Positions 1-64,000 of a stretch of DNA of 64,000 nt are shown here, piece by piece. Numbering within the stretch: position 1 is the stretch's first letter; each line of letters begins with the position of its first letter. The DNA lies in the IMG/VR virus record IMGVR_UViG_3300044691_000477, positions 1 through 64,000 of that record; one strand, 5' to 3'. This DNA is from a virus. The position numbers and the translations under genes were made by a program. The notes beneath the pieces are model-generated. The model saw only the letters and a list, made by a program, of their open reading frames with translations, did no database searches and was not told the origin of the DNA.

Positions 1-2111
1 CCGAGCACCGCGTTGCTCGAGTCGAGGAACCTGTAGTTGAAACGCCATGCTGTCGTCGGCGGGTTGGCAGGCGTCGTCCAGTTGACCACGCCGTAGGTGA
101 TCGTCGCTCGGTCCGAACCGCCGTCGGATGGGCCGACGGTGATGGGCTGCCACGCCAAGTCAGCCGGTGCGTTACGTGTCGTCGGCGGTGGCGGTGCTCC
201 ACCGCCACCTGTCGTGGGCGCGGGTGCACCCTCGCAGGTGTAGGGCACCTCAGTCGTCGGGCTTCCGACCGGGCCGATGGCGCCGTTGAAGGCGTTGGTG
301 CTGAAAACCATGGACGCTGCCCGTCCTGCTCCGATGAGCTGCAAGTCCAGAACGGCTGCCTCACGGTCGAAGGGACCGATGACGGTGCGCTCGACCTCAG
401 CGCCACTGGCGTCGTGGTAGGACACCACGACGTCCCAGAAGGTGGTGTCGGTGCCGGGGGTCCACTGCAGCTCGACGTGGGTGCTGTTCGGGTCACAGCG
501 GACCAGCGTGAGGACCGGAGAGCCACCCGCCGTCGGGGCTGTGCCAGTTCCCACTCCGATGACGTCTCCCTCGGTTCCAGAGCTGTTCACAACGCCGCCA
601 CTGGCGACCAGGCTGAACGACCCGCCGATCGGCAACTCGTTGTCTCGGAGCACGACGTCTGTGGCTCCGGTGAGCCGGTTGCGGGCGAGCTTGGAGACCA
701 CGACGAAGGAGACGCCAGGGATGCGTGAGACAAGGGTGTAGATGTCGGACAGCGCGATGCGACCACCGAAGTTGACGTTCGCGAAGGCAAGGAACTCAGT
801 CAGCGCGTTGTTGACGGCCTGACGCACCGGGAGTTGTGCGTATCGGTTGTCGACGGTGATCTCGAGAGCGACGTCGATGCTGACGTACTGCGGGTTCGCG
901 GCCACCACGGTGACGTTGGCGAGCTTGCGGGGCTGCAGGTAGGCCACGACGGCGTTGAGGGTGGCCTGGTCGGGCTGAGTGCCGCCTGGGGGCGCGACGT
1001 AGAGCGTGATGTTGGTGTAGACGCTGGCGACCGCCTTGGCCTTGGCGATCTGCACCGTGGGGACCGACAGCGCGAGCGCCTCGAAGTCGGACAGTGTGAT
1101 GGCACGATCATGAGCACGAAGCGCGCGTGGCGCGTTGGTACGGATGCTCTCGAGACTCTCAGCGTCAGTCCCTCCGCTGGCCTCGGTCTGGTTGGTGACC
1201 TCGATGACGACCGGGGTGGAGGGCACGACAGGCGGCAATGTCGTACTGGGCTGCCCGGTGCTCGGGTCGATGGGCGGGAGGTAGACGACATCGCCTGCAT
1301 CCACGACCTCGGTGATGGTGTTCACGAGCACGTTGCCGTCGATGCCACCACCGACGCGGTACTTGGCGTGCACGACGGCACCTCGAGGGGGTACGCGACC
1401 GTTGACACCATCGCCGAAGAGCACAGTGAGTGCTTCGTTCTCATCCATGCTGATGGCGTACGCCAAGTCGTTCGGGCCAGCGTCGAGCAGGTTGTTCACG
1501 AGGAACCAGACCAGCCCGTCGCCGCTGCTTTCCTCGACCACCCGCAACTCGAGCGACTCCGCGACCACCGGGGACTGCTGCAGGGTGTACTGCGCGTCCA
1601 GGTCACCACAACTCGTGGCCACGATCTCGTCATCGACCACGTTGCCTTCGGTGGCCGGCACGCTCAAGGTGATCGCGGCGCCGGAGCCGGGGATGTACAG
1701 GTCACTGTCGGTCTCGAAGGTGAGCTGATCGTTCACACCGTCAGGCGAGGTCTGCACTTCGAAGCCTGCCGGGATGACGACAGGCACTGTGGAGGTGACG
1801 GTGAAGGTGAGCGGCACAGTGGCGCTGGTTGCTGACCTAGGCGTGTAGTCGAGCAGCGCTGCGTGGGAGAGCACGCTGCCCCGCTGAGTGGCTGTCGACA
1901 GGAAGGACTCGTTGGCAATGCGGTCGCCGTAGTAGGACAGGATGTCGCCCTCGTAGGCGAACAACTCGACCAACATGACCCCGAAGTCGTTGAGGTCTCC
2001 GGTGCGGGCACCGCTCCAGTCGGGAGCGACGGTCTGGGCGTAGGCGAGCATGCTTTCGCGCAACCCTGCATAATCTCTGGCTGTGTAGTCGATGGCGCTT
2101 GGGGTGGTCAT
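1..2111 (-). CDS. Baseplate J-like (gp6/gpJ family) protein with C-terminal FN3-like extension; C-terminus lies beyond the left window edge
   Basis: Own translation: frame is open from ATG 2111..2109 (ATGA overlap with the gp25-like stop) to position 1. It is absent from the ORF track because there is no stop in the window. N-terminus TARDYAGLRESMLAYAQ..DFGVMLVELFAYEGDILSYYGDRIANESFLSTA fits the Baseplate_J pattern. Confidence 0.8.
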   Translation of the reverse strand, partial: MTTPSAIDYTARDYAGLRESMLAYAQTVAPDWSGARTGDLNDFGVMLVELFAYEGDILSYYGDRIANESFLSTATQRGSVLSHAALLDYTPRSATSATVPLTFTVTSTVPVVIPAGFEVQTSPDGVNDQLTFETDSDLYIPGSGAAITLSVPATEGNVVDDEIVATSCGDLDAQYTLQQSPVVAESLELRVVEESSGDGLVWFLVNNLLDAGPNDLAYAISMDENEALTVLFGDGVNGRVPPRGAVVHAKYRVGGGIDGNVLVNTITEVVDAGDVVYLPPIDPSTGQPSTTLPPVVPSTPVVIEVTNQTEASGGTDAESLESIRTNAPRALRAHDRAITLSDFEALALSVPTVQIAKAKAVASVYTNITLYVAPPGGTQPDQATLNAVVAYLQPRKLANVTVVAANPQYVSIDVALEITVDNRYAQLPVRQAVNNALTEFLAFANVNFGGRIALSDIYTLVSRIPGVSFVVVSKLARNRLTGATDVVLRDNELPIGGSFSLVASGGVVNSSGTEGDVIGVGTGTAPTAGGSPVLTLVRCDPNSTHVELQWTPGTDTTFWDVVVSYHDASGAEVERTVIGPFDREAAVLDLQLIGAGRAASMVFSTNAFNGAIGPVGSPTTEVPYTCEGAPAPTTGGGGAPPPPTTRNAPADLAWQPITVGPSDGGSDRATITYGVVNWTTPANPPTTAWRFNYRFLDSSNAVL

Positions 2112-2494
2112 ACCCCTCCTTCCAGCGTCATCGTCGTGGAGCGGACCTCTCCTTCGCCGGCTCCCACAGCCAGTGAGAACTGTACGGTCAGACGCACCGC
2201 TGCCTGCTGAGAGTCTTCCTGCGCCGAGATGCCGTGGAAGATGACGTTGGGGACGTCTGCAGCGAGCTTGTCGCTCAGGCGGGCAGCCAGAAGCTGCATC
2301 CGCAGCGGGTCGATGTTCTCGAAGATGAAGTCGCGTGTGTCGCTACCGAATTGCGGGTGCATGACCCGCTCGCCAGGCTGCGTGAACAGGTAGGTCTTGA
2401 GGTGCTGCACGACCGTCTCCACAGGGTCGCTCATCGTGGCTACCCGGCCCTGGCCATCAAGCCGGAATGGCACGCTGATCTCACGGTCGATCAC
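2108..2494 (-). CDS. gp25/GPW-like baseplate wedge protein
   Basis: ORF 2108..2530. Likely GTG start at 2494 (AGGAGG 6 nt upstream, GTGA overlap with upstream stop). FIFENIDPLRMQLLAARL is typical of the GPW_gp25 family. Confidence 0.8.
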   Translation of the reverse strand: MIDREISVPFRLDGQGRVATMSDPVETVVQHLKTYLFTQPGERVMHPQFGSDTRDFIFENIDPLRMQLLAARLSDKLAADVPNVIFHGISAQEDSQQAAVRLTVQFSLAVGAGEGEVRSTTMTLEGGV

Positions 2495-2859
2495 GACGCT
2501 CCTCCTGAGGTCAACCAAGTGCCGAGCCACACTGGGAAGTCGATGCTGCCGTGCTCAAACATCACCCATACGGCATCGCCAACCTTCGGCAGCCGCACTT
2601 TGATCTCGTCCGTCTGGCCGTGGCTGGTGACCGTGAAGGCGTCTGCATGGCTGTCGGTGGAGGCCCCGTTCACCGTCACCAGCGGACGGCGGGTGAGGAA
2701 TGGGATGCAGGGCATCGCCCAACCGAGCGTGCCTTCCCCGTTGAGAGCCGTCACCTTCACCTTGACGCGGCCTGCACCAGTTGGGTCCTGGGGGTCGACA
2801 ACGATGCCGCGGTAGATCCCGGCGAAGACCTCCTCGTGGTTGTGCTCGGGGGTTGTCAT
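2491..2859 (-). CDS. gpV/gp5-type baseplate spike (OB-fold) protein
   Basis: 122 aa. GIYRGIVVDPQDPTGAGRVKVKV...VGDAVWVMFEHGSIDFPVWLG resembles Phage_base_V. Sits between gpD-like and gp25-like genes. Confidence 0.75.
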   Translation of the reverse strand: MTTPEHNHEEVFAGIYRGIVVDPQDPTGAGRVKVKVTALNGEGTLGWAMPCIPFLTRRPLVTVNGASTDSHADAFTVTSHGQTDEIKVRLPKVGDAVWVMFEHGSIDFPVWLGTWLTSGGAS

Positions 2860-4271
2860 CGGGTGATCCGCACGGTGTGCGAACTCGCGCGCCAGCCGGT
2901 CAACTTCGGCTTGGGGGCACTCGCAGGAGTCTGCTTGCCGGCGACCTTGCTGTGTCCCCTGAGCACTGTCTTGGTGCTGTGTGCCGCCGCGGGCTTCTTG
3001 GTCGGCTTCTTGGTGGCAGTGCGGGTCACACTGCGGCGGTGCTTGTCGACGCGACGCGCGATGATGGGGTCGAGCACAAAGGGGAGTGTCACGTCATCAA
3101 GCTGGACTGCCTGCTCGATGGGAACGCAGTCCTCGAGAGGGTCATAGATCGGCTCTGGGGCTGTGGAGACTCGACTGTCGACGCTGACGTCACAGTCGGT
3201 CAGCAGCACCGGGTTGCCACTGTCTGATACCTGCACCGTGTCGCCGAGATCGCCGAGTTGGTCACGAGCTACCTGCGCCTTGAGCCGGTAGTCCGACAAC
3301 GTGATGTGGTGGTCGACGCCCGTGACGTACCAGTAGCCGTCACTGTCCTCATCGGTGCCGCTGAACCGCACTGTGCTGCCTTGGTGGACGCGGGTGTTCC
3401 CGCTCAACTCCGCTTCAGCGATCGTGTTGAAGCGGTGCAGGTCCATCTCGGCCTCGAGTTGTGACTGCGCGGCCAGTGCGGTGAGTGCAGGGCGGCGCAT
3501 GGTGACGCGACCGAATACCGGCTTGGAGATCTTGTGGGTGCCCGCGCCGCTGGCAGTAGCGCTGTGCACGATGCGCTGCAGAGTCGCCCCGGCGTTGGTG
3601 ACGCCGCCGAGCACTCGAGCACGGTTCTCGGTGCCTGGCACGGCCTCGCCGACCTTGTGGTCCACCTTGTAGATGGCTCCACGCTGCCGGTACGTGCCAG
3701 TCGTCAAGGTGAAGGTCGGTCGGTTGCGCGATGCCTTGGTGTCGATGGCGCGTCGGGTGAACACCAGGTCGGTCTTGTTGGCGTAGAAGGTGAAGCCGAC
3801 TCGCTTGCTCAGCCACACCAGGAAGTCCCAGTCGCTGCGCCCGTGCTGGGTGAGTTGCTCGTGGGTGAAGGTGTGCCGCATCGCTGTGAGACTGAAGCGG
3901 TGCTCCTTGGCGATCTGCGTGGCGACCTGGTGAGCGAGTTTGTTGACGAAGCTGCGCAGCCGCACCTGCTTCATGCGGTAGGAGGCGCTCACGCAGTAGA
4001 CCTGCAAGCTGATCAACTTGTGCTGACTCTGCTTCTGCACGACGTGATGGACGTAGCCGTGGAAGTACTCGACGTCATCAGGGCGCCAGCCCCAGGCAAT
4101 GGTGACCGGGGCTCCGTGGGCGTACTTGTTCTGGGCCTTGCTCTCGAGCTCCATGGTGATGATGGCAGTGTCGTGCTTCCACTCCCGCTGACGGATGAGC
4201 ACCTCACGGGGCTGCTTCTGCGGGACCTTTCGGTCGGTCTGGAAGGCGACAGTGGCGAATGGCCTTGACAT
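2856..4271 (-). CDS. Late-control-D/gpD-like baseplate hub protein
   Basis: 471-aa ORF between LysM/gpX-like and gpV-like genes, the canonical P2-type order. Family assignment is from context and general resemblance only. Confidence 0.6.
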   Translation of the reverse strand: MSRPFATVAFQTDRKVPQKQPREVLIRQREWKHDTAIITMELESKAQNKYAHGAPVTIAWGWRPDDVEYFHGYVHHVVQKQSQHKLISLQVYCVSASYRMKQVRLRSFVNKLAHQVATQIAKEHRFSLTAMRHTFTHEQLTQHGRSDWDFLVWLSKRVGFTFYANKTDLVFTRRAIDTKASRNRPTFTLTTGTYRQRGAIYKVDHKVGEAVPGTENRARVLGGVTNAGATLQRIVHSATASGAGTHKISKPVFGRVTMRRPALTALAAQSQLEAEMDLHRFNTIAEAELSGNTRVHQGSTVRFSGTDEDSDGYWYVTGVDHHITLSDYRLKAQVARDQLGDLGDTVQVSDSGNPVLLTDCDVSVDSRVSTAPEPIYDPLEDCVPIEQAVQLDDVTLPFVLDPIIARRVDKHRRSVTRTATKKPTKKPAAAHSTKTVLRGHSKVAGKQTPASAPKPKLTGWRASSHTVRITR

Positions 4272-4558
4272 CAGGCGCTCACCACCACAGGGATCTTCAG
4301 CAACGTGCCGGGCACCAGGTCGTCGGGGTAGGTCACGTTGGGGTTGGCGTCAGCGATGATCCACCAGAACTCTGGGTCGTCATACGCCACGCCGGCGAGT
4401 GAGTCGAAACGGTCGCCGAACACCACGGTGTGCACGGTGTAGGAGTCGGTCGGCGTCACTGTCCTGGTCGGGAACACGGTGGCCCGGTACACGCCGTCAG
4501 CAGCCTGCACGGGTACGACGTCGGCGGTCTCGTAGCGCGACTGCTCGAAGATGGCCAC
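4271..4558 (-). CDS. LysM-like tail protein X (gpX-like)
   Basis: Track ORF 4271..4690 is trimmed to GTG 4558 (GAGGAGG upstream; avoids overlap with the upstream gene). HTVVFGDRFDSLAGVAYDDPEFWWIIADANP..LVPGTLLKIP is LysM-like. Confidence 0.65.
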   Translation of the reverse strand: MAIFEQSRYETADVVPVQAADGVYRATVFPTRTVTPTDSYTVHTVVFGDRFDSLAGVAYDDPEFWWIIADANPNVTYPDDLVPGTLLKIPVVVSA

Positions 4559-4560
4559 GG

Positions 4561-5412
4561 CTACCTCCTCGAGGTCGTGTTGGAGACAGGCGTGCTCTTC
4601 TTGGTGGTGGCGGTCTTCACGCTGCTGTTGCGGGTGTACTTGTCGAAGGTCTGGCCGACGAGCTGCTGGCAGGTGAGCTGCACCCCACACCTCATCGGGA
4701 CCATGCGCTGACTGAACAGCGCGTAGGACACCTGCATGCTCGTGATGTAGGCGACGAAGCCGAGGCCAGAAGCCGCCTTGGTGTTAGCACTGCCGTCGCC
4801 GCCGCCGAAGATGACGTAGACCGGCGTGGCGTACATGTTGCCCTGCTCGGGTCCAACTGCGATCGAGCCGCCAGTCTTTGCGTCTTTGATGGTGCTGGCG
4901 AAGTTGAGTCGAGCACGTGTGACGCTCTCGAGAGCCCAGATGTCTTCGTAGCAGCCGACGTCGCGCAGATCCTTCAGACCCTTCTGCGGACCGTAAGCCA
5001 CCTCATAGGTGCGGTCGAAGAGCAAGCTGAAGGATAGTTGCGTGGTGCCTGGCAGGATGGCTGCGCCTTTTAGTGCCGCCGCAGTGAGGTTGCTTGGGTC
5101 GATCTGGCCTTCATCGATGGAGTAGCCAACGTCGATCTGGCCTGGGTTGAACAAGAAGCGGCAGGCGAACGGGAACTTCTGGTCACCAGCCACCATGTCA
5201 TCGGTCTGGCTGATAACGCCGGTGACGAGCGGGCTGCCCGTCTTCTTCAAGATGCTGTTGAGCCGGGAGTCGGCAGTCTGGTTGATGTAACTGGACGACT
5301 TCGAGGGGTTGGATATCCGACTCGACTGCAGACCTTGCCCCCTGTTGACCGCGACGGTCTTGGGCGCGGTCACGTTGATCGACCCACCACCGCCGTCCGG
5401 GACGAGCGCCAT
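4561..5412 (-). CDS. Tail tube-initiator / baseplate-proximal protein (CIS-tube-like N-domain, tentative)
   Basis: 283 aa directly after the tape measure. The FACRFLFNPGQIDV motif resembles the FxFNP motif of contractile-system tube-like N-domains. Confidence 0.45.
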   Translation of the reverse strand: MALVPDGGGGSINVTAPKTVAVNRGQGLQSSRISNPSKSSSYINQTADSRLNSILKKTGSPLVTGVISQTDDMVAGDQKFPFACRFLFNPGQIDVGYSIDEGQIDPSNLTAAALKGAAILPGTTQLSFSLLFDRTYEVAYGPQKGLKDLRDVGCYEDIWALESVTRARLNFASTIKDAKTGGSIAVGPEQGNMYATPVYVIFGGGDGSANTKAASGLGFVAYITSMQVSYALFSQRMVPMRCGVQLTCQQLVGQTFDKYTRNSSVKTATTKKSTPVSNTTSRR

Positions 5413-8400
5413 CAGCCACTCCCTACGGATTCAAGAGCGTGGTTCTGCTCGATCTCGTCCTTCACCATGGAGAGGAAGTCCTGCGCATCCTTCTGAGTTG
5501 CCTTGCCGACAACAGTGATTGGGGCCTGGATCGTCACGTCACGAAGACCACTACCGCCACTGCCTTGATGACTCTGCACCGTGCCGCCGGCGCGCTGACC
5601 CTTGCGGGCGATCATCGCGCGGACCTTGCGCGCCTCCTGCGCTGGCACAACCATCTCGTCGTTGTGCAGGTAGGCCAGGCCCTCTGCGGTGGAGTAGGAG
5701 CCCTGTGCGTAACCCTTGTACTTACCGCCATGCGTCATACTTTTGATACCGGGAACGTTGTCGAGGCTGCCGTAACGGCCCATCGCGTAACGCGTCCCAG
5801 CGATGATGTTGTCGACCGGGTTCCAGATGTCCCCGTGACCTGGAAGCGCCCAACGACTGAAGGTCGAGTCGATGGTCTGCATCAGACCCTTGGACGGGTG
5901 GCCAGCCTTGGCGTTGGAGTCCCAGTTGTTCTGGGCGTGCGGGTTGCCCCCGCTCTCGTGCTGAATGATGCTCGCGATAGACCCGCCGTACTTGCCGAAG
6001 TCGAGATGCATCAGGCCGAGTGCCGTCTTCACCCAACTTCCGACCGTGCCGCCAGGTGGCGGTCCGGTGGGCGTACCAGCACTCTGCGAGGTTGTCGTCC
6101 TGCCTGACCCTGCACCGCCAGCGCCAGACCGACCACCGCCGAAGTCGCCACCGAACAGCGACGGAGGAGTGAGCACCGAGGCCAGCGCGCTCTGCTCGTC
6201 GCCGAATCCGAAGACCGAGGACAAGTTGGCTGAGGACCGTGTGACCGGGCCGGTGCCACTGTCTCCCTGCGCTGCGGGGTTGCCCGCTGACACAACGCCC
6301 TTCAGCCCAGCGCCTCCACCAGCGACACGCCTGGCGTTGGTGGGAGCCCGAAGCTTGGTGTTGTGGATGTTCGCGCCCGTGTGTGGAGCCTCGACCATCT
6401 GCCCGTTGCCGATGTACATGGCCACGTGGTGAGCCGGGCTGCCGTAGAACACCAGGTCGCCAGGGACGAGCTGGTCTAGCGGGACATCGGCGCCAACCTG
6501 CTGCTGCTGCGCAGCCGTTCGTGGCAACTTGACGCCGTTCTGGCCGAAGGACCACTGCATCAGCCCCGAGCAGTCGAAGGACGTCTTCGGGTTCGAGCCG
6601 CCCCACTTGTACGGCCTGCCGACGAAGGACTCCGCAGTGGAGATGATGCCGCTGACCGAGCTGCTTGCCGCCGTGGGCTTGGTGCTCGACGCCACATTCG
6701 CGCTACCGCCAGCACCAGTCGCTCCACCTGGCTGACCGACGCTGTAAGACATCTGCTGCTGAGCGCTGCTGTTAAACATCACCCGCCCGCTGTCGGACCG
6801 CCCAGCGGCGTTGTTGCTGGCGCTGAGCTTGCTGCGGTACTTGGCCATGAGCTGCGCCAGTGCGTGCAGCGCCTTCAACTCATCGTCCTTCTTGCGACTC
6901 TGGGTGGAGCGCATCACCAACGGGCGAACGGTGCCCTCGTACTCAGCCTGTGCGTCAGGGAGACGACTGAACCCCTCGCTCGCCCAGCGGTGCAACATGC
7001 CTGTCAGGCTGCCGTCGTTGGCGTAGGCGTTCTTCTGCGCGATCTCGGTGTTGCTGGTGGCCCCGAACCAGCCGGCGTGCGCCATACCTGAGAGAGCGTG
7101 CCCTCCTGCGACGGTCACCCCTCCGACAATCGCGCCGGCCAGTGGGTTCACTGCGCCGACAGCTCCGACGACGCCGCCCATCACGCCGGCCTGTGTGCCG
7201 CCGATGCCATCAATCTGGCTGTACCCATACCCCGCTGCAGCCCCTTCCGCAGCACCGGCACCGAGACGACCTGCCAACCGCCCTCGAGGGGACCGCATGA
7301 ACGCCTTGGCGCGCGCGAAGCGACCAGCAGTGGTTCCCTCTTCGCCTGGCAGGCCACCAGGGAGACCGTCTCCTCCTCCCCCTCCACCACCGCCTCCGAA
7401 GCCACCACCTGGCATGTTCGTGACGTAGACCGGAGTGCCCATCAAGCCACTGGCCCCGAGTGCGCCCTTGGCCCCGCCCTTCAGACCGCCCTTGAGCCGA
7501 TTGACAAGCCCACCGCCTCCTCGGACCCCCCCGAAGAACCCACCAATGGTTTCGAGGTTGAAGGTGCTCTGGCCAGCCTGCTCGAGGGCACCCTTTGCGC
7601 CACCCGCACTTCCCGGCAAGAAGCTGGCCAGTGCACTGGCCCCACCAAGATTGACACCGATGTGATTGTTCAGTCCCGCGAATGCCTGCGTCAGTGTGTT
7701 GGTGACATTCGCCAGGTCATTGAACCCTCGCATCAGCGAGTCACGACCCTCTGTCATCGCCTCGGTCGTACGGTTGGTGGTGGCTCGTCCAGCTCGGTTC
7801 TGCGCAGATCTAATGCTGTCGAGGCCACCGAGGCGAGTGTCTCTTGTCTGCCGTCCTGCTGCTGCGTCTGACAGAGCCTTGTTCGTTCTATCGGGACTGC
7901 CGCCAAGGTTCGCCTGCACCAGGGCGTACATGCGGAACTGCTCCATGGCGTTGGCGTCGAGACCGAGACCGACCAGGGTGCGGTAGAGCGGGGCACCCGG
8001 CTGCATGCCCTCACCGATCATGTCCGCAGTGACCTTCTGGCCGCGGAAGACAAGCCGCTGGATCTGCTGGTAGATGCCTTGCGGGGTCTGCATGACGCCG
8101 CGGCTGCCTTGAGGCGTCACCCCAAGGCTGCGCATCCGGTTCTGCGTCTGCGCGCTGTAGAGGCTCGAGACAGCAGCGGCGGACCCCTGGAAGCCGGCTG
8201 AGGGGTTGAGAGCTGAGAGCTGCCCCACCGACTGCAGAGCACGGTTGGTGCGCGCGTTACCCAGACCCGCGCCGAGTGCCCCCTGGATCTGCCCGACACC
8301 ACCCATCAGGTCACTGGCCGACTGGTAGCCGCCGTACCCCTGCAGGGTGCTGATGTTCCCGCGGTAGGCGCCCTGGCTGAAGCCCTGCCCACCGGACAGC

Positions 8401-8900
8401 GTGCTCTGGGTGTACATCAGATCCATGTCACTGACGTCGCCCATGGAGCGCTTGTAGTAGCCACCAGCGGCGTAGGCGACACCAACACCAGCCCCGATGG
8501 CCTTCGTCCTGAAGCTGACACCCCCTCTGCCGCCGCCGCTGAGTTGCGCAGAGGTGGTCGAGGGGGTCGTTGTGCTCGAGCCAGCGGGAGCGCCCGGTTG
8601 CCCAACTTTGGTGGTGGTGGCCCTCGTCGTCGTACTGCTGCCACTGCCTGACCCGCTCGATGCGCCGCCAAAACCAAGGCTCGAGAGCTTGTCATGCAGC
8701 CGGTCGAGAGTCTGGCTGCCCTTCTCGAGAGAGATCAGCCCGGAGTTGAACTTGCCGACATCGGTGGTGAGTTGCTGGAAGACCTTGCTCAGGCTGCGGA
8801 GCGAGGAGTCGTTGACTTGGAAGGTGGCAGCAGTGGCTGACCGCGGGCCACCCGGTGGTCCGCCACCTGGCGCTCCCAGCGGAGTCTCGTTGTCAGCCAT
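5412..8900 (-). CDS. Tape measure protein with embedded NlpC/P60 peptidase and lytic transglycosylase (SLT) domains
   Basis: 1162 aa, Gly-rich, located between chaperone and baseplate genes. RPYKWGGSNPKTSFDCSGLMQW..HHVAMYIGNGQMVEAP is NlpC/P60-like. IIQHESGGNPHAQNN..GLMQTIDSTF..AGTRYAMGRYG is SLT-like. Confidence 0.9.
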   Translation of the reverse strand: MADNETPLGAPGGGPPGGPRSATAATFQVNDSSLRSLSKVFQQLTTDVGKFNSGLISLEKGSQTLDRLHDKLSSLGFGGASSGSGSGSSTTTRATTTKVGQPGAPAGSSTTTPSTTSAQLSGGGRGGVSFRTKAIGAGVGVAYAAGGYYKRSMGDVSDMDLMYTQSTLSGGQGFSQGAYRGNISTLQGYGGYQSASDLMGGVGQIQGALGAGLGNARTNRALQSVGQLSALNPSAGFQGSAAAVSSLYSAQTQNRMRSLGVTPQGSRGVMQTPQGIYQQIQRLVFRGQKVTADMIGEGMQPGAPLYRTLVGLGLDANAMEQFRMYALVQANLGGSPDRTNKALSDAAAGRQTRDTRLGGLDSIRSAQNRAGRATTNRTTEAMTEGRDSLMRGFNDLANVTNTLTQAFAGLNNHIGVNLGGASALASFLPGSAGGAKGALEQAGQSTFNLETIGGFFGGVRGGGGLVNRLKGGLKGGAKGALGASGLMGTPVYVTNMPGGGFGGGGGGGGGDGLPGGLPGEEGTTAGRFARAKAFMRSPRGRLAGRLGAGAAEGAAAGYGYSQIDGIGGTQAGVMGGVVGAVGAVNPLAGAIVGGVTVAGGHALSGMAHAGWFGATSNTEIAQKNAYANDGSLTGMLHRWASEGFSRLPDAQAEYEGTVRPLVMRSTQSRKKDDELKALHALAQLMAKYRSKLSASNNAAGRSDSGRVMFNSSAQQQMSYSVGQPGGATGAGGSANVASSTKPTAASSSVSGIISTAESFVGRPYKWGGSNPKTSFDCSGLMQWSFGQNGVKLPRTAAQQQQVGADVPLDQLVPGDLVFYGSPAHHVAMYIGNGQMVEAPHTGANIHNTKLRAPTNARRVAGGGAGLKGVVSAGNPAAQGDSGTGPVTRSSANLSSVFGFGDEQSALASVLTPPSLFGGDFGGGRSGAGGAGSGRTTTSQSAGTPTGPPPGGTVGSWVKTALGLMHLDFGKYGGSIASIIQHESGGNPHAQNNWDSNAKAGHPSKGLMQTIDSTFSRWALPGHGDIWNPVDNIIAGTRYAMGRYGSLDNVPGIKSMTHGGKYKGYAQGSYSTAEGLAYLHNDEMVVPAQEARKVRAMIARKGQRAGGTVQSHQGSGGSGLRDVTIQAPITVVGKATQKDAQDFLSMVKDEIEQNHALESVGSG

Positions 8901-8909
8901 GCCACCTCC

Positions 8910-8938
8910 TTGTACATCCGTGTTGCGGTTGGTACGAT
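8910..8938 (+). promoter_or_regulatory. Sigma-70-like promoter TTGTAC-N17-TACGAT for the plus-strand moron
   Basis: Read directly. The -10 element ends 30 nt before ATG 8969, and AGGAGC lies in between. Confidence 0.5.
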
Positions 8939-8968
8939 TGGTGTCTCGGATCTCACTAGGAGCAGGAC

Positions 8969-9253
8969 ATGAAGTACAGCCAGGACTACTGGGACTGGTA
9001 CAACTCCCTCGGCCCCATGGACCAGTACTTCGCCGATCTGCGGCGTGATGGCGATTGGTTCATGAAGTGGCTTATCAACCCCGCTTGCTGGCTGTTCGGC
9101 CTCTTCGTGGTCCTGATCATCGTGGCGTCGTTGTTCGGCAGCAGCGGACCATTCGCGCACCAGTCATGCCAGACCCTGCCGACGACGGATGGCAATACAG
9201 GCGTGACCTCCACTTACACATCCTGTGAATCAGTTGGCCCGTTCTGGTGGTAG
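8969..9253 (+). CDS. Small membrane protein (moron, opposite strand to tail genes)
   Basis: 94 aa with one hydrophobic helix (CWLFGLFVVLIIVASLFG). It has its own promoter and RBS and is wedged between the tape measure and the chaperone extension. Confidence 0.7.
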   Translation: MKYSQDYWDWYNSLGPMDQYFADLRRDGDWFMKWLINPACWLFGLFVVLIIVASLFGSSGPFAHQSCQTLPTTDGNTGVTSTYTSCESVGPFWW

Positions 9254-9466
9254 TCACACGGGCATTCCTTCCTCGTCAGTAGTGCCGCTGGTGCGGACGT
9301 CCTGAGACACACGGAACCAGTACTGGCGCTCTCTGCGGTTCAAGCCCTTCACCTCCGTCAGCGTCCACGGGAAGACCCGTGCGATGGCCTCGTACTCCAC
9401 GAACAACGACTGGTAGTTAGTCGCCGCGAAACATGTCCCGCGTCGTGATCGGAAGCGGGAACTCAC
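9254..9466 (-). CDS. Tail assembly chaperone extension frame (T-like part; probably expressed by frameshift from 9417..10376)
   Basis: Overlaps the upstream ORF by 50 nt in the +1 frame. The protein-like sequence FVEYEAIARVFPWTLTEVKGLNRRERQYW begins inside the overlap. Confidence 0.45.
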   Translation of the reverse strand: MSSRFRSRRGTCFAATNYQSLFVEYEAIARVFPWTLTEVKGLNRRERQYWFRVSQDVRTSGTTDEEGMPV

Positions 9467-10376
9467 GAATGCACTCGGGGCACTCCTGCTTCACCTCGAG
9501 GTACTGCGGGCCGGGCTGGCCCTCGCTCACGAACTCGACCAACTTCTTGCGGTCACGCGCCGTCATCTTCAGCACCGGGCTGGGACCGTTGACGGGCTTG
9601 CCATCGATGTTGTCGAGCAACTCGGCGAGCATCAGGGTGTTGAGCTCTTCGGCGGTCTTGGTCAGGTTGTCGGTCGTGTAGACCTTCTTCTGCGCCGTCC
9701 CGTCCATGAGCCTGATCGAGGCCATGGAACCGCTGCTCGGCAACTCGATGTCGAACAGCCGCTGCATCGGGTCGCCAGCGCCCTCGATGTTGAGCCCGCG
9801 GAGCGGCACGTCGTCTGCGAACGAGTAGTCGACCTGGAACTCGTGGTCGCAGAACGGGCAGACGATATCCAGCCGCATAGTGTCGCCGAAGGTCGACCGG
9901 CGAATCTGCATGATGAGCAGGTCGCGGTCGCCGATGAGCAGAGTGTCCAGGGCCTTCAGCAGCTCCTTACGGTCGCTGATCTCCCCGATGCGCACTGTGC
10001 CGACACGGACCAAGGTGTCGACGTAGCGCGCCATGTCCTGCGACGCCAGTGCTCGAGCGATGGCTTCCTCATCGGCGCCGGTCAGCTCCTTAACCTCGGC
10101 GTCGGTGAAGCGCTGGCCATCGGCGACGTAGCCACCGATGAGGGTGACCTTGCCGTCGGGCGGTCCGGTGATGGAGAAGTCCTCCGTGGACTTCTCGAGT
10201 TGCAGCGCAGCCGCTGACAGCGCATTGAACTTCTCAGGGTTCAGGTCGGCATCGACCGTCCCGTCTTCGGTCGGCGGCGGTGGGAAGCCTTGCGCGTCGA
10301 GTTGCACTCCTTCAGCGTCGAGCGCGACCTCCTCACCTCCATTCTCGAAGTCGATGGCCATCAGCGGCTGCGTCAC
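9417..10376 (-). CDS. Tail assembly chaperone (G-like), zinc-ribbon containing
   Basis: 319 aa between the tube and tape measure genes, with CPFC...CPEC. The call rests on position. Confidence 0.55.
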   Translation of the reverse strand: MTQPLMAIDFENGGEEVALDAEGVQLDAQGFPPPPTEDGTVDADLNPEKFNALSAAALQLEKSTEDFSITGPPDGKVTLIGGYVADGQRFTDAEVKELTGADEEAIARALASQDMARYVDTLVRVGTVRIGEISDRKELLKALDTLLIGDRDLLIMQIRRSTFGDTMRLDIVCPFCDHEFQVDYSFADDVPLRGLNIEGAGDPMQRLFDIELPSSGSMASIRLMDGTAQKKVYTTDNLTKTAEELNTLMLAELLDNIDGKPVNGPSPVLKMTARDRKKLVEFVSEGQPGPQYLEVKQECPECIREFPLPITTRDMFRGD

Positions 10377-10416
10377 GATGTTCTCCTCACAGGTGGTGTA
10401 CCGAGTGGTGTGTTGC

Positions 10417-10989
10417 CTAGTAGGACTTGCTCGCCGCGACGTCGCTCTTGCCGTTGTCGGCGGCGTAGACGAGGCCGAAGCCCTCGTGCTGCAGGACCAT
10501 GGACTCCATGATGAGGGCGTTGCCGCCCGCGTCCAGGTCGCTGAAGGCGAGGCTCTGCGGCCACGAGTTGTAGACGTGGTACTTCGCCTTCACGGGCACC
10601 GACGTCCCCTTGGTCCACGGGTGGGCCAGGACGTAGATGTCGATGTCGGCACGGAAGTCCGTGCCGGCGTTGGTTCCCGCTCCAGCAATGACGCTGAAGA
10701 TCTCCTTGAACCAGAGATAGGAGTCGGGCTTGGCGACCATCATCCCGCGGCTGAGTGACAGCGGCGGGAAGTTGGTCTGTCCCGGCATCTTCTGCGTGGT
10801 GGTGTTGAAGCCACCCTGCCGGTAGGCGATGAGGTCGGTCTCGACGCTCAGCCCTGCACACGTCATGAAGCCCAGGCGCGCGGCCATGTTCCCCTTTGAC
10901 GTCGTGTGGTTGATGTTGATCTGGAACCTGAAGTTACGCAGCGGGTCGGTAGCGATGCTCGACCGGCTGTCCTTCACAGTCGCTGGCAT
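10417..10989 (-). CDS. Contractile tail tube protein (T4 gp19-like)
   Basis: 190 aa immediately after the sheath gene. DPLRNFRFQINI...GLSVETD..YRQGG is typical of the phage tail tube family. Confidence 0.85.
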   Translation of the reverse strand: MPATVKDSRSSIATDPLRNFRFQININHTTSKGNMAARLGFMTCAGLSVETDLIAYRQGGFNTTTQKMPGQTNFPPLSLSRGMMVAKPDSYLWFKEIFSVIAGAGTNAGTDFRADIDIYVLAHPWTKGTSVPVKAKYHVYNSWPQSLAFSDLDAGGNALIMESMVLQHEGFGLVYAADNGKSDVAASKSY

Positions 10990-11017
10990 TGGATCTCCTT
11001 CGAGGTGAGGTTGCCGG

Positions 11018-12922
11018 TCAGGCGTTGGTGGTGTCGGACACTGTGGAACCGCCGTCGAACTGGGCGATCTGGATCACCACGAACTCGGCGGGACGCTGAA
11101 GCGCGAGGCCGACCTCGAGGTGCACCTCCCCCTGCTCGATGGTGGCGGCGGTGTTGTTCTCGGCATCGCTCTTGACGTAGTACGCCTGCTCTGCCGTGGC
11201 CCCCTTCAGACCACCCGCGGTGTAGAGCTCCCGGCAGATCTTGTCGGCGATGTCATCGAGCAGCGACCACAGGAACGAGTCGTTGTTCTCGAAGGGCGCG
11301 AACGAGGTTGCGTCGAGCAGCTCCGCGCGCACCTGGATGAGCGTGCGGCGAGGAGCGATGTAGCGGGTGATGAAGTTGGTCTTGCCGGTGCGGGCGCCGA
11401 AGATGCAGAAGCCCTTGTTGGGCACCAGCTTCACGGCGTTGACTCCCGCATCGTTGAGGCGGTCGAGCTGCGGGTTGCGCAGGTCGGCTGCCGGGTCGAG
11501 GGCGACGACCTGGGTGAGCAGCCCGTCGATGGTGCCGGCGGGGGACTTGAAGACACCTCGGGAGGCGTCAGTGGCCATGTACCGCCCGACCACCAGCGGC
11601 CCGACAGGCACGAGCTTGGTGCTACCAGCCACCGAGTTGGACGGGTCGGCGATGACCACGGGCGGGTAGTACGTCGCCCAGTAGTCCGACACTGGGTAGG
11701 TCTTGACCTGGGTGATGGCGTCGTCTGCCACTTCGCCGGGAGAGGTGTCGATGACCAGGAAGACGTCACCGCGTCCCTGCTCGTTGTTGTCCTGCCTGGT
11801 GCGACTCGGGTCGGTGTAGTCCACCAAGGCCGTGATGACGTCGGTCTCGAAGACGCCAGGCAGGTTCAGCACGAAGGGCTGAGTGATCACGTCGAGCGCG
11901 TACACCGAGTCCATCATCTCGCTGGTCGTGGGGGTCGACCCGTCGACACCACCCGTCAACTTGGACCCACCGGCCACTGACGAGGCCACCAGCACGTCTC
12001 CGGTGGCGAAGACGTAGCCACTGTGCACTGCGGCCTCGATGTAGTTGGACGGGCTGATGGCGCTGTTGAGGACACCGATGACGTAGCGCGGGTCTGCCGG
12101 GTTCAGAGACAGATCCGTCCACCGCTCCACGATCTGGGCGTTGGTGAGCACCGTGACGCCGACAGGAACATCACGGATGACGAGGTTGAAGCGCGCTGGG
12201 TCGGTGGCCTCGAGGATCTCGACGTAGAGGCGGTTGCCCCAGACGCCGGGGTTCTTGGCCTTGAAGTCGATGGCGCTGGCCCCGACATCGCTCCCCTGGG
12301 TGCTGGTGCTGACCGTGACGTCAGGAGACGTACCACCCGTCAGCCCGGTCGCGTCCGTGGTGATGGGCGGGACGTTGGTGGCTGCGTAGGTGCCCTGGAA
12401 GGCGGTGCTGTACGGACCGCCTCCTGATCCTGTGACCACGACATCGCCAGGTGCGATGTCGCTCAGCGCGACGAGAGCTGCCTGCACTGCCGACGCGGTG
12501 GCGTTGTAGGCGATGTCCGCTGTGGTCTGACCGGCGAACGTCAGGGTGTAGGTACCGCCCGTCGGCCCCCCTGTGATGGTGATGATCTGGACCTCGTTGT
12601 TCGAGGTCGAGGTGGACGGGTCGAGCGCGAACGGCAGGTTCGCCTTCGCGGCTCCTGCCCCGACCGCGCGGTTGACGTAGATGTCACGGGCGCCGGCAGA
12701 CAGGGCGTTGTAGATGGACTGCAGCAGGTTGTCCGCAGCAGCCACGCCAGTCAGCTTCCCAAACTGCTTGAGCGCGTCGCTCCAGCTCGAGATGAGCGTC
12801 GGCACGACTGGACCGCGAGGTGCGGTCCCGACGAGCGCAGCGACTGCCACTGTCGTGTTGATGGGTGTCGTCGTGGCCAGCAGCTCCTCATCGACGTACT
12901 GGCCTGGGCGGTGGAACGTCAT
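11018..12922 (-). CDS. Contractile tail sheath protein
   Basis: 634 aa. C-terminal GVNAVKLVPNKGFCIFGARTGK..YIAPRRTLI is sheath-like. A tube gene follows. Confidence 0.9.
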   Translation of the reverse strand: MTFHRPGQYVDEELLATTTPINTTVAVAALVGTAPRGPVVPTLISSWSDALKQFGKLTGVAAADNLLQSIYNALSAGARDIYVNRAVGAGAAKANLPFALDPSTSTSNNEVQIITITGGPTGGTYTLTFAGQTTADIAYNATASAVQAALVALSDIAPGDVVVTGSGGGPYSTAFQGTYAATNVPPITTDATGLTGGTSPDVTVSTSTQGSDVGASAIDFKAKNPGVWGNRLYVEILEATDPARFNLVIRDVPVGVTVLTNAQIVERWTDLSLNPADPRYVIGVLNSAISPSNYIEAAVHSGYVFATGDVLVASSVAGGSKLTGGVDGSTPTTSEMMDSVYALDVITQPFVLNLPGVFETDVITALVDYTDPSRTRQDNNEQGRGDVFLVIDTSPGEVADDAITQVKTYPVSDYWATYYPPVVIADPSNSVAGSTKLVPVGPLVVGRYMATDASRGVFKSPAGTIDGLLTQVVALDPAADLRNPQLDRLNDAGVNAVKLVPNKGFCIFGARTGKTNFITRYIAPRRTLIQVRAELLDATSFAPFENNDSFLWSLLDDIADKICRELYTAGGLKGATAEQAYYVKSDAENNTAATIEQGEVHLEVGLALQRPAEFVVIQIAQFDGGSTVSDTTNA

Positions 12923-12977
12923 GCGTGTCTCCTCGCGTAGTTGGCTTGGGTTCCCGAGTGGCGTGGTGCCCGATGAA

Positions 12978-13706
12978 CTACTCCGATTCGATGGCTAGGA
13001 CAGTGAGGTCGACGCGAGCCACCGCGGCAAGGGCAACCAGGTCACTGTGGAACAGCTCGCTGGAGACACCGACCGTGTACATCTTTCGGAACAGACGCTT
13101 GCCGTCACGCTCGCGCATATCCCCGTTCGTGGGACCTGAGAGCAGGTCCAGTCGCCGTGTGCTGTTGTCGTCAGGAGCGGCGGCACTCGCAACCATGTCG
13201 AGGGCGCCGAAGCGTGGCTCGAGCCGGTCGAACATGATCTGCGTCATGATCTCGCGGTCGTGCCGGGCGTAGCGCGCCCACTGCGTGATCTGGTACTGCA
13301 ACGTGAAGGGGATCGGCAACTCCCCTCGGGCGCCGCCTGCAGGCATCCCCATGGGGGTGTAGGCGTTGTCGCTGGTTCCGTAGTCCTGATAGCCACGGTG
13401 CTCACGCTCGGTGTCCCGGATCGGGGTCAGAAAATCGATGGTGATGTAGGGGTAGGTCTGACGGCGCACCTCGTTCTGCGGCAGCCTGAAGAACACCGGC
13501 ACGACACGGAGCTTGGAGTTGAGTACCTCGAGCTCCCCATCGTCATCGCCGTCGGGGTCGATGACACGAGCCTCGTTGGCGACGGGCACCCGGATGCCCT
13601 GGAGCTTGTGCTTCAAGGCAATGTCTTCACGGGTGATCCAGCCGGCGTTCAGCGCGTCGGCGCTGTCGAAGTCGACATCCAGATCAGCACCGACGGGCGT
13701 GGTCAC
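12978..13706 (-). CDS. Hypothetical virion protein upstream of sheath (possible tail terminator/completion)
   Basis: 242-aa ORF with high GC3, overlapping the upstream gene. The function is guessed from position only. Confidence 0.6.
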   Translation of the reverse strand: MTTPVGADLDVDFDSADALNAGWITREDIALKHKLQGIRVPVANEARVIDPDGDDDGELEVLNSKLRVVPVFFRLPQNEVRRQTYPYITIDFLTPIRDTEREHRGYQDYGTSDNAYTPMGMPAGGARGELPIPFTLQYQITQWARYARHDREIMTQIMFDRLEPRFGALDMVASAAAPDDNSTRRLDLLSGPTNGDMRERDGKRLFRKMYTVGVSSELFHSDLVALAAVARVDLTVLAIESE

Positions 13707-14137
13707 CGGATCACCTTGGCGTCGAGTTCACGGGTCATCTCGTTGGACCACATGGTGATGATGTCCTTGGCGACCTTGGCTGCTGTGGTGCGGACCCAGG
13801 CGCTCGGCGGCGAATCCAGCCCACCCCACTCGCGTTCCTCCGCCTCCTCGGCTGCTGGGCTGGTTCCGTCGACACCGACGATGACGTCCCCGAAGGAGCC
13901 ACGCTCACGCATCACCAGGTCGTTCATGTGCCCGTCGTGGACCTTGACGGCACTTACCATGGTGGCACTCCCTCCAGCCCGCCGAGCGGCGTCCTGCAGG
14001 GGCTGCACGAGACGTCCAGCGACCCGTACGGCACTGTCGCGGGCGATGAGGGAGGCGTGTGTTCCTGCCATCCCTGAAGCCCTGCGGGCGAAGTCGGGGG
14101 AGGAGATCAGTGGCTTGTTGGCCATGCTGGCGCTCAC
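13703..14137 (-). CDS. Head-tail connector protein (HK97 gp10-like, tentative)
   Basis: 144 aa. Size and position fit a neck protein. There is only a weak resemblance. Confidence 0.5.
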   Translation of the reverse strand: MSASMANKPLISSPDFARRASGMAGTHASLIARDSAVRVAGRLVQPLQDAARRAGGSATMVSAVKVHDGHMNDLVMRERGSFGDVIVGVDGTSPAAEEAEEREWGGLDSPPSAWVRTTAAKVAKDIITMWSNEMTRELDAKVIR

Positions 14138-14254
14138 CTCCTTGCGCGACGTCGTTCAGCGGGTCTTGCTGCGTGCTCGACGGTACGGGCGAGGTGGCGA
14201 TGCATTGCGTAGAGCACCAGGGCCTGAGATGCTTCTTTCGCTGAAGTAGTGGAT

Positions 14255-14339
14255 GAGAGGCCCCTGGTCGCGGCTGTCACCGCGACGGACTCAGGGGCCT
14301 CTCGCCATGACGAAGGCCCCCTCCCGAAGGAGAGGGCCT
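14255..14339 (-). terminator. Two tandem strong hairpins ending the 14393..14830 transcription unit
   Basis: 12-bp perfect arms GAGAGGCCCCTG/CAGGGGCCTCTC (14255..14266 and 14292..14303). An 11-bp stem at 14314..14324 / 14329..14339 has a UUCG loop on the minus-strand RNA. Confidence 0.6.
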
Positions 14340-14392
14340 CGCCGATCCGAGCCTGCTGCAGTGCGGAGTGTGCCTACCCGGATACGCCGATC

Positions 14393-14830
14393 CTAGTCCA
14401 GGGGCTCCTTCTCGACCCAGACCCAGCCGAAGCCGACGTTGTATTTGCCATTCAGGGTCGGCTCGATGCGCTCCTCTACGACCCACTTCGGTTTGCAGGT
14501 GCCGTCGCAAAACTTGACGCTGCCGATGGCGCCAGAAGTGGACTCATGCCCATCACACTCGCGGTCGTCGTTCAGGGTCTTCAGAACGAGGACGTTACCG
14601 TCGAAGCGCAGGCGCTGCTCGGACCCCTCGGTATTGACCCACGTCGCGATCTTCTCGACCTGCTCGCGGGCGACGTAGGGCGCCGCGATGAAGCCATTCC
14701 AGCGGTCCTTCGGGTCATAGACCGCCTCGACCTCGAGGTTGCCCTCCTCCTCGGGTCCGTCGATGACGATGGTGCCCGCGGTCAGGACGGTGATGTGCGG
14801 ATTGGCATTGAGGCGGTCGATCTCGTTCAT
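14393..14830 (-). CDS. Hypothetical protein (cassette gene A)
   Basis: 145-aa ORF with AGGAGC RBS, its own promoter and its own terminators. Confidence 0.75.
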   Translation of the reverse strand: MNEIDRLNANPHITVLTAGTIVIDGPEEEGNLEVEAVYDPKDRWNGFIAAPYVAREQVEKIATWVNTEGSEQRLRFDGNVLVLKTLNDDRECDGHESTSGAIGSVKFCDGTCKPKWVVEERIEPTLNGKYNVGFGWVWVEKEPLD

Positions 14831-14864
14831 GATCTGCTCCTAGTCGTCGTGCTCCGGTGCCATG

Positions 14865-14915
14865 AGGATAGCACCATGCAACGTTGTTGTACAAGTACGT
14901 TGCACCTGCTACATT
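14865..14915. promoter_or_regulatory. Back-to-back promoters sharing palindromic -35 TTGTACAA, embedded in a 28-bp near-palindrome
   Basis: Plus strand: TTGTAC(14887..92)-N17-TACATT(14910..15). Minus strand: TTGTAC(14894..89)-N18-TATCCT(14870..65). Arms TGCAACGT/ACGTTGCA lie at 14877..84 and 14897..904. Confidence 0.55.
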
Positions 14916-14956
14916 TCACTGCATCGGAGCACAGCGACTACTGGGAGCAGTACGAC

Positions 14957-15343
14957 ATGCGCAACATCGAGTCCAGCCAAATCGACGGCCCCTTCGACCT
15001 TCAACCGAAGAACGACGGCGAACTCACCTTCACGCTCGCCCTCAGACTCTCCAGCAACCACGGCTACGCGACGCTGGTCGACGGCCACTCGCACGCAGGG
15101 CGTCGCTTCAAGGTCAAGCACATCGACGTGCTGGTCACCGTCGTTGCTGGCAAGGTTGAGTACTACATCCGCTCCTCCGCGAGCGGCCCCCTCATCCGCA
15201 AGGATGGCAGCGAGGGCATGATCATCACCACGCATGGTGTCTTCCTCACCGCCGTACAGACCGAAGCTGTGAAGCGCGCCGCTCTCGCCGCCTACACCAC
15301 GGCACTAGAGCAAGCGGCGGTGTACGCGCTCACCCAGGAGTAA
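14957..15343 (+). CDS. Hypothetical protein (cassette gene B)
   Basis: The last 128 codons of track ORF 14249..15343 start at ATG 14957. The upstream part of that ORF is antisense to a real gene. A hairpin follows. Confidence 0.75.
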   Translation: MRNIESSQIDGPFDLQPKNDGELTFTLALRLSSNHGYATLVDGHSHAGRRFKVKHIDVLVTVVAGKVEYYIRSSASGPLIRKDGSEGMIITTHGVFLTAVQTEAVKRAALAAYTTALEQAAVYALTQE

Positions 15344-15352
15344 CCCGCTCAA

Positions 15353-15401
15353 CCAGAAGCCCCGCTGTGCCTGCTCCAAACAGGCGCGGTAGGGCTTCTG
15401 G
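15353..15401. terminator. Bidirectional hairpin between convergent genes
   Basis: 10-bp perfect arms CCAGAAGCCC/GGGCTTCTGG with additional inner pairing. Confidence 0.6.
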
Positions 15402-15412
15402 CGTTGGTGAGG

Positions 15413-15949
15413 TCAGCCGCTCCATCGAGCGAAGGCAGCGCTGTCAACCAGTTCGTCGGGACGAAGTTGGGTGGCTTCGACACGGAGCACAGTGTCGGCA
15501 CTTGCCTGTTCGAAGTGTCCACTGGTCTGCACGGCGTCCACGTCGAATACCCGGTTACGGAAGACGAAGCGGTCGAGTTGGCGCAGTTCACGGTCCTGCA
15601 CCAGATTCCTGTCCAGGCCAGCTCGTCGGACCTGCTCGTAACTCATGACCAGCGTCATGTGGTCGTAGCTGGCGTAGCCACCCTCAGCAGCTTCCTCTTC
15701 GCCCTGCGCTGGCACCGCTGACAGCACTGGGATCCGCAGCGGGCCGATGTAGGAGCGGCCACCGCCGACGAAGCCCTCGTCGTAGATGTCATCGACCTGG
15801 GTGGTTGCGACGTCGAGGAAGAACCACAGCACCTCGGTGCCGTAGACCTGCTGGTAGTCCTCCATGCCGGCGTCGATTCGTCGCCGCTCGTCCTTGACGC
15901 CGAAGAACCGACCTCGAGGTCGGTTGAAGAAGCGGGTTCCTCCGCTCAC
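15413..15949 (-). CDS. Hypothetical head-tail joining protein
   Basis: 178-aa ORF with GTG start, coupled to the upstream small ORF by a GTGA overlap. Confidence 0.7.
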   Translation of the reverse strand: MSGGTRFFNRPRGRFFGVKDERRRIDAGMEDYQQVYGTEVLWFFLDVATTQVDDIYDEGFVGGGRSYIGPLRIPVLSAVPAQGEEEAAEGGYASYDHMTLVMSYEQVRRAGLDRNLVQDRELRQLDRFVFRNRVFDVDAVQTSGHFEQASADTVLRVEATQLRPDELVDSAAFARWSG

Positions 15950-16104
15950 TTCACCACTCGCAGCTTGGGGCGCTTCGGCTTTGGCTTACCGTCGACCAGA
16001 TGCGGGTCGTTCTTCAGAGCCGTGTCGATCTGCTCGTCCAGCGAAGGCTCAGTCGGCAATGAGTCCAACAGCCGGTCGGTCCTCTTCACCTTGAACTGCA
16101 GCAT
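15946..16104 (-). CDS. Small hypothetical protein (52 aa)
   Basis: Own translation: MLQFKVKRTDRLLDSLPTEPSLDEQIDTALKNDPHLVDGKPKPKRPKLRVVK. It fills the gap, has high GC3 and a GTGA overlap downstream. It is below the track cutoff. Confidence 0.45.
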   Translation of the reverse strand: MLQFKVKRTDRLLDSLPTEPSLDEQIDTALKNDPHLVDGKPKPKRPKLRVVK

Positions 16105-16121
16105 GGACAGAACGTCGCCGC

Positions 16122-17273
16122 TCACGGGGTGTTGCCGAAGAACGAGTGCGGGTCTACCTGATCGAAGCCGCTGCCGGTGACGCCGAGGTTGCGAGGAGCG
16201 AAGACGCGAAGGGGGGGAGTCCTCACGTCGTCGTACTCGCGGTCGACGTACACAGGCACCAGCTTGCCGGTCGTCCTCGAGACCCTCCGCAGAGTGAAGA
16301 CCTCCACCCGGCCCAAGCCGACACCCAACTTGGCTGCGAGATCGTCGTACATCGCCTGCTTGGTGGCCATAAGCTGTGCGATGTTGCGGAACCGCTCGGT
16401 GCGCGGCAGCGATGTGCCCTCCGCAGTGGTGACGTCGATGTCGTAGGCGACGTCGGTCTGGATGACCTCGAGGGCTTCGGTGGCAGCGAGCAGCGCGACC
16501 AGGTGGTACTCGACTGGCGCGAGACCGTCGACCGTCTGGTTGGTGTAGAGGAAATGCTTGAAGCCGTCAGGGTCCCGGTAGACCTGGAGATCCTCCGAGC
16601 TGTGTGTGTGCTTCAGCGCCGCTGAACGCAGGAACAGGTCGAGCTCGTCGTCGGTGAAGAACTGGTAGTGCACGCCCGTCATGGTTAGCGTCGACTCGTG
16701 CGCCAGTGCATCGGGCAGCGTGATGACGCCGGCTTGTGCATCCAGGTCGTAGTCGGTGGGCGCCAGGGTCACTGGGTTGCCCTCCTCGTCAGTGAGGATC
16801 ACCGACAGCCCAGTGGTGCTGATGACTTCCTGGGGCAGATCGAAGCGCCGGGTGAAGCCGTCGCCCGTGACCGATGTCTGGAAGCGCTCTTGGTAGTCGC
16901 CGAGCTCCATCCGCAGACGCTTTCGGATCGCGACGGTAGCGGGGCTGGCCGGGTCAGGGACCGGCTCTGGCTGCTCACGTGGCGGGATGACGCCGGCGAG
17001 GGGATCGGGAACGACGAGCGGAGCCGCACTGCTCTGACTGGGGATGTTGTCCAGGGTGCCGAGCACCGGAATGTAGGTACCGTCTGGTAGCAAACGCGGC
17101 ACCGTGATGGTGACGCTGGTGCCACGGTCCACGATGAACTCGCACTCCCACTGCAGTCCGTCGGTGTCGACCAACGCCGCGGAGGAGACTCTTCCGAAGC
17201 CGGTACCGATGAGCTGCAGGGTGTCGGCCCTCACGATGGGACCGCCGTAGCCGGTGATGATCGGCGTCAGCAA
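16122..17273 (-). CDS. Hypothetical virion protein with Ig-like N-terminal domain
   Basis: 383-aa ORF in the head module. The N-terminal ~90 aa look like a beta-rich IPT/TIG-type domain. Confidence 0.7.
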   Translation of the reverse strand: MLTPIITGYGGPIVRADTLQLIGTGFGRVSSAALVDTDGLQWECEFIVDRGTSVTITVPRLLPDGTYIPVLGTLDNIPSQSSAAPLVVPDPLAGVIPPREQPEPVPDPASPATVAIRKRLRMELGDYQERFQTSVTGDGFTRRFDLPQEVISTTGLSVILTDEEGNPVTLAPTDYDLDAQAGVITLPDALAHESTLTMTGVHYQFFTDDELDLFLRSAALKHTHSSEDLQVYRDPDGFKHFLYTNQTVDGLAPVEYHLVALLAATEALEVIQTDVAYDIDVTTAEGTSLPRTERFRNIAQLMATKQAMYDDLAAKLGVGLGRVEVFTLRRVSRTTGKLVPVYVDREYDDVRTPPLRVFAPRNLGVTGSGFDQVDPHSFFGNTP

Positions 17274-17290
17274 CGTAGCCTCCTATCGGT

Positions 17291-17833
17291 TCAGGCGGCG
17301 GTGTCGCCTTCGACCCGCAGCGTGACGCCATCATTGTTCAGCGCGGCGCTGTTGGTCGCGGTACGACGCACCCAGATGGCGACAACCGAGCCCGGAGGGA
17401 TGTCGCCGATGGACAGCCCGGCAGCCTTGGTGGTGGGGGAGCTGAAGGCACCGACGGCTGACGGGGCGGTGTCCTCATTGACGTCAGTCGATGCCTGTGC
17501 GGAGCTCTGCCCCAGCGGGGTGACTCCCACGCTGTCCAGAGCGATGGCGATGTTCGCCCCGCCACCGACCTCTGCGGCCATCCAGACGACGGTGCGCTGC
17601 AGCGTCAGGGTCGCGTGGTTGTTGTGGATGAACAGGCACTTGTAGTCGACCGCCGAGGCTGCGTTCTCGTCGCCCGTGACGTCATCGAAGAGGTTGTCGA
17701 GCGTCGCGTCGATGACGGGTGTGGTGGAGATGTACTTGCCCAAGGAGCCAGCCGCCGTACCTGCCACTGTGTTGCCGGCGGCGCCGGTCGTGACGGAGTA
17801 CTTGTAAAGAATATCCGTCGAGGCGATGGGCAT
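17291..17833 (-). CDS. Hypothetical virion protein
   Basis: 180-aa ORF in the head module. Confidence 0.7.
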   Translation of the reverse strand: MPIASTDILYKYSVTTGAAGNTVAGTAAGSLGKYISTTPVIDATLDNLFDDVTGDENAASAVDYKCLFIHNNHATLTLQRTVVWMAAEVGGGANIAIALDSVGVTPLGQSSAQASTDVNEDTAPSAVGAFSSPTTKAAGLSIGDIPPGSVVAIWVRRTATNSAALNNDGVTLRVEGDTAA

Positions 17834-17883
17834 GTCGGCTGGCTCCTTGGTGACGTCGTTGTGAAGGTGAGGCTACGGCCCGA

Positions 17884-18459
17884 TCAGGCTGGCTGAAGGG
17901 AGAGCACGATGGCGACCCCCTTCTCCTCCAGGTGCGCAGCGACCCACCGCGGCACGCGGTACCGGAAGTCCTGCTTGAAGTTGAAGGTGTTGCCGTAGCC
18001 GATGGTGACGTCCTCGAGGTCGTAGAGCGACTTGATGAGCGTCGGAGCGTCAGAGTTGTCAGCTGTCAGTGCCTGCTTGCTCGCCGACACCCGCTCCTCA
18101 GGCAGCTCGAAGATCTCCATGTCACTGGCGCCCTGCGAGCTGTTAAGCCGGGTCCCCTGCGGGGCGGACTCCCCGGCCTTCTCCGCGACGTCGAGTTGAC
18201 CGTCCTCGGTCTCCACGACGTTGAGCTTCTCGGCGTCGTCCTCGTCCAGGTCAGGGTGCTCGAGCACCGGCTTCCCGCTGGTGAGGTCGATGACGCCCTC
18301 GTCTTTGATGGACGCCTTGCGGTCGGCAGTGATGCCGAGCTCCTCGCGACGAGCCTCGACCTCTTCCTCGTGCTCGGCGATGAGCGCTGCCTTCTTGTTT
18401 CCTGTGAAGTCACCGCGCTTGCTGGCCGGCTGGCTGCCGCGCTGACGTGGGTTTGCCAT
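17884..18459 (-). CDS. Hypothetical acidic protein
   Basis: 191-aa ORF preceded by the GCACTGGACAAC leader motif, which is also found before the scaffold gene. Confidence 0.7.
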   Translation of the reverse strand: MANPRQRGSQPASKRGDFTGNKKAALIAEHEEEVEARREELGITADRKASIKDEGVIDLTSGKPVLEHPDLDEDDAEKLNVVETEDGQLDVAEKAGESAPQGTRLNSSQGASDMEIFELPEERVSASKQALTADNSDAPTLIKSLYDLEDVTIGYGNTFNFKQDFRYRVPRWVAAHLEEKGVAIVLSLQPA

Positions 18460-18549
18460 GATCAGTCTCCTCAGATAGTTGTCCAGTGCGCTCGCTGGCG
18501 CGTTCCCACGAAGCAGTCTGCTACAGCAGTCACCTGAGGACTGGGAGAC

Positions 18550-19311
18550 CTACGCCAGTGCGACAACCTTCACTACAGAGATGGTCACGGCGCCCATCGC
18601 TGCCTCGTCTCCTGGTGAGGTGACGAAGGGGACGATGACGTCGCCCACATCCAAGTGGTACATGGTGTCCACCAGTGCGCTAGCGCCGCTCGCCACGCCG
18701 GCGGCAGAAACGGTTGGTACGAAAGGAGCCCCAATCGGCGACACCACGTTCGGCGAGATGTTGCCAGTTGCGTCGAGAACGTAAATGCCGAGCGAGGGGG
18801 GACCTGTGAAAGTTATGCCGCTGTAGTACGCCACGGTGGACTGGATGAAGTAGACACCGTGCGCACCGACGGCGATCCCACCCATCGGGTAGACGCCATC
18901 GGGATGGTCAAGATCGAAGTTGATGGCGCTGTGCACGTCAACGATGCTGAGTTCGTCACCGATGGTGGGTATCAACTCCGTAAGCCCGGTGCCGATCCCA
19001 CCACCTGTCATGGTGAGCGAGTACGCGAAGACCCTCTGAAGTGTCGAGACACCACCGCCACCACTAGGGGCTGGAGGTGCCTCGAGCGTCACGGTGCGCT
19101 TGTCGGTGCCGTGCCCTCCCTCGTTGAGGACGTAGGTTCCCGGCGCTGCGAAGAAGTTCACGAAGCGGTTGGCGCTAGATGTCAGCGGGTTGGGGAGAGG
19201 GATCGTGCCCTCAGCGTCTGCGAACAGTGAAGCAGCCACACCGTCCAGCAAGACAGTGATCGTGCTCCCGGCAGAACCGAAGTGGTCACCGTACTGGTGC
19301 AGTGTCGTCAT
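18550..19311 (-). CDS. Hypothetical virion protein (possible capsid decoration/fibre)
   Basis: 253-aa ORF directly after the major capsid terminator. Confidence 0.65.
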   Translation of the reverse strand: MTTLHQYGDHFGSAGSTITVLLDGVAASLFADAEGTIPLPNPLTSSANRFVNFFAAPGTYVLNEGGHGTDKRTVTLEAPPAPSGGGGVSTLQRVFAYSLTMTGGGIGTGLTELIPTIGDELSIVDVHSAINFDLDHPDGVYPMGGIAVGAHGVYFIQSTVAYYSGITFTGPPSLGIYVLDATGNISPNVVSPIGAPFVPTVSAAGVASGASALVDTMYHLDVGDVIVPFVTSPGDEAAMGAVTISVVKVVALA

Positions 19312-19364
19312 GCCACGATTCTGCCGTCAGGACGTCCCAGGATCGGGGAGAGGTTCGGTACGCC

Positions 19365-19400
19365 GAGAGGCCGTCCCCGATGCTACGAAGACGGCCCCTC
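19365..19400 (-). terminator. Hairpin downstream of the major capsid gene
   Basis: 11-bp stem (one G-U pair on the minus-strand RNA), arms at 19365..75 and 19390..400. Confidence 0.5.
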
Positions 19401-19420
19401 GGTCGTGCCTAGCCGAACGG

Positions 19421-20404
19421 CTAGTTCGTTTCTGCGACGACCACGGCGTTGTCCGTGATCAGGCCGAAGCCCCAGATGGCGTACCACGCGAGGGCGTGCT
19501 CACGACCGAAGTCGAGGATGCCGCCGTCGCGGAGCTCCACCGGGAGGCTGATCGCGTGCCCGAACGCGTTGTCACCCAGGAAGATCGCCTGGTAGACGTC
19601 GGGGCCAGTCGTGACCTTCTTGACCTGGGTGGTCTCGATGAACACGACGTCGTTGATGCGCCCGATCTCACCAAGCATGAAGTTGCCTGGCGCGGCGTAC
19701 TTGGTGACCTCGAAGAACTCGGGGTCGTCACGCAGACGCCGGCTCTGGTGCGGGTGCACGAAGCAGACGTAGGTCTCGCCGAGACGAGGGACGTTCTTCG
19801 TGGCCAGCGTCTCCACGGCGTCCTTGATGACCGCCATGGACATGTAGAACGAGCCGGTCAGCGCCGCGCGGTTGGCACCAGGAGTGCCGTGCGCGTAGGG
19901 GTTGAACGCCGTGCTCGGCGCTGCCTGGGCCTGCGGGTTGTCGTACCCGAAGATGACCGAGCTGGCCGTGAGGATGGTGTCACGAGCCGACCCGTCCAGG
20001 TACAGCGCCATGTTGCGGCCCAGCAGACGTGAGGCCGAGGCCATCACGTCATCGAAGCTGGCGTTGAGCAGCAGCTCCGAGACCGCGACCGCGTAACCCT
20101 GCTCCGCGACCGTGATCTGGTACTGCGACGCGCTGAGCGCGTTGGTCTGCATGCGCACGCCCTCCACGAGCTGCGAGGCAGCACCGAGGTTGTTGTATCG
20201 CATGAAGTTGATCGTGAGCCCAGGCTGCACACCCAGCTCCGTCTTCTTCACAGCGAACTGCTCGAAGCGGAGGATGGGCATGGACTGGAAGAGGATCTCC
20301 TTCGACCAGATGGTCTGGATGGCCGGTCCGAGCTGCGAGTTCGCACCCGCGTAGGCCGTCGGCGACGCCGAGAGGTACGGCGTCCCGGTGATGGCATTCG
20401 CCAT
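19421..20404 (-). CDS. Major capsid protein (HK97 fold; resembles N4-gp56-type family)
   Basis: 327 aa immediately after the scaffold gene, followed by a hairpin. The general sequence pattern fits this family. Confidence 0.8.
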   Translation of the reverse strand: MANAITGTPYLSASPTAYAGANSQLGPAIQTIWSKEILFQSMPILRFEQFAVKKTELGVQPGLTINFMRYNNLGAASQLVEGVRMQTNALSASQYQITVAEQGYAVAVSELLLNASFDDVMASASRLLGRNMALYLDGSARDTILTASSVIFGYDNPQAQAAPSTAFNPYAHGTPGANRAALTGSFYMSMAVIKDAVETLATKNVPRLGETYVCFVHPHQSRRLRDDPEFFEVTKYAAPGNFMLGEIGRINDVVFIETTQVKKVTTGPDVYQAIFLGDNAFGHAISLPVELRDGGILDFGREHALAWYAIWGFGLITDNAVVVAETN

Positions 20405-20446
20405 GGGGGATGTCTCCTTCGTGACTGTGGTGGGTGCTCGGATGGA

Positions 20447-21355
20447 CTACCCGAACATGCCCCTGCCCTGCTGCTGCTGTGAAGCAGCTCCCAGCAGCCG
20501 TCCCCGAAGTTGTGAATACTGCGTCATGTCCATCGCCTGGAGTTCCTCCAGGCTCAACGTTTGGTATCCCGAGTCGTTGTCCAATGGCCCCACTGGCGGT
20601 GCCGTGACCCCGACACCCCTGGCCGGCGGCAGAGCCGTTCGACCAGCGGTGGCCGTAGCCACATCGCTGAGAATAGACGCGCTCCGCTCCGCAAGTGCGG
20701 AGATGCTCGCCTCGATCTCCTCCCGGTTGTTGCCGAGCACCAGGTCGCGCATCTGCGGGATGATCTGCGGGCCGAGTCCACGACCAGGCCCGTTGGGGTC
20801 CTCGTTGGTCAGCGCGGTGTTGCGGTACTGCATTAGCTCGTTGAACTCGCGCTCCTTGGCGATGATCGCCTGCGACTGCTCGAGCTGCGTCTGCAGACCC
20901 CCGACCTGCTGAGTCATCTGCGCCTGGAACTCGCTGAGCTTCTCGCCGAAAGACAACTCGGCCAGTCGCTTCTCCTCGGCGGCGTCGGCAGCAGCCTTGA
21001 GCGCTGCCTCCTCGGCCTGCTGGCGAGTGGTGAGGTCGGTGCTGAAGGCGCTCATCTGCTGCTCGAGAGCGGCCACTCGCTGCTTCTCGGCTTCGATGGT
21101 CTCGTAGAGCTTGTCCTTCTCCTGCTTGCGCGCAGCCTCGACGGCAGCGGCAACGCGCGGGTCCGCCAAGATGTCAGCAGGGATCTGCTGCACCGTGGGT
21201 GCTGGAGCGGGTGGGGCAGCAGGAATCACCACCGCCGGCTCCGTGGCGGGGATGGTCATGACCATCTCGCCGTATCGGTCACGGTTGAGGGCCAGCAGGC
21301 CCTTGACGTCACCGGCCTCGAGCAGTGCCAGCGTGGTGAGGGCGTGCTTGTTCAT
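20447..21355 (-). CDS. Scaffolding protein
   Basis: Track ORF trimmed to ATG 21355 (GGAGAA RBS). 302 aa, Ala/Glu/Gln-rich coiled coil, upstream of the capsid gene. Confidence 0.75.
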   Translation of the reverse strand: MNKHALTTLALLEAGDVKGLLALNRDRYGEMVMTIPATEPAVVIPAAPPAPAPTVQQIPADILADPRVAAAVEAARKQEKDKLYETIEAEKQRVAALEQQMSAFSTDLTTRQQAEEAALKAAADAAEEKRLAELSFGEKLSEFQAQMTQQVGGLQTQLEQSQAIIAKEREFNELMQYRNTALTNEDPNGPGRGLGPQIIPQMRDLVLGNNREEIEASISALAERSASILSDVATATAGRTALPPARGVGVTAPPVGPLDNDSGYQTLSLEELQAMDMTQYSQLRGRLLGAASQQQQGRGMFG

Positions 21356-21429
21356 CGTTTCTCCAGAGTCGTTGTCCAGTGCCAGCCGAAGCTGGCGGTC
21401 CCATGAGGAGCATCCTGGCCCGACTTCGT

Positions 21430-21654
21430 TCACTCGTTGCGTAGAGTCCACTCCTCGCTCGGCTCCCAGTCGTCCCCCATGACCCGGCGCACGACAAGTT
21501 CTGCAGTCTGGTACTGCCCGTGGCGGATGAGGGCCTTTATCGTGTCGACCTGAGCCTGCAACGCAGCGAACTGCTGCAGGGTGCAGTCGGCTCTGGCGGC
21601 GCCAATGAGCATGACGAACTTGAGCGCCTTGCCGAACTCGTTGACGTCGACCAT
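21430..21654 (-). CDS. Hypothetical protein
   Basis: Track ORF 21430..21669. ATG 21654 shares one base (TGATG) with the stop of the upstream small ORF. Confidence 0.55.
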   Translation of the reverse strand: MVDVNEFGKALKFVMLIGAARADCTLQQFAALQAQVDTIKALIRHGQYQTAELVVRRVMGDDWEPSEEWTLRNE

Positions 21655-21803
21655 CAGCGTTCGACCCATGCATCCCCCTCAGGAACTGGGTCTTCTTCTC
21701 GCTGCTCTGGTATCAGCGCCTCGAGCGCGTGATGCCCAAGTTCTGCATCGTGGAGGGCGCACGCCTCGGCGTACTCCTTCCAAGAGAGCTCGATGAGGTC
21801 CAC
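21654..21803 (-). CDS. Small hypothetical protein (49 aa)
   Basis: Track ORF 21654..21869 trimmed to GTG 21803, just past the portal stop. High GC3, weak RBS. Confidence 0.35.
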   Translation of the reverse strand: MDLIELSWKEYAEACALHDAELGHHALEALIPEQREEDPVPEGDAWVER

Positions 21804-21804
21804 G

Positions 21805-23596
21805 TCATGTCGCGTTATCGGTGTCCGCTGCTGGCGGGCGCCGGGTGGCGAGTTGAGTGCCGTAGGCACGAGTGTTGAGCCTGGTCATGAGCTCCTGAGT
21901 CTCGGACGACATCGGTACACCCATCCCACCCATCGGGGGCATACCCGCTGCGCCAGTACCGGCATCGGTCGCCCCGGCCTGCTGCACATCGCCACCCGCA
22001 CTGGCACCAGACGCTCCTGCCACAGGGGGCGGGAACGGCTGGGGCTGACCGGGAATGAACTGACCCGTCTCCTGCTGCACGATCTGCGAGATCTGCGCAC
22101 GGATCATGTCGAGCGACCCCTGGTCGATGGCGTCCTGCACGAGTTCGAGGAAGGTCTCGCGCAACTTCTCGTTGGGGAAGACCTCACCAAGCTCCTCGAG
22201 GGCGTCCTTCTTCGACACCAGGCCCATCTGCATCTTGAGCATGAGCTCGTTGAGGACAACGATCTTGTCGACCGGCAGCGGCGGCGGGAAGTGCACGACG
22301 GTCACGAAGGTGATCGGGTCATCAACGTCGAGAACTGGCTGCTGGTAGGACTCGAGCTCCTCGTCCTCGGTCGGCGACCAGGAAAACGCCTGTGGCTCGT
22401 TGACAGCCAGTGTCAGCAGGGCCAACTCGTTGATGCGCTTGTAGAGCTTCCCGTAGGTCATCTTCTTGTGGTCATAGCGCTGCATCATCGGCTGATACTG
22501 GATGGCGAGTGCGACGCCGCTGGTGTTGCTGATCGGCTGTACGTCACCGAGTGCGCCCTCAGGTACGCCGGTCAACTCGTGCATGGCCTTCTTGACCATC
22601 TCGAGGTACTTCAGCCCGGCCTCGACACCACCGCCGGCGAGTTCGAGGTTGAAGACGTTGGCGTCCTTGGGAAGCCCGCCCCAGATCTTCTTTGCGCCCT
22701 TCTCGAGCTGCGAGGACTTCGCGCCGGTCATGACTGTCACTGGAGCCGCGTGGTAGTTCACGATGTCAGAGACATCGGTCGCCTTCTCGTTGTACTCACG
22801 GTTGAGAATCGTGATGTCAGCAATGTCGCTCAGGCCCCACGGGCTGCCGCTGACCATGATGTTCGGCGACACCGCAATGGGCACCGTGCCGAGCGGGTTC
22901 GGGCGCGCATCTACGAGTTGGTCGTTGATGTACTCCTCGATGTAGGTCTCGCTGATCAGCTCGGTGTAGGTGAAGACCTGGCGAGTGCCCTCAGGAGATG
23001 TCCCCCAGAAGCGGTACTTCTGCTTGAACCGGAGCAGCCGCTCCTTGTCATGCGGGTGCCACTCAGGGAAGCACTGCGCCGCGTTGAGCGGCATGATGCG
23101 CACTCGCCCTGGGTGGAACCGCTGCAGCACACCGGGAATGGGCTGACCGTCCTGGTCGACGCCCGACATCCAGCCTTCCTCGTAGGCGACCTTGCAGAAG
23201 ACATCGCCTGAAACGCTGCCCTGGTTGCCTAGCTCCCAGATCACCGTCGGCTTGTGGTTGTCGGTCTCCCAGACTCGCTCCATTAGCGCCGGCACGATGT
23301 GCTCGGTCTCCTTGGGACTGCGGAAGTTGACGCCGCGTCCGAAGCAGAAGTTGGTGATGAAGTCAGAGAACGCCTTGACGTAGTTGAAGGTGAGCTGCGG
23401 CTCACCCGGCTCACGGCGGTAAGACCAGTGGTGTCCTAGGTAAAAAGCCCAGCTAATTGTGGGCGTAACGGTTCAGGCGAGGTCCATGGACCTCGAACTC
23501 CTCATCCGCTAGCTCAACCAGTCCCAGGGGACTGATCGCGATGGTGAGGTCTGAACCAGCCGCCCGATACGAGGGGGAACTGAAATCAACTGTCAT
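21805..23596 (-). CDS. Portal protein (SPP1 gp6-like), reading frame broken by an apparent +1 shift at 23456..23472
   Basis: The main frame is open from 23472 but has no start codon before GTG 23295. Those 59 codons are protein-like (AFYLGHHWSYRREPGEPQLTFNYVKAFSDFITNFCFGRGVNF). A 47-codon ORF at 23453..23596 with GGAGGTG RBS supplies the N-terminus. Confidence 0.8.
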
Positions 23597-23902
23597 CTCT
23601 GCTTCACCTCCGACCCGACGATCTGGGCGCTCAGATACTGCGCCGCCCTGACTAGCGTGTCAGGGTCGTCGCCGAAGTAGCCGAGACCCTGGTTGCACCT
23701 GTTGCAGAGTAGGCCGCGCACGGCTCCAGTCGTGTGACAGTGGTCGACGCAGATCTTGCTCACCTCAGCCAGCGGGGTCAGACAGATGCCGCAGCGCCCG
23801 AGTTGCTCGTACGGCAGTGAGACGTGCGTGCTCCCGGTCTTTGCCGATGAACGCGTGCAGCGGGTGCCTGGTCGGGTTCAAGACCTTCGTCTTCGTGGTC
23901 AC
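23593..23902 (-). pseudogene. Endonuclease VII-family (HNH-like) nuclease, frame-disrupted
   Basis: GTG 23902 opens frame A (VTTKTKVLNPTRHPLHAFIGKDREH). The domain LPYEQLGRCGICL..VDHCHTTGAVRGLLCNRCNQGLGYFGDDP lies in the +1 frame, ending at 23593. The span is 310 nt. Confidence 0.6.
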
Positions 23903-23944
23903 GATGTGATGGTCCCCTGAGTCGTGGTCCGAGTGGTGGAGAGG

Positions 23945-24268
23945 CTAGTGGTAGCCGTGCGGCCACCCATATCGGTTGTAGTCGATAACTGGCACGTGGC
24001 TGGCCCCCAGGTCCATCAGCGACGCGGCGCGATGGTGCCCGTCCTTCACCTTCCCGGTCTGCATGTCCATGAGCACAGGATTCTGCACACCGTGCTCTGC
24101 AATGCTGTCGCGCAAGTCGTCATACCCACCTCGAGCACGTACTTCGTTCCAGTCCTTGCCGGCGTCGACGGGCTCACCAGGAACCGCATGCTTGGTGAAG
24201 GTCTTCATGCTCAGGTGATGGACGTCCAGACCCTGCCACTGCCTGCCGAGAGCCCGCGGGGCGCTCAT
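23945..24268 (-). CDS. ParB/Srx-like nuclease-domain protein (paralog 1)
   Basis: ATG 24268 (ATGA coupling). DLRDSIAEHGVQNPV..KVKDGHHRAASLMDLGASHVPV is a ParB N-terminal domain pattern. Confidence 0.75.
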   Translation of the reverse strand: MSAPRALGRQWQGLDVHHLSMKTFTKHAVPGEPVDAGKDWNEVRARGGYDDLRDSIAEHGVQNPVLMDMQTGKVKDGHHRAASLMDLGASHVPVIDYNRYGWPHGYH

Positions 24269-24648
24269 GCGAGCACGCCGTCGTGCAGGAAGCCGTGCCA
24301 CGCCTGCCTCAGCACGACCTCCTCGTCATCCACCATGATCTTGCTCTCGTAGGTCTGAATCGACCCTGCGCCGGCTATGCAGGTGTCTCCGTTCTTGTCG
24401 ACGGTCAGCCGGTCGAGTGGCCCGTGACGCACCCAGCAGCGGTGCGTCCGGTCGTCGGGACTTCCGCAGTTGCTGGCCCGGCGATCGGGGCACCAGGAGT
24501 CGCCGGTCGGCAGAATCACCGTGACATGCGTACCTGAGCAGTTGTCCCAGTCACAGCGGTAGGTGTGCTCCCACTCGTACACCGCTCCCGGCTCGGAGCG
24601 GTTGTCCGCGTCGGCGGTGGTGGCGAAGGTCTGCAGTGGTGCACTCAT
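24265..24648 (-). CDS. Cys/His-rich hypothetical protein
   Basis: 127-aa ORF coupled at both ends to ParB-like genes. Ends in WHGFLHDGVLA. Confidence 0.7.
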   Translation of the reverse strand: MSAPLQTFATTADADNRSEPGAVYEWEHTYRCDWDNCSGTHVTVILPTGDSWCPDRRASNCGSPDDRTHRCWVRHGPLDRLTVDKNGDTCIAGAGSIQTYESKIMVDDEEVVLRQAWHGFLHDGVLA

Positions 24649-24887
24649 CGGATCTTCTCGACCGGGAGGTGTGACAGCCCTGCTTGGGCTGCAGCGTGGA
24701 CACGGTGGTTACCGTTCACCAGTCGGTCGCCGCCGACCAGACGGATGTGGTCGTCGTTGTCGTCGGCCCACTGCGCGTCGTACCCGCTGTCACGCATCTG
24801 CCGGGCGTAGGTCGCGACCTTCTCGTGGTCGACCACGCCACTGTCCAGCAAGTGCGCGAGCGTCAGCAGGTGCCTTACCGGCATCAT
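24645..24887 (-). CDS. ParB/Srx-like nuclease-domain protein (paralog 2)
   Basis: Track ORF 24645..24935; ATG 24887 preferred. LVNGNHRVHAAAQAGLSHLPV. Start is uncertain. Confidence 0.65.
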   Translation of the reverse strand: MMPVRHLLTLAHLLDSGVVDHEKVATYARQMRDSGYDAQWADDNDDHIRLVGGDRLVNGNHRVHAAAQAGLSHLPVEKIR

Positions 24888-24901
24888 GGTGATGTCCCGC
24901 T

Positions 24902-25630
24902 TCACCCCGCAGCTCCGTAACCAGGGAGTTGCCACTGCCGCCCGAGCGCCCGGTGCAGACCTGACCTGGTGAGAAGTTGTGACGTCGGACCAAGGGTCGC
25001 CACCTTCTGCACTGGCTGGCCACCGACAGAGCCGAAGTTGTTGGTGCTGTTCTGGCCGCGGGTCTCGGTCGTCATCGCCTGTCGAGCCAGCGGGGAGTAC
25101 ATCTCGCGGTGCGCGCGGTACGCCGCTTCTTCGCCGTCGGCGCTGAAGTTGCGACCCGTACCGGCGTGGCCGAAGACGTCGTGCACCGCGCGGAAGGCGT
25201 CGTTCTCGTCGTTGGTGAAGAACGGGTGCCCACCCGTGGCCGAGGTGGCCATGCTCTTGATGACACCGTGCTCGTGCACGTCGCGCATCATCGCGAGACT
25301 GTTCGGCGCACCAGAAGCCGTGACGTAGGGATCATTCGGCGTGACCTGGTGGGTGAGCCCGAGGCCCTTGGGCGACGTCATGAACTCGTGCTGGCGCATG
25401 GTCTCGTCGCGCATCGCACGGAAGCTCGGCATCGCCTCCGGCATGTGCTCCGGGGCAGCCTCGTACAGCCCTGCGACGTGCCGAGCGATTACCGGGTCGA
25501 CCGCGACGTGACTGAAGTCGCGTTGCATCGGACCACTGAAGCCGTTCTGGCCCCGGTATCGCTCGGCAGCTTCCTGAACCTGGGGAACAGGACGACCGGC
25601 ACCGACCATGAAGTGCCCAGTGCGACTCAT
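24902..25630 (-). CDS. Hypothetical protein (242 aa)
   Basis: Long ORF with high GC3. Contains FRAVHDVFGHAGTG. The C-terminal RALGRQWQ copies the ParB-paralog N-terminal leader. Confidence 0.7.
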   Translation of the reverse strand: MSRTGHFMVGAGRPVPQVQEAAERYRGQNGFSGPMQRDFSHVAVDPVIARHVAGLYEAAPEHMPEAMPSFRAMRDETMRQHEFMTSPKGLGLTHQVTPNDPYVTASGAPNSLAMMRDVHEHGVIKSMATSATGGHPFFTNDENDAFRAVHDVFGHAGTGRNFSADGEEAAYRAHREMYSPLARQAMTTETRGQNSTNNFGSVGGQPVQKVATLGPTSQLLTRSGLHRALGRQWQLPGYGAAG

Positions 25631-25646
25631 GTTCCCCCCTCAGGGG

Positions 25647-25985
25647 TCAGCGAGGCGAGTAGGCGACCGAGACGTCCAGATCCGAACCGGCGACCGTGCT
25701 GCCGATCTGGGTGACGTTGAGGTCGAAGGTCTGCGCGCTGGCGAAGGTGACGTCGGGGTTGATGTCGAACACCGCCTCGGTGGCGCCGATGGCGAAGGTC
25801 AGCGTGCCGACCACCACGGTGTCGAGCCGCACCTGGACGATGAGAGATGCCCCGGTGGGAGCAGTGCCGACCACGCCGTTGATGGACGTTGCGTCACCGC
25901 TGAAGGCGGTCTCGTAGCGGTCCTTGACGCCCGTGGTGAGCGCACCTGCGGCTTCCAGGGTGAAGGTCTCGCGGACGTCAGGCAT
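25647..25985 (-). CDS. Small beta-rich hypothetical protein
   Basis: 112-aa ORF. Confidence 0.65.
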   Translation of the reverse strand: MPDVRETFTLEAAGALTTGVKDRYETAFSGDATSINGVVGTAPTGASLIVQVRLDTVVVGTLTFAIGATEAVFDINPDVTFASAQTFDLNVTQIGSTVAGSDLDVSVAYSPR

Positions 25986-26048
25986 TCGGGCTCCTTGATC
26001 GGTTGTGGCATGGGGAGTTGCTTGGTACTACGCAGGGCGCGCAGCAGA

Positions 26049-26441
26049 TCAGTCCATCACGACTGCAGCGTTGAGGATCTCGTGGCGGGTGCCGCTGCGG
26101 ATCTCATCGACGTACTCGATGACGTCGCCCTCGCCGGCGCCGGCTGCGAAGGCACCGAGGTAGGGCGGCGAGTCGACCCAGGCAGCGCTACCAGGATGCG
26201 CGCGCTCCTTGAGCACCTGGTCTGCGTGCTTGTAGAGCGTCTCGGGGTTCGGGCCACCGCCCGGACCAGGCGTGCCGCCCTCCATCATCCCCTGCTGGAA
26301 GTCGTTGGGGATGTCGGTGTCGGTGGCCAGGCCCTCCTCGAAGCGAAGCGGCCCCCCGTTGCCAGGCACTGACGGGGCGATCTTGCGCTCGTACATGACA
26401 GGAGCGCGCTCGGGGAACTGTGGTGCAGGAGCGATGGTCAC
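26049..26441 (-). CDS. Hypothetical Gly/Pro-rich protein
   Basis: 130-aa ORF directly downstream of the terminase. Confidence 0.65.
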   Translation of the reverse strand: MTIAPAPQFPERAPVMYERKIAPSVPGNGGPLRFEEGLATDTDIPNDFQQGMMEGGTPGPGGGPNPETLYKHADQVLKERAHPGSAAWVDSPPYLGAFAAGAGEGDVIEYVDEIRSGTRHEILNAAVVMD

Positions 26442-26489
26442 TGGTCCTCCAGGTCGTATGTCGAGCTTCCCCGCGATGGTAGACCGAGC

Positions 26490-28079
26490 TCAGCGGCTGC
26501 CTGCGTAGAGGAAGTTGTTCCCGCTCTGTGCCTCGGGCATCGAGATCTCCCGCGTCATGTAGCAGGCAAGCGCGAGGGAGTCGGCGTAGTCGTCGTGCGC
26601 GTCGGCCTGGTCTGGTGCCGCCGCGAGCAGGTACTTGCCGCGGTACTCCTTCTCGAGGTCGGTCATCTGCTGCACGAAGCGCTGGTAGGTCTTCTTCCTG
26701 CGCACCCGCGCGCCCGCCGGCCAGCCGACAAGACCGAGGTTCATGACCTCCATCAGGTGCTTCCACCTGGCCGACTGCGACGCCGGGTCGCTCATCAGCA
26801 TCTCGACCTGGGACCGCGGCATGAGCCGCTGCAGCCGATCGGCCACGACGTCGCCTACTCCCTGACCGTCGACCGCGACAGCCATCACGTCGTAGTGGCT
26901 GGCGAAGTCAACGATGCGCCCGTACTGCTCCTCCCAGCGGTCGCCGTGCAACTCGAGCCAGTTCAGGACGCGGTGGTCGTAGTAGCCGAACTCGTTAGGG
27001 TTGGCCCAGTCGACCCACAGCGCTGTGACAACGGTGGAGTCCTGCTTCCTGGCCGGGTCGACACCGAGGATGATGGGGCTGTTGTACCAGCGCTCGACCA
27101 CCTGCTGCATCGAGGTGTCGCCGAGTTCCTCGAGCCGCTCGGCGGTCGTGAACATGCCTCGCTCGAGCAGCCACTTCAGGGCATAGGACAGTGCGAACTC
27201 GTCGCTGTCCTCGCCGAGGCGTGACATCTCCTTGCGCACGAACTTCAGGTAGCGCGGGTTGTACTTGGCGCAGCTACGCCAGTCATGCTGGAAGTGGTTC
27301 TGCCGCGCGTTCTTCTTCGTCTGTCGGCGCTTGTTGAGCTGGATGGCCCGGTAGAACACTCCCTTGGTGGTGTCGGGGGTGCCCGTCATCACCGAGGTGG
27401 CGTTGTAGAAGGCGCCCATCGGCATGATGGACTTGTCGACCACCTTGTCATTGGCGCGCTGTGCCTCATCGATCACGATCAGGTGGTAGGACTTCGACTC
27501 GATCTGTGCCTTGGGGTTGGCGGTCTGCATACGGCAGATCGAGCCACTGACCCGCAGTCGCAGCAGTTTGCCGCCACCTTCCACCTTGTCATCGATCTCA
27601 GGATCAGCGAGCAGCTCGGCGGCGGTCTCGGACGTCAGCACCATCTGCACACGCTGGAACAGCGTCTCGGCCTGGCTCTCGACCGGCGCGAACATCCCGA
27701 CCCAGAAGCCGTTCTTGTACTGGCCGAACCAGACCGGCCACATCAGCGCGAGCTTGGGCATCAGAATCATGCAGGCCGCGATGACGTAGGCGATGGCTTG
27801 CGTCTTTCCCGACTGCCGACTGAACAGTGCGGTGATCTGGTCACCGTCGTTGAGCACGATGGACTCGACCACGCGGTACCCGAAGTCGGACTGGTACGGG
27901 AACAGCGGCTCGCCGGCGAGTTCGTCGGCAAACACCAGGATCTTGGTGACGATGTTGTGCACGAAGTCGCTGTCGTCAGGCGACAGCGCACGCTGCGCCT
28001 CGGCCTCCTCGATCTCCGAAACCGTCTCGTCGCGGTCGAAATCCAGGTCGAGGCCAAGCTCCTCAACGATGGCTGTCAC
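26490..28079 (-). CDS. Terminase large subunit
   Basis: 529 aa. Walker A FSRQSGKTQ, Walker B YHLIVIDEAQ, C-terminal nuclease-like GVDPARKQDSTVV..VAVDGQGVG..DDYADS. Confidence 0.9.
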   Translation of the reverse strand: MTAIVEELGLDLDFDRDETVSEIEEAEAQRALSPDDSDFVHNIVTKILVFADELAGEPLFPYQSDFGYRVVESIVLNDGDQITALFSRQSGKTQAIAYVIAACMILMPKLALMWPVWFGQYKNGFWVGMFAPVESQAETLFQRVQMVLTSETAAELLADPEIDDKVEGGGKLLRLRVSGSICRMQTANPKAQIESKSYHLIVIDEAQRANDKVVDKSIMPMGAFYNATSVMTGTPDTTKGVFYRAIQLNKRRQTKKNARQNHFQHDWRSCAKYNPRYLKFVRKEMSRLGEDSDEFALSYALKWLLERGMFTTAERLEELGDTSMQQVVERWYNSPIILGVDPARKQDSTVVTALWVDWANPNEFGYYDHRVLNWLELHGDRWEEQYGRIVDFASHYDVMAVAVDGQGVGDVVADRLQRLMPRSQVEMLMSDPASQSARWKHLMEVMNLGLVGWPAGARVRRKKTYQRFVQQMTDLEKEYRGKYLLAAAPDQADAHDDYADSLALACYMTREISMPEAQSGNNFLYAGSR

Positions 28080-28140
28080 CGGATGAGGGTACGCAGAAGC
28101 CCTGCCTCCTCAATGGGAGACAGGGCGTCTGACGTTTTCG

Positions 28141-28320
28141 TTACGCGGGCTGCAAGGTGGAGATGTCGACGTGCTCGGCGACCTCGGCGACAGAGGTCGT
28201 GTCGGTGACGAAGTACCAGCCTCGTCCGCCGCGTGCCTCCACCCGCAACCGTGCCTGCCCGTCAACCACGACAGGCGTCACGCGCTTGGTGCCGTCCTCA
28301 CTGATCATCGTCACCGCCAT
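28141..28320 (-). CDS. Small hypothetical protein (59 aa)
   Basis: Own translation MAVTMISEDGTKRVTPVVVDGQARLRVEARGGRGWYFVTDTTSVAEVAEHVDISTLQPA. One codon below the track cutoff. Directly upstream of the terminase. Confidence 0.5.
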   Translation of the reverse strand: MAVTMISEDGTKRVTPVVVDGQARLRVEARGGRGWYFVTDTTSVAEVAEHVDISTLQPA

Positions 28321-28559
28321 CCGCCGCCGCCCTGGCGGTGGTAGGGCGAGGACTCGTTTACCTCGTTGACGTTGCTCTTCGGGTAGTCGCTACGGTTGCT
28401 AGCCGTCGGTGTGATTTTGTCGACGGCGGCGTTGTTGCCCACGACGTAGCCCTGGTTGCGACCCTCCTCCCGACCGATCGACAGTCCGATGAAGTAGCCG
28501 ATCACGCCGACGGCGATGACGGCGAACACGATCAAGGTGCTCAACGTATTGGCGTCCAT
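28311..28559 (-). CDS. Small membrane protein
   Basis: 82 aa with N-terminal TM helix LIVFAVIAVGVIGYFIGLSI. Confidence 0.65.
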   Translation of the reverse strand: MDANTLSTLIVFAVIAVGVIGYFIGLSIGREEGRNQGYVVGNNAAVDKITPTASNRSDYPKSNVNEVNESSPYHRQGGGGWR

Positions 28560-28561
28560 CT

Positions 28562-28786
28562 TCAGACCTCCGCAACGTCGGCGTGCTGCAGGGCGACGTG
28601 CACGGCATCGACATCCTCGACGTCGATGATCGGCCTGCGGCCTGCCCTGCCTGTGATGACGGTGACGAAATCCCCGTCGAGTTGCACGGCGCCGAGCCAG
28701 CGGTTGTCCTCTGTGTCTATGACAACCAGCACACCTTCCTGCTCGGCTACTACGAGTTGCTGGCGAGCGTTTCCCATGGTGTTCAC
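28562..28786 (-). CDS. Hypothetical protein
   Basis: 74-aa ORF. Confidence 0.6.
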   Translation of the reverse strand: MNTMGNARQQLVVAEQEGVLVVIDTEDNRWLGAVQLDGDFVTVITGRAGRRPIIDVEDVDAVHVALQHADVAEV

Positions 28787-29010
28787 CCGTTCAAAAAGTC
28801 TTGGAGGAGGATGGTGGGCTTCTGCTGGTGCGTGAGCACGATCCGCACGCTGATGAACTCGGTCTTGGCCGACTCAGCACCGACGTACTTCGCAAGATCG
28901 CGACGTGCCATGTCGCGTGCCTTGTTGGAGTCATAGGCGCGAATGACCCAGCCACGCGGCTCATCGTGGCCAACATTCTCGTTCTTCCGTTTCAGGACGA
29001 AGATCTGCAT
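28783..29010 (-). CDS. Hypothetical protein
   Basis: 75-aa ORF overlapping its neighbours. Confidence 0.6.
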   Translation of the reverse strand: MQIFVLKRKNENVGHDEPRGWVIRAYDSNKARDMARRDLAKYVGAESAKTEFISVRIVLTHQQKPTILLQDFLNG

Positions 29011-29744
29011 CAGATCACCGCTGCGTCGATGACCTCAGCACGGATGCCACGGTCATAGGTATCGACGCCCGTGTCGTCCTGGTCGCTGAAACCTGCGGAC
29101 CCACCGCTGCTCGACCAGACCTCGAGGCCGTTGTCGATGGCTGCGCGAACGATGTCGCTAGCCTCCTGCTCGTTGGCCCCGCCCGTGACCTTCACGGTCA
29201 ACGTGACGAGACGCTCGGTCGGTTCGGTCGCAGCGTTGGTGCGATGAGGAAAGACCTCGATGTTGTGGCCCTTGCGGTAGACGCACCCAACAACGGGACA
29301 CGGCTCGGTGCTGGTCTGGTCCTCGTCGGCGACCTGCTTGTACGACGGGACGATGGCCTCCAGCAGGTAGCGCCAGTTGATGCGCCCGCCTATGTCAGGC
29401 AAGATCAGCCGCAGGGTGTCGACACCGTGTACGAAGTAGTTGACCTCCCCCAGTCGAGCGGCCTTCTTGACACGCCACTGCTCGGGGACCTCTGCGTCGT
29501 CGTCGGGGTCACCGTAGTCTTCGCGGGTCTCGAGTTGCGCATCCTCACCCCCGTAGGAGACGACCTGCCACTGCCCAACCTCGGGGTGTCCGAGGTCGTT
29601 GTTGACGTAGATGGCGAGACCATCACCTCGTGCGTGTGCTCGCTGGCCAAGTTGCTCGACGGCGTTAAGCCAGTCGAGGTCGCCTGCCGCCGCATCGGCG
29701 GCTTTGGTGCGGAACGTGTTGATGTCCCAGACCTGGACGGTCAT
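29010..29744 (-). CDS. Hypothetical protein, first gene of the virion arm
   Basis: 244-aa ORF with GGAGCAC RBS and the conserved leader. Confidence 0.7.
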   Translation of the reverse strand: MTVQVWDINTFRTKAADAAAGDLDWLNAVEQLGQRAHARGDGLAIYVNNDLGHPEVGQWQVVSYGGEDAQLETREDYGDPDDDAEVPEQWRVKKAARLGEVNYFVHGVDTLRLILPDIGGRINWRYLLEAIVPSYKQVADEDQTSTEPCPVVGCVYRKGHNIEVFPHRTNAATEPTERLVTLTVKVTGGANEQEASDIVRAAIDNGLEVWSSSGGSAGFSDQDDTGVDTYDRGIRAEVIDAAVI

Positions 29745-29787
29745 GGTGTGCTCCTTGTCAGTGCTCCGAGTGGGTGGTGCGTTGACT

Positions 29788-29865
29788 ACGGTATCACCTA
29801 CGCAACCAGTATGTACAGCAGCGTTGCGTAGGTGCTATTCTAATTGCACTCGGAACACCTACGCA
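29788..29865. promoter_or_regulatory. Divergent promoter/operator region between the virion arm and the early arm
   Basis: Central palindrome TGTACA (29812..17) can serve as -35 for both strands (plus -10 TATTCT 29836..41; minus -10 TACCGT = 29793..88). The 10-mer CACCTACGCA occurs at 29795..804 and 29856..65, and inverted at 29825..34. Confidence 0.55.
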
Positions 29866-29878
29866 TCTGGAGCACATC

Positions 29879-30259
29879 ATGGGATCACTCGCTGCCGCTG
29901 ATTTCGCCAATCAGGTGAACGAGGGCAACATCCAGCTAAGGACCGCCATCTCGTGGCACCTGACCAGCAACCACTACCCGCCGCACCCGGCCTTCATGGT
30001 CGATCCCGTCGTCGCCGCAGTACTTCTCGCGCGCGACGAGGAGTGGGACACCGAGATTGACCTGCCGAAGGGCTGCGAGACGCACAACGCCCTCGTGCCG
30101 TACGGCCAGGAGCACTGCACCTTCGGCGAGTCCGACGAGGACAAGGCCGACTTCGGTGCCTGCGTGCTGGTGGCCGCTGTCGAGTGGCAGGACCGCACCG
30201 ACGGCAAGGCCAGCGTGAGCGACATCATCGAGTCCTTCCACCTCGACTCGTTCGTCTGA
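29879..30259 (+). CDS. Hypothetical protein
   Basis: 126-aa ORF with GGAGCAC RBS. Confidence 0.7.
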   Translation: MGSLAAADFANQVNEGNIQLRTAISWHLTSNHYPPHPAFMVDPVVAAVLLARDEEWDTEIDLPKGCETHNALVPYGQEHCTFGESDEDKADFGACVLVAAVEWQDRTDGKASVSDIIESFHLDSFV

Positions 30260-30263
30260 CGTC

Positions 30264-31304
30264 ATGCGCATCACCTACGTCAAGAAGAAGTTCACGCCCG
30301 CCCACCAGCAGGTGATCGACCGAGCCAACGAGATCTGCGAGGAGTACGCCGGCAGCGGGCTATCGCTGACGCTGCGTCAGCTCTACTACCAGTTCGTCGC
30401 CCGTGGTCTGCTGCCCAACCGTCAGGAGGAGTACAAGCGACTCGGTGGCATCGTCAACGACGCGCGACTCGCGGGTGAGATCGACTGGGAGTACTTGGTC
30501 GACCGCACACGCAACCTCGTGGCGCCGACAACATGGAGCAGCCCTGCTGCTCTCGTCAAGGCGGCTGCCGAGCAGTACCAGACTGATCTCTGGGCTGGGC
30601 AGCACCACCGGATAGAGGTCTGGATCGAGAAGGACGCCGGCATCGGTGTCATCGAGCGCGTCTGCAACGACAACCTTGTTCCCTACTTCTCCTGCCGCGG
30701 TTACACGTCGGCGAGTGAGTTGTGGAACGGAGCACAACGCATCGGCAACCACCTCTACCGGGGTGATCGGGTCACAGTGCTGCACGTCGGTGACCACGAC
30801 CCCAGCGGCCTGGACATGACGCGCGACATCAAGGAACGGCTCGCGCTGTTCCTGGCCAATGACTGGAACCGCAGTGGTGCGATGTTTGAGTACCTACCAC
30901 CTGTAGGAGTGAGCAACACCAACGAACGCATCCGCTCGAGCATGAGGGAGTGCATCCGGGCACACGGTGGTGAGATCAGCGAGCAGACACTGCCTTGGCG
31001 TGTGAAGCGTATCGCCCTGAACTACGACCAAGTGCAGCAGTACAACCCACCGCCGAACCCGGCCAAGACCACCGACGCGCGCTTCGTCCGCTACCGCGAG
31101 GAGACGGGCCTGAACGAGTCATGGGAACTCGATGCTCTCGACCCGACCGTCCTGCAGGCTCTCATCGACTCGGAGATCAATGCTGTCCGTAACGAGAGTG
31201 CCTGGGATGACGGCCTCGCCGCACTCGACCGCGACCAGCGCGTCCTGATGAACATCGCTGACAACTGGGATGCCGTACGTAATCAGTTCGGAGGATCGAC
31301 ATGA
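30264..31304 (+). CDS. TopoVI-A/Spo11-like protein (5Y-CAP + Toprim; 'Mini-A'-type)
   Basis: LTLRQLYYQFVARGL (catalytic-Tyr-type motif) and VLHVGDHDPSGLDM (Toprim DxD). No B-subunit gene is visible. Confidence 0.6.
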   Translation: MRITYVKKKFTPAHQQVIDRANEICEEYAGSGLSLTLRQLYYQFVARGLLPNRQEEYKRLGGIVNDARLAGEIDWEYLVDRTRNLVAPTTWSSPAALVKAAAEQYQTDLWAGQHHRIEVWIEKDAGIGVIERVCNDNLVPYFSCRGYTSASELWNGAQRIGNHLYRGDRVTVLHVGDHDPSGLDMTRDIKERLALFLANDWNRSGAMFEYLPPVGVSNTNERIRSSMRECIRAHGGEISEQTLPWRVKRIALNYDQVQQYNPPPNPAKTTDARFVRYREETGLNESWELDALDPTVLQALIDSEINAVRNESAWDDGLAALDRDQRVLMNIADNWDAVRNQFGGST

Positions 31305-32233
31305 GCAAGACCCTCGACCGCATCAGCAAGGTTCTCAACCAGGCTGAGAACGCAGGCACGCCAGAAGAGGCTGCGGTCTTCATGGAGAAGGCGCAGGAGT
31401 TGGCCTCGCTTGCGGCCATCGATCTGGCTGTGGCCCGTTCTCACACCGTCAACAAGGAGAAGCGGGAGGAGATCGAAAAGAACGTGGCTGTGTACGTGAA
31501 CTCCTACTCGCGCCGGGCCAACCGCGAGCACTTCATGGACCTGTTCCTCGCAATCGCAGGAACCAACGATCTGCAATGCACGATTGGCGGCAGCAGGTAC
31601 TACGCCTTCGCTACCGGCTTCCCCAGTGACATCGAGATCGCCAAGGCCCTGTTCGGTCAACTCTCCGTGCAGATGGTCAGCGACGCCGATGCCGCCCTGA
31701 AGCGCGGTGCCCACAAGACCGTCCGCCTGGTACCGAAGTACGAGCGCATCAAGCTCGACCCGGATGACCACTACTGGGATACGGACTGGAAGGGTCGCGA
31801 CATCTACCGGACGACTGAGAAAGTTCGCGTTCGTGACGAGAACGGAAACCCAGTGTGGGAGGACCAGGTGGTCAGCAAGGTTGATGGCCGCATCTACCGC
31901 GCCAACTTCTACGCTGGCTTCGTGGCCCGCACCAATAGCCGTCTGTGGGAGGCCAAGCAGCGCGCAGAGAAGGCAGCGGGTGCTGACGTCGAGAACAGCA
32001 GCACCGCTCTCGTACTTCGCGACAAGAAGCAGGAGGTGAAGAAGGCGTTCGAAGAGATTGAGGAGGAGTACAAGGTGCTCAACCACCGCGGCTTCAGCAG
32101 TTATGGGGGCGCTGAGGTAAGCACGCACTCGGTCGATGGATGGCAGCACGGCTCGGACGCCGCCGCCAAAGCAAAACTCGACGCTGACCCAGACAACAGC
32201 GTCGGGGCCACCGTCCGCCAGGAGTTGGCGTGA
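31301..32233 (+). CDS. DUF2786-like N-terminal domain protein
   Basis: LDRISKVLNQAENAGTPEEAAVFMEKAQELAS. 310 aa. Confidence 0.65.
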   Translation: MSKTLDRISKVLNQAENAGTPEEAAVFMEKAQELASLAAIDLAVARSHTVNKEKREEIEKNVAVYVNSYSRRANREHFMDLFLAIAGTNDLQCTIGGSRYYAFATGFPSDIEIAKALFGQLSVQMVSDADAALKRGAHKTVRLVPKYERIKLDPDDHYWDTDWKGRDIYRTTEKVRVRDENGNPVWEDQVVSKVDGRIYRANFYAGFVARTNSRLWEAKQRAEKAAGADVENSSTALVLRDKKQEVKKAFEEIEEEYKVLNHRGFSSYGGAEVSTHSVDGWQHGSDAAAKAKLDADPDNSVGATVRQELA

Positions 32234-32352
32234 CACTGCTTGGTCGACTGCTCTGCGCCGTCGGCCTGCACAACTGCAAGGGCACATCCGTGCCGCACAC
32301 CTACGCCTGCCGTCGGCCTGGCTGCAGCTTCATCACCGGAGGGCACGTATGA
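32230..32352 (+). CDS. Small Cys-rich protein (40 aa)
   Basis: Own translation VTLLGRLLCAVGLHNCKGTSVPHTYACRRPGCSFITGGHV. GTGA and ATGA coupling at both ends. Confidence 0.4.
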   Translation: MTLLGRLLCAVGLHNCKGTSVPHTYACRRPGCSFITGGHV

Positions 32353-32603
32353 CCCCGAGACCAGCACCACGCCCGAAGCAGGAAGAAGTGCCGATCCTGC
32401 GGAAGGTGCTGGCCAGGGTCGTGAAGGCCGATGACCTGGAGGTGCACACCTGCAAGGCAATGCTCGATGGCGTCACTGTCCTCGACATCCGGGACTACAT
32501 CCCCTCCACCGGACTCTACGGTCGCGGCACGACGCTGCCGTGGAACACCGAGACCATCAAGGTGCTGAAGGCCGCGATGATTGAGGCGGCGCGCGATGCG
32601 TGA
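32349..32603 (+). CDS. PC4/YdbC-like ssDNA-binding protein (tentative)
   Basis: ATG 32349 (GGAGGG RBS). EVHTCKAMLDGVTVLDIRDYIPSTGLYGRGTTLPWN resembles the PC4 fold pattern. Confidence 0.5.
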   Translation: MTPRPAPRPKQEEVPILRKVLARVVKADDLEVHTCKAMLDGVTVLDIRDYIPSTGLYGRGTTLPWNTETIKVLKAAMIEAARDA

Positions 32604-32835
32604 GCTCCGCTGTCAAGGCTGCGGTCGGCTGCTCGGCATGACGCCGCGCACCCAGGCCGTCCCGGCGCAGTGCCTGGACCCATTCTGCGCCCACACACCG
32701 GCCATCTCTGGCAACGAGGAGCGTGACGCGTTGATGGCATACCTGGTGAACGTCGAGGAGCGCACGGTGGCCAGCGTGGCGGACCTGTTCGACATCACGC
32801 GCCAGGGCGCCTCGAGAGCACTGGTGGGACGATGA
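32596..32835 (+). CDS. Zinc-ribbon + HTH small protein
   Basis: CQGCGR near the N-terminus; C-terminal TVASVADLFDITRQGASRAL is HTH-like. Confidence 0.55.
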   Translation: MRELRCQGCGRLLGMTPRTQAVPAQCLDPFCAHTPAISGNEERDALMAYLVNVEERTVASVADLFDITRQGASRALVGR

Positions 32836-33008
32836 GTGACCGTGAGGTGGAAAACCCAATGCCCCTCGATGACCGCTGCCAGGAGTGCCTGTGCCCGCTT
32901 TGCCGGTACGGATCGACCTGTCACGTCTGCCACGGCCAGGGCATCGGCCAGCAGGTTCGGAAGATCTTGACCGACGAGCAAGCAGGCGGTAGGAGCAGCG
33001 ATGAGTGA
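32832..33008 (+). CDS. Small Cys-rich protein (58 aa)
   Basis: Own translation MSDREVENPMPLDDRCQECLCPLCRYGSTCHVCHGQG... Coupled starts and stops. Confidence 0.45.
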   Translation: MSDREVENPMPLDDRCQECLCPLCRYGSTCHVCHGQGIGQQVRKILTDEQAGGRSSDE

Positions 33009-33204
33009 CGTTCACGCCGTCAGGCACCTCCACAGGGAGCGTGACGACATTGCCCTGCTGGAACGGCGGCTCAAGGCCGCTCGCGCTCGCAGGAAGGTAC
33101 TCATCGCCAAGTTGCGGTACGCCGGGTGGACGCTCCGACAGATCGAGCCGCACGCTGGGATCAGCAACGTGGCGATCAGCCAGCAGGAGCAGACCGATGT
33201 CTGA
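33001..33204 (+). CDS. HTH-containing small protein
   Basis: 67 aa. GWTLRQIEPHAGISNVAISQ is HTH-like. Confidence 0.6.
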   Translation: MSDVHAVRHLHRERDDIALLERRLKAARARRKVLIAKLRYAGWTLRQIEPHAGISNVAISQQEQTDV

Positions 33205-33382
33205 GCCGACGCCGGGGCGGGTGCGTTGGCCTCGCCCCAAACGTTGCCAAGCCGACAACGGCGGCAAGCATCGTTGGGAGTACGCCAAGGATCGAACGCG
33301 GCGAGAGTGCCGGAAGTGCGGCGCAGGTCAGGTGCCCAAGCAATCGAACGACAGCAGCAGCCAGGAGGCCGACCGTGGCTGA
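33197..33382 (+). CDS. Small zinc-ribbon protein
   Basis: 61 aa starting MSEP and ending KQSNDSSSQEADRG, so it carries the junction cassette. Confidence 0.55.
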   Translation: MSEPTPGRVRWPRPKRCQADNGGKHRWEYAKDRTRRECRKCGAGQVPKQSNDSSSQEADRG

Positions 33383-33653
33383 CTTGCGGTGCCGCTGTGT
33401 CTGGCGCGAGGAACGCTGCCAGAACTCCGCCACGCAGGAGGACGGACTGTGCAACTGGTGCGGCAACGGGCGGACCCCCGAGCAGATGCTGGATGACCCG
33501 AAGGCGCTCATTGGCCCCGACGGGGAGTTCTTCGGTATCGGTGGGGCCGGGCAACTCCACGACTCCCGCCCTGGCTCACCGGGAGCCTGCTGGTACCCCG
33601 ACAGCAACCGGACGATCACGCAATCGAACGGCAGCAACGGGGCGGGGTCGTGA
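33375..33653 (+). CDS. Cys-rich hypothetical protein
   Basis: GTG 33375 (VADLRCRCVW..). Ends TQSNGSNGAGS. Confidence 0.55.
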   Translation: MADLRCRCVWREERCQNSATQEDGLCNWCGNGRTPEQMLDDPKALIGPDGEFFGIGGAGQLHDSRPGSPGACWYPDSNRTITQSNGSNGAGS

Positions 33654-33910
33654 GCATCATCGCCAACGGGGGCGGGATGCCCCCAAGCCAAGCAAGGATC
33701 GACGCCTACTACGAGGCGCGGCGTGCTGAGTACGAACTGAAGCAAGAGCACATCGCCGCCATGAAGGAGCGCGGTTACCATTTCCGGTTCGGCCAGGACT
33801 CCCCGCACATCATTTGGTGCCTGACCTGCGGACTCATGGTTGGCGACTGCGACCTCCACGACGCATCGCCCTGCAAGCAATCGAGCGGCAGTAGTGACGC
33901 TCATGTCTGA
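33650..33910 (+). CDS. Hypothetical protein
   Basis: 86-aa ORF ending KQSSGSSDAHV. Confidence 0.6.
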   Translation: MSIIANGGGMPPSQARIDAYYEARRAEYELKQEHIAAMKERGYHFRFGQDSPHIIWCLTCGLMVGDCDLHDASPCKQSSGSSDAHV

Positions 33911-34160
33911 GCCGCTGCTTGCGCGTCGCGGGCCTCGTGAACGTGTGTCTTGCCCTCGCTGCGGCAAGAGCTACCTGCGCCCGCTGGGGATCGCCCGACC
34001 GCACAGGGACTGCCCTGGCAGCGGGTTGGATGAGTTACGGGAGGCACTGGCGATTCGCCGCGCTGACCTCACCCTGCTCCTATGGTGGACGAAGCAGAAG
34101 CAAGCGAACGAGGCATTCGGCGAGGAGTTAGAGCAGTCCGAGGACGCGACGGCGCTCTAA
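33903..34160 (+). CDS. Small zinc-ribbon protein
   Basis: ATG 33903 (MSEPLL..). Contains CPRCGK. Confidence 0.55.
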   Translation: MSEPLLARRGPRERVSCPRCGKSYLRPLGIARPHRDCPGSGLDELREALAIRRADLTLLLWWTKQKQANEAFGEELEQSEDATAL

Positions 34161-34167
34161 CTCCTCG
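34121..34167. terminator. Bidirectional hairpin at the convergence of arms 2 and 3
   Basis: 14-bp perfect arms CGAGGAGTTAGAGC/GCTCTAACTCCTCG. Each arm contains one gene's TAA stop. Confidence 0.6.
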
Positions 34168-34388
34168 AGTACAACGACCACCGACGCGGCGCCGACGCGG
34201 GCCTCCTGGAGACCATCTAGGAGGCCCTCGCGCTGCCAGTCACCGAATGCCTTGCCGATACCGGCGATGCTGTTCTCGGTCCAGAGCACAAGCTCCTCGC
34301 TCGACAGCGAACCAGCGCGGCGTATCAACCGCTGCTCAGCCGTCTCACCGGCCAGCGCGCGGATGACGTCGAGAGCCTTCCCCATCAA
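34128..34388 (-). CDS. Hypothetical protein
   Basis: 86-aa ORF. Confidence 0.6.
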   Translation of the reverse strand: MMGKALDVIRALAGETAEQRLIRRAGSLSSEELVLWTENSIAGIGKAFGDWQREGLLDGLQEARVGAASVVVVLEELERRRVLGLL

Positions 34389-34618
34389 CGCGTGTACCAG
34401 AAGAGCGGGTGTACGACGTCATCGTCTTGAGGTGTGTCAGACGGTACGACGTCGCAGCGCAGATGCTGACGCCCGATGGACGCGCCGCGTTCCTGCACGC
34501 GCACTGAGGTCACGAGGTACGTCCGCTTGGTGCGGGTGCGGATGAAGTCCCCTACCTGCACCTTCTGCAGCCCGTCGTAGTAGATGCCGACGTTCGCCCC
34601 GACTGCGGCGGTCGGCAT
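34385..34618 (-). CDS. Hypothetical protein
   Basis: 77-aa ORF. Confidence 0.6.
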   Translation of the reverse strand: MPTAAVGANVGIYYDGLQKVQVGDFIRTRTKRTYLVTSVRVQERGASIGRQHLRCDVVPSDTPQDDDVVHPLFWYTR

Positions 34619-35293
34619 CTACCAGCCCTCCTGGTGGTATCGACGCATCGGGCTGCCCTCGGGGTAGAGCGCGGCACGACCCTCCTGCGTCTGCGGGAAG
34701 TTGTCTGCCACTGCTTCGTTCTTCACGCGCGCGTCCTCCAGGTCGAGAATGGTGCCGTCCCACTCGGTGACCTGGTGCTCGGCCATCTTCTCAGTCACGC
34801 TGGTCCAGGAGCCCTGTGTGCTGCCGTCAGCTCGATCGAAGTTGTCGATGATGGGGAACGTCACCGACGGCCCGAAACGGTCGTAGAGGCGCCGCAGCAG
34901 CGGGAACCGGCGCATGAAGAGCTCGATCCACGAGTAACTGCGCGCGCCAGCCCAGAGCTTGATCTCGGTCGCAGTGATGCCGTCGATGTGCGTGCCCTCC
35001 ACTGCCTCGAGCAGCTTGGCGTTCTCCTCCTCCTCGAGCACCGGCTCGAGTTGCGGTACCCAGTAGCCGACGACGAGCGCGCGCCGGGTGAAGGGCAGTC
35101 GAAGGACGTGACCGTGGCCGATGCGGTAGGGGTCTTCCACCTCGCGTGGCCGAGCGGTCTCATGCAGCGGCGGTGTTGCTGGTGCGACCCGGCGCTTCGG
35201 GTAGCGCTGCCAGTGCCAAAACAGGCTCTCGAGAGAGAGGATCAGCGGTCCCTTGGTGAACAAGACGGGCTTCGAGTCGTGGGTCGCAGGCAT
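34619..35293 (-). CDS. Hypothetical protein
   Basis: 224-aa ORF with GGAG RBS, downstream of a hairpin. Confidence 0.7.
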   Translation of the reverse strand: MPATHDSKPVLFTKGPLILSLESLFWHWQRYPKRRVAPATPPLHETARPREVEDPYRIGHGHVLRLPFTRRALVVGYWVPQLEPVLEEEENAKLLEAVEGTHIDGITATEIKLWAGARSYSWIELFMRRFPLLRRLYDRFGPSVTFPIIDNFDRADGSTQGSWTSVTEKMAEHQVTEWDGTILDLEDARVKNEAVADNFPQTQEGRAALYPEGSPMRRYHQEGW

Positions 35294-35558
35294 GGTTCTC
35301 CAGATGAATACGCCGAAGGCCCCTGGGGGATCTTCCAGGGGCCTTCAGCATGTCAGAACGGATCAGTTGGTGGTTGATGAACTGCCCACGCGGCGGGTGG
35401 GTCGGCACCCTAGGCCACCAGAGCCTCCAACGTGGGCTGCGGGCATCGTCACAGTGGTCTCGGTGGCCTCCCACCCTGTTCCACCGGAGGTGATGCTCCG
35501 CAAGGCAGAACGCCGCGGCCACCAAGAGCATCAGTGCGACGAGCAGCAGCCCTGCCAT
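35160..35558 (-). CDS. Possible small membrane protein; 3' end unresolved
   Basis: N-terminal TM helix MAGLLLVALMLLVAAAFCL. The rest of the track ORF is Arg/Trp/His-rich, reads through the hairpin and overlaps the next gene by 134 nt. Confidence 0.25.
   Translation of the reverse strand: MAGLLLVALMLLVAAAFCLAEHHLRWNRVGGHRDHCDDARSPRWRLWWPRVPTHPPRGQFINHQLIRSDMLKAPGRSPRGLRRIHLENHACDPRLEARLVHQGTADPLSREPVLALAALPEAPGRTSNTAAA
35315..35346 (-). terminator. Strong hairpin
   Basis: 12-bp perfect arms GAAGGCCCCTGG/CCAGGGGCCTTC with an 8-nt loop, in a low-GC spacer. Confidence 0.6.
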
Positions 35559-35567
35559 GGAGCGAAC

Positions 35568-35849
35568 CTACAGCCTGGTGCCGCTTCTGGTCCCATAGCC
35601 GCCGAAGACGAACTCGCCGACGATGACGCAGATGATGCCGACGACGAGCAGTGTGCCGGCGGCTGCACCGCCGATAGCGATGACGGCGAGAAACTTCAGC
35701 ACTGCCACGATGATGAGAATGGCCCCGAGGGCTACGAGCAGACGACCGATCACGATGACTCCCTTGTCGATGTCCTCTTGACCTACCCGCGCGCTGACTT
35801 CACCAACATCTCGCACCAGTTCTAGAAGATCAAAAGCTGACCTTCTCAA
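35568..35849 (-). CDS. Membrane protein (2 TM)
   Basis: 93 aa. LLVALGAILIIVAVLKFLAVIAIGGAAAGTLLVVGIICVIV. Confidence 0.65.
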   Translation of the reverse strand: MRRSAFDLLELVRDVGEVSARVGQEDIDKGVIVIGRLLVALGAILIIVAVLKFLAVIAIGGAAAGTLLVVGIICVIVGEFVFGGYGTRSGTRL

Positions 35850-36432
35850 ACTGGTAACTCCCGATGACGAGCCGGTCGAGCGTCTGGCCGAACGACTGGT
35901 TGTTCTTCAGCGCCCGCCAGGTCTGATGCGGGACCTGGAAGTACTCGTAGGAGCCGCCGTTGCGGAACACGACCCGCAGGGTGCCGGTATCGGGGTTGTA
36001 GGTCGCCTCACGTGCTCGAGGTCGGTCTGGGTCGAGGCTCGGCGGCGGTGAGAGGTACTCGGTGCGGTCAATCTTTTCTCCACGCACCACCTCGGCGCCC
36101 TCACCTGAGGTGCTCGCCAACAGTTCAGCGGCAGTGGGCATCGACGGGCTGTCGACCAGCGGTGTACCGGGCTCACGTCGACCCGTACCGAGTGGCTGTG
36201 GAGCAGTGTCATGCAGCAACGCGGCGGCTGACGGCACCTTCGGTGTGCGCCGGATGCGCAGACCCTCGTTGGTGGGGACTCGAGCAGGGTTGTTGCTCGA
36301 GCGCTTGCGCTTGGTGATCCCGGCAGCACGTGCGATCTCACCGAACGCTTGTCCAAGTTCCTTGTTCTGCCCCAGGACGTCGGGGGCCTTGATGCGCTTG
36401 ACACGACCTGGTGGTTTGCCCTTTGTCGTCAC
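35830..36432 (-). CDS. KTSC-domain protein
   Basis: C-terminal ATYNPDTGTLRVVFRNGGSYEYFQVPHQTWRALKNNQSFGQ. Confidence 0.7.
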   Translation of the reverse strand: MTTKGKPPGRVKRIKAPDVLGQNKELGQAFGEIARAAGITKRKRSSNNPARVPTNEGLRIRRTPKVPSAAALLHDTAPQPLGTGRREPGTPLVDSPSMPTAAELLASTSGEGAEVVRGEKIDRTEYLSPPPSLDPDRPRAREATYNPDTGTLRVVFRNGGSYEYFQVPHQTWRALKNNQSFGQTLDRLVIGSYQFEKVSF

Positions 36433-36459
36433 GTCACTGCCTCCTCAGACACCAATCGA

Positions 36460-36483
36460 CCCCCTCCACTGTGGCAGAGGGGG
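36460..36483 (-). terminator. Hairpin
   Basis: 7-bp arms CCCCCTC/GAGGGGG with a 10-nt loop, just downstream of the 36499 stop. Confidence 0.4.
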
Positions 36484-36498
36484 CCGACGGTTGGGTGT

Positions 36499-37116
36499 CT
36501 AGCGGGACTTCTTCTCGCTGGCCTTGCCCTGCGCTGCGGCGGCGTCCGACTGGTCGCCCTGCGTGCCAGCTTCGGTAGCAGAAGCCGCTGGGGTGCTCGA
36601 GCCGGTCGCAGCCTCGGTCGGGGTGGTCGTGGTCTCGGTCTCGTCGCCGGTCCCGCCCTTGATGCCGTTGACGTACACCGTGCTGTCGTCCTTGGCGGAC
36701 GGGTCGCCCACCCCCGCGCCGGTGTTGTCGGCGAAGACCTGCAGCGCGTCGCCGGCGCTGCGGATGGTGTTGTCGTAGGCCAGCGTCGGGTGGCCGAGCT
36801 CCTCGCGGAGCTGGCCGTTGATCGCGTCGAGCGCCGACTTGCCCTGAACGTGCTTGAGGGCGTCGTCAGCGCTGCCGAGGATCAGGTGCTCGGGCACCGT
36901 CACCGGAGGAAGCCCGTAGGCCCGCGCCACGTCGGGGTCGGGGAGCTGGTCGACGGAGAAGACCTGGCCGGGCAGGTCGTCCACCGCCGTCGGGATGCCG
37001 TCCTCGGACTGCACCGTCGACCCAAGCTGGGGGTCGGCGAAGTCCGTGGTCGGGCCGAAGCCGGTCTGGAGACCCCGGCTCTTGGCGAGGTACTCCTCCT
37101 TGGAGAGGGTCGTCAT
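36499..37116 (-). CDS. Hypothetical protein
   Basis: Track ORF trimmed to ATG 37116 (AGGAGG 6 nt upstream). Confidence 0.7.
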   Translation of the reverse strand: MTTLSKEEYLAKSRGLQTGFGPTTDFADPQLGSTVQSEDGIPTAVDDLPGQVFSVDQLPDPDVARAYGLPPVTVPEHLILGSADDALKHVQGKSALDAINGQLREELGHPTLAYDNTIRSAGDALQVFADNTGAGVGDPSAKDDSTVYVNGIKGGTGDETETTTTPTEAATGSSTPAASATEAGTQGDQSDAAAAQGKASEKKSR

Positions 37117-37167
37117 GTTGTTCCTCCTGGTCGGGGTCATGCCTGTCGGGTCGAGAGTAGGACGGTC

Positions 37168-37560
37168 TCAGGCTTCTGGTGCGGAGAGCGTCTTCTGCGC
37201 GTCGAGCCACAGCTCCGGTGCTGTGACCGCCGTGTGCAGGAACGCTGTGCGCTCGCCGCCGCCCTGCAGATGCATGCGCACCCGCTGCAGGGCTACCTCG
37301 AACTCAGCGAACGGACGGTCGGAGACGTACACGATCTCATCGCCGTCAGCGAGAATGACGAAGATCCGCAGTTCGGCGTCGAGTACGACGTCCTGGTTGG
37401 GGGCCGACTCGTGGAACGCCTCAAGCAGGTCGGGTGCGGTCACCTTCGCGGCTGTTCTCGGGTCCATGTGCTGTCCCTCTCGCATTCGGTTCTGGTGTTC
37501 GGCTGACTTCACCGGGTCAATGGGCATGTCCTTGCGGACGTCCTCCCACTTCTCGGCCAT
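37168..37560 (-). CDS. Hypothetical protein
   Basis: ATG 37560 (GGAGG RBS, TGATG coupling). 130 aa. Confidence 0.7.
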   Translation of the reverse strand: MAEKWEDVRKDMPIDPVKSAEHQNRMREGQHMDPRTAAKVTAPDLLEAFHESAPNQDVVLDAELRIFVILADGDEIVYVSDRPFAEFEVALQRVRMHLQGGGERTAFLHTAVTAPELWLDAQKTLSAPEA

Positions 37561-37880
37561 CAGGCTGCCTCCAGGAAGATCGCGACCTTGCACTTGTGGT
37601 CGCGGATGTGGTCGGGGTCGACGGGGCGCCAGCACAACACACAGCCGTGCGTGACAGGACAATCGACGTGATCGAAGGGCTGCTGAGCCGTCCAGCCGCG
37701 GATGTCCTGCTCAGGAGTGTGCACGCCACCGTGGATGCCGTCGAGCGCGTCGCTCCAGGCGCTCTTGTTGCTGCCGAGCAGGCCAGCGTGGATGCCTCCG
37801 CGGGCTTCCAGCTCGAGCATGTCCGCGTCGGTGTGGTACGGCAGCCGGCGGCGACGTGTCGACGGTCCTGGCTGGGTCAT
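37560..37880 (-). CDS. Hypothetical protein
   Basis: 106-aa ORF. Confidence 0.6.
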   Translation of the reverse strand: MTQPGPSTRRRRLPYHTDADMLELEARGGIHAGLLGSNKSAWSDALDGIHGGVHTPEQDIRGWTAQQPFDHVDCPVTHGCVLCWRPVDPDHIRDHKCKVAIFLEAA

Positions 37881-38233
37881 CGCTCTGCATGCCCGAAGTA
37901 GCGAATCTCGACAGGGACATGGCTGTGCCCGAGTTCGACGGCAGCATCCCGGCGATGGTTGCCCTCGGAGAGTTTGGGCTCCTGGTCGTGGTCGACGGTG
38001 ATGAAGAGCGGGTTCTTGATGCCGTGCGTTGCGATGTTTCCCTTGAAGTGGTCCCAGTGCTCGCCCTGCTTGTTGCGGTGCGCGCCAGGCACCTCACCTC
38101 GCGCGCCGGGCATCTTCGCCACTGCCTCGATGGGTAGGTGACCGCGCTGCACCCTCGTGATGTGCGTCGCGTCGCCGACGCGCCCTTCGTAGTCCTTAGT
38201 GCTGCCGACGAACTGGCGCCCGAGCACGCTCAT
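37877..38233 (-). CDS. ParB/Srx-like nuclease-domain protein (paralog 3)
   Basis: ATG 38233 (ATGA coupling). N-terminal SVLGRQFVG; HGIKNPLFITV..SEGNHRRDAAVELGHSHVPV. Confidence 0.75.
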   Translation of the reverse strand: MSVLGRQFVGSTKDYEGRVGDATHITRVQRGHLPIEAVAKMPGARGEVPGAHRNKQGEHWDHFKGNIATHGIKNPLFITVDHDQEPKLSEGNHRRDAAVELGHSHVPVEIRYFGHAER

Positions 38234-38532
38234 GCGTTGATGGGCTTGCACTTCGGGCAGTAGTCACGAGCCGCGTCGCCAGCTCCGACCGTCACCAGCT
38301 CATCGGGCGAGAAACACTCGACGCAGTGCCTGCGCGCAACTTCTCGGACGGGGGGCTGGAGGATCTCGGGGGAGTCCACACCACCGTCAGTCCCTTCGGG
38401 AGCACTGTCCCCGGCGCTGGCCGTCGTCTCGGCCACTGCTTCAAGATCTGGCGCAACTGCTTCTTCCTGCACTTTCTCCTTGGGAGCCGCCACTGTCTTC
38501 TTTGCAGGCGCCTTGCGGGGTCGAGAACTCAC
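38230..38532 (-). CDS. Zinc-ribbon protein
   Basis: 100 aa with CVEC...CPKC. Confidence 0.6.
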   Translation of the reverse strand: MSSRPRKAPAKKTVAAPKEKVQEEAVAPDLEAVAETTASAGDSAPEGTDGGVDSPEILQPPVREVARRHCVECFSPDELVTVGAGDAARDYCPKCKPINA

Positions 38533-38783
38533 GGGGCTCCTCCTCCAGATCCTGCTCCGGTGCTGGCGCTGTCACCACCGTCGCCTGCGCCACTGCCTTC
38601 CGCTGGCGCGGGTGCTGCTCCCCCTCCACCGAACTGGTCCGGGTTGCACGGCGGTGCGTCGTTGGGGGACTGCACACCAGGAATCATCCCGATGGGATAG
38701 CCGAAGCCAGCAACGCCTCCGAACGAGGCGCGGAGGTGCAGCAGCTTCTTGCGGCGCCGACGCTGCTCTTCCTCGCGTGTCAT
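38529..38783 (-). CDS. Gly-rich hypothetical protein
   Basis: 84-aa ORF. Confidence 0.5.
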   Translation of the reverse strand: MTREEEQRRRRKKLLHLRASFGGVAGFGYPIGMIPGVQSPNDAPPCNPDQFGGGGAAPAPAEGSGAGDGGDSASTGAGSGGGAP

Positions 38784-38792
38784 GAGCGAAGG

Positions 38793-39425
38793 CTATCCAC
38801 AATCGACCTGGCTGTTCTTGAGAGCACCCTGCTGCGCCAGCAGGATGAAGCGCTTCAGGATCACATCGTGGTCAATGGTCGGCGAGTTGAGCAACTGGGT
38901 GTAGGCCGGCAACGCCTGCTTACTGATGCGCACCCGGTCCTGGCATGCCTTACGGGCTTGTGCGGTGTTGTCGTTACTCTGCCCGACGACGATGAACCCG
39001 GCGACGATAAGCGCAGTAAGGCTGATGCTGAGCGCGATAAACGACTGGATGAAGCCGCGGCGATTGATGCGTAGACGGAGCTTGATGAGGGCGTCCTGCT
39101 CCTCCTTCCAGCGACGCTCGTGCTCCTCACGAGGGATCGTCAAGGCTTCCAGAGCCTTGATGTCGCCCATAGCCTTCGCGGCATCCCGGATGGCCTGAGA
39201 AGACTGCTGGTCGATGGTCTGCTGCCTGACGGTGAGGTCGTTGACCTGCTGGAAGTTGTTCGACAGTGCCTCAGTACGGCTCGCGAGCATGCCGACAGAA
39301 GTTCGCAACTCGGCTATCTCGACCAGAAGTTCCCGTGCAGAGGTGCGACGGTCGTTGTCGCGACGGTCATCCGGTCCTACCCGACGACCTGGCTCCTGAT
39401 GTGGCTCCTGAACGGGATCAGTCAC
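38793..39425 (-). CDS. Coiled-coil membrane protein
   Basis: 210 aa with TM helix FIQSFIALSISLTALIVAGFIVV. Confidence 0.7.
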   Translation of the reverse strand: MTDPVQEPHQEPGRRVGPDDRRDNDRRTSARELLVEIAELRTSVGMLASRTEALSNNFQQVNDLTVRQQTIDQQSSQAIRDAAKAMGDIKALEALTIPREEHERRWKEEQDALIKLRLRINRRGFIQSFIALSISLTALIVAGFIVVGQSNDNTAQARKACQDRVRISKQALPAYTQLLNSPTIDHDVILKRFILLAQQGALKNSQVDCG

Positions 39426-39598
39426 GTCAACCCCTCTGCTGCATCCTGCAGACGGTCGAGCAACTTCCTTGCCTGCTCGAGTTTCACGTTCAGATCATCT
39501 AGTACAGGCTCGCTTTCTTCGAGGAGAGCGCGGGTCTTCATGCGCGCGTTCACCACATCGAACTCACGGAGTTGCTCTTCGGCATGTGACACGTTCAC
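39422..39598 (-). CDS. Small coiled-coil protein (58 aa)
   Basis: Own translation VNVSHAEEQLREFDVVNARMKTRALLEESEPVLDDLNVKLEQARKLLDRLQDAAEGLT. GTGA coupling at both ends. Confidence 0.45.
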   Translation of the reverse strand: MNVSHAEEQLREFDVVNARMKTRALLEESEPVLDDLNVKLEQARKLLDRLQDAAEGLT

Positions 39599-40014
39599 AC
39601 GTCCCCACCCCGGCGTGCCAACGCTTGGACGTAGGCGGACACGATTCGAGTTGACTCGATCAAAGCGGGCTGAAGTTGTTCACGCTGGTACGTCTGCAGA
39701 TCCTGGTTAAGGCGTTTGTACTCCTCTTCGCGAGTTACCGCTGCCTCCAACTCCCGACGGATCTGAGCTAGTTCACGCTCGTGGCTGGTCTTGAGCTCAA
39801 CCAGTCCCGATGCGTGCACTCTCTCCTGGTCATCGAGCACCCACTTGGGAATGAAGCCCCTCTTGGTGACCGCCATGATGACCAGAGAGACGATGACGCC
39901 CAAGTTGAGGTACGGCACGAAGATGCCGATTGGGTCGGTGGTGGGCGCAGCAGCCAGCCAGACATTGGTGACTCCACCAGCGCTCAGAAGCCCGAAGTAG
40001 ATGGAGGGAGTCAC
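39595..40014 (-). CDS. Membrane + coiled-coil protein (holin-like topology, speculative)
   Basis: 139 aa with two N-terminal hydrophobic segments and a coiled-coil tail. Confidence 0.65.
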   Translation of the reverse strand: MTPSIYFGLLSAGGVTNVWLAAAPTTDPIGIFVPYLNLGVIVSLVIMAVTKRGFIPKWVLDDQERVHASGLVELKTSHERELAQIRRELEAAVTREEEYKRLNQDLQTYQREQLQPALIESTRIVSAYVQALARRGGDV

Positions 40015-40023
40015 CTCAGAAGG

Positions 40024-40350
40024 CTACGATCCAGCGGCCTCTTTGACGGGGACAGCAAGATCTCGGTCAACGAGTTCGGGTGATGTGAAGATCTTGCCCG
40101 AACCGGCTGCGGCTTCCTCGTCCTCGAGGAAGTCGAGCAGACACACCAGGTCGCAGAAGCGACCGGCACTCCACGCCTTGTCCGGTGGCGCGAACGACGC
40201 ACGCAGACACTTCTTCGACGTGAGGTCTACCCCGCACCCACCACAGACGTGGATCTCCCTCGGCGGTGCGCCGCGCTTACGCTCGCGCTGACCTCGGATG
40301 TAAGCCTGCTGCTCCTCGAAGGTCATCCTCGAGAACGTCTTCTTGCCCAT
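40024..40350 (-). CDS. Zinc-finger protein
   Basis: 108 aa with CGGCG..C. Confidence 0.6.
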   Translation of the reverse strand: MGKKTFSRMTFEEQQAYIRGQRERKRGAPPREIHVCGGCGVDLTSKKCLRASFAPPDKAWSAGRFCDLVCLLDFLEDEEAAAGSGKIFTSPELVDRDLAVPVKEAAGS

Positions 40351-40537
40351 CAGGACGTCTTACGCAGCGACGGGGCGGGGGACCTTGGCGTCAGGGTGCT
40401 CGAGCAGGATCTCCTCGCAGACACTGCAGGGATCGAGCAGCACGACACCACGCTCGTCAAAGACGAGTCGCGCACCGTGCGGACAGAACTCCATGCCACA
40501 AGAATACCCAGGTTCGTAGCAGGTGCAACCCTGTTGT

Positions 40538-40723
40538 TCATTCGGGTTGCCTTGGACGCCACGCTTCGACCATCTCTCGGATGACGACTCCCCATCTCGA
40601 GGTGTGCCACCTGCAGGCAGCGCTCATGAACGTGCCGCCCCTCTGTACGTTGATAAGGCTCTCCACAGAGGAGTAGACGTAGGCACCGATGATCGCGTCG
40701 TTGTAGCAAAACTCGCACTTCAT
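40538..40723 (-). CDS. Cys-rich small protein, possibly the 5' part of a frame-broken gene
   Basis: ATG 40723 (MKCEFCYNDAIIG..). The +1 frame continues with NEQQGCTCYEPGYSCGMEFCPHG.. to TAA 40360 and has no start codon of its own before codon Met at 40497. Confidence 0.5.
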   Translation of the reverse strand: MKCEFCYNDAIIGAYVYSSVESLINVQRGGTFMSAACRWHTSRWGVVIREMVEAWRPRQPE

Positions 40724-40760
40724 TCCCTGTCCGTGGAGCGGCCTGACTGTGTAAACCAGC

Positions 40761-42599
40761 TCAGAGCTCGATGGCATCTGCGAACACAGGATTGAGACCC
40801 CACCCTGCAGCGATCTCGAGCTTGCGAAGTTTGGACATCGACGCACTGATGGTGCTGCTCGATGGTGAGTAGCCACACGCCTCCGAAGCAATCGTGTTGT
40901 TGGTGAAGCCCGACGGTCCCTCCTGCTCGTAGATGTCGAGCAGGTGGGTCAGCAGCGCATTCTCGGTCTTGCCGAGTCGGGTCTGCCACCACTTCAGCAG
41001 CGCCGGGCCGCTCGGGAGTTCCTCGTACTCGCCGAGCGCTTCGACTCCTTCCGGGGTCGCCATGATGGGTCCTGAAAGCGTGACGTAGCCCATCTTGCGG
41101 AGCTTGGACAACGAGGCGCTGACGGTCGAACTCTTCGGCGAGTAGCCGGCCTGCATCGCGATCTGGCTCTGCGTACGAACACCGTGGGTGACCAGCACGG
41201 TCAGCACCGAACGCTCGGTCTTGCCGAGTTTCACGTCACTGTCGCCACTGCCTCGCGTGCGGGCGGGGGGTGAGGTGGGAAAGGGGTTGCGCTTCGCAAC
41301 GATGCCACCCAGCCGTCCACCCGCAACCTCGGCCACGTCCAGCAGTCGATCCATCTGCTGCTTCTGCCGGGAGGGGTCGATGCCGACGTTGAGCTTCTCG
41401 CCGGCGAACACCTTGTCCACGATGCTGAGTTGCCACGGCGCCAGCACGACCCCCAAGTCCTTGACGAAGGAGGAGAAGTCCTCCATGAAGCCCTTGAGCT
41501 CGCTGCGCACCTCCTCGACCGTCGGCAGATCAACGCAGTTGTCCTGGGAGTCGATGGCCTGCTCTGCGCTGGCCAACTCGGCCTCAGCCATCTGGGCGTG
41601 CTGCTCAGCCGCCTCAACCTGCTGCTGGAGCATTGCGACATCTCCCTGGAGGGCCTGAATGCGGCGCTTGAGTTCTCGCGGGTCGTTCTCCTTGGCTCGC
41701 TCGACGGTAGCGGCGATCTCGGCTCCGAGCGCGTCCAGGTCAACTTCAGTCGCCATCGTCGGGCTGACGGACCGCTTACCAGGTTCCGGGGTCTTGTGGC
41801 TGTCGAACGTCTCGCAGAGGTTGATGTGAACTCGCTGCAGCGTCTTCAGGAACGCCGGCGACCAGATCCATGCCTCGCCGACCTCTAGTTTGGGCAGCGA
41901 ACCGATGACGGTGGTGTTCTCGTCATCGGCGTTGACCTCGATCCACTCCTTCACCGCCTTGATGCTGCGGGTGCCGGTCATGCCGAGCAGGAAGACCGTC
42001 TCGCACAGCTCGAGCACGCTCTTGGCGATCTCCTGCGGTCGCTGGGTGATGACGGTCAGCCCGAGACCTCGCCCTCGCCCGCGCTTGGCGATGTCCTCCA
42101 TGGCTCCGAGCAGCCGGGCGGTGTCGGCGCTGGCCCGCTGCGGTATCAGCACGTCCGCCTCGTCAATGACGACCATGAGGCTCTCGCGGTTGCGGAAGTA
42201 GAGCCGCTCGGCGAAGTCGGTCGCGAAGCTGCGTGCCTTGGTCTTGGACATGTGGCTCATGTCGAGTACGCACGGGATGCGTCGGTCCACGATGAGGTCG
42301 GCCATCAGCGTGCCGGCTGTCGCCTCGAGCGGGACGTCGGCGTGGTCGCCGCCGAAGATGACGAAGGGGAGTCCTTTGCTCTTGCCGTCACGAGAGCTGC
42401 GCAGCCCCCACCAATCGCCTTTCACGTCGAGAACGACGACTGGCAGTTGCTGGTGGTAGAGCTGCTCCACGATGACGGTGGCTGTGTTGGACTTGCCCTT
42501 GCCCTTGTTCGCCAGGACGGCGAACGTTTCCGTCACTGCCTCCCGCGGCATGCTCAGGTCGGGGGCCAACACAATTCCCCTGCGCCGTCGAGTGGCCAT
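40761..42599 (-). CDS. HerA/FtsK-superfamily ATPase with C-terminal tandem winged-helix repeats
   Basis: ATG 42599. Walker A LANKGKGKSNTA, Walker B LMVVIDEADVL, LTVITQRPQEI. Duplicated GYSPKSSTVSASLSKLRKMGYV / GYSPSSSTISASMSKLRKLEIA. Confidence 0.75.
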   Translation of the reverse strand: MATRRRRGIVLAPDLSMPREAVTETFAVLANKGKGKSNTATVIVEQLYHQQLPVVVLDVKGDWWGLRSSRDGKSKGLPFVIFGGDHADVPLEATAGTLMADLIVDRRIPCVLDMSHMSKTKARSFATDFAERLYFRNRESLMVVIDEADVLIPQRASADTARLLGAMEDIAKRGRGRGLGLTVITQRPQEIAKSVLELCETVFLLGMTGTRSIKAVKEWIEVNADDENTTVIGSLPKLEVGEAWIWSPAFLKTLQRVHINLCETFDSHKTPEPGKRSVSPTMATEVDLDALGAEIAATVERAKENDPRELKRRIQALQGDVAMLQQQVEAAEQHAQMAEAELASAEQAIDSQDNCVDLPTVEEVRSELKGFMEDFSSFVKDLGVVLAPWQLSIVDKVFAGEKLNVGIDPSRQKQQMDRLLDVAEVAGGRLGGIVAKRNPFPTSPPARTRGSGDSDVKLGKTERSVLTVLVTHGVRTQSQIAMQAGYSPKSSTVSASLSKLRKMGYVTLSGPIMATPEGVEALGEYEELPSGPALLKWWQTRLGKTENALLTHLLDIYEQEGPSGFTNNTIASEACGYSPSSSTISASMSKLRKLEIAAGWGLNPVFADAIEL

Positions 42600-42913
42600 C
42601 ACCGACCACGCTTCGGGATGATGATGGTCTCGTGGTTCGCGCTGTAGGGACTGACTCGCCCCGCCATGCTGTCGTCCTGTCCGGTGTAGTCGTCGGTCCA
42701 GAGCAGATGCAGATGCACCTCGGCGTACTGAGCGTCCCACCACTCGAGGGTCTTAAGCCGCTCGATCAGACCCTCGACCCTGCCGTCGTTCGAAATCTTG
42801 CCCTCGAAGTAGTAGCCGTAGGTCACCTCGGGGATCGGCACGAAGCCAAGGTCGGCAAGCTCGTCAGGTCCCCTGTGCACGGTCATCATGACGATGCTGG
42901 TCACGTTGCTCAT
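42599..42913 (-). CDS. Hypothetical protein adjacent to the HerA-like gene (TGATG overlap)
   Basis: ATG 42913. 104 aa. Confidence 0.65.
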   Translation of the reverse strand: MSNVTSIVMMTVHRGPDELADLGFVPIPEVTYGYYFEGKISNDGRVEGLIERLKTLEWWDAQYAEVHLHLLWTDDYTGQDDSMAGRVSPYSANHETIIIPKRGR

Positions 42914-43110
42914 CAGCGCAGCCCCTTGTGGTTGAGCCGGGCGCGCACGCATCCCTCGGCCTTGCATCGCTGGTTGCTGTCCACCAGGTCGAGGTACTTC
43001 TGACTCGGGTTCGGCAAGATATCCAGACCGCACTCAGTCTTGTTGTGGCGCCCGGCGATGTGCCACTTACCGCGGTCGCCGAGTTGCACGGCGATCAGAT
43101 CGTCTGCCAC
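42913..43110 (-). CDS. Hypothetical protein
   Basis: 65-aa ORF. Confidence 0.55.
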   Translation of the reverse strand: MADDLIAVQLGDRGKWHIAGRHNKTECGLDILPNPSQKYLDLVDSNQRCKAEGCVRARLNHKGLR

Positions 43111-43385
43111 TGACCGACCTCTCGCTTCATCATGCGGTAGGACGCCATCTCGGCCTGCTTGCCCAAGGTGATCGAGTTCTCGATCTCCGCATGCTGCTGT
43201 GTGTTGAGGTCGACGCCGCTGTTGAGCACGACCAAGGCGGCGTGCCCAGCCTTGATGGCGCGTTGCTGCGCCTGCTCGAGGCTGTCGATGAACGCGTAGG
43301 CGGCGGTGGGGTCTTTGAAGCTGCGGGCGGGCAGGCCCATCTGGTTCCCGTCCTGGTCAAGGACGGCGTACTCCCATGTGCTCAC
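43095..43385 (-). CDS. Hypothetical protein
   Basis: 96-aa ORF with the conserved leader and GGAGCAC RBS. Confidence 0.65.
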   Translation of the reverse strand: MSTWEYAVLDQDGNQMGLPARSFKDPTAAYAFIDSLEQAQQRAIKAGHAALVVLNSGVDLNTQQHAEIENSITLGKQAEMASYRMMKREVGQWQTI

Positions 43386-43422
43386 GGTGCTCCAGGTTCT
43401 GTGTTCCGAGTGGGTGGTGCCT

Positions 43423-43659
43423 TCAGGGTCTACAGGTCTTGCACGCCTTCACCTTGGGGATGGCCGCTCGAGCCATCCTCTCAGTCGGGTAGTTGCCGAC
43501 CGTGCTCTTGGTCCGGTTCGGGCAGTCCTCCTTCGTGTGCACGAACGCCTGCGCGATGCGAGCACCACCCTCTCCTGGAACGATGCGGCTGTCCACGAAG
43601 ACACCACTGCCAGTTCCTGTCGCGAACTCCGCGAGCCGGGTAGTGGTGGTCATGGACAT
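43423..43659 (-). CDS. Hypothetical protein
   Basis: 78-aa ORF. Confidence 0.6.
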   Translation of the reverse strand: MSMTTTTRLAEFATGTGSGVFVDSRIVPGEGGARIAQAFVHTKEDCPNRTKSTVGNYPTERMARAAIPKVKACKTCRP

Positions 43660-43673
43660 CGATGGTAGGGCCG

Positions 43674-44219
43674 TCAGTAGGTCGTTGGCACGGAAGGCTT
43701 ACGGCGTGGCTCGACGGTGTACCCCATCGTGCGGTTGCCGATGACCTTGTGGGTGGCTGGTGACTGCCCCTTCGCGGGGTCGAGTCGGACGTCGGTGCGG
43801 CTCATCGTCACGTCTCGAGCCCGGCTCATGTCGCGGACAGCGAGTTGCTTGTCAGCTCGTCCTGCTGCCACTGCCTTACGGCGTCCGTTGTTCTTGCCGG
43901 CGTCGGGGGTGACCAGACGGCTGGCGTCGCGATAGACGCGAGCAGACACCGGGTCCTTCCAAGTTCCCTGCAGCGTCGCTGGGTCACTTGCCAGCGTCGG
44001 GTCGGCTGCCATCTTCGCCGCGTGGTGCCTGATCTGGTCACGCGTCACTGGCCCGGGCTTGTTGATCTCGTGGTTCATCGAGGCCGGATGACTCACGGCG
44101 TAGACGCCACGGTTGGCCGGGTCGTTGTCCGGGACGAGTTCACGATCTGCGAGCCGGCGTGAGCCGCCACCCGTGGTCTCGGTGTGTATCGCGAATTGCT
44201 GGTCGTTCAACTCCACCAT
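43674..44219 (-). CDS. Hypothetical protein
   Basis: Track ORF trimmed to ATG 44219. 181 aa. Confidence 0.65.
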   Translation of the reverse strand: MVELNDQQFAIHTETTGGGSRRLADRELVPDNDPANRGVYAVSHPASMNHEINKPGPVTRDQIRHHAAKMAADPTLASDPATLQGTWKDPVSARVYRDASRLVTPDAGKNNGRRKAVAAGRADKQLAVRDMSRARDVTMSRTDVRLDPAKGQSPATHKVIGNRTMGYTVEPRRKPSVPTTY

Positions 44220-44296
44220 GTCCGATACTGTAGATCTCGCCCGTCGATGCCGATGGGAGACACGGAGCACTGATTCGGAGCAAGGGAGGTAGAAGC

Positions 44297-44419
44297 ATGG
44301 CGCCGTCGCAGGACACCGTTCGCAAGGACAGAGCCGAGCACGACGCGAAGCTCGCAGAACGGGCGGCTGCCGAGAAGAAGGAGCAGTCCGGGAAGGAACA
44401 GCAGCAACCCGCGAAGTGA
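44297..44419 (+). CDS. Small Lys/Glu-rich protein (40 aa) on the opposite strand
   Basis: Own translation MAPSQDTVRKDRAEHDAKLAERAAAEKKEQSGKEQQQPAK. GGGAGG lies 7 nt upstream, GC3 is high, and a terminator follows. Confidence 0.5.
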   Translation: MAPSQDTVRKDRAEHDAKLAERAAAEKKEQSGKEQQQPAK

Positions 44420-44425
44420 CTAGGC

Positions 44426-44455
44426 CCCCCGTCCACCACATCAGGTGGGCGGGGG
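44426..44455 (+). terminator. Intrinsic terminator-like hairpin with T-rich tail
   Basis: 12-bp stem (one G-U pair), 6-nt loop, then TTCTTCGTT. Confidence 0.55.
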
Positions 44456-45052
44456 TTCTTCGTTAGCGCCACCACCAGCGGGTAGTTCGAGCATCTCTGC
44501 ACTGGCCTCCGAGCTGTCGCTCGCTTGCTCGTCGGAAGCGGCCCTAACAACAGGCCACCAGCGGTCGATGGTCAGGTCTTGTCCACAGCCCTTGCACTCG
44601 ATCTGGCACCGCTCGCCCGTCGTCAGGACCGCCCACCCGACCGACTCGTGGCACGCCGGGCACCCCCGCTCGGGCACGACCGGCACAAGGGTCCCGCCGC
44701 CTTCGCCCGTGGAGCCGTAGTCGAGGTTGAACGAGATGCCGTTGATGAGCCAGTCGTCGCAGTTCTCCGGGTTCTGCCATGCCGTCCAACGCTCAGCAGG
44801 CCCCAGGAGGTCGATCACGTCGGCGGCATCGTCGGCGAATGCCTGGGCGAACACATCGGTTGTGCGGACGCCGTTGACCGCGGCTGCCAGCACGTAGGCG
44901 AGCACGACAACCTCGGGTGTGTGGACGCCGTGCTCGCCCTCGCAGCCATGCGTCGAGAACTCGTCGGCCAGCGTCGGGTACGCCGTTATGCACAGGCGAC
45001 AGATGATCGGGCTCTGCTGCGCAACCGAGGCCGCATGGTTGGGTTCAGACAT
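44441..45052 (-). CDS. Cys-rich hypothetical protein
   Basis: ATG 45052 (MSEP start, ATGTCTGA junction). Confidence 0.65.
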   Translation of the reverse strand: MSEPNHAASVAQQSPIICRLCITAYPTLADEFSTHGCEGEHGVHTPEVVVLAYVLAAAVNGVRTTDVFAQAFADDAADVIDLLGPAERWTAWQNPENCDDWLINGISFNLDYGSTGEGGGTLVPVVPERGCPACHESVGWAVLTTGERCQIECKGCGQDLTIDRWWPVVRAASDEQASDSSEASAEMLELPAGGGANEEPPPT

Positions 45053-45272
45053 GCGGCTCACCCGCCCCGGTCCTGTCGCTCGATTGCTCGATCAGCCGTT
45101 CGAGTACCTCGACGCTGACGGGTGACAGGTCGTGCTTCTCGATGGCCTCGTACTGGCCGTCCCCGAGATCCTTGTAGCGGAACACGACGTACCACCGATC
45201 GGTCAGGCCACCTCGCATGAGCATGGGTGGTTGCGCTCGTCGGCACCTTCCGCCACAGCACCTGTCAGCCAC
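45045..45272 (-). CDS. Hypothetical protein
   Basis: 75 aa with GTG start in the GACCGTGGCTGAC junction. Ends EQSSDRTGAGEPHV. Confidence 0.6.
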   Translation of the reverse strand: MADRCCGGRCRRAQPPMLMRGGLTDRWYVVFRYKDLGDGQYEAIEKHDLSPVSVEVLERLIEQSSDRTGAGEPHV

Positions 45273-45648
45273 GGTCGTCCTCCTTCTCGCTGTCGCTCGA
45301 TTGCTTTGGGCAGTCGCTGCACGAGTAACCCGTGTCGTTGTCGAAGTCGAAGCCCTCGACCAGCGACAGGAACCGCTGCCCCTTCTCGGTGAGCCATGAG
45401 CCGTTGACCGAACTGCCGTGCTCGATGAGATCAGCGGCGGTCAACTGATCTGCGATGAACTCGAAGCCCGCGCTGGTCAGGCGATCAGAGAAGGCCCGCC
45501 ACCCGCCGTCGTACCAGGGGCAGGCGCGCAGCATCTCCACCACGAGGGCAAGCCGTTCCTCGGGCTGCCCGCACCCGCAGAACCGCAGATCATCGAAGAT
45601 CACGGCGTACAGCCAGTGCTGGTCGGCGTGCGCGTCGGGTTCAGACAT
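45265..45648 (-). CDS. Hypothetical protein
   Basis: 127 aa with MSEP start. Ends KQSSDSEKEDDRG. Confidence 0.65.
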   Translation of the reverse strand: MSEPDAHADQHWLYAVIFDDLRFCGCGQPEERLALVVEMLRACPWYDGGWRAFSDRLTSAGFEFIADQLTAADLIEHGSSVNGSWLTEKGQRFLSLVEGFDFDNDTGYSCSDCPKQSSDSEKEDDRG

Positions 45649-45689
45649 CTAGGGCTCCCGCCTGGTTGCTGTGCTTCTGTTGCGGCGTG

Positions 45690-45971
45690 CTAGATGCGAC
45701 CGAGCCGCTTCTGCTCCCGGCAGGTGCAGTGCAGGGGGTCGTAGGTGCGGTAGGACTTGCAGTCCGTGTTGGTCCAGACGTGTCCGACGCCGAGGCTCGC
45801 GTCCGCCTGGGAGTGGTGCGTGCCGTTGCGTACCTCGCACCAAGCCAGGTGGATGCCTTGCAGGTTGGGGTCGTCGGAGCAGGTCAGACAGCACCGCGTG
45901 CGACCGGGGAGCGGCTCCACCCCGCGCTCGCAACCAAGTGTCGGGCAGACGTCCGACGAGTTGTCAGCCAC
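45690..45971 (-). CDS. Cys-rich hypothetical protein
   Basis: GTG 45971 (VADNSS..) in the junction cassette. Confidence 0.55.
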   Translation of the reverse strand: MADNSSDVCPTLGCERGVEPLPGRTRCCLTCSDDPNLQGIHLAWCEVRNGTHHSQADASLGVGHVWTNTDCKSYRTYDPLHCTCREQKRLGRI

Positions 45972-46194
45972 GGTCGTCCTTCGTTCGTCGCGCCTTTCGC
46001 GCCGCCCGGTCATGCTCTGATCGGCGCAACCGATCAATCTTCTCGTAGCAGCGACGTGCCAGGAAACTATGCAGCGCCGCCTCCATCTCCAACCGCAGGA
46101 TCGAGTATTCCGGCTCAGCGGAGATCATGCGAAGGACGTCTGCTAACGGGCCTTCCTCGGCGGTCCGCCATTCAGTCATTAAGAGTGGCATCAC
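45964..46194 (-). CDS. Hypothetical protein
   Basis: 76 aa ending KDDRG. Confidence 0.6.
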   Translation of the reverse strand: MMPLLMTEWRTAEEGPLADVLRMISAEPEYSILRLEMEAALHSFLARRCYEKIDRLRRSEHDRAARKARRTKDDRG

Positions 46195-46763
46195 AGATCG
46201 ATCCAGAACTGGTCGGCGTACAGCAGTCGTTGCTCGACGGCCTTGAACGCCTCGCGGACCCAGCGCGCGTCCGCCAGCGCGTGGTGCTCGGTGTCCTCCT
46301 GCTTCGGCAGTTCAACCTGGAACATGTCGACGGCATGCTTGATGTCGCGGGTGTACATCGGCATGTGCGTCGGCAGGTCGATCATCGTGCCGAAGAGCTG
46401 CGCGAGTACAACGTGGTCGTAGTCGGCGTAGTACGCCCACAACTCGGCCTGCTCGCCTTCCTTCAAGCCCGCCTTGCAGAACGCCGCCACCTCGGTCGCG
46501 ATGACGCTGCGCTTCTTGTACAGGCCGGTGGACTCGTCAGGGTCGAACGTCCCACCACCGTTGCCGAAGGACTTGATCTCGCCGGGGAGTTGGGTGAGCA
46601 CGTTCTTGCGCAGCCACTCATTCTTGTAGATCGCCCACCACGATGTGCCAATGTCGATGGCGTAGTACTCGCGCCCGTCCTCGGCGACCATGCCGATGCT
46701 GATGAGCCGAATGGGTTGGGTCGGCCCGATCTCGTGGAACTCGGTGTCATACCAGATCCTCAT
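46191..46763 (-). CDS. DEDDh 3'-5' exonuclease (Rv2179c-like)
   Basis: MRIWYDTEFHE..LISIGMVAEDGREYYAI..HHALADARW. Confidence 0.75.
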   Translation of the reverse strand: MRIWYDTEFHEIGPTQPIRLISIGMVAEDGREYYAIDIGTSWWAIYKNEWLRKNVLTQLPGEIKSFGNGGGTFDPDESTGLYKKRSVIATEVAAFCKAGLKEGEQAELWAYYADYDHVVLAQLFGTMIDLPTHMPMYTRDIKHAVDMFQVELPKQEDTEHHALADARWVREAFKAVEQRLLYADQFWIDL

Positions 46764-47125
46764 CTCGACTCCATGCCGCTGACGTACTCACTACCGACGT
46801 AGGTGAAGCGTGGCTTGGTGCGGCAGACCTCAAAGTCTGTCGTCTTCAGTCCGTAGTGATGATGCTCCTTGCTGACGCAGATGTGCGCCCCCCAGTCCTC
46901 CCAGGTCCGCACGGCCAGCCGCGGGCCTTCGTGCGCGGCAGTGAGCTGCAGACCGATGTAGACGACGACCGTGCGGCCCTTCTCGAAGAGGATCTCGGGA
47001 CCGTCCTCTTTGAAGAACGAAGCGTGAAACTCCTCTGCGTTGGCGTCATGCGCGAGACCGAGCACCAGGTACAGCGGCCCCTTCCAGTGCCGGTAGATGC
47101 CGGCCTGAATCTCCTTCGTGGTCAT
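46760..47125 (-). CDS. DUF1653-like protein
   Basis: GIYRHWKGPLYLVLGLAHD..VVVYIGL. Confidence 0.65.
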   Translation of the reverse strand: MTTKEIQAGIYRHWKGPLYLVLGLAHDANAEEFHASFFKEDGPEILFEKGRTVVVYIGLQLTAAHEGPRLAVRTWEDWGAHICVSKEHHHYGLKTTDFEVCRTKPRFTYVGSEYVSGMESR

Positions 47126-47427
47126 TGCGGTTCCTCCTTCTTGGCGAGGTGAGCCAGGAACTCAAGCAGCGAGGCCCGAGTTCCTTCCTTCGTAGTGAGG
47201 AACGGCCCGACCTTCCGCCACGAGTGGGTGATCCTGCCGTAGCGGTTCTCGACCGCCTTCTTCTCCCAGACCTGGGCAGTCTGCACCGTGCCGCTGGCAC
47301 CGAAGGCGAAGCTGAACTCAACCTTGGCTGTGCCGTCCTGCAGCACCCGCTTGATCTCCTGCAGGTGCACTGCCATCTCGACCGCCTCGGCCTGCTCGCG
47401 GATGCCCTCCAACTCGTCGCCACTCAC
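47122..47427 (-). CDS. Hypothetical protein
   Basis: GTG 47427 (GTGA coupling). 101 aa. Confidence 0.55.
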   Translation of the reverse strand: MSGDELEGIREQAEAVEMAVHLQEIKRVLQDGTAKVEFSFAFGASGTVQTAQVWEKKAVENRYGRITHSWRKVGPFLTTKEGTRASLLEFLAHLAKKEEPQ

Positions 47428-48038
47428 GCTGGCACCGCGATGTCGACGCCTGTGCTCAGCAACTTCTGCAGGTGCGGGAAGAGCGACCGCGCTGGGATGT
47501 CGCCGATCCGCACCCACTCGATGGCCGCTATCTTGCCCGGCTCCATGATCTCAGGCATCAGCGAACCGATGATGGGAGCCCGGTAGAACAGGCAGACGCT
47601 GTGCACACCTGCCTCATCGAAGACGTGGTTGGTCACCCCGATGGGTTCGTCGTCGTACATGATGAGGTCGAGGTTGACCTCCTCCTTCACCTCGCGGACG
47701 ACGGCTTCGAGCGGGGTCTCACCGAAGTCCATCCAACCGCCTGGCACTGACCATGTACCGGCGCCGTGGCTGCACTCCGGTCCTCGCTGGATCATCAGCA
47801 CCTCGTCCCACCAGCCGTCGACTGTGCGCGTGATTAGAGCAGCTACACCGACGCCGACGTTGTGCTGCTTGGGCAAACTCGAGTACTCGTTCATGTAGCC
47901 GAGCGCCAGCGAGACACCTTCTCTCTTAGCCCGTAGCCGGTCGCTACGCAGAGCGCCAGGCGCCTCAGACGCCGCGGAGGTGAGCCGGGCGGCGGCGCTG
48001 GCCAACCGCTCCCGGAGGTCGACCCATCGGTCCGTCAT
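47424..48038 (-). CDS. Nudix hydrolase
   Basis: Nudix box GGWMDFGETPLEAVVREVKEEVNL. Confidence 0.8.
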   Translation of the reverse strand: MTDRWVDLRERLASAAARLTSAASEAPGALRSDRLRAKREGVSLALGYMNEYSSLPKQHNVGVGVAALITRTVDGWWDEVLMIQRGPECSHGAGTWSVPGGWMDFGETPLEAVVREVKEEVNLDLIMYDDEPIGVTNHVFDEAGVHSVCLFYRAPIIGSLMPEIMEPGKIAAIEWVRIGDIPARSLFPHLQKLLSTGVDIAVPA

Positions 48039-48331
48039 GGCCCCTCCACCTTGTCTGCAACCCGAGCGACCGCTCCGGTGAGTTCACGTAGTGCATTGAC
48101 GAGGTTGATCTCGTGCTCAGCGGTGGCGTCGACCAACCGCCCTGTCTGCGCAGCCAGCCGTAGCGTTGCCCACACCTGCGCGTCGGCGAGTGCGAGGGCC
48201 TGACATTCGCGCTCCTCCAGGCGCCAACTCCGCGCAAGCGCCTCGATGGCACGTGCACCGAGAGTGGCCGGGTCATCCAGGTCAGCCTCGAAGACCTTGA
48301 TGGCACGTTGTTCAGCGTCGTACTTGGCCAT
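48035..48331 (-). CDS. Hypothetical protein
   Basis: 98-aa ORF. Confidence 0.6.
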   Translation of the reverse strand: MAKYDAEQRAIKVFEADLDDPATLGARAIEALARSWRLEERECQALALADAQVWATLRLAAQTGRLVDATAEHEINLVNALRELTGAVARVADKVEGP

Positions 48332-48969
48332 CAGTCCTGTACCCCTAACCAGCCGAGCAGGTCGTGCAACGACGGGGCGAGGTAGTCAACCAGGCCGTAC
48401 ATCAACTCGGGCTCCATCGGATCCTCGAGCAGAATGGCGGTGCGCTTGCCCATCCCCACAGCCCAGCCGAGCTCGAGGTGCGCCGAGCGGTTGCACGGCA
48501 ACACCAGCACCATGGTGTCTGCCTGCCGCATGGCGCTGTAGTCGCTGCGAAGACCGTCTCTGGCGAGCGAGTTCTTCATGCCGGCGAGGTAGGCGTCGAC
48601 GCTCACCCCGCCGTTGAAGTCGCGGTCCATCGTGATGTCAGCCCAGCGGAAAGGAGACATCTTCCTGTTGGACATGGGGAGCTTCGGGTTCTTGAAGTCG
48701 TAGCACGGCATCCCGGCAGCCTCGAGCGTCTTCACGACACATTCCTGCATCGTGTTGCGCCAGGAGCTGGCCACATAGATGTACTGCGGGTTGGCCGGCA
48801 GCATCGGCACTGCATAGGTCGACAGCGACCCGCAGGCGGCGTAGCCGTTTGGATGCCTCCAGCACACCGGGTCATCCGACGGGTCCCAGTCGGGCTCCCA
48901 GTTCTTGCTGCCATAGGTGCGTTCCTCGATCAAGTCCCTGCAGTTGACGCAGTGGTTGGCGACGGTCAT
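48331..48969 (-). CDS. Nucleoside 2-deoxyribosyltransferase-like protein with N-terminal CxxC
   Basis: YIYVASSWRN..ADTMVLVLPCNRSAHLELGWAVGMGKRTAILL. Confidence 0.6.
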   Translation of the reverse strand: MTVANHCVNCRDLIEERTYGSKNWEPDWDPSDDPVCWRHPNGYAACGSLSTYAVPMLPANPQYIYVASSWRNTMQECVVKTLEAAGMPCYDFKNPKLPMSNRKMSPFRWADITMDRDFNGGVSVDAYLAGMKNSLARDGLRSDYSAMRQADTMVLVLPCNRSAHLELGWAVGMGKRTAILLEDPMEPELMYGLVDYLAPSLHDLLGWLGVQD

Positions 48970-49000
48970 CTTGCTCCTCGTTCGGTTGATGTTCAGCGCT

Positions 49001-49255
49001 CTACGTCAGGGATGGACTTGACCCATCTGGTGTCAGACCCGAGGAACTTGGTGGGTCGAGAAGTGACTGCGCCTGCACCCTGTCATGGTCGTTCCACGCC
49101 TTCAGCGCGACATCGATGGCCTCACGCACCTCAATCAGGAACGTGTTGACCGGGGCTTTGACGATGGTCGCGCGCAAGATGCCGAGATGCGTCCGCGTCA
49201 AGCCGTCCAGGGATGCCGTGACCTGATCAGTCACGATCCCGCCTTCTACCACCAT
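49001..49255 (-). CDS. Hypothetical protein
   Basis: 84-aa ORF. Confidence 0.55.
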   Translation of the reverse strand: MVVEGGIVTDQVTASLDGLTRTHLGILRATIVKAPVNTFLIEVREAIDVALKAWNDHDRVQAQSLLDPPSSSGLTPDGSSPSLT

Positions 49256-49256
49256 C

Positions 49257-49535
49257 TCAGTCCTCCTTCGGATTCAACTCGAACAGATGCCACCAACGGA
49301 GTTCCTCGGTGGGGGCGAGCACGGTCTCGCAGAACCGCATGTTGGAGGGCGCCGCCTGACCGGACCCGAAGACCTGGAAGGAGCGTTGCCGCTTCGGTGT
49401 GTCGTCAGGGAACACGAAGAGGTAGACCACGCGGTTGCCTGCGGAGCAGGTCTCTATCTCGCCGCTGAACTCGACGGTGTGCACCGCGTCATCGACAGGC
49501 ACCCGGAGCCGCCGCAGGAGTGATCCAGCGGTCAC
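49257..49535 (-). CDS. Hypothetical protein, paralog of 49532..49834
   Basis: Shares the pattern VYLFVFPDD..FGSG..WHLFE with RVFVVLGTGHPFPD..VFHVYE in the neighbour. Confidence 0.6.
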   Translation of the reverse strand: MTAGSLLRRLRVPVDDAVHTVEFSGEIETCSAGNRVVYLFVFPDDTPKRQRSFQVFGSGQAAPSNMRFCETVLAPTEELRWWHLFELNPKED

Positions 49536-49834
49536 GTCGGCTTCACTGCGGACTCGCTCACCAGCTCGTAGACGTGGAAGACCAAGCCGCCGCTGATGCC
49601 GTGCGCGGTGCCGAGGTAGTGAAGCATCTTGCCGCTCGGCGTGTCGGGGAACGGGTGGCCAGTGCCGAGCACAACGAAGACTCGCTTTTCGAGACCTACT
49701 GGGGCGTCGTCCACCTCGGCCCAGAACGTGATCTCGTTGGCCTGGTTGGCGACAGTGAGGATGCGAGCGCCGGTCGGCACCCCGACGTTCTGGGTCGGCT
49801 TGTGCAGGACGTATTTCCAGACGACGCGGGCCAT
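49532..49834 (-). CDS. Hypothetical protein (recurrent phage family)
   Basis: ATG 49834 (MARVVWKYVL..). Confidence 0.6.
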   Translation of the reverse strand: MARVVWKYVLHKPTQNVGVPTGARILTVANQANEITFWAEVDDAPVGLEKRVFVVLGTGHPFPDTPSGKMLHYLGTAHGISGGLVFHVYELVSESAVKPT

Positions 49835-50076
49835 CAGCTCTTCACCGTCAGCCGGACGACCTGGAACGACCACTCGAGGGCAGAGGGCGCGCGGCCAAGG
49901 AATGCCTCAGTACCGGGGCCGGCGATGATGCCACCGTTGGGGGACTCGACCAGCCAGCCCTCGTCGTTGTGCCACTCGATCACCCGCCCGTGCACCATGT
50001 CGGTGCCGAGCTCGGTCTCCCGTGTGCAGCGCAGCACGGTCCCCACTGGGAACGGGAGGAACTTCTTCCGCGCCAT
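49834..50076 (-). CDS. Hypothetical protein
   Basis: 80-aa ORF. Confidence 0.6.
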   Translation of the reverse strand: MARKKFLPFPVGTVLRCTRETELGTDMVHGRVIEWHNDEGWLVESPNGGIIAGPGTEAFLGRAPSALEWSFQVVRLTVKS

Positions 50077-50477
50077 CAGTCCTCCACCTCCGTCGGGTCC
50101 TCGGGCCAGAACGCGATCTCACCATCGATCCCAGACAGTGAGAGCACCCAGCGGCCCTTGCCGGGCAACTCGGCGTCGTTCGCGGCGAGGGAGACCCGTG
50201 CCAGCCACGGGCAGCGCGTCGTCTCCTTCGAGCGTAGGCAGACGAGGCTGTGCTCGATCACCCACGCGGGGGCGTCACCCTCGAGGAACAGGATGTCCAC
50301 GGCGTGCCGTCCGCCGCCGAGCTCGGGGGTGCGGAAGACGTCGAGCACCAGTTCGGCGTCGACGCCGATAGCCATCCAGCCCTGGTCGACGTGCAGACCG
50401 CTCTCGGTCATCTGCCGCAACACGGCATTCGTCATCGTCATGTCCTCGCGGAGTTTGAACACCATGACCTTGGTCAT
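50076..50477 (-). CDS. Hypothetical protein
   Basis: 133-aa ORF. Confidence 0.6.
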   Translation of the reverse strand: MTKVMVFKLREDMTMTNAVLRQMTESGLHVDQGWMAIGVDAELVLDVFRTPELGGGRHAVDILFLEGDAPAWVIEHSLVCLRSKETTRCPWLARVSLAANDAELPGKGRWVLSLSGIDGEIAFWPEDPTEVED

Positions 50478-50923
50478 GGCGCCACGTTGCGCAGCGCTGG
50501 CGCGTAGACGAGCGAACGCACTGCGGTGACGAGGCGCTTCTTGGCTGCCGCCGGCATCTTCTCCAGGTGTGCGTGCAACTCCTCTGCGGCGTCGTTGGTC
50601 TTGTACGCCGGCGCTCGCCGATCGGTGGCGTCAAGAGCCAGGCTGAACGCGAGGTCCGCCGCGACCCTGGCGGGCGTCGGAGGAGCCTCGCTGCCGTCGG
50701 TGTCATCAGGGATCAGCAGCTCGGTGAGGAAGTTGCGTGCAGAGGTCGCATCGGTGCGGTCGAGGTGGAAGCCGCACTCGGCGCGCGAGTTGCTGCTCAC
50801 GATGCCGACCCATACGAACGACGACCTCGAACCGCCGTCGGCGCTGATCAGCATCGTGTCGCCGTCGGCGTCGGTGAGGGTCAGCTCGACAACACCGTTC
50901 TCATCAGTGCGGATACTCGCCAT
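50474..50923 (-). CDS. Hypothetical protein
   Basis: ATG 50923 (GAGAGGTGA RBS). 149 aa. Confidence 0.6.
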   Translation of the reverse strand: MASIRTDENGVVELTLTDADGDTMLISADGGSRSSFVWVGIVSSNSRAECGFHLDRTDATSARNFLTELLIPDDTDGSEAPPTPARVAADLAFSLALDATDRRAPAYKTNDAAEELHAHLEKMPAAAKKRLVTAVRSLVYAPALRNVAP

Positions 50924-50927
50924 CAGG

Positions 50928-51029
50928 TCACCTCTCCCGCTCGAGCAACTCGAGCAGCGCCGTCGCCTCCTGCAGGTCCATCGTGACCGTGATCTGCGGT
51001 GAGACCGCCTTGACCGTGCTCTCTGCCAT
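50928..51029 (-). CDS. Very small ORF (33 aa)
   Basis: MAESTVKAVSPQITVTMDLQEATALLELLERER, with GGAGCAC RBS. Confidence 0.35.
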   Translation of the reverse strand: MAESTVKAVSPQITVTMDLQEATALLELLERER

Positions 51030-51093
51030 GTCCGTGCTCCAGGTGAGTGATCCGAAGGGCGCACCGTACCAACTACCGCGACGCCGCGCTGCC

Positions 51094-51474
51094 CTATCGC
51101 AGCTCTGCCACCCACCTCGGCAGCTCGGGCAGCGCCACGTGCTGTGTGGCCAGCGGGTGCGTGCAGTCGCTGAGGAACTGGAAGACACCGGCCACCAGAT
51201 GGCTGTGACAGACGAAATCACCGACATTGTTGCTGCCCTCGACGTCTGCAGCCTTCGTCGTGGTCAGGATGGAAGGCGTGAGGGTCGGCGCCTCGAGGTT
51301 GCCGTCGAAGCCCCAGACAGGGTGCTTGCTGGGGTCACCGCTGATCGGCAGCATGTTCAGCCCGCGCGTGCGCGTCCCGTCAGCGTCGATCCGCTCGCAG
51401 CCCGGGCACCAGAACATCAGCGCAACGTAGCTGCCGCCGGCACCGTCGCTGAGCGAGCGCAGCCTCGACCTCAC
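51094..51474 (-). CDS. Small CxxC/CH-motif protein of a widespread phage family (possibly DUF6527-type; that label is an unchecked recollection)
   Basis: GTG 51474 (GTGA coupling). FWCPGCERI..PVWGFDGNLEAPTLTPSIL..FVCHSHLVAGVFQFLSDCTHPLA. Confidence 0.65.
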   Translation of the reverse strand: MRSRLRSLSDGAGGSYVALMFWCPGCERIDADGTRTRGLNMLPISGDPSKHPVWGFDGNLEAPTLTPSILTTTKAADVEGSNNVGDFVCHSHLVAGVFQFLSDCTHPLATQHVALPELPRWVAELR

Positions 51475-51743
51475 AGCGCACCACGATGCACGTCGAATGT
51501 CGCAGCCGCCGCCTGCTCGTGCGTCAGCCCGGCATCCCTGAACTCGAGGTAGTGCCGCTGCGCCTGCGCCAGCATCGCCCGAGCCCCGAGGAAACTCACC
51601 ACGACCTCGAAGCAGACCACTCCCACAGCAGCGACCCAGCGCCCTCCCATCACCAGGTACGCCGTCCAGGCAACCGTCGCCCACAGCCACACCCGAGGCA
51701 TCCGGTACGCCGGCCACCAGCCCATCCTTCGCATGCCCTCCAT
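51471..51743 (-). CDS. Membrane protein (2 TM), first gene of arm 3; start uncertain (51743-51776)
   Basis: WLWATVAWTAYLVMGGRWVAAVGVVCFEVVVSFLG. Confidence 0.55.
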   Translation of the reverse strand: MEGMRRMGWWPAYRMPRVWLWATVAWTAYLVMGGRWVAAVGVVCFEVVVSFLGARAMLAQAQRHYLEFRDAGLTHEQAAAATFDVHRGAL

Positions 51744-51776
51744 CCTGCCACCCAACTGCCGTAGGACCAGCCACAT

Positions 51777-52669
51777 CCGCGGCAGTTCTGGCTGCGCATG
51801 CGCGCCTTCCCCCGAACTCCCGCAACCGTTTATTGCCGCAATATCCGTCACACATCCGCATAAGCGCATGGACGCATGCCCTCACCTCGACCAGGCGCGC
51901 CACTGCCTCGAATATCCCCGTGATATCACCCCAATTTTCGCCACTGCCTTGTGGGCATGAGCGCCAGGAATCGGTGTGGTCGGGCCGCTCCAGCCGGTGG
52001 AAACGGTTAAGGGTAGGGGGGGGTCCTATTCACGCATGCTCATGGATATTCAGCCTATTTGCTGCGTGCCGGCGTGCATTCCATCTCAGCATGTGGACCA
52101 ATATTCAGCCTATTTAATCCCAGCATGTAGACCATTTATTGCTGTGTTTTATGCAGCCGTGCCACTGTATTTATGCATGGCTGCGCGCGAGTTCGACAGG
52201 CCCGGGCCGGGGCGTCAGAAGGCACGTGGTGTTGTTATGAAGGCACGTGGTGTTGTTACGTATGTTGGTACGTATGTTGGTACGCACCTAGGTGATGCTG
52301 AGCGTGCTGGGCATGTAAATGCAGGCAATAAACATGCACGTGTGAGCGTGTGAGCACAATGAATGTGCTGGTGCGTGCACTGGTGTGAGCGTGAGACAAC
52401 GGTGTTGGTTCGTTGTGTTGTTGTCTCTCTCTTCTCTATGTGTTCATCGCTCTATCGAGCGTTCCTTCGGGCCGCGGATTGGTGCGAGCATGGGTGACCC
52501 GAGCGGTGGTGTGAGCGTGGGCTGGTGTGCACGCTCTACTTCGTACAGACGGGTGCTCTTCTTCCCCGGCCAGCGCGCGGTGCGTCCTTGTGCAACGTCA
52601 TGGTTCTTGGGGGCGCTACTCGCTACGCTGGTGCTTTCCTCTCGGGAGCACTACCTACTAGGAGCACAG
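51777..52669. repeat. Non-coding, locally low-GC, repeat-rich divergent intergenic region
   Basis: Direct and tandem repeats read directly; see the finding for coordinates. Track ORFs here translate the repeats and look non-protein-like. Confidence 0.7.
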
Positions 52670-52957
52670 ATGTGCGCGAAGTGTGAACTCATCGAAGGCT
52701 TGGTTGACCAGATCAACGCCGGCACTCGTCCTATCGACCGCGAGCTGATCAGCGCGATGATCAGCCAGTGGAGCCATGTGTTCGAGGAGATGCAGACGGA
52801 CATCGCCAGCGACAAGCCGTGGCTGCAGTTGCTCGAGGAGCTCGGTGAAACCATGCTCAAGTTGTCGCTGGTGATGCGGTACAACACCGAGAACACAGTG
52901 CTGCGGGCGATGCTCGCCGAGCAGATGCGCATCGCCAACATCGTACGGAGCAACTGA
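52670..52957 (+). CDS. Hypothetical protein
   Basis: ATG 52670 (AGGAGCAC RBS and leader). 95 aa. Confidence 0.7.
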   Translation: MCAKCELIEGLVDQINAGTRPIDRELISAMISQWSHVFEEMQTDIASDKPWLQLLEELGETMLKLSLVMRYNTENTVLRAMLAEQMRIANIVRSN

Positions 52958-52961
52958 ACCG

Positions 52962-53534
52962 ATGGACATCATCATGCGCCCTCGTCAGGGCGGTAAGACC
53001 TACGAGATGGTTCAGCTCCTTGTCGCCGAGGAAGACGCTGTGCTCATCTGCGCCAACTCACAGCACAAGGAGAGCCTGCGCAACCTCGTCCGCCAAGTCG
53101 TGCGCGAGAAGTACACCGCGGGGGGTCATCAGGCTGCCTCCAGGAAGATCGACCTGGTGATGAGCCGTGTCTACGTCGCTCGTGAGTCACGCAACGCGCA
53201 CTACAACGGGCGTGTACTGGTCGATGGCATCGAGTACGTGCTGCAGGCGCTTCTTGGTCCTATCGACGTCGCGACCATGGACATGCCGCGTCGTGCCGGC
53301 AGCGAATACCGCGTGCATTTCGAGGATCAGCGGCTAGCAGCAGCATGGGCGTACGAAGACCAGCACCGTGACGAGCAGCAGATCTACGGCACTGGCACAC
53401 GCACGACGCCGAACACGTTCCTGCAGGCCAGCGCTCCCACCCCTGACGAGATGGTCAAGAAGGTCGCTGAGTTGACAGGCGCCTCCGAGGCTGAGGTGCT
53501 CGGTGTCGCGCTGGGTCTGGACAAGCAGCCGTGA
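52962..53534 (+). CDS. P-loop-containing hypothetical protein
   Basis: MRPRQGGKTYEM is Walker A-like. 190 aa. Confidence 0.6.
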   Translation: MDIIMRPRQGGKTYEMVQLLVAEEDAVLICANSQHKESLRNLVRQVVREKYTAGGHQAASRKIDLVMSRVYVARESRNAHYNGRVLVDGIEYVLQALLGPIDVATMDMPRRAGSEYRVHFEDQRLAAAWAYEDQHRDEQQIYGTGTRTTPNTFLQASAPTPDEMVKKVAELTGASEAEVLGVALGLDKQP

Positions 53535-53547
53535 CTGAGGACAACGC

Positions 53548-54450
53548 ATGACCGCGCTGCTCTGGTTCCACGCCATTGATGACCGACACATCGCCAAGGA
53601 CAACGTGCAACTTGAGGGCACAGCGTGCACTGGGGGTGTCACTGCTGTCCCTGGTGAACGTGATGTCTTCGAGTGCCTCTCTCACGGCCAGCTCGTCTAC
53701 TACATGCAGCGTCCTCGAGCTGAGGATTTCGCTGTCGGGGCGTTCGCACCGCCCGAGATGCAGGCCGAGCTGCAGGAGGATGAGCGGCGCGCTCGGCTGC
53801 AACTTCTGGCTGCCCGGACAGCAGAGACATTCACCAGCAGCGACGTGATGCGCGCACGAGAGCAGCACAAGGTTGACCGCTACACGTTCATGATGGAGCA
53901 ATACGGGTCTGCATGGAAGCAAGTCCTCGACCTCGCCTACTCCGAACAGATCAAGTTCCAGAAGACCGACCCACAGACCAACGCCATGAGTGCGATGAAC
54001 GCTGTTGTCGATGACTTGGCTGAACTTCGCCAAGTTGGTTGGTACTGCGCCGGCGGGCACGACATACCGAGCAAACGCTCTCCAGGCAACACCGTCAAGG
54101 CCAAGCCCTCACTGAGGATGCGAGACAAGCCGCAGTGCTCCTATGCCGAGCCGGTGTTCGTGCTCGTGGCTGGCGCCCGGCATCACGAGGTTCCTATCCC
54201 TGCGCCCGACTACAGCAACGACCACCCTGACCCTGACTGGGTGGCCAACCAGGTCGGGACGATGGTGCGTGTTGGGACGCACAGTGGCGTGGAGTATGTC
54301 GGCCTGTTGTCGATCTACGCCATGGGTAACCCCACCATCAACAAGTCGTCCCGCTACATCGAGCTCGAGAACATCGTGGGCGCGGCTGCTGACAGTCCTC
54401 CCCTGCGTCTGCTGTGGGATGACGTGCACTCCGTAGAGCCTTTGCTGTGA
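53548..54450 (+). CDS. Hypothetical protein
   Basis: 300-aa ORF. Confidence 0.7.
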   Translation: MTALLWFHAIDDRHIAKDNVQLEGTACTGGVTAVPGERDVFECLSHGQLVYYMQRPRAEDFAVGAFAPPEMQAELQEDERRARLQLLAARTAETFTSSDVMRAREQHKVDRYTFMMEQYGSAWKQVLDLAYSEQIKFQKTDPQTNAMSAMNAVVDDLAELRQVGWYCAGGHDIPSKRSPGNTVKAKPSLRMRDKPQCSYAEPVFVLVAGARHHEVPIPAPDYSNDHPDPDWVANQVGTMVRVGTHSGVEYVGLLSIYAMGNPTINKSSRYIELENIVGAAADSPPLRLLWDDVHSVEPLL

Positions 54451-54689
54451 CCACGCTCAAGCGCAGTTCACAGTTCCAGCGCAACAACGCGGTCGCCAAG
54501 CTCGTGCACATCGTGGGTCAGGTCTACAAGGGGCAGGGCACGCTGAAAGGCGCGACTCGTGCAGTTCGGACTGCTGCGCTACGGGTCGAGCCGGGTGTGA
54601 TCGAGATGCTGTGGGACACCGACATGCTTACCCTCGAGGACGCCAAGTTGCTCATGTTCTGGCGCGTCGATGAAGGACTCAAGCCGTGA
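54447..54689 (+). CDS. Hypothetical protein
   Basis: 80 aa starting MTTLKRS. Confidence 0.6.
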   Translation: MTTLKRSSQFQRNNAVAKLVHIVGQVYKGQGTLKGATRAVRTAALRVEPGVIEMLWDTDMLTLEDAKLLMFWRVDEGLKP

Positions 54690-54988
54690 CCGTTCTCAAA
54701 CGACGGTCAAAGCCTGCACCTGAATCACGCGTTGCTCGAGGCCGTCGTGCACCGTTGAGTGATCGCTTCCCTGAAGGCCAGCGGGTGCAGGTCTACGCCG
54801 ACTTCCACGACATGCGGTACGTCGAGAAGTTGGGTGTCGTCGTCAAGACGGTCGCCGAGTCTGACGATCACTACCCGCATGGACGTGTCGGCGTGCTGCT
54901 CGAGTACAACCGACTCGTGCAGAAGTTGTTCGGTGGCCCGGCGCCGAACGCTGTCTGGTTCCGCCCCTCCGACTTGGAGCGTCTATGA
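54686..54988 (+). CDS. Hypothetical protein
   Basis: 100 aa starting MTVLKRRS. Confidence 0.6.
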   Translation: MTVLKRRSKPAPESRVARGRRAPLSDRFPEGQRVQVYADFHDMRYVEKLGVVVKTVAESDDHYPHGRVGVLLEYNRLVQKLFGGPAPNAVWFRPSDLERL

Positions 54989-55128
54989 CCACCATCAACT
55001 GCGGTGACCGTGACCTGCACGACCAACACGGTCACATCTCCACACCACCGAGCACCAAGGGCAGAGCGCTTGCTGCCTGGGAGAAGCGCATCGCCCGACA
55101 CCTCGCCGAGCACCGGAAGACATCATGA
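54985..55128 (+). CDS. Small protein (47 aa)
   Basis: Own translation MTTINCGDRDLHDQHGHISTPPSTKGRALAAWEKRIARHLAEHRKTS. ATGA coupling at both ends. Confidence 0.45.
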   Translation: MTTINCGDRDLHDQHGHISTPPSTKGRALAAWEKRIARHLAEHRKTS

Positions 55129-55451
55129 CCACCCCCACCAACCCGATGGAGCTGTTCGACCTACTCAGTGCCAAGGGCCTCGACATGCTCAAGATCGCGT
55201 TCATGGAGAGCGAGAAGCCATGGCCTGGTGACGACGATCCGGTGGTGGTCGGCCTGCTCAAGCCGGCGCTGCACATCGGCATCGCGTGCACGACCGAGTA
55301 CATGGCCAAGAACCCTGAGACTCTCGCTCTCGCCGGGCAGCCGATCTGCACCCAGTGCCGTGAGCCCGTGCAGACGCTGCAGGTCGGTGCGCAGGACGGC
55401 ATCGACGGTCCGGTCAAGGTGGCATGGCCATGTGGCCACACCCAGTCATGA
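55125..55451 (+). CDS. Hypothetical protein
   Basis: 108-aa ORF. Confidence 0.6.
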   Translation: MTTPTNPMELFDLLSAKGLDMLKIAFMESEKPWPGDDDPVVVGLLKPALHIGIACTTEYMAKNPETLALAGQPICTQCREPVQTLQVGAQDGIDGPVKVAWPCGHTQS

Positions 55452-55756
55452 GCTGCCAAGTGCGGGTCGACTCGAGTCACCAGAGTTGGGTGCGCACCCC
55501 CTCGTACGGCAGGACCATCACGCGCGGTTGTACGCAGCCCGCGTACTACGTGGCGTCGTTCCTCTACAACGGCGAGGTCATCACCGCCCGGCTATGCATC
55601 GATCACGGCATCGAGGCGCGCTACCCGCTCGGGCACGACATCCCACCACCGGGTGCTGCTACCCCTGCGCTGGTCAGGATCAGATCACTCGAGCCCCAGG
55701 TACGCCGGGCCGCGGCTGCTGCAGCGGAACTCCATGAACTCAGTCTGGCGCCATGA
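55448..55756 (+). CDS. Hypothetical protein
   Basis: ATG 55448 (ATGA coupling). 102 aa. Confidence 0.55.
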   Translation: MSCQVRVDSSHQSWVRTPSYGRTITRGCTQPAYYVASFLYNGEVITARLCIDHGIEARYPLGHDIPPPGAATPALVRIRSLEPQVRRAAAAAAELHELSLAP

Positions 55757-56007
55757 CCACCCTGAAGCGCTCGGCCAAGCCGACGACGCGGGCGCCGAAA
55801 GCGAAGGCCAAGCACGAGGTGCGTTGCGCCATCCTCAATGGCAGTGCGTCCTCGGTGGCGCCCATCTGCAGGATCCTGCGGTTGGCTGACGAGGCGAGCG
55901 AGGCGCGGCAGGACGATGTGCTAACTGGGCTGCTGATGGCGCTCGAGGTGCTGACCTGTCTCCCGTTCGAGGAGCTCCAGCGTCAACTCACTTTGCCGAG
56001 GGAGTGA
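55753..56007 (+). CDS. Hypothetical protein
   Basis: 84 aa starting MTTLKRS. Confidence 0.6.
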   Translation: MTTLKRSAKPTTRAPKAKAKHEVRCAILNGSASSVAPICRILRLADEASEARQDDVLTGLLMALEVLTCLPFEELQRQLTLPRE

Positions 56008-56143
56008 ACACCTTCGTCGGCATGGGCTGACCGAGCTTGATGAGCAGGTGAGCCTGCAGGACACGCCTCGTCTCCAGGTCAGCGAGTGCGCTGAAGTCCG
56101 CGTCTGGGATGCGGCCCTCGAGGATGTGCAGGATTGCGCTCAT
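55988..56143 (-). CDS. Small hypothetical protein
   Basis: Track ORF trimmed to ATG 56143. Convergent with arm 4 and overlaps it by 20 nt. Confidence 0.45.
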   Translation of the reverse strand: MSAILHILEGRIPDADFSALADLETRRVLQAHLLIKLGQPMPTKVFTPSAK

Positions 56144-56219
56144 GGTCCTCTTCTCCCCGCCACGGTGGGTGCTCAAGCATGTGTGCGTGCTTCCTGGATC
56201 TGATGACCTTTCGTACCTA

Positions 56220-57722
56220 CTACGTTACGCGCTTCCCGTCCACAATGCGTGTCGCCAAGATGTCGGTCTGCTGTGGGTCTTGATGGTCGATCTGCGCAAC
56301 TGGCGGCGCCGCTCCGAACAGCCGGGACAGCGCGCCGGTCTTGCCGCGCGCTTCGATGCTCACCTTGAGGAAGTCGCGGTTGTCCTCGAGGTCGGCCTGT
56401 ACCTGCATAGCCTTCAGGAAGCGGTCGTACTCCTGGCTCAGGTTGGGGTCGGGATACCCGCCGTTCATCTGCTCCACGAAGTAGCCGAACTGCACTCGTT
56501 GCGCCTGCATCTCGAGCATTCCGGTCATGAACGCCTTGCGCTGCTCAGGCGTCTTGATCTCGGTCGGGATGTCGTAGGCGCACGTCGAGTTGGCCTTGGC
56601 CTTGTCACACTTGTCCCTCACCACACACGAGTCACAACGCCTCGAGCTCTTTCCCCGGACCTCGAGAAGTGGGATGGAGACCACTTCGCCCTGCTGCCCT
56701 GTGAGCACCGTCTCGACCATCCGGGTCCCGAACATCGGCAACGTCGTGCTGTCGCCCTCAGCGCGCTCCAGGAGTGCAGGACGGGCCACCTGCGTCTTCC
56801 CGTCCCCGGAACCTTGCGTACCAACTACGTCAGTGCCTGTTGCCGTGTTGTCGTCCCCACCCTCCCACTCAACGTAGTTACTACGTTCGGTCTCCCAGTT
56901 GGTACGAAACGCCTTGAGAGCCTTCTCCTGCTCGAGCCACGACCACACGGCCAGCCGCAACACCTCGTTCTTGTCGTCGGCAGCGATCTTGTCAGCGTCG
57001 AAGTCCTCGTCCTCGAACAGCGCGCGGTGCCGCATCCGTGCCTGGTCCTTCATCCGCTTGGGGTAGCGCTGGAGCTGGTTGTTGACCCAGACGATGGTGT
57101 CGCCGTACTGACCTGGTGACAGCCACGAGGTGCTGGCGGCAGTGGCGAAGGCCACCTGTCGCAGCATCGTGGGCTTGGTCATGGCCACCCCGTGCAGCTT
57201 CACGCCCTTGCGGACGAGCGCGTTGAGTTGAGGGGTGATGTTGAGGCCCTGGCTGGTCATGGCGGTCTCGGTGATGCCGATGCGTCGGTAGTTGTCCCCG
57301 AGCTCCTCCAGGGCCGGGAGACCCTGCTCTGGGTGCCAGATCGGCATGAACTTCTCAGGGTCGATCTGGCTCCACGCCTCACGGCGCATCATCTTGATCC
57401 ACTCCGGTCCCAGGACCATGGCGTCGAACTCAGTCACCAGTGCCAGGTCATCGATGTGGGTGATCGCGAAGTCGACGTAGCCCTCGCCGTACTTCTTCCA
57501 CTCGCCGACGGTGAGCTGGTTGGGGTCCTTGTTGGCACTGAAGCCGCCGCTGTCGAGCAGGATGGACTCGAAGTCGAACCGGCTCAGGTCCACGCTGTCC
57601 AGGCTCTTGCGGCGCTTCTTCCAGCTCCAGTACGAGATCCCGAGGTTCTGGACACCACACTCGCTCAGCAGGGTCCTCCAGCCGGCCTGTTCGCCGCCCA
57701 TGAAAAACAAAGAGAAACTCAT
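56220..57722 (-). CDS. tRNA-guanine-transglycosylase-fold / DpdA-like DNA transglycosylase with an unrecognised ~250-aa C-terminal extension
   Basis: ILLDSGGFSA (TGT DSGGF motif) and VKLHGVAMTKPTMLRQVAFATAASTSWLSP. The C-terminal half includes RRCDSCVVRDKCDKAKANSTCAYD. Confidence 0.65.
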   Translation of the reverse strand: MSFSLFFMGGEQAGWRTLLSECGVQNLGISYWSWKKRRKSLDSVDLSRFDFESILLDSGGFSANKDPNQLTVGEWKKYGEGYVDFAITHIDDLALVTEFDAMVLGPEWIKMMRREAWSQIDPEKFMPIWHPEQGLPALEELGDNYRRIGITETAMTSQGLNITPQLNALVRKGVKLHGVAMTKPTMLRQVAFATAASTSWLSPGQYGDTIVWVNNQLQRYPKRMKDQARMRHRALFEDEDFDADKIAADDKNEVLRLAVWSWLEQEKALKAFRTNWETERSNYVEWEGGDDNTATGTDVVGTQGSGDGKTQVARPALLERAEGDSTTLPMFGTRMVETVLTGQQGEVVSIPLLEVRGKSSRRCDSCVVRDKCDKAKANSTCAYDIPTEIKTPEQRKAFMTGMLEMQAQRVQFGYFVEQMNGGYPDPNLSQEYDRFLKAMQVQADLEDNRDFLKVSIEARGKTGALSRLFGAAPPVAQIDHQDPQQTDILATRIVDGKRVT

Positions 57723-57779
57723 GATGCCTCCGTGTAGTGGTCCGAGTGGTGTTGCCCCAAACGCTAGGCGAGAGCGCTC

Positions 57780-58127
57780 TCAGCGACGGTCGTTGAAGCC
57801 CATCCGCTGGGTGGTGAAGTGGGAGTGCACCTCGTCCTCAACACGTGCGGCGGTCAGCGTCTTGGCGTTCGGGTTGGCACCCCGCTGAGCGGCTCGCTCG
57901 GTGTTGGCGTGCGGGCCATGCTCGTGCACGGATGTACGGCCACCTGGGTAGGTGATCGTGAAGCGTCCCGTCGTGGCGCCGGCGACGCGTTTGTTGTTGT
58001 CACCGTACGACGGCTCGTCGTCATAGCGCACATGCACCGCGTGCGCTTCCCCCTGCGTCGCGTCCTCGAAAGGACTGTTGACCATCCGCAGCGACTGGCC
58101 GCTCTTCAATGCATAGACACCGCTCAT
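57780..58127 (-). CDS. Hypothetical protein
   Basis: 115-aa ORF between the PP-loop and DpdA-like genes. Confidence 0.6.
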   Translation of the reverse strand: MSGVYALKSGQSLRMVNSPFEDATQGEAHAVHVRYDDEPSYGDNNKRVAGATTGRFTITYPGGRTSVHEHGPHANTERAAQRGANPNAKTLTAARVEDEVHSHFTTQRMGFNDRR

Positions 58128-58146
58128 GGGTCAGATCCTCGCAGGA

Positions 58147-58959
58147 TCAACCCAGTGCGACGCGTAGAGCCTGGTCCTGCTCGAAATCACCGACAGCACA
58201 CGCGCAGCCACCGATGTCGTCCACGTCGATGGTGTTGTCACCTGTCTCGATGCGACGGCGCAGCACGGTGAGTGGCAGCGGCTTGGTCTTCCCTCCGCGA
58301 CGGTCTCGCAGGATGGCAACGTCGCCGAGAACCTCCCGTAGATCGCGTTCCTTCTGCTCCCACCTGGCGTAGGTCTCGGGGCGCTTCTCGAGCAGCATCT
58401 TGAAGTGGCCTTGGCCCCCCTTGACGCAGCCGCCTCCGCAGTTGTTATGAGGGAAGCCCTCTCGTGTCAGCGCTGGTAGAGCAATGCCATAGCGAGCGAG
58501 TTCGGCGTTGATGTTGTCCTTGGTGTAGTAGGGCGGGTCGCATAGAGGCGCCTCGACCCGCCAGGGCGCCCAGTACTTCTGCGCCTTCTCGAAGCGGTGC
58601 GATTCGGTCCAGTCGATGCCGAGGTAGCAGACCGTGTTCCTGAATCCGCAGTGGGCTTCCAGCCACTCACGCATCGGCACCCGCTTGAGGTAGTACGAGC
58701 AGGGGTCGATGCGGGTGTTGCCGATGTACCGCTTGCGCGCGAAGACGTCCCAGATGTCTTCGCCCTGATCAAGTAGTACCTGCTTCGCTCGGGGCATGAG
58801 GTGACTGCTCTCCTCGAGGAATCGGTAGAGGTCGATGTCCTCCTCGCGGGTGTCCGCGTACAGCAGCGTCATGCTGTCGTTCCACTTCAGCCTGGCATGG
58901 ACGAGCATGCCGGTGAACCAGCTCCCCGTACCGCCCGAGGTCATCACAACGTGGTGCAT
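58147..58959 (-). CDS. PAPS-reductase-like PP-loop ATPase (DndC/IbrA-type superfamily)
   Basis: VVMTSGGTGSW (PP-loop SGGxxS), CSYYLKRVPMREWL, HNNCGGGCVKGG. Confidence 0.7.
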   Translation of the reverse strand: MHHVVMTSGGTGSWFTGMLVHARLKWNDSMTLLYADTREEDIDLYRFLEESSHLMPRAKQVLLDQGEDIWDVFARKRYIGNTRIDPCSYYLKRVPMREWLEAHCGFRNTVCYLGIDWTESHRFEKAQKYWAPWRVEAPLCDPPYYTKDNINAELARYGIALPALTREGFPHNNCGGGCVKGGQGHFKMLLEKRPETYARWEQKERDLREVLGDVAILRDRRGGKTKPLPLTVLRRRIETGDNTIDVDDIGGCACAVGDFEQDQALRVALG

Positions 58960-59010
58960 GGTGCTCCTGGTCTGCTGCTCCGAGACTCCACAACGTAGTC
59001 GAGTGGTCCG

Positions 59011-59484
59011 TCAGTCGTCGTCCACGATGGGTCGTGACCGCGCTTCTCTCTGAGCTGCCTGCTCGGCGATGATGGCTGCGAACGGTCGCTGCAGCCCAGG
59101 GAGGTCACTGCGCTGAAACCCTGCGCGAGCGAACATCGGCTTGACGTAGAGCATGGTCTGCACGCCGTCCTTCACAGCCTGGGCCGCGCGCTCGCTGTGC
59201 CAGTCGATGTAGAGGTCGGGTGTCTCGCCGGCAGCTCGCATGCGCCGGATGATCTGCGCGTCGAGCGGGTAGACGGCGGCGTGGTTGCGCATGCCGTTGA
59301 CCGAGCACCAGTGGTCGACCAGTGAGCGGTTCTGCTTGGTGCACAGCACGACCCTGCCTACCCTGGCCAGCGCGAGGTACAACGCCTGCCCCATCGGGTC
59401 ACACATCGCTTGTGAGAGCTCAATGTCGTCGTCTCGCCCGGCGATCACACCCTCGAGCACCATCACGAACGTGGTGGACGCCAT
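59011..59484 (-). CDS. Hypothetical protein
   Basis: 157-aa ORF. Confidence 0.6.
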   Translation of the reverse strand: MASTTFVMVLEGVIAGRDDDIELSQAMCDPMGQALYLALARVGRVVLCTKQNRSLVDHWCSVNGMRNHAAVYPLDAQIIRRMRAAGETPDLYIDWHSERAAQAVKDGVQTMLYVKPMFARAGFQRSDLPGLQRPFAAIIAEQAAQREARSRPIVDDD

Positions 59485-59798
59485 CAGTAGGGCCTCGGCA
59501 TTCCGTCCGCGGTGGTGCTCCTCTTGCGCTGCTGTTCAGCACGCATCACGCCAGCGTGGTCAGGCAGGTGGCTCGGGATGATGGGGTGTAGCTGCGCATG
59601 GTTCTTCTGCACTGCGTAGACAGTGAACGGCTTGAGGCACATCGGGCAGTCAACCTTCGGCATGGCGTCGTAGTCGGCCACATCGATGTCGTTGACCTGC
59701 ATCATCGAACCGCGGCAGTTCTGCCGAGCGTGCGGTGACCTGGAGCGTGCTCGAGCGACATCATCGGCATCCACGAAGTCGCTCGGGGAGTACCTCAC
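59484..59798 (-). CDS. Hypothetical protein
   Basis: 104-aa ORF. Confidence 0.55.
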   Translation of the reverse strand: MRYSPSDFVDADDVARARSRSPHARQNCRGSMMQVNDIDVADYDAMPKVDCPMCLKPFTVYAVQKNHAQLHPIIPSHLPDHAGVMRAEQQRKRSTTADGMPRPY

Positions 59799-60259
59799 TT
59801 CTTCATGGGCCGGTAGATCTGGATGTAGCGGAGCCGCTCGAGGGTGTCCTGGCCGTAGTCGTGGCCAGTGGTGAACTGGTCGGAGTTGTTAGTCGCCCGC
59901 AGTCCCCGCTCCGCACCACCGACACCAGCGTTGTAAGCCGACACAGCGCTCTTGACGTTGCCCTTGAAGTGCGCGATCAGGTCCGACAGCAACTGAGCCG
60001 CCATGTCCGCCTGCAGTGCCATCGGGAATGGGCTGGGGATCTTGTGACTGCGGTCATCCAACTGCCAGGTGCCGTGACCATGCCCGCCGTCACCAGGGGT
60101 CTGCTCCCAGTGCTCGGCCAAGTTCGTCTCTCGACTGCCCACAGCGTAGAGAAGCCGGTGAGGCAACTTGTGCTTCGCCTCAGCGGCGTTGACGACACCA
60201 GGATGACGCTGATAGAAGGCGTCAACCTCATTGAGCAACTCGAGTATTGAGACCTTCAT
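59795..60259 (-). CDS. Lysozyme-like / lytic transglycosylase (SLT-type)
   Basis: GSRETN..GHGTWQLD..SAYNAG. Confidence 0.7.
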   Translation of the reverse strand: MKVSILELLNEVDAFYQRHPGVVNAAEAKHKLPHRLLYAVGSRETNLAEHWEQTPGDGGHGHGTWQLDDRSHKIPSPFPMALQADMAAQLLSDLIAHFKGNVKSAVSAYNAGVGGAERGLRATNNSDQFTTGHDYGQDTLERLRYIQIYRPMKK

Positions 60260-61242
60260 CGGTACTTCCCTCCGTTCGCCAGCGCTGAGACCAGCAGTAG
60301 ATGCTGCACATTGGTGCAGGGCATGCCAGTGTCCTTGTGCGCCTGCTCATCGAGTTGCTTGAGCGCACGCAGCACACTGATGGCGCCGTTGCCCTTGCCG
60401 GCCTGCCACCTGAAGTTGGCGACGTCGAAGTAGCCCTTGCCACCCGGTGCGAACGCGGTCTTGCGCCCGTCGTGGATGGAGTCGAAGAGTTTCGCGCCGT
60501 CACGCACCACTTCGTGCAGGGTGCGCAGCGCTGCCACCTCACGTGGGTGCCGCTGTACGCGGTCGCGCGCCCATTGGAACTGAGCGAGCACCTCCCGTGC
60601 ACCTGTGAGGTCGTCTTCGACCTGGGCGCGGTCGCTTGAGCTGAAGTAGTCAGCGCTGAACCCTTCGGGCACCTGCACCGGATGCAACGTCCATACGTCG
60701 TTCGTCACGTTGTAGGCGGCGTAGGGGTTGATGGCCAGCAGATCGTTCGGCCCGGCGCCGACACCAGGATTGACGTAGTACGTCAACTCGTAGGTGTTGC
60801 CATGGATGACGGACTTGGCGGTGTGGGGCCATAGGTGCTGATGCATCAAATTGTTCAACTCGTGCGCGATGGCATCATCCGGGCTGCCCCGCCAGTAGGG
60901 GTTGGAGGTGGTGAAACGCAGGTAGTCCAGACCGACCATGACATCGAGGTCCCCTGGCTCACCGCCACTCTCACGGTCTGCGTTCCACGCGGTGGTGATG
61001 CCGCTGCCTGCGATCCAGAGTTGCGTGCACTCCTCCATATCGTGCAACCGCGCCATACGGCACCACGAGTAGAAGTGATCAGCGATGAAACGGCGCACGT
61101 CTGGGCGCAGATGGTCACTCTCCTCGAACAGCGACGGGTCGAGTGTCGTGCCTCGCTTCGCGAAGTAACCACTGCCGCCGGCGAACAGCGGCTGGGTGGC
61201 AGCAGCGCGACGTGCGAGGGCCTCTTCGTAGCCGTAGGTCAT
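60256..61242 (-). CDS. Putative Pol-beta-fold nucleotidyltransferase
   Basis: WIAGSGITTAWN..GEPGDLDVMVGL (GS...DxD). 328 aa. Confidence 0.45.
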   Translation of the reverse strand: MTYGYEEALARRAAATQPLFAGGSGYFAKRGTTLDPSLFEESDHLRPDVRRFIADHFYSWCRMARLHDMEECTQLWIAGSGITTAWNADRESGGEPGDLDVMVGLDYLRFTTSNPYWRGSPDDAIAHELNNLMHQHLWPHTAKSVIHGNTYELTYYVNPGVGAGPNDLLAINPYAAYNVTNDVWTLHPVQVPEGFSADYFSSSDRAQVEDDLTGAREVLAQFQWARDRVQRHPREVAALRTLHEVVRDGAKLFDSIHDGRKTAFAPGGKGYFDVANFRWQAGKGNGAISVLRALKQLDEQAHKDTGMPCTNVQHLLLVSALANGGKYR

Positions 61243-61282
61243 GTGTCCAGTCTCCTACCTGTAGAGGCCATCGCGGTCGAGA

Positions 61283-61903
61283 TCAGCGCCTACGTGGTGC
61301 CTGCATCTGCTGAGCCATCCGCATCGCCTGGGCCTTCTCACCCATGGCCTGGGCGCTGACTTGGAGCCCGAACACGACCTGCTTTGCGGTCATGGACGCC
61401 TGAATGTCGCGCCGCACGAGAGCGCAACCTGAGTCCATGTCGTCCACAGTGGCCAGCCGGTCGAGTGACATCAGCAGGTTCACGTCGTGGGTGGCGGTTG
61501 CTGTGCCGTCGTGGCCGATGATGACAAGGAAGGCCGTGAGCGCTGGCGTGACTTGGTTCTCCTCGTCCAGCCCCTGCTCCTCCGCGGCCTGCAGACGGAG
61601 TAACTCACCGGCCTGCTCAGCAGTGAGTTGAGCCTCCCGGCCCATCTCACGCAACTCTTCGATGCGCTGCTGGCGGTAGGTCTTGTCTCCCTCCTCGCTG
61701 TCACCGGGGAGGACGAGTTTTGGATTCCCCTCCTCATCGACTTGCTCGAGCGCATCCTTCTCGGCCTCGAGAGCCTTGAGCTCAGCAGCAGCGCGGGCTT
61801 CGGCGCGCTTGTCCGTGACCGTCACGGTGACGGCAGGACAGTTTTCGGCGTGCGGCTCTGAAGGCCCGGCGCCGCAACCCTCACACCTCTCACTGCTGGG
61901 CAT
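61283..61903 (-). CDS. Hypothetical coiled-coil protein
   Basis: ATG 61903. 206 aa. Confidence 0.6.
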   Translation of the reverse strand: MPSSERCEGCGAGPSEPHAENCPAVTVTVTDKRAEARAAAELKALEAEKDALEQVDEEGNPKLVLPGDSEEGDKTYRQQRIEELREMGREAQLTAEQAGELLRLQAAEEQGLDEENQVTPALTAFLVIIGHDGTATATHDVNLLMSLDRLATVDDMDSGCALVRRDIQASMTAKQVVFGLQVSAQAMGEKAQAMRMAQQMQAPRRR

Positions 61904-62345
61904 GAATGATCTCCTCGATGTTGTGGGTGTAGGCGAACACGGCCTGTGTGCTGGCGGCGTGCAAGGTGCGCATGGCAGTGGTGCGATCAGCACTCGAGGG
62001 GATCAGCGCAAGCAACTCCACCACGGTGGCCTTGAAGCAGTCGCGGATGTGCTGGACGTCGCGCCCTTGCCCCTCATCGAGTACCACATTGTCGAACCAG
62101 TGCAGGATCTCGTCTCGGCTCGGTCCGAACGAACTTGCTGTCGTGACAAGCTCGACGGTCTCGAAGGGTTGTGTGTTGGGCCAACGATAGGTCTCGTTAT
62201 TCCACCTGAAGGCATGGTCCGACTCATGCTGACCGAACTTGTCGACAGCCATGCCGCAGAACATGAACTGGACATCAGGGCCACCGTCGCCAGGGGCTGC
62301 TGTCTGTCCGCAGACGTTGACGGCTTGCTTCAGGGCAATGGTCAT
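61890..62345 (-). CDS. Hypothetical protein
   Basis: 151-aa ORF. Confidence 0.65.
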   Translation of the reverse strand: MTIALKQAVNVCGQTAAPGDGGPDVQFMFCGMAVDKFGQHESDHAFRWNNETYRWPNTQPFETVELVTTASSFGPSRDEILHWFDNVVLDEGQGRDVQHIRDCFKATVVELLALIPSSADRTTAMRTLHAASTQAVFAYTHNIEEIIHAQQ

Positions 62346-62959
62346 TCCTCGCCTCTCATCATGCGCTTCTTGTGATCCACGACGGTCTGGTACGGGCAGA
62401 ACGAACAGAGGTAGAGCTTCGGCATGTCGTTGGCCAGCCGGTCCAGATCGATGTTGTTGCGCTGACCAGCCAGCTCGAGTTCCCTGGCCATCTGCTTGCG
62501 GTCCTTGCGTGTCGGTGGCCTGATGATCTTCGAGTTGTCGCGGTAGTCGAGACAGGGCTGCTCGCTGTTGGGCTTGCGATGTTCGTTCCAGCAGATCACA
62601 GCGTCATCGCGCATCTGGTCCTTTACGTCGTAGTACGACGGCGTGAATCCTGTGGTGCCCTTCCACATCTCGTCCACGATCTGACGCTTGGCGGCGCGGT
62701 CCTCCCATACCCGCTTCTCGATGCGGTGCAGTGCACCGTTGTGCGGGTTCTGTGTCTCACCACCGTGCTTCTCGTTGACGTAGTGCAGCGAGGCATCGTC
62801 TTGTGGGTTGGCAGCCTGTGGATAGTCAGGCAGTACCTCGAGGGTCTTGCAGGTGAAGCACTGCAACAGGCGGATGCATTCACCGATCGGCTTGCTGCCT
62901 TGGGCTGCTTCGGCTTCCGCAGCGGCAGCGAGCATCTCCTCGATCTCACTGCTGGGCAT
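62342..62959 (-). CDS. Hypothetical protein
   Basis: 205-aa ORF. Confidence 0.65.
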   Translation of the reverse strand: MPSSEIEEMLAAAAEAEAAQGSKPIGECIRLLQCFTCKTLEVLPDYPQAANPQDDASLHYVNEKHGGETQNPHNGALHRIEKRVWEDRAAKRQIVDEMWKGTTGFTPSYYDVKDQMRDDAVICWNEHRKPNSEQPCLDYRDNSKIIRPPTRKDRKQMARELELAGQRNNIDLDRLANDMPKLYLCSFCPYQTVVDHKKRMMRGEE

Positions 62960-63281
62960 CTGCCCTCTCCTTCGCCAGCCGGTCGACCTCGCGGCTCAGG
63001 TACCACAGAGCCTTTTTGAGGTCTTCGAGTTCCTTCTCGGGACCGCCCTTCTTCCCAGCGCGCCAGATGTACTTCATGGTCGTGCCGCAGTTGAAGCTGA
63101 AGTGCTCTAGGAAGTCGATGCAGTCGACGCCGCCGATGAGGTCATAGTGCTTGGGGCTGTTAATGGCCCCGCCGATCTCCTCGCCGGCGACGCGTTCGAA
63201 ACCATGCTTCAGGGGGTCGTTAACTGGCGACGGCACCGCCTTGGGGTGGTCGGCCCACTGAAGACGATCGTCAGCAACCAT
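62946..63281 (-). CDS. DUF3310-like protein
   Basis: INSPKHYDL..IDFLE..GTTMKYIWRAGKKGG..EDLKKALWYL. Confidence 0.7.
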   Translation of the reverse strand: MVADDRLQWADHPKAVPSPVNDPLKHGFERVAGEEIGGAINSPKHYDLIGGVDCIDFLEHFSFNCGTTMKYIWRAGKKGGPEKELEDLKKALWYLSREVDRLAKERADAQQ

Positions 63282-63756
63282 TCGAATCCACCTCGAGCAC
63301 AGCAGCAACGTCAGGTGGCGTCCAGCCCTCGGGCTTCAGCACCTTGCCGTCGGGGCTGACGACGCAAAAGCCGGTGCTCTCGTCCACCTTGAGCATGTTG
63401 CTGCGGTGGACCTCATCGAACACGTCCTGCAGCGGCAGGCCGAGCGTCCACCCTGAGCCGAGGGTGACGTACTCGAGGTCGGCCAGTGCGTCCGCCGCCT
63501 CCACGATGTCGACGTCCTCATCCTCGATGATCTCGACTTGGATGGAATGCTCGTTGAGGGCGTGCAGATCGGTGGCGATGCCAGTCACGCGCACACCCAT
63601 GGCGGCGGCGAACTCCATGGCCTCCTCGACCACCAGCCGCACCCGCAGCAGCCGCTCAGCCTCGGTAGGCGCGGTGATCTCGGTGCGCACTGGCTGCCGA
63701 GCTGCGCGCATGAACTCGGCGACCTTCATGCTGTTGGTCTTGCACAGGCAGGTCAC
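63271..63756 (-). CDS. MazG-like nucleotide pyrophosphohydrolase
   Basis: LRVRLVVEEAMEFAAA..DIVEAADALADLEYVTLG..FDEVHRSNMLK. Confidence 0.7.
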   Translation of the reverse strand: MTCLCKTNSMKVAEFMRAARQPVRTEITAPTEAERLLRVRLVVEEAMEFAAAMGVRVTGIATDLHALNEHSIQVEIIEDEDVDIVEAADALADLEYVTLGSGWTLGLPLQDVFDEVHRSNMLKVDESTGFCVVSPDGKVLKPEGWTPPDVAAVLEVDSNGC

Positions 63757-64000
63757 GCCACCGCTCCCATCAGGTCAAATCGGTGCTGGTGGTAGCCGGT
63801 GAGGTTGCCGTACCTCGGCCCGACGTACTCGTAGCGGCCTCGCCCGGTCTGAAAGCGCGGGTAGATGCCCACCGACTGGACGTTGAACAGGTCGGGCACG
63901 CAGGGGTGCTCAGCCGGTGAGTAGTGCACCGGACTGGCCGCAACGAGCCGGTCGTACAGCGCCATGTCCTCGGCGATGTCGCGTTTGCCTTCCTGCGTGA
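63753..64000 (-). CDS. Hypothetical protein; N-terminus may lie beyond the right window edge
   Basis: Track ORF 63753..63965. The same frame stays open up to position 64000. Confidence 0.55.
   Translation of the reverse strand, partial: TQEGKRDIAEDMALYDRLVAASPVHYSPAEHPCVPDLFNVQSVGIYPRFQTGRGRYEYVGPRYGNLTGYHQHRFDLMGAVA

Follow-up and report, generated by a model that had tools for sequence, protein, structure and literature searches.

Known autonomous inserts and the position of the cassette

In lambdoid phages, inserted accessory genes of the moron type are known, for example gene 15 of HK97 in the tail operon, and the definition given by Juhala and Hendrix is summarised in PMC3594210. The virulent phage SPP1 carries a late-region insert comprising ORFs 8-10 plus oriR, 'bracketed between transcriptional signals' (PMC6316719). 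In the Cluster K mycobacteriophages, conserved start-associated sequences (SAS/ESAS) of unknown function were reported (PMC3203893).

The stretch analysed here, referred to as the window, comprises positions 1 to 64,000 of the IMG/VR record IMGVR_UViG_3300044691_000477. The phage is a large, soil-type, high-GC myovirus of ~108 kb and a distant relative of the Streptomyces BRock-like phages. A lineage-specific block at ~14176..15412, delimited by the homology break against the closest relative (L007), contains two genes, A and B, together with their flanking hairpins. All elements of the original prediction were recovered in their places, each above chance, and its central claim of a self-contained divergent two-gene unit with promoter-like and terminator-like signals among the neck genes was borne out. 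Its account of the orientation holds for the divergent pair, but gene A is co-directional with the late operon and only gene B is reversed.

On its upstream side, the slot is bordered by g178 (15413..15949, minus strand), a conserved gene of the neck/head-completion region with orthologs in L007 (55%), L017, L010, BRock, and LuckySocke. The downstream border is the small conserved gene g144 (13703..14137, minus strand), cut to 85 aa by some gene callers and probably encoding 140 aa from ATG 14125; its residues 1-142 share 51% identity with a 140-aa ORF of L007. The conserved gene g242 (12978..13706, minus strand) lies just upstream of the tail sheath gene, has orthologs in all relatives, and gives a weak neck/tail-terminator signal (PF23961, E 0.095). 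Nucleotide and protein homology with L007 ends at ~15413 (g178) and restarts at ~14175, upstream of g144. The presence/absence comparison suggested with the original prediction showed the block to be missing from all relatives examined, with both gene A and gene B absent; the two products are not conserved neck proteins shared by all relatives. As expected of a moron, the cassette lies between genes that are adjacent in relatives: in L017 the g178 ortholog overlaps that of g242, and the gap between the two measures ~65 bp in L022 and ~160-175 bp in L020 and L021. In other relatives, the slot holds 0.5-6 kb of different co-oriented genes, several of them fibre-like or tailspike-like. Across the genomes compared, the slot between the conserved neck genes is hypervariable. 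No match among 50,697 phage records was obtained by megablast and tblastn with the cassette region and the two proteins as queries, and the indexed protein search returned only the proteins of genes A and B themselves. The block at ~14176-15412 is likely a lineage-specific, self-contained accessory expression cassette of the moron type, placed in this hypervariable neck slot.

Cassette genes and flanking hairpins

Gene A (14393..14830, minus strand) encodes 145 aa, and gene B (14957..15343, plus strand) encodes 128 aa. The GC contents of the three codon positions (GC1/2/3) were 0.62/0.38/0.88 in gene A and 0.62/0.43/0.84 in gene B, resembling those of known structural genes, and the codon usage cosines to structural genes were 0.83 and 0.89, compared with 0.82-0.87 for the neighbouring genes. 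In a variant contig (98.8% identical), a 3-bp deletion leaves the frame of gene B intact. Based on the codon-position GC, the structural-gene-like codon usage, and this in-frame indel, both ORFs are genuine protein-coding genes. The GC content of the cassette (0.626) is close to that of the window (0.637), and GC3 and codon usage fit the phage's own genes; the deviant GC of a moron was not found, and the composition and codon usage of the cassette are native to the phage rather than foreign. This native composition counts against a classical moron. Gene A and the spacer are unchanged in the variant contig, within a patchy, recombination-like pattern of divergence, and because of this pattern their conservation was dropped as a sign of selection. 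A mobile element was ruled out, as neither target-site duplications nor terminal inverted repeats nor paralogs were found.

The original prediction considered neither protein recognisable. This stands for gene B, which remains an orphan, but gene A can be placed in the uncharacterised phage family phrog_9945. An exhaustive HMMER search yielded 36 distant homologs of gene A, with phmmer E-values down to 5e-20, and 10 of the 14 aligned homologs matched phrog_9945 (best E 8.6e-11). The profile score of gene A itself is weak (E 0.007), so that its membership is established through transitive homology, since its homologs match the profile, and through the invariant W, G, and P columns that the alignment shows to be common to gene A and its homologs. 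The family core comprises the YDPxxRWNG[FW] motif, the FDGxVLV strand, and the C-terminal ERIEPxxxGxYxVGxxWxW, all present in gene A, which differs from the family in a 23-residue Cys/His module (residues ~91-113, ECDGHESTSGAIGSVKFCDGTC) inserted in a loop. The same module stands alone in other small proteins and precedes DUF6011 in two larger ones; a literature search on DUF6011 found nothing. Judging from its Cys-His-Cys-Cys pattern, the module probably binds zinc.

The AlphaFold model of gene A reached a pLDDT of 82. Fold searches revealed no analogue in PDB, the best E being 0.24, and a single viral match that carries no name. No curated match was obtained in Pfam, NCBIfam, PADLOC, or PDB sequences, and the family pattern search of reference bacterial genomes was empty. 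The homologs of gene A occur in early-type small-gene arrays or elsewhere, none of them among neck genes, and one adjoins a Zeta-toxin-domain protein (in L005). No gene B-like neighbour was found beside them, and the two genes were never seen together elsewhere. Upstream of gene A, on the minus strand, lie its Shine-Dalgarno region AGGAGCAG (14834..14841) and a leader block CGGAGCAC (14849..14856).

For gene B, no homologs were detected in any search, including those of viral contigs and reference genomes, and no match was found in Pfam, NCBIfam, PADLOC, or PDB sequences. Its model is beta-rich with a C-terminal helix at low confidence (pLDDT 47), and its fold-search matches are meaningless. 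Other gene callers start gene B in-frame upstream, at ATG 14876 or TTG 14900. These longer products (155 or 147 aa) were ruled out and the start at 14957 was preferred, because GC3 in the upstream extension is 0.63 versus 0.84 in the gene. On the plus strand, gene B is preceded by the same leader block CGGAGCAC (14925..14932) and by its Shine-Dalgarno region GGGAGCAG (14943..14950).

Both flanks of the cassette are occupied by strong hairpins. Downstream of gene A, the first hairpin (14314..14339; arms 14314-14324/14329-14339) has an 11-bp stem and a 4-nt loop, and the outer one of the tandem pair (14255..14303; arms 14255-14266/14292-14303) has a perfect stem of 12 bp, within which lies an inner hairpin of 8 bp. 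A third hairpin with 21-nt arms (15353..15401; arms 15353-15373/15381-15401) lies between gene B and g178, whose ends converge here. Folded as RNA, the tandem hairpins reached -72.6 kcal/mol on the minus strand (z -6.9) and the hairpin at 15353-15401 reached -43.5 kcal/mol on the plus strand (z -5.5), with 0 of 200 shuffles equally stable in each case. When all 64 kb were folded in sliding segments of 60 nt, the strongest hairpin was located at 14251, and that at 15346 was among the top few. Of the two components of a canonical intrinsic terminator, the cassette hairpins possess the GC-rich stem-loop but lack the U-tract, and a simple terminator scan made no call there. No promoter was recognised in 14138-14254. 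If the hairpins are efficient terminators, the sheath and tube genes downstream of them would need another promoter.

Spacer palindrome and the promoter family

The 126-bp spacer between the two genes has the lowest GC content of the region (0.54). Its 28-bp palindrome TGCAACGTTGTTGTACAAGTACGTTGCA (14877..14904), single-copy in the window, is the place where the predicted promoters P2 and P3 overlap around a self-complementary TGTACA with GCAAC and GTTGC flanks. The promoter elements were as originally read, namely TTGTAC-N17-TACATT on the plus strand and TTGTAC-N18-TATCCT on the minus strand. In addition, a TG precedes both -10 hexamers, giving extended -10 elements. Promoters of the extended -10 (TGn) type are read by the primary sigma factor and usually match the -35 consensus TTGACA poorly. 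Predicted promoter P2 of gene A (14865..14894, minus strand) is composed of TTGTAC (14894-14889), GTTGC (14882-14878), and the extended -10 TGCTATCCT (14873-14865), with a predicted start at ~14858. Predicted promoter P3 of gene B (14887..14915, plus strand) is composed of TTGTAC (14887-14892), GTTGC (14899-14903), and the extended -10 TGCTACATT (14907-14915), with a predicted start at ~14922. The cassette promoters were not called by a simple sigma-70 scan; at the sequence level, the cassette has predicted promoters of its own, as a moron does. Over its full length, the spacer forms an imperfect palindrome (fold z -7.5), whose outer arms are still alike after removal of the core (z 5.5). The RNA of either strand reaches -65 kcal/mol (z about -7), and both Shine-Dalgarno regions are paired in this fold.

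A search of the window indicated that the phage uses the putative promoter type TGTAC-N6-GTTGC-N3-5-TGnTAnnnT at no fewer than four sites. The full pattern has 5 copies versus 0.00 expected, and GTTGC-N3-5-TGnTAnnnT alone has 5 copies versus 0.07 expected. The TGnTAnnnT element is strongly avoided in this genome (6 copies versus 23 +/- 4.6 expected); all six copies lie just upstream of start codons, two of them belonging to the cassette, and none was found in the structural modules of high-GC relatives. The TGTAC-N6-GTTGC spacing is invariant across the instances. In this family the promoter is followed in order by the CGGAGCAC leader block, GGAGCA, and ATG, and the GGAGCA with ATG 4-7 nt behind it is common to all promoters of the family.

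Besides the cassette (S2), three sites were identified. Site S1 with promoter P1 (8901..8938, plus strand) is predicted to drive orf94 (8969..9253, plus strand), a reversed membrane-protein gene in the tail module and the second lineage-specific reversed gene with the cassette's promoter type. Site S3 (29788..29841) is a second back-to-back pair, P4 on the minus and P5 on the plus strand, with the palindrome GCAAC-N5-TGTACA-N5-GTTGC; P5 heads an operon including a phrog_6247 topoisomerase-like gene (E 3e-100), and P4 is directed into the cluster of packaging and structural genes. Site S4 (40525..40550) is a variant palindrome with the centre TGTTCA; on its minus side, a promoter-like GTTGCACCTGCTACGAA precedes a Cys-rich ORF of 44 aa. 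In IMG/VR, the palindrome gave five isolated matches without the -10 element in unrelated contigs, which were judged to be due to chance. Promoters of the AAC/CGT type are ECF-sigma promoters. An ECF-sigma reading of the palindrome (GCAAC ... CGTT) was considered and set aside, as the spacing falls 1-3 nt short and CGT is missing at 2 of the 4 sites.

An operator-like palindrome had been proposed for the spacer. The symmetric element is indeed present, but it is not private to the cassette and consists of two fused copies of a phage-wide promoter type; an operator specific to the gene pair is not what was found, since the same palindromic design occurs at the three other sites of the window, upstream of unrelated genes. 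The 28-bp palindrome and the symmetry of the whole 126-bp spacer would result from the head-to-head fusion of two promoters whose -35-like TGTACA is self-complementary. A dimeric regulator may bind the palindrome, although the palindrome alone does not show binding. Compatible with an accessory cassette, and the most serious of the alternatives while still somewhat less probable than its opposite, is that GCAAC-N5-TGTACA-N5-GTTGC is an operator or activator site of a dimeric DNA-binding protein of the phage or host, which would turn the two cassette genes on or off in concert with the other three sites. The dyad symmetry at four intergenic sites, the rigid 6-nt TGTAC/GTTGC spacing, and the position of the site, which overlaps both -35 positions and would let one dimer govern both directions, are consistent with such a role. 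Moreover, S1 has a one-sided promoter yet keeps 4 of the 5 bases of the other half-site, but its left half falls on the ribosome-binding region of the tape-measure gene, perhaps by coincidence. Back-to-back promoters fully account for the symmetry at S2 and S3, the site was not found to recur in other viral contigs, and no recognisable DNA-binding domain occurs in the cassette proteins or in the neighbours of the other sites. Neither an HTH nor another DNA-binding family was matched by gene A or gene B, the model of the latter being of low confidence. The Cys/His module of gene A could bind zinc, and nothing ties it to DNA. It is rather speculative that the palindrome with the extended -10 would represent an undescribed phage-specific transcription class with a dimeric factor, driving gene A, gene B, and orf94 together with replication genes, and that genes A and B would be a new host-takeover or counter-defence pair.

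Expression, alternatives, and comparison with known systems

For the accessory expression cassette, the following scheme is proposed. The host RNA polymerase would read the extended -10 elements and start near 14858 (leftward) and 14922 (rightward), producing two short monocistronic mRNAs. These would end at, or gain stability from, the strong GC-rich hairpins at 14339-14255 and 15353-15401, which would also shield the cassette from late-operon transcription. The same promoter type stands at the head of a DNA-metabolism operon, and expression of the cassette would therefore most likely accompany that of non-structural (early or middle) genes and not that of the surrounding virion genes. The cassette products are probably accessory proteins, soluble and cytoplasmic, that would target the host or competing elements. 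A single annotated operon underlies the timing proposed for the promoter family; the family could be general or even late, because P4 reads toward the packaging and structural genes. Read-through expression of gene A is possible as well, because this gene runs with the late operon.

It is unlikely that gene A, and perhaps gene B, encode late virion or assembly proteins in a neck/fibre slot, with P2 as an internal booster for the downstream tail genes. The co-orientation of gene A with the late operon, the occurrence of fibre or tailspike-like genes in this slot in relatives, the lack of another recognised promoter upstream of g144 and the sheath gene, and the direction of P4, of the same family, into the packaging/structural cluster would agree with this. 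Against it, the homologs of gene A come from arrays of small non-structural genes or from other settings, and neither protein resembles neck, fibre, or other virion families in sequence or structure. Gene B runs antisense to the operon, gene A is set apart from g144 by two strong hairpins, and the relatives build virions without either gene.

Even less probable is the lysogenic conversion envisaged in the original prediction, i.e., a classical moron expressed from a repressed prophage for the benefit of the lysogen. The promoter-like and terminator-like elements of its own within a late operon fit the classical description (PMC3594210), but a scan of ORFs and of gene calls with precomputed Pfam hits detected no integrase or other lysogeny gene across ~81 kb of the ~108-kb genome. 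BRock, the nearest cultured relative, was reported as virulent and without lysogeny genes (PMC7453282). A prophage footprint was also missing, with no homologs in 185,579 reference bacterial genomes in a pattern-based search of limited sensitivity, and the native composition of the cassette further disfavours this reading.

A toxin-antitoxin, abortive-infection, or other known defence/counter-defence pair, also raised earlier, has a slightly lower probability still. The hot-spot location, the shared control, and a pair of small genes without assigned function would suit such a role, as would the Zeta-toxin-domain protein beside the gene A homolog, but known defence-system models were unmatched: PADLOC gave no match for gene A, gene B, or the tested homologs, and neither protein matched Pfam or NCBIfam. 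The two genes are never paired elsewhere, and toxin-antitoxin pairs are normally co-oriented in one operon, in contrast to the divergent layout here. Least probable of all is that the palindrome acts as structure itself (a DNA cruciform, a replication origin, or an RNase III/occlusion hairpin hiding the gene A ribosome-binding site in read-through late transcripts), since the stable spacer fold with both paired Shine-Dalgarno regions, the low spacer GC, and the SPP1 origin in a comparable late-region insert (PMC6316719) are outweighed by the two sets of standard promoter and leader that explain the symmetry element by element, by P2 or P3 transcripts that each carry one arm only, and by the absence of iterons, of an AT-rich unwinding element, and of any credible RNA family in Rfam.

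The accessory cassette is a cleanly bounded unit in the under-studied large high-GC actinobacterial myoviruses, with borders known within a few bases, predictable promoters, and a natural 'empty-site' comparison in relatives, which makes genes A and B convenient candidates in screens, by deletion or expression, for host takeover, exclusion, or counter-defence. The compact, statistically clear promoter family could help to predict transcription units in this phage group, and it illustrates that an 'operator-looking' symmetry can arise simply by fusing two promoters with a self-complementary upstream element. The cassette is a well-made but fairly ordinary accessory unit of modest present significance.

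Like the lambdoid morons, the cassette is an addition that separates genes neighbouring each other in related phages; it sits within a late structural operon, brings promoter-like and terminator-like signals of its own, and encodes small proteins unrelated to virion assembly. Unlike them, it has two divergent genes on a fused bidirectional promoter instead of one gene, native GC and codon usage, promoters from the phage's own family, and a phage without signs of being temperate. With the SPP1 insert it shares an autonomous segment that breaks the conserved synteny of virion genes in a lytic-type phage and contains small genes of unknown function; it differs in the host group, in having no sequence relation, in its divergent layout, and in lacking evidence of an origin. 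The SAS/ESAS are similar in being short conserved blocks just upstream of the start codons of a gene subset in an actinobacteriophage, some with inverted repeats, whereas their sequences differ, with no homology implied, and the blocks of this phage include a clear extended -10 element and were found at only about six sites. Finally, the family agrees with extended -10 promoters in the TGnTAnnnT at every instance and the poor -35 match to TTGACA, and this phage adds a rigid upstream TGTAC-N6-GTTGC, which lies outside the generic definition.

The variable neck slot

The window represents a high-GC (~64%) contractile-tailed phage from a source contig of ~108 kb. Its minus strand encodes the terminase, portal, capsid, sheath (phrog_23, E 2e-40), tube and baseplate genes, as well as a tape-measure-like protein of 1162 aa. 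Among annotated phages, the Streptomyces BRock-like myoviruses of ~113 kb come closest (73% identity in the capsid and 37% in the sheath), and BRock itself is reported to be virulent, without lysogeny genes (PMC7453282). Across ~81 kb of the genome, neither the scanned ORFs nor the gene calls that had precomputed Pfam hits included an integrase.

The neck genes were located in BRock and LuckySocke and in further loci on viral and metagenomic contigs. Among the relatives mapped, the interval between the orthologs of g178 (15413..15949, minus strand) and g242 (12978..13706, minus strand), the latter being the gene immediately upstream of the sheath, was hypervariable. The two orthologs overlap in L017 (capsid 79% identical) and are separated by ~65 bp in L022 and ~160-175 bp in L020 and L021; the slot content reaches 0.5-0.8 kb in L023 and L010, 2 kb in BRock, 2.6 kb in L007 (three co-oriented genes and a g144 ortholog), 4.2 kb in LuckySocke, and about 6 kb in L012. 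Several occupants are fibre-like or tailspike-like, and PHROG matches of slot genes include hyaluronidase-like and polysaccharide-deacetylase-like families. The slot appears to be an exchange point for neck or collar fibres. Tailspike/fibre-like genes lie in it at 3410-7563 of L003, 5691-7590 of L004, ~800-7000 of L012, and 5373-7450 of L007. None of the alternative occupants in these relatives resembles gene A or gene B, is reversed, or is bracketed by hairpins. Homology to the closest relative ends at ~15413 and restarts at ~14175, so the lineage-specific block coincides almost exactly with the originally predicted one. On its downstream border, g144 (13703-14137, minus strand) was cut to 85 aa in public gene calls; it is full length, probably with ATG 14125 as the start, since the 140-aa L007 ortholog aligns over residues 1-142.

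Genes and hairpins of the cassette

All predicted inverted repeats, ORFs and the palindrome were found at their expected positions. The inverted repeats occupy three stretches: 14255-14303, where a perfect outer stem of 12 bp encloses an inner hairpin; 14314-14339; and 15353-15401. They folded far better than shuffled controls (z -6.9 and -5.5), and none of 200 shuffles was as stable. In a 60-nt sliding fold of the whole 64 kb, the hairpin at 14251 was the strongest and that at 15346 ranked close behind, in the top few. Within the structural operon a single comparable hairpin exists, 3' of the major capsid gene. It is strong and GC-rich, lacks a U-tract, and directly follows that gene (19350-19400). 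Attenuators that increase capsid mRNA over the mRNA of the genes downstream usually occupy this place. To reach the sheath and tube genes, late transcription would have to pass through the cassette. The cassette hairpins have no U-tracts, and no promoter was found between them and g144, which suggests that they may attenuate transcription or stabilise transcripts rather than terminate fully.

Gene A (14393..14830, minus strand, 145 aa) is co-directional with the late operon, and only gene B (14957..15343, plus strand, 128 aa) is reversed. Both ORFs have the codon-position signature of the real genes of this genome (GC3 0.88 and GC2 0.38 for gene A; GC3 0.84 and GC2 0.43 for gene B), and their codon usage is as near to that of the structural genes as the usage of neighbouring genes. 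Public gene calls put the start of gene B upstream, at ATG 14876 or TTG 14900. These starts were rejected and ATG 14957 was kept because the extension (GC3 0.63) lacks the coding signature and stop codons interrupt the mirrored stretch 5' of gene A.

Gene A matched no curated family; exhaustive HMMER searches retrieved 36 distant relatives. Their alignment revealed a conserved core (YDPxxRWNG[FW], FDGxVLV, and ERIEPxxxGxYxVGxxWxW), and 10 of 14 core-family members matched the uncharacterised phrog_9945. The core of gene A holds a 23-residue insert, ECDGHESTSGAIGSVKFCDGTC, which is also found on its own in other small proteins and precedes DUF6011 in two larger proteins of ~260 aa. This Cys/His module, EC[ED]GHESTxGxIGxVxxCDG[TS]C, is strongly conserved across many small metagenomic proteins, in which it stands alone or is fused (carriers P0012-P0015, P0023-P0027, P0029, P0033-P0035, and P0037); neither an annotation nor any literature on it was found. 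The AlphaFold model of gene A was confident (pLDDT 82) except in the insert, with no solved structural analogue and a single unnamed viral match. Homologs of gene A reside in small early-type gene arrays with WhiB, L5 gp82-like, SprT-like and methylase genes, beside a portal fusion and a Zeta-toxin-domain protein, and in unannotated phage arrays. The closest homolog (L005 10001-13297, on a 91-kb contig) lacks the Cys insert; a 1753-aa portal-fusion protein is encoded two genes upstream of it, and an 850-aa Zeta-toxin/AAA-domain protein one small gene downstream. No gene B-like neighbour accompanies gene A homologs. Gene B is an orphan, with no homologs in any search and no reliable structure prediction. 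Neither protein matched the defence-system models or showed a transmembrane segment by inspection.

A predicted bidirectional promoter of a phage-wide family

The 28-bp palindrome (14877-14904) is exact and occurs once in the window. Beyond this core, imperfect dyad symmetry extends through the entire 126-bp spacer (fold z -7.5); its arms are collinear from the centre outward, with 50 of 71 columns identical (outer arms alone, z 5.5), and each arm presents TTGTAC, ACGTTGCA, TGCTAnnnT, CGGAGCAC, GGAGCAG, and ATG in this order. A window search for TGTAC-N6-GTTGC-N3-5-TGnTAnnnT returned five copies against 0.00 expected: upstream of gene A, gene B and orf94, a reversed membrane-protein gene, and on both sides of the divergent region 29745-29878. 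That region, which separates a 244-aa gene (29010..29744, minus strand) from the operon beginning at 29879 (plus strand), contains a second pair of predicted back-to-back promoters with the central palindrome GCAAC-N5-TGTACA-N5-GTTGC and looks like a main divergent control region of the genome. A fourth palindromic site, slightly variant (centre TGTTCA), lies at 40525-40550 and is followed on the minus side by GTTGCACCTGCTACGAA. Immediately upstream of the site is the gene of a HerA-like ATPase (40761..42743, minus strand) that carries an ArsR-type HTH at its C-terminus, and 3' of the site are a 44-aa CxxH...CxxC ORF (40360..40494, minus strand) and a 108-aa Cys-rich ORF (40024..40350, minus strand).

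The extended -10 element TGnTAnnnT is strongly avoided: it occurs six times in the whole 64 kb, where dinucleotide-preserving shuffles predict 23 +/- 4.6 copies. Each of the six (8930, 14865, 14907, 29788, 29833, and 51063) stands just before a start codon, and none was found in structural modules of high-GC relatives. Avoidance elsewhere and exclusive placement before genes provide good indirect evidence that these sites would act as promoters. The sixth (51027-51071, minus strand) has no upstream TGTAC/GTTGC element; it comprises TGGTACGGT, a CGGATCAC leader and GGAGCA, followed by a 36-aa ORF.

The palindrome had been described as operator-like. TGTACA is its own reverse complement, and two such promoters placed back to back therefore necessarily form a palindrome; promoters of the phage-wide type account for it, and no repressor is needed. 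Binding of the rigidly spaced TGTAC-N6-GTTGC dyad by a dimeric factor is possible. Modest enrichment upstream of further genes, some of them late, was also seen for the leader block CGGnnCAC ... GGAG (for a composite pattern, 8 copies against 2.2 expected), and the cassette thus uses the native translation-initiation style of the phage. CTCGGnnCAC ... GGAG recurs in the translation-initiation regions of several genes, among them late ones, at 10377-10416, 12923-12977, 20405-20450, and others.

Downstream of the predicted plus-side promoter (29812-29841) lies an operon (from 29879, plus strand) that includes a topoisomerase-like gene (phrog_6247, E 3e-100) and encodes a DUF2786 protein; this one operon links the promoter class to non-structural functions. 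We infer early or middle expression of the cassette with caution, since the support is a single operon and the partner promoter points to the packaging/structural cluster.

Natural variation and comparison with known systems

The same cassette was found on a 2.3-kb contig from another metagenome with 98.8% identity. Gene B of this variant carries a 3-bp deletion with the frame kept, substitutions in the flanking genes are almost confined to third codon positions, and gene A and the spacer are unchanged. Divergence between these two natural variants (L002 and window 13626-15891) is patchy. For example, six changes cluster in the 36 bp of 15666-15701, and the adjoining 190 bp have none; this points to recombination tracts rather than uniform drift. 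Because of this patchiness, the unchanged gene A and spacer were not taken as a sign of selection.

The tail module contains a second reversed gene, orf94 (8969..9253, plus strand, 94 aa), with one clear transmembrane helix. Its neighbours are g70, a gene of the chaperone region, and the tape-measure gene, and none of the relatives carries it. Its predicted promoter (region from 8901) belongs to the same family, TTGTAC-N17-TACGAT with an upstream TG. The genomic position of orf94 is that of the original HK97 gene 15 moron (PMC3594210).

We consider the block an autonomous accessory cassette, distinguished by a fused bidirectional promoter from a phage-wide family, and regard this transcriptional architecture as likely. 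The original prediction is partly supported: it holds as to an autonomous accessory unit, a private operator is not supported, and lysogenic conversion is unlikely. In placement, though not otherwise, the blocks near the start codons are reminiscent of the SAS/ESAS elements of Cluster K mycobacteriophages (PMC3203893). Morons are extra DNA relative to related phages, with their own promoter and terminator (PMC3594210); the cassette resembles them in position and in its promoter-like and terminator-like signals but has a composition native to the phage, which shows no sign of lysogeny. For these two reasons it is more akin to the moron segment that transcription signals bracket in the late region of the virulent phage SPP1 (PMC6316719).

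Follow-up and report, generated by a model that had tools for sequence, protein, structure and literature searches.

Layered gene content between terminase and portal in a metagenomic phage, and a proposed endonuclease cassette at an interrupted portal gene

The viral sequence analysed here (the window, 64,000 nucleotides) carries seven open reading frames between the gene for the large terminase (TerL) and that for the portal protein. Which of these genes belong to the phage lineage, which move between phages, and how could a portal gene that is itself interrupted still yield its product? The initial annotation treated the seven genes as an accessory island and overlooked what is unusual at this locus, the interruption of the essential portal gene. 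We consider it probable that the interval has three layers and that, at its portal end, an endonuclease gene and a 4-nt insertion (TAGC) form a mobile cassette that calls for non-standard decoding.

Composition of the interval

All seven ORFs are present at the coordinates first given, on the minus strand, and profile matches bore out the calls of TerL and portal (Table 1). The translational coupling that had been claimed for most of the block was found at four junctions, namely g242/g96 (GTGA), g96/g127 (ATGA), g127/g118 (ATGA, at an internal ATG) and EndoVII/portal (ATGA), but gaps of 16–63 nt separate the remaining genes. The likely start of g96 is GTG 24905, overlapping the g242 stop, and g118 has an alternative start (ATG 24268) overlapping the g127 stop.

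Table 1. Features of the TerL–portal region in the window.
Feature	Position	Strand	Description
TerL, 529 aa	26490..28079	(-)	upstream boundary of interval; Terminase_6C PF17289 4.5e-9, phrog_2 1e-28
g130	26049..26441	(-)	lineage-wide core gene, 130 aa; between TerL and portal
g112	25647..25985	(-)	small subclade-conserved protein, 112 aa
g242	24902..25630	(-)	stand-alone domain, 242 aa; phrog_3170 6e-38
g96 ('ParB-like 2', 96 aa)	24645..24935	(-)	ParB/Srx-like NGNHR motif; window-specific cargo
g127	24265..24648	(-)	Cys/His-rich small accessory protein, 127 aa; several phage contexts
g118 ('ParB-like 1', 118 aa)	23945..24301	(-)	ParB N-terminal-domain-like, DGHHR motif; window-specific cargo
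orf45	23765..23902	(-)	45 codons, frame upstream of EndoVII core; three-frame translation
EndoVII-type (His-Me finger) homing-endonuclease gene	23593..23877	(-)	PF02945; encodes CxxC...DHCH...CNRCN
portal	21805..23596	(-)	SPP1_portal PF05133 at 3e-14; split by 4-nt insertion
portal segment 1	23456..23596	(-)	codons 1-47, ending ...CGT TAC GCC CAC AAT
TAGC insertion, 4 nt	23452..23455	(-)	in conserved portal motif HN|WAFYLGHHW; in-frame TAG + frame change (+1)
portal segment 2	21805..23451	(-)	resumes at TGG; PF05133 3e-14

We compared the interval with those of the cultured phages BRock and LuckySocke and of further loci (L-numbers) that include metagenomic relatives; the window's TerL is 50% identical to that of BRock/LuckySocke and 81% to that of L004. 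The expectation that TerL and portal genes adjoin fails in this lineage: BRock and LuckySocke have 5–6 intervening genes and metagenomic relatives 2–11, and in most aquatic relatives the interval holds g130 and a small basic protein only. An order TerL-g130-g112/F11-...-g242-[variable]-portal is common to L004, L009, L010 and L011. Because the relatives' intervals are multi-gene, g130 is fixed and the order of g112 and g242 is conserved, the block is not a single 2.9-kb insertion. It is best read as a patchwork of conserved and exchanged phage genes in which only the portal-adjacent stretch swaps between phages. In this reading g130 is the family core gene and constant occupant of the interval, g112 and g242 are genes kept in a Streptomyces-type subclade, and a cargo slot just upstream of portal exchanges small accessory genes. 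In this phage the slot holds the ParB-like, Cys-rich and ParB-like genes and a free-standing EndoVII-type homing-endonuclease gene; in relatives the same slot contains acetyltransferase-like genes.

Homologues of g130 occurred at 88 loci, beside TerL or just upstream of portal. It has no Pfam family despite 293 database homologues, and the structure check proposed initially gave an AlphaFold2 model with pLDDT 52 even with a 45-sequence alignment, so the protein is predicted to be largely disordered. At the position of g112, L004/L005/L012 and L010 have homologues (42–52% identity), and L009 and L011 have an unrelated gene of similar size; profile and PDB searches with g112 returned no family or PDB matches.

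The product of g242 had been called unrecognised, which holds for Pfam, with no family among its 1531 homologues, and for the PDB, where Foldseek found no match with E < 0.5, but not for its PHROG match (Table 1) or its fold, which is found inside phage polyvalent proteins. The AlphaFold2 model (pLDDT 91.6) is a confidently folded domain, and its Foldseek matches in BFVD (E = 1e-9 to 1e-16, TM 0.6–0.8) are domains within proteins of 433–1477 aa labelled MuF, ART-PolyVal, NAT or LPD. The domain also occurs within Rhodococcus phage E3 gp205 (annotated as 'structural protein') and Mycobacterium phage Alice gp99; in myoviruses the genes that encode it lie in tail or virion gene regions. Between TerL and portal, g242 was found in L003, L004, L009, L010 and L011. 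We read g242 as the free-standing form of a domain that is elsewhere built into large, capsid-delivered polyvalent or virion proteins, and its invariant residues (H135, H150-D151, H155, E167-E168, H174, R191 and Q193; HDxxxH...EE...H) make it a candidate metal-dependent hydrolase.

The two ParB-like assignments fared differently. For g118, matches to phrog_498 (3.5e-8) and phrog_620 (1.7e-7) run through a ParB-like domain, but the protein scores below Pfam/NCBIfam thresholds (parB_part, 14.8 bits; cut-off 58); the PADLOC MTase_II model matched the same segment at 7e-7. For g96 the assignment was not sustained: Pfam/NCBIfam searches were empty, phrog_5931 matched at only 8e-4, and what is left is an NGNHR...PV motif. 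The pairwise match of g96 with g118 is weak (E = 0.004). Among 1.84 billion representative proteins g96 matched three, namely itself, a 1340-aa protein (segment 979–1064, 56% identity) and a 1547-aa protein. Neither g96 nor g118 had a homologue among the relatives examined. Profile and PDB searches with g127 gave no family or PDB match; its 49 homologues include one at a different position in the TerL–portal interval of L109 and one in the unrelated temperate phage L110, beside lysis and integrase genes.

A single mobile island comprising all 2.9 kb and inserted between otherwise adjoining TerL and portal genes, as the initial annotation proposed, would suit the block's co-oriented, in several cases translationally coupled genes and its nuclease-type domains. 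We nevertheless regard this as extremely unlikely, as g130 is universal in the family, g112 and g242 share their order with relatives, the other genes are each differently distributed, G+C is uniform across the block (0.60–0.67) and its flanks, and TerL and portal are still apart in relatives without these cargo genes. What survives of the suggested homing or mobile insertion is the portal-proximal part, where EndoVII is sporadic and endonuclease genes front interrupted portals. A role for g242 and the ParB-like proteins in processing or modifying DNA together with the packaging motor is also unlikely. Their genes do adjoin TerL and portal, and ParB/Srx domains can act as NTP-dependent nickases (PMC5512222); however, with the ParB-like genes missing from all relatives examined, packaging is independent of them, and the relatives' slot is filled by acetyltransferase-like genes instead. 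The occurrence of the g242 domain in MuF/ART/GNAT proteins and in myovirus tail or virion regions is more in keeping with effectors that are delivered than with accessories of the motor. We found no support for packaging-linked DNA processing by the ParB-like genes.

The interrupted portal gene and its endonuclease neighbour

A portal start at 23295 was rejected, as the N-terminal 47-aa ORF (23453–23596) corresponds to the portal N-termini of relatives and starts at 23596. Segment 1 shares 81–85% of its residues with the N-terminal ends of the LuckySocke and L004 portals, and joined with segment 2 it gives a 595-aa portal like those of relatives (573–597 aa). The TAGC lies after codon 47, 141 nt into the gene. 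L004, L010, L011 and L003 read uninterrupted RYAHNWAFYLGHHW here (CAC AAC TGG GCC in L011). The same CACAAYTAGCTGGGC, with the identical insertion, was present in the window, L009, L095 and L104, which come from different samples and whose flanking codon differences are mostly synonymous. Upstream of TAGC we counted 20 synonymous and 1 non-synonymous differences (window vs L009) and 23/6; downstream, the first 100 codons of segment 2 gave 29/15 against L009. In a second allele group the counts downstream of the insertions were 23–44 synonymous vs 6–15 non-synonymous. These codon comparisons show purifying selection on both halves of portal.

The EndoVII assignment was upheld: the canonical-start ORF (23593–23763, 56 aa) matched PF02945 at 3e-16 (59.4 bits; cut-off 23.6), covering only profile positions 39–81 of 82. 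The frame is open up to 23877 (94 codons), which raises the match to 70.6 bits (1e-19, positions 17–81), but no canonical start codon for the extended frame was found there. Alignment with the intact EndoVII of L009 and L104 placed frame-changing indels in the orf45 region, and orf45 may represent what is left of the endonuclease N-terminus, displaced from the rest of the gene. With no canonical start and the N-terminal part in another frame, the gene looks damaged, and it is probably N-terminally decayed. Directly upstream of portal, L009, L104 and L095 have intact orthologues of 91, 131 and 172 aa, respectively; the gene is missing at that position in L004, L010, L011, BRock and LuckySocke and is thus sporadic among close relatives. 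The window reads DHCH where the intact relatives have DHDH. Because of this substitution and the missing start for the full domain, the window's own cassette may be a relic.

Recurrent insertions beside endonuclease genes

We found 13 distinct portal insertions of 4, 6, 7, 9 or 11 nt within the same ~25 codons, at the sites EEF|E|V and N|WAx(W)|Y|LGHH|W. In 10 of the 13 the insertion opens with a stop codon, which directly follows a sense codon. The final triplet of the insert is a synonym of the sense codon before the insertion in 6/13 and matches it at two of three bases in the other 7/13; the chance of a match at at least two of three bases is ~16% per allele. This likeness could come in part from how the insertions arose, as short duplications (e.g. 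CATTG-AG-CATTG in L070), and not from selection for hopping. Four alleles, two of 6 nt and two of 9 nt, leave the reading frame unchanged but contain a stop.

In a comparison limited to loci with 700 nt or more of upstream sequence, and with manual corrections included, an endonuclease gene or remnant lies directly upstream of portal in 18 of 20 insertion-bearing loci vs 1 of 169 intact ones. One relative, L003, has an HNH gene ahead of an uninterrupted portal. The endonucleases are of four types (EndoVII, classical HNH, and two that match the HNH-endonuclease family phrog_374), each with its own allele(s). Several insertion-bearing loci are near-duplicates across databases, and the window, L009 and L104 are of common ancestry, so independent events number nearer 10–13 than 20. 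The insertion persists in L105, whose endonuclease gene is internally deleted, and in L146 and L103, which have no endonuclease gene. In L095 portal codons 2–32 occur twice, once at the real start of portal and once at the beginning of the EndoVII ORF; the translations of the two agree, yet 30 of 96 bases are different. This chimeric junction, as we read it, is the trace expected of a cassette bringing a foreign portal 5' end.

Decoding and mobility

Since the insertion brings an in-frame TAG and a shifted frame, full-length portal needs non-standard decoding. In a hop, peptidyl-tRNA(Asn) would leave AAU (take-off, 23458–23456) with the stop codon in the A site, re-pair 4 nt downstream on AGC (a 2-of-3 match) and resume at UGG; alternatively, the ribosome would shift +1 and insert one Ser. 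The predicted junction peptide is YAHNWAFYLGHHWSYR for the hop and YAHNSWAFYLGHHWSYR for the +1 shift. Low efficiency could suffice, because the virion needs just 12 portal subunits. No significant RNA structure flanks the TAGC site (z = -1.26), and no consistent Shine-Dalgarno-like element was seen. We infer hopping or +1 frameshifting from the reading frames.

We propose that the endonuclease gene and the TAGC are one mobile cassette. In competing phages with an insertion-free portal, the enzyme would cut the highly conserved 5' region of that gene. Repair would then transfer the endonuclease gene to the cleaved genome along with the portal 5' end that bears the insertion, and the TAGC would shield the carrier from its own enzyme. 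Both the cleavage at the portal site and the immunity conferred by the insertion we infer from the associations above.

Three other accounts of the interruption were weighed. A sequencing or assembly error, or a dead genome with a pseudogenised portal, might be suspected in a metagenome contig (P0001, on a 107,973-bp JGI contig) whose adjoining EndoVII gene also looks frame-damaged; indeed, all insertion-bearing sequences are from metagenome assemblies, and no split portal was found among cultured phages in a 50,697-record collection. This is very unlikely, however, given that three further assemblies, from separate samples and with divergent flanking sequence, have the same 4 nt, that 12 different alleles are found at this site in further lineages and are conserved group by group, and that the bias on both sides (20/1, 23/6, 29/15) is far from the ~1 synonymous : 3 non-synonymous expected of pseudogene drift. 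We also think it improbable that the insertions are regulatory attenuators keeping portal low and have nothing to do with endonuclease immunity, the endonuclease genes having been carried along by chance at a recombination hot spot. Portal is required in low copy number, Hau3 terminase inserts have been proposed as regulatory (PMC10732093), and L146 and L103 do without the endonuclease gene, but coincidence sits badly with an adjacent endonuclease in 18/20 interrupted portals and its lack in 168/169 intact ones, with each endonuclease family's pairing with its own allele, and with the L095 junction, where endonuclease gene and portal 5' end arrive together. A plain +1 frameshift without a hop, adding one Ser at a 'shifty stop' (AAU UAG C) like those of RF2 or antizyme, is possible but doubtful. 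In its favour, the insert has a length of 3n+1 nt, the P-site codon is followed by an in-frame stop and then by C, a weak termination context, and the landing codon AGC is not cognate for the tRNA-Asn of the AAU take-off codon. Yet tRNA-Asn re-pairs poorly on AUU, the added residue would sit within the most conserved portal motif, and a pure +1 shift would not require the final codon of an insert to be a synonym of the take-off codon, as it is in 6/13. The sister 6- and 9-nt alleles, in frame and containing a stop, cannot be rescued by frameshifting; hopping could rescue them.

The proposed pairing of an endonuclease with an immunity insertion decoded by hopping or +1 frameshifting resembles known systems in several of its parts. 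F-CphI, a homing endonuclease with the EndoVII catalytic motif (PMC6083498), is a precedent for the enzyme. The terminase gene of Streptomyces phage Hau3, with bypass inserts of 7–10 nt and mass spectrometry support in E. coli (PMC10732093), is a precedent for the short insertions. The cassette as a whole we liken to T4 mobA/gene 60, in which the bypass insert protects against MobA (bioRxiv 10.1101/2022.08.31.505936; PMC5009743).

The TerL-portal interval as mosaic cargo

The notable feature of this region, missed by the initial annotation, is an endonuclease-linked, frame-breaking insertion in the portal gene, together with its many parallels in other genomes. The annotation had described an accessory island between the large terminase (TerL) and portal genes; its observation was largely right, and the island so described is an ordinary mosaic cargo region. 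Such regions are abundant in actinophage genomes. All seven reported ORFs (g130, g112, g242, g96, g127 and g118, named by their lengths in amino acids, and a 56-aa EndoVII gene) were found on the minus strand, and G+C over the region was 0.60-0.67 with no compositional break. Translational coupling was present at g242/g96 (GTGA), g96/g127 (ATGA), g127/g118 (ATGA, with an internal ATG) and EndoVII/portal (ATGA), but the other junctions were gapped by 16-63 nt.

The EndoVII assignment was borne out, PF02945 scoring 59.4 bits on the 56-aa ORF and 70.6 bits on a 94-codon open frame (cut-off 23.6). Of the two ParB-like assignments, the first held in part. This protein, g118, has a DGxHR...PV segment (KDGHHRAASLMDLGASHVPV) and resembled ParB-like PHROG segments at 1e-7 to 1e-8 (phrog_498, phrog_620 and phrog_8071 at 3e-8 to 3e-5), but it gave no Pfam hit at E <= 1, and TIGR00180 reached 14.8 bits against a cut-off of 58, below the PF02195/NCBIfam parB threshold. 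The second, g96, has the NGNHR...PV motif (VNGNHRVHAAAQAGLSHLPV) alone, plus a weak pairwise match to g118 (E = 0.004); ParB/Srx profile searches of Pfam and NCBIfam gave no hit at all. No model in Pfam, NCBIfam or PADLOC matched g130, g112, g242 or g127, sequence and profile searches of the PDB returned nothing significant for any of the six proteins other than EndoVII, and a PADLOC scan reported only generic MTase and REase models, to which the EndoVII and ParB stretches gave rise.

No close DNA relative was found among deposited phages when the region was compared by megablast with 50,697 records. The nearest cultured relatives by TerL (~50% identity) were the ~113-kb Streptomyces phages BRock, LuckySocke, Alone3, GiJojo and pSt2308. 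Contrary to the premise that TerL and portal are normally adjacent, BRock and LuckySocke already have 5-6 hypothetical genes between them, of which only g130 is common to the window. Closer metagenomic relatives were retrieved via g242 homologues; one of them, L004/L005, shares 81% (TerL), 93% (capsid) and 76% (portal) identity with the window. Clustering of all interval genes revealed a common order: TerL, g130, g112 or an equally long but unrelated gene, 0-3 variable genes, g242, 2-4 variable genes, portal. In relatives, the variable slot beside the portal is filled by acetyltransferase-like genes and two small families; in the window it contains g96, g127, g118 and EndoVII. No homologue of g96 or g118 was present among the more than 200 loci fetched. 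For g127 there were 49 homologues, one elsewhere in the TerL-portal interval of L109 and another in a temperate phage of no relation, where it adjoins genes for lysis and integrase. In the broader part of the family (mostly aquatic, 42-50% G+C), the interval consists of a g130 homologue and a small basic protein of 81-104 aa. Because these genes differ in distribution, we rejected a single mobile island inserted between adjacent genes. The proposed homing or mobile origin holds for the EndoVII gene but not for the block. With homologues in 88 loci and 293 in the database, g130 belongs to the lineage's core genes; its AlphaFold2 model was poor (pLDDT 52) despite a good alignment, which suggests a protein that may fold only within an assembly.

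The g242 family comprised 1531 hits. A Pfam scan of g242 and all 61 family members found no family, including LPD, MPTase and PBECR, and an alignment of 61 sequences identified the invariant residues H135, H150-D151, H155, E167-E168, H174, R191 and Q193. The AlphaFold2 model was confident (pLDDT 91.6, pTM 0.87). Foldseek found no structural match to it in the PDB (best E 0.5); in BFVD it matched domains within viral proteins of 433-1477 aa (E = 1e-9 to 1e-16, TM 0.6-0.8). Those with MuF, ART or GNAT modules, in which the domain is one of several, are large phage proteins of 621-1477 aa. Several were labelled MuF ('head morphogenesis'), ART-PolyVal, NAT or 'large polyvalent protein associated'. 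By tblastn the domain was also present in Mycobacterium cluster-C phages (Alice gp99), Gordonia phage Skog and Rhodococcus phage E3 gp205, which adjoins a 'ParB C-terminal domain' gene and whose name, 'structural protein', is the depositor's label only. The HDxxxH...EE pattern suggests a putative metal-dependent hydrolase, and it matched no known catalytic family. A lead, drawn from its motif and the order of its secondary-structure elements, is that g242 might be a zincin-like metallopeptidase of the HExxxH type described for polyvalent proteins (PMC5512222): the motif reads HDVFGH and is followed by a helix with EE.

Polyvalent proteins have been described as capsid-packaged, injected effectors (Iyer et al. 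2017, PMC5512222), and solo GNAT and ParB-type genes occur among late and structural genes, where capsid delivery has been suggested (PMC5512222). Like those solo domains, the g242 fold recurs in MuF-, ART-, GNAT- and LPD-containing giants, and ParB-like and GNAT genes fill the neighbouring slot here and in relatives; unlike them, g242 fits no Pfam LPD or MPTase family and is known here from sequence and predicted fold. We infer that g242 and the adjoining slot would encode solo effectors of the polyvalent repertoire. The sole distant relative of g96 was a segment (979-1064) inside P0291. This 1340-aa protein has no Pfam hit and contains a His-rich module twice, both copies bearing a ...WFHGT... 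motif; it looks like an undescribed polyvalent-type protein.

Other irregularities were seen in the packaging and head genes. A GTDB genome scan returned a single relative, L228, in a Streptomyces assembly (sp. NPDC057253, 142-kb contig); its portal is intact, and its major capsid gene aligns with that of the window as two segments ~286 nt apart, a gap that could be an intron or other insert. The TerL of the close relative L009 probably contains an intein with a homing endonuclease, judging from its length and domain hit (see the table), and L009 carries a further gene, for a 323-aa EndoVII-domain protein, after the capsid gene. In the window's lineage, the packaging and head module seems densely populated by mobile nuclease elements. 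The window's 408-aa ORF resembles relatives' scaffolding proteins only from about residue 100-175 and is probably over-extended; its Arg-rich N-terminal part looks out of context.

Coordinates of features in the window and in metagenomic or bacterial relatives
Feature	Genome	Coordinates	Strand	Remarks
TerL	window	26490-28079	-	Terminase_6C match; phrog_2 at 1e-28
EndoVII, only canonical start	window	23763	-	GTG
Portal, N-terminal ORF	window	23453-23596	-	47 codons; 81-85% identical to relatives
Palindrome GAGGTCCATGGACCTC	window	23479-23494	-	perfect, 16 nt; in portal codons EVHGPR
Insertion TAGC	window	23455-23452	-	4 nt, after portal codon 47 (AAT)
Portal	window		-	SPP1_portal at 3e-14
408-aa ORF	window	20447-21673	-	upstream of capsid gene
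TerL	L009	3347-6079		910 aa; LAGLIDADG_3 hit
EndoVII ORF	L095	7310-7828 (reverse complement)		opens with copy of portal codons 2-32
Portal	L095	7818 onward (reverse complement)		
Locus in Streptomyces assembly	L228	1274-2551		

A four-nucleotide interruption of the portal gene

The N-terminal portal ORF of the window ends ...CGT TAC GCC CAC AAT TAG, and the main ORF resumes in the +1 frame at TGG GCT TTT TAC. The corresponding sequence is uninterrupted in relatives (RYAHNWAFYLGHHW; CAC AAC TGG GCC in L011, whose type of insertion-free portal 5' end is CACAACTGGGC), and therefore the window carries the insertion TAGC. Joined across it, the portal has a normal length of 595 aa. The same TAGC was found in three relatives from other samples (L009, L095 and L104). 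Compared with TAGC relatives, the 47 upstream codons showed 20 synonymous and 1 non-synonymous differences, and 23 and 6; the first 100 downstream codons showed 29 and 15. Because the insertion is shared and its flanks differ mostly synonymously, we concluded that the interruption is neither a sequencing error nor a pseudogene: a non-coding insert breaks a contiguous, conserved portal ORF, both parts of which are under purifying selection. Stop-codon reassignment was rejected because it would leave the reading frame unrestored, and an intron or intein because the insert is only 4 nt.

At the position before the portal, an EndoVII gene was present in the window, L009, L095 and L104 and absent from L004, L010, L011, BRock and LuckySocke; the TAGC insertion was confined to the EndoVII-bearing genomes. 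The window's copy may be decaying, to judge from its sequence: CGIC...DHCH...CNRCN is in frame, but the one canonical start falls after the first of the two Cys pairs (Zn site), a different frame carries the N-terminal part, and the catalytic motif reads DHCH, which is DHDH in intact relatives. The palindrome listed in the table, which lies between the two insertion hot spots and is only partly kept in L009, may be a recognition element or chance.

Insertion alleles, linked endonucleases and decoding

Among 88 portal loci retrieved on the basis of protein similarity, four had a split N-terminus, each of them preceded directly by an endonuclease gene. Further cases came from pattern scans permitting extra bases inside the motif; in IMG/VR these yielded at least 120 intact versions, six 4-nt variants and four 7-nt variants. 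The series comprises 13 alleles with gaps of 4, 6, 7, 9 or 11 nt, and some genomes have two insertions. No cultured phage with a split portal was found in the collection of 50,697 records, and the portals of BRock and LuckySocke are intact.

Natural insertion alleles in the portal 5' end, written as preceding codon[insert]next codon
Allele	Loci
AAY[TAGC]TGG	window, L009, L095, L104
AAT[AAAC]TGG	L096
TGG[ATACAAACTGA]TTT	L103
TGG[CTATAAAGG]TAC	L105, L106
TAT[TAAC]TTA	L073, L092, L097
TAT[TGAC]TTA	L093
TAT[TAGGTAC]YTA	L098-L102
CAT[TGAGCAT]TGG	L070
TTT[TGATTC]GAG	L096
TTC[TGACTC]GAG	L097
GAG[TAAGTAG]GTT	L093
GAA[TAGCCCGAA]GTT	L100-L102
GAA[TAGTGAA]GTT	L146

A stop codon begins the insert in 10 of the 13 alleles, the others starting with AAA (in a 63% G+C phage), ATA or CTA. 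The insert's last three bases are synonymous with the preceding codon in six alleles, pairing take-off and landing codons as CAU/CAU, GAA/GAA (twice), UAU/UAC, UUU/UUC and AAU/AAC; in the other seven, two of three bases match. Four alleles, two of 6 nt and two of 9 nt, leave the reading frame intact yet introduce a stop. In the second allele group, too, the codons after the insertion are under purifying selection, with 23-44 synonymous versus 6-15 non-synonymous differences.

The genes upstream of interrupted portals were of four types. The EndoVII type (2e-23, 8e-19) and a classical HNH type (PF01844, 4e-9) reached the Pfam threshold; a third is HNH_3-like and a fourth shares an N-terminal Cys-rich module with the HNH type, both matching the HNH-endonuclease family phrog_374 at 1e-35 to 1e-51. 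Among loci with at least 700 nt upstream (L095, L105 and L106 corrected manually), an endonuclease gene or remnant preceded 18 of the 20 portals with an interruption; of the 169 intact portals, only that of L003 had one. The two endonuclease types of L096 and L073/L092, which both hit phrog_374, have similar N-terminal FxKxxCxCG...SCGC modules, and their C-terminal halves differ, one being HNH and the other a domain with no Pfam match; the sequences suggest that a DNA-binding module may be shared and swapped between nuclease cores.

Besides the possible decay of the window's EndoVII gene, three arrangements are traces of a mobile-element life cycle. The second copy of portal codons 2-32 in the L095 EndoVII ORF encodes a protein sequence identical to the real portal start, and 30 of 96 bases differ; this would be the signature expected of a cassette bringing a foreign portal 5' end, and the endonuclease apparently begins at what was originally the start of the resident portal. 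A 79-aa ORF in L105 joins ~45 N-terminal to ~34 C-terminal residues of the 177-aa EndoVII protein found in L106, so that the nuclease core is deleted while the 9-nt insertion is kept. Loci L146 and L103 keep an insertion and have no endonuclease gene.

We propose a homing cassette of the T4 mobA/gene 60 kind, in which the endonuclease would target a conserved gene, here the portal, and the non-coding insert would protect the carrier and would have to be bypassed in translation. We infer cleavage, immunity and decoding of the portal inserts, and consider it likely that the portal is made by recoding and that the insertion is tied to endonuclease immunity. Two decodings were weighed. In a hop, the peptidyl-tRNA would leave the take-off codon and re-pair at the landing codon formed by the last three bases of the insert, giving the predicted junction peptide YAHNWAFYLGHHWSYR in the window; a +1 shift on AAU, UAG C, UGG would add one Ser and give YAHNSWAFYLGHHWSYR. 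Hopping is favoured across the family because the in-frame alleles contain a stop, because take-off and landing codons are frequently identical, and because a stop directly follows the take-off codon. The last holds in the window too, where TAG stands directly 3' of AAT; its take-off and landing codons (AAU and AGC) are unmatched, agreeing at two of three bases with G opposite U in the middle position. For this allele we regard the +1 shift as possible but rather improbable. The predicted fold of 121 nt around the insertion was not significant (z = -1.26), and no Shine-Dalgarno-like element was consistent across alleles. ARAGORN found no tRNA genes in the window, which covers 64 of ~108 kb, and hence no lead to a suppressor or quadruplet-decoding tRNA. 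In BRock and LuckySocke, arrays of 9-10 tRNA genes lie within 9 kb upstream of TerL.

We lean, by a modest measure, towards a wider account: at least four types of free-standing homing endonucleases would have repeatedly invaded the pre-portal site in a large family of phages of ~60-115 kb and 42-66% G+C, each fixing a 4-11-nt, usually stop-initiated self-immunity insert in the portal's most conserved 5' motif, and ribosomes of very different hosts would hop these inserts. If true, these phages would supply the first large family of short 'stop-hop' recoding sites in nature, and the T4 mobA/gene 60 principle would be generalised to a second essential gene. The 13 natural alleles, with matched and near-matched codons in one protein context and in hosts of diverse G+C, form a comparative series that could address the minimal signals for ribosomes skipping a stop codon. 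The family would show that homing endonucleases can drive the repeated origin of recoding, and that a frame-breaking insert is tolerable in an essential structural gene, probably since a virion takes no more than 12 copies of the protein. For annotation, a portal gene that looks 'split' or 'truncated' beside an HNH or EndoVII gene should not be written off as an error or a pseudogene.

Comparison with known systems

To our knowledge, programmed bypassing has in essence a single well-studied example in nature, T4 gene 60 with its homologues, beside the proposed Hau3 case and yeast mitochondria. We regard the present locus as a probable homing-endonuclease-linked translational bypass. In T4, the MobA endonuclease targets a conserved gene and the insert protects its carrier and is bypassed in translation (Manning & Atkins, bioRxiv 10.1101/2022.08.31.505936; Bonocora et al. 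2011, cited in PMC5009743). The two systems share several features: a free-standing HNH-type homing-endonuclease gene lies directly upstream of an essential, highly conserved gene; an early non-coding insert with a stop follows a sense codon (codon 46 in T4, 47 here); presumably the insert shields its carrier from the nuclease that the cassette encodes; a copy of the target flank travels with the cassette (HomR in T4, portal codons 2-32 in L095); and variants that have lost the endonuclease occur in both. They differ in that the target is the portal here and a topoisomerase in T4, the gaps are 4-11 nt versus 20-50 nt, and neither a take-off stem-loop nor any further conserved signal was seen here. 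Also in distinction to T4, a single stretch of ~25 codons is the meeting point of many unrelated alleles and of four or more endonuclease types; the window's take-off and landing codons are unmatched, and the present system is known from sequence.

In the terminase gene of Streptomyces phage Hau3 and StrepC.1, bypassing of 7-10-nt inserts has been proposed and the junction peptide was seen in E. coli (PMC10732093). Both cases involve short, frame-disrupting inserts in an actinophage packaging gene whose flanks are contiguous in relatives. The Hau3 inserts start with the rare UUA, are read as sensing host tRNA(bldA) and have no homing endonuclease (PMC10732093), whereas those described here are mostly stop-initiated, lie in the portal gene and are endonuclease-linked. 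F-CphI of cyanophage S-PM2 is a free-standing homing endonuclease with an EndoVII motif (PMC6083498) and thus likewise places an EndoVII-type catalytic core beside a conserved phage gene, but it belongs to another branch of the protein family, has another target, and no recoding insert is described for it (PMC6083498).

Some alleles resemble 'stop-hopping' in E. coli, in which the peptidyl-tRNA leaves a sense codon, skips the stop that directly follows and lands on a matching codon a few nucleotides further on (Weiss et al. 1987, PMC10732093 ref. 47). The alleles UUU UGA UUC, GAA UAG UGAA and CAU UGAG CAU have exactly this layout. The E. coli cases were synthetic or incidental and of low efficiency, whereas here the layout is fixed in natural essential genes.

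Follow-up and report, generated by a model that had tools for sequence, protein, structure and literature searches.

The 134-bp spacer (29745..29878) that separates the divergent genes 29010..29744 (minus strand) and 29879..30259 (plus strand) in the 64-kb stretch of phage DNA analysed here, which we call the window, is a divergent promoter/operator region, an ordinary kind of phage control. It is organized around a 26-bp dyad, GCAAC-N5-TGTACA-N5-GTTGC, which sequence comparison marks as an element of the whole clade. The same spacer, referred to below as site B, contains three exact copies of the 10-bp motif CACCTACGCA, and this triple is more than chance. The reading that we put forward, and to which we attach about as much belief as doubt, is that a clade-wide operator/promoter core formed by the dyad has been joined at site B by a lineage-specific three-site repressor operator. 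The proposal of a divergent control region made in the preliminary description is supported, and the gene ends, the spacer length, the three motif positions and the position of the hexamer TGTACA (29812..29817) that it gave are all exact.

The window has a GC content of 63.7% and shows no nucleotide match to the phage collection by megablast or blastn. Its large terminase gene (TerL, 26490..28079, minus strand) encodes a protein with ~50% identity to those of the Streptomyces phage BRock group, the nearest cultured relatives, which are virulent myoviruses (PMC7453282). The source phage looks like a high-GC, uncultivated myovirus, probably a virulent one by appearance. Head and then tail genes are encoded on the minus strand from 29744 down to ~2100, among them the tail-sheath gene (11018..12922), and approximately 10 genes, mostly small, lie on the plus strand from 29879 to ~34160. 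Neither of the two genes flanking the spacer gave a DNA-binding hit in Pfam or PHROG. A 107-kb Logan contig overlaps the window at 100% identity, and motif scans covered the window plus a further 9.7 kb, together ~74 kb of a ~108-kb genome.

Both directions of the spacer carry a predicted extended -10 box at a distance of 18 nt from TGTACA, namely TGcTATTCT (29833..29841, plus strand, promoter P_R, predicted start ~29848) and TGaTACCGT (29788..29796, minus strand, promoter P_L, predicted start ~29781). The arrangements TGTACA-N18-TATTCT and TGTACA-N18-TACCGT noted earlier are thus present, and the two boxes named at the time are now backed by their TGn extensions, by conservation in eight lineages and by the scarcity of TGnTAnnnT elsewhere. 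On both strands of the 64 kb this pattern occurs only 6 times, against 23 +/- 4.6 expected, and all 6 occurrences lie upstream of genes, 5 of them at dyad sites and one at 51063..51071 (minus strand). As the pattern is depleted elsewhere and found only at promoters, the evidence is good that the host polymerase recognizes it and that the boxes are real extended -10 promoters, predicted to be of the host housekeeping-sigma type; TGn followed by TAnnnT upstream of a gene is the form taken by extended -10 promoters of the actinobacterial sigma70 type. Taking the window and its relatives together, exactly one TAnnnT follows the central hexamer in 23 of 26 half-sites, at a distance of 16–19 nt in 21 of the 26 and of 12 nt in two, and 16 half-sites possess the TGn extension. 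In L036, a close relative, the P_R box reads TAGTCT and retains TAnnnT, and the TACCGT of P_L is kept in both L036 and L027.

The role of the hexamer itself is less straightforward. TGTACA agrees with TTGACA in 4 of the 6 positions, and none of the other six TGTACA of the window is followed by such a -10 box. Only 12 nt lie between TGTACA and the -10 box on the left side in L027 and on the right side in L033, so that TGTACA cannot be a -35 element there. TTGACT at 29782 was considered as a -35 element and rejected because it is wrongly spaced to any -10 box and is not conserved in L036. A scan with an E. coli-type consensus found no promoter at the spacer.

Downstream of the -10 boxes a leader motif, (c)atCGGA(G/A)CAC (CGGAGCAC), follows after 8–9 nt in most cases, and then a Shine-Dalgarno sequence (SD), GGAGCA(C), suggesting that the motif probably marks the 5' end of the mRNA. 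On the minus strand of site B it takes the form CACCACCCACTCGGAGCAC (29761..29779), with the SD GGAGCAC at 29748..29754 and the start codon at 29744; this 19-mer recurs at 43392..43410 (minus strand) with one A/G difference, and a scan of IMG/VR for it returned 0 hits. The plus-strand leader (29849..29875) consists of CTCGGAACAC, the third copy of CACCTACGCA and the SD GGAGCAC (29869..29875), followed by the ATG at 29879.

The dyad occurs at four sites of the window when one mismatch at most is allowed, compared to 0.00 expected, and the half-element TGTACA-N5-GTTGC occurs five times exactly in the window, always at a dyad site. The core dyad of site B extends over 29802..29827, with the central hexamer at the would-be -35 position of both promoters, and covers ~-46..-21 of each, so that a conserved dyad lies over two divergent promoters. 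Site A (14878..14903) is an exact dyad between the tail operon (start 14830, minus strand) and the gene 14957..15343 (plus strand), with extended -10 boxes at 14907..14915 (plus strand) and 14865..14873 (minus strand). At site C (8901..8926) the left arm is GCCAC and overlaps the SD and the start codon of the tape-measure gene; a promoter is present there on the plus strand only, TGgTACGAT (8930..8938), for the gene 8969..9253. Site D (40525..40550) has the centre TGTTCA and both arms intact; downstream there is only a minus-strand gene (start 40494), and the -10-like box reads TGcTACGAA. Marked in this way are the promoter regions of the head and tail operons, of one further operon and of a pair of small genes on opposite strands. 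Since sites C and D have a gene on one side only and nevertheless keep both arms, the whole dyad appears to be the unit, rather than two independent half-promoters.

The three blocks of the dyad are spaced by one helical turn and face the same side of the DNA. No stable hairpin was found for the dyad at site C or in the relatives L035 and L038 (z ~0), and conserved blocks one turn apart that do not form a hairpin point to recognition by a protein instead of a nucleic-acid structure. A hairpin or cruciform as the conserved feature was rejected for the same reason, the dyad being unfolded in relatives and at site C. As to the early/late label given in the preliminary description, the presence of the same dyad in both directions argues for co-regulation of the two putative promoters, unless the CACCTACGCA sites separate them.

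Relatives with the same divergent gene pair were reached via homologues of the first plus-strand gene and of TerL. At the same junction the dyad is present in eight of them (L026, L031, L033, L034, L035, L036, L038 and L087), a count that includes L036, which belongs to the same lineage as the window. It is exact in L031/L032, L033, L035, L038 and L087 as well as in L036/L037, the lineage of the window; L026 has one arm changed to ATTGC, L034 has both arms changed mirror-wise (GCAAG...CTTGC), and L027 has lost one arm. L036/L037 share 96.5–99% identity with the window over the common DNA, with the module 30264..32200 replaced. The segment from GTTGC to the -10 box, on the other hand, differs in every lineage. 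Outside the clade, 413 kb from more distant loci yielded 0 hits to the dyad, and neither the dyad nor the motif accompanies the remoter homologues of the two flanking genes (L001-L025, L039-L042, L049-L086 and L088). BRock has no divergent junction and no dyad upstream of TerL, and a scan of IMG/VR for the exact dyad gave five hits, all in unrelated contexts. For the flanking gene of site A no homologue was found in IMG/VR.

These comparisons bear on the relation between sites A and B. The preliminary description had suggested that site B shares its plan with 14877..14904 while the arms differ, and that two different site-specific regulators act on a common promoter design. The shared plan holds, whereas the arm sequences are not simply different, as the whole frame GCAAC-N5-TGTACA-N5-GTTGC is common to both sites. 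The corresponding model, in which A and B share only the layout around TGTACA and are read by regulators of their own, via ACGTTGCA at A and CACCTACGCA at B, could draw on the arms outside the shared core, which do differ (TGCAACGT at A as against TATCACCTACGCAAC at B), and on the third copy, which exists at B only. It has to face, however, GCAAC and GTTGC at identical spacing in the arms of both sites, the recurrence of the same full 26-bp dyad in all close relatives and at two further sites of the window (8901 and 40525), and the variation of the spacer beyond GTTGC from lineage to lineage. In addition, the motif search proposed earlier came out in favour of one motif only: CACCTACGCA is enriched in the window (4 exact copies versus 0.12 expected, with 0 of 100 shuffles reaching 4), whereas ACGTTGCA is not (5 found versus 2.3 expected) and owes 5 of its 8 bases to the shared core. 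Apart from TGCAACGT, site A lacks a motif specific to it, and we hold a pair of separate regulators to be quite improbable.

The symmetry of the dyad might also be read in terms of a sigma factor. Consensus promoters of ECF sigma factors (SigH/SigR/SigE-type) have an AAC-containing -35 and a GTT/CGT -10 element with a 16–18 nt spacer, and GCAAC-N16-GTTGC resembles this pattern. The dyad would then be a palindromic ECF-like promoter, with GCAAC as -35 and GTTGC, 16 nt on, as -10 element, that fires both ways; overlaid on housekeeping-type promoters, it would yield two temporal classes from one site. Such a promoter would account for the retention of both arms at the one-direction sites C and D, and the helix-turn-helix (HTH) of the protein encoded at 32596..32835, discussed below, superposes on sigma region 4. 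Yet it leaves unexplained both the invariant TGTACA inside the would-be spacer and the conserved, elsewhere depleted TGnTAnnnT boxes. A symmetric arm change such as that of L034 is unexpected for two elements read by different sigma domains, and no sigma-factor gene was detected among the proteins scanned from a subset of the ORFs of the window. We regard this reading as very improbable.

Superimposed on the dyad at site B are the copies of CACCTACGCA, at 29795..29804 (plus strand), 29825..29834 (minus strand) and 29856..29865 (plus strand). Copy 1 extends the left arm of the dyad outward as CACCTACGCA(AC) (29795..29806, plus strand) and fills the spacer of P_L at ~-14..-23, and copy 2 does the same for the right arm (29823..29834, minus strand) and the spacer of P_R, again at ~-14..-23. 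Copy 3 is located in the predicted plus-strand leader, at ~+9..+18, and overlaps the end of the CTCGGAACAC leader motif. As had been described, the motif is found in both promoter spacers and, with its third copy, in the predicted 5' UTR; the centres of the copies are 30 and 31 bp apart, or approximately three helical turns, in agreement with the ~30-31 bp reported. Copies 1 and 2 are symmetric about TGTACA, and the inverted arms proved to be longer than stated (12 nt exact, CACCTACGCAAC, and 15 nt at 93%).

Within the spacer, no 10-mer in three copies arose in 2000 shuffles, and elsewhere in the window no sequence longer than k=8 is repeated in this way within 134 nt. The fourth exact copy in the window (12383..12392, minus strand) lies inside the tail-sheath gene and is probably due to chance, and so, probably, is a one-mismatch copy at 32298, given its location within a 40-aa ORF that is translationally coupled. 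The further 9.7 kb outside the window contain no copy.

There are reasons to ask how much of the triple is independent. CACCTACGCA(AC) is asymmetric and not self-complementary; on the strand of the promoter, copy 1 and copy 2 each consist of TGC (the end of GTTGC), GTAGG and TG (of TGn), the terminal TG of copy 2 being the TGn of the extended -10 box, so that promoter elements supply 5 of the 10 bases and only GTAGG, together with the equal length, is lineage-specific. Copy 3 is composed of CAC, the end of the leader motif CGGAACAC, and CTACGCA, and the same place in the leaders of relatives reads CATCTAC (L027) or CACCTAC (L031). Because bases are shared with promoter and leader in this way, the independent information in the triple is less than 3 x 10 nt.

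From this it is a short step to regard the triple as a by-product of promoter and leader constraints combined with quasi-palindrome correction (template switching or gene conversion), tolerated and functionless and not bound by any dedicated protein. Half of each copy being fixed by promoter or leader elements, and CATCTAC or CACCTAC being already present in the leaders of L027 and L031, are in keeping with such an origin, as is the fact that copies 1 and 2, and likewise 2 and 3, form close inverted repeats, which are a substrate for this kind of correction; moreover, all other lineages lack the triple and are apparently functional. However, even with the leader copy fixed and the arms made uniform in one event, the free bases would match with a probability of only ~1e-3 to 1e-2 (~1e-3 for GTAGG at equal length in both spacers), the three-way identity is unlikely without selection, and symmetric spacers beyond GTTGC are found in no other lineage. 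The regular 30/31-bp phasing would be left unexplained as well. Only one lineage, that of the window and L036/L037, possesses the triple. Comparing the spacer of the window with that of L036 reveals 9 differences in 134 positions, none of them in the 40-bp palindrome or in copy 3. That 0 of these 9 differences touch the copies speaks against a by-product and weakly suggests constraint (p ~0.015). We consider a functionless triple unlikely, though a serious contender, and read the three copies, with moderate confidence, as putative operator sites.

A structural role of the copies was weighed as well, in which alternative hairpins (copy 1 with 2, or 2 with 3) act as an attenuator, or a cruciform serves replication or packaging. 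Copies 1 and 2 can indeed form a 12-bp DNA hairpin (-12.4 kcal/mol, z -3.9), and copies 2 and 3 are perfectly complementary. Against this, neither mRNA would include copies 1 and 2 if transcription begins at the predicted starts, which are situated outside them; the region has an unremarkable RNA fold (z -1.5), and the absence of folding of the conserved dyad in relatives and at site C, described above, applies here too. There is no terminator-like site and no Rfam family or conserved fold that would mark a cis-regulatory RNA, the only hit being a chance miRNA match (E 0.67). We find a structural role barely credible.

If the dyad and the triple are protein-binding sites, two genes of the plus-strand arm are candidates for encoding the proteins, and both had been named before as small HTH proteins, a designation with which the models and remote homologies agree. 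The first, 32596..32835 (plus strand), is modelled as a zinc ribbon with a C-terminal three-helix HTH, and it is conserved in every lineage whose contig reaches the region, with four conserved cysteines and a near-constant recognition helix, TRQGAAR. In the model, the C-terminal ~35–40 residues can be superposed, with an rmsd of 0.6–0.9 A, on the HTHs of KorA, DeoR/LsrR and sigma region 4; the Foldseek E-values of 0.1–1 are not significant and its Pfam hits are sub-threshold only. From its co-occurrence with the dyad, we infer that this protein is the candidate dyad-binding protein.

The second, 33001..33204 (plus strand), is an orphan with a long helix and an HTH-like segment. Its remote relatives belong to a small coiled-coil/HTH-like family, with near-threshold hits to HTH_3 and HTH_23, so that for both candidates the HTH calls stay below the family thresholds; a single-sequence structure prediction yielded no more than the long helix, and its confidence was low over the HTH part. 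Among viral contigs, proteins similar to that of 33001..33204 were found on one unrelated contig, which has neither the dyad nor the repeats. Together with 32832..33008, the gene is present only in the window and L036, where the triple occurs, and this co-occurrence makes its product a candidate for binding CACCTACGCA. As the triple is confined to one lineage, the fact that it is conserved and the fact that it accompanies 33001..33204 amount to a single observation.

Combining these elements, we propose that P_R would drive the genes from 29879 onward and P_L the terminase/head operon from 29744, the two promoters standing back to back and mirror-symmetric around a dyad centred ~33 bp upstream of each predicted start. 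Because the dyad is kept whole even at sites serving one direction, it is taken to be the site of a dimeric phage-encoded regulator, which at site B would cover the -35 position of both promoters and co-regulate both directions. The product of 32596..32835 is the candidate for this regulator, which may act as an activator or as a repressor. As the dyad marks both the head and the tail operons, it is probably a switch for virion-gene expression.

The CACCTACGCA triple would be a lineage-specific addition made at site B only, providing operators for a second small DNA-binding protein. With their three-turn spacing the three sites would lie on one face of the DNA, and a protein bound to them may block the TGn/-10 contacts of both promoters as well as early elongation. 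P_R would be repressed most, since its -10 box and start are bracketed by two CACCTACGCA sites, and since 33001..33204 is encoded in the P_R operon, the outcome might be a feedback shut-off by a product of that same operon. The analysis establishes the sequence elements, their non-random occurrence and their conservation, with good sequence evidence for the promoters and the dyad; the transcription starts, the protein-DNA contacts and the direction of regulation in this scheme are what we infer from them.

The same components could be arranged differently. A phage dimer bound to the dyad at ~-33 might replace or redirect the contact between sigma region 4 and the -35 element and thereby activate RNA polymerase both ways, with the product of 33001..33204 uncoupling the two directions at site B via the CACCTACGCA sites. 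We give such a sigma appropriation an outside chance; if true, the virion operons of an uncultivated actinophage clade would all have the dyad as their master 'late' signal.

What emerges is a testable regulatory code for a clade of uncultivated high-GC myoviruses that are distant relatives of Streptomyces phage BRock, consisting of a 26-bp dyad at virion-gene promoters, extended -10 boxes that have been purged elsewhere and a conserved mRNA 5' leader. Should a dyad-binding factor be confirmed, the arrangement would offer a compact bidirectional promoter/operator module for actinobacterial synthetic biology and a handle on the temporal gene classes of metagenomic phages. The triple and the orphan HTH protein, for their part, would exemplify a new operator/regulator pair grafted onto an existing promoter.

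Among known systems, the OR region of phage lambda comes to mind, in which three operators, each a 17-bp pseudo-palindrome bound by a dimer, are situated between the divergent promoters PRM and PR, and the flanking genes encode CI and Cro. Site B resembles it in that three operator-like copies in a divergent region overlap promoter elements. It is nevertheless no tripartite operator of the lambda type, as CACCTACGCA is asymmetric, the copies are spaced by 30–31 bp, and no DNA-binding domain can be recognised in the products of the flanking genes.

Dyad operators over closely spaced divergent promoters are known from E. coli bioO with BirA and from Tn10 tetO with TetR. There, as at site B, a long dyad between divergent genes overlaps promoter elements of both, and one protein controls both, as would be the case here. 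The dyad described here differs in being a three-block element of 26 bp that is reused at four promoter regions of the phage, for which only candidate binders can be named, and no homology to BirA or TetR was found. The late promoters of phage Mu carry a dyad for the C protein, and in phi29 the p4 sites lie between the divergent early promoter A2b and the late promoter A3, where one bound regulator acts oppositely on the two. Common to these phages and the present one is that a few virion-gene promoters share a dyad-symmetric site at or beside a weak, here putative, -35 element. The sequences, the spacing and the host clade are different, the site here being centred at ~-33 in both directions, and nothing homologous to C, Mor or p4 was recognised.

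Bacterial symmetric bidirectional promoters have -10 elements that coincide on opposite strands (bioRxiv 10.1101/2020.01.31.928960; PMC12825309). In those promoters symmetry of promoter elements drives divergent transcription, as it would here. At site B, in contrast, the -10 boxes (29788..29793 and 29836..29841) are ~40 bp apart, it is the -35 region that holds the symmetric part, and ~67 bp separate the predicted starts instead of the ~18 bp of a symmetric -10 element.

Finally, the stoperators of cluster A mycobacteriophages occur in tens of copies per genome, are oriented with transcription and belong to temperate phages that possess an immunity repressor (PMC9283540, PMC6550527). Like them, CACCTACGCA is a short, asymmetric and exact repeat of an actinophage, located in promoter as well as transcribed DNA, a likeness that would fit a monomer-binding repressor acting by promoter occlusion and as a roadblock. 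Copy number and orientation set it apart, with three clustered copies and one stray copy in ~74 kb, a mixed orientation (+, -, +) and an apparently virulent myovirus as carrier. By analogy, the logic of site B thus seems closest to the dyads of the bioO/tetO type and to the switches of the Mu C protein and of phi29 p4, and its asymmetric repeat appears closest to the stoperators.

The extended -10 box TGnTAnnnT is strongly depleted across the whole window, with 6 occurrences observed against 23 ± 4.6 expected, and all six (8930, 14865, 14907, 29788, 29833 and 51063) are placed upstream of a gene, a distribution suggesting that spurious promoters within genes are selected against. The pattern TTGACN-N16-18-TAnnnT had no match anywhere in the window.

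Predicted mRNA leaders share the conserved motif C(A/T/C)CGGA(G/A)CAC, which is positioned 8–9 nt past the -10 box and is followed by the SD sequence GGAGCA(C). It is located at 14922(+), 14859(-), 29849(+), 29770(-), 43410(-), 44261(+) and 51071(-), as well as in the relatives, and a 19-mer, CACCACCCACTCGGA(G/A)CAC, is common to 29761..29779 and 43392..43410. The motif itself resembles an SD sequence placed at the predicted 5' end, and it is also found at promoters that lack the dyad.

The hexamer TGTACA, which forms the centre of the 26-bp dyad, lies exactly 12 nt from the -10 box in the left promoter of L027 and the right promoter of L033, compared with 16–19 nt elsewhere. These related phage loci represent two independent lineages, and in each of them the spacing differs by 6 nt from that of the nearest relatives. 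Such a spacing fits poorly with a role of TGTACA as the -35 element in these two phages.

Two single small genes, 8969..9253(+), encoding a membrane-like protein of 94 aa, and 14957..15343(+), encoding 128 aa, are inserted in the orientation opposite to that of the tail and head operons; since each has its own predicted dyad promoter, the virion operons appear to be broken up by opposite-strand transcription units. The gene immediately upstream of dyad site D (40761..42743, minus strand) encodes a HerA/DUF87-type ATPase of 660 aa with a C-terminal tandem pair of ArsR/TrmB-like winged-helix repeats.

Within the plus-strand operon, an unannotated cysteine-rich ORF of 40 aa (32230..32352, +) is translationally coupled at both ends via GTGA and ATGA overlaps and holds, at 32298, CACCTACGCC, a one-mismatch copy of the 10-bp motif of the divergent spacer between 29744 and 29879. 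In the same operon, 30264..32200 corresponds to 3348..3742 of L036, a locus of the same lineage, which lacks the genes for the 346-aa 'topoisomerase-like' protein (phrog_6247) and the DUF2786 protein and carries two small ORFs in their place. Identity is 96.5–99% on both flanks, and the difference is a clean mosaic module swap.

Finally, the non-coding divergent gap at 51870..52385 (515 nt) is rich in direct repeats: the 20-mer GAAGGCACGTGGTGTTGTTA occurs twice, exactly, at a spacing of 21 nt, TGTTG(T/G)TACG(T/C)A forms a tandem of four copies, and there are further repeats, namely ATATTCAGCCTATTT (twice), a 23-mer (twice) and GTGTGAGCGTG (three times). This gap may represent the replication origin or the true early control region, and its direct repeats look iteron-like.
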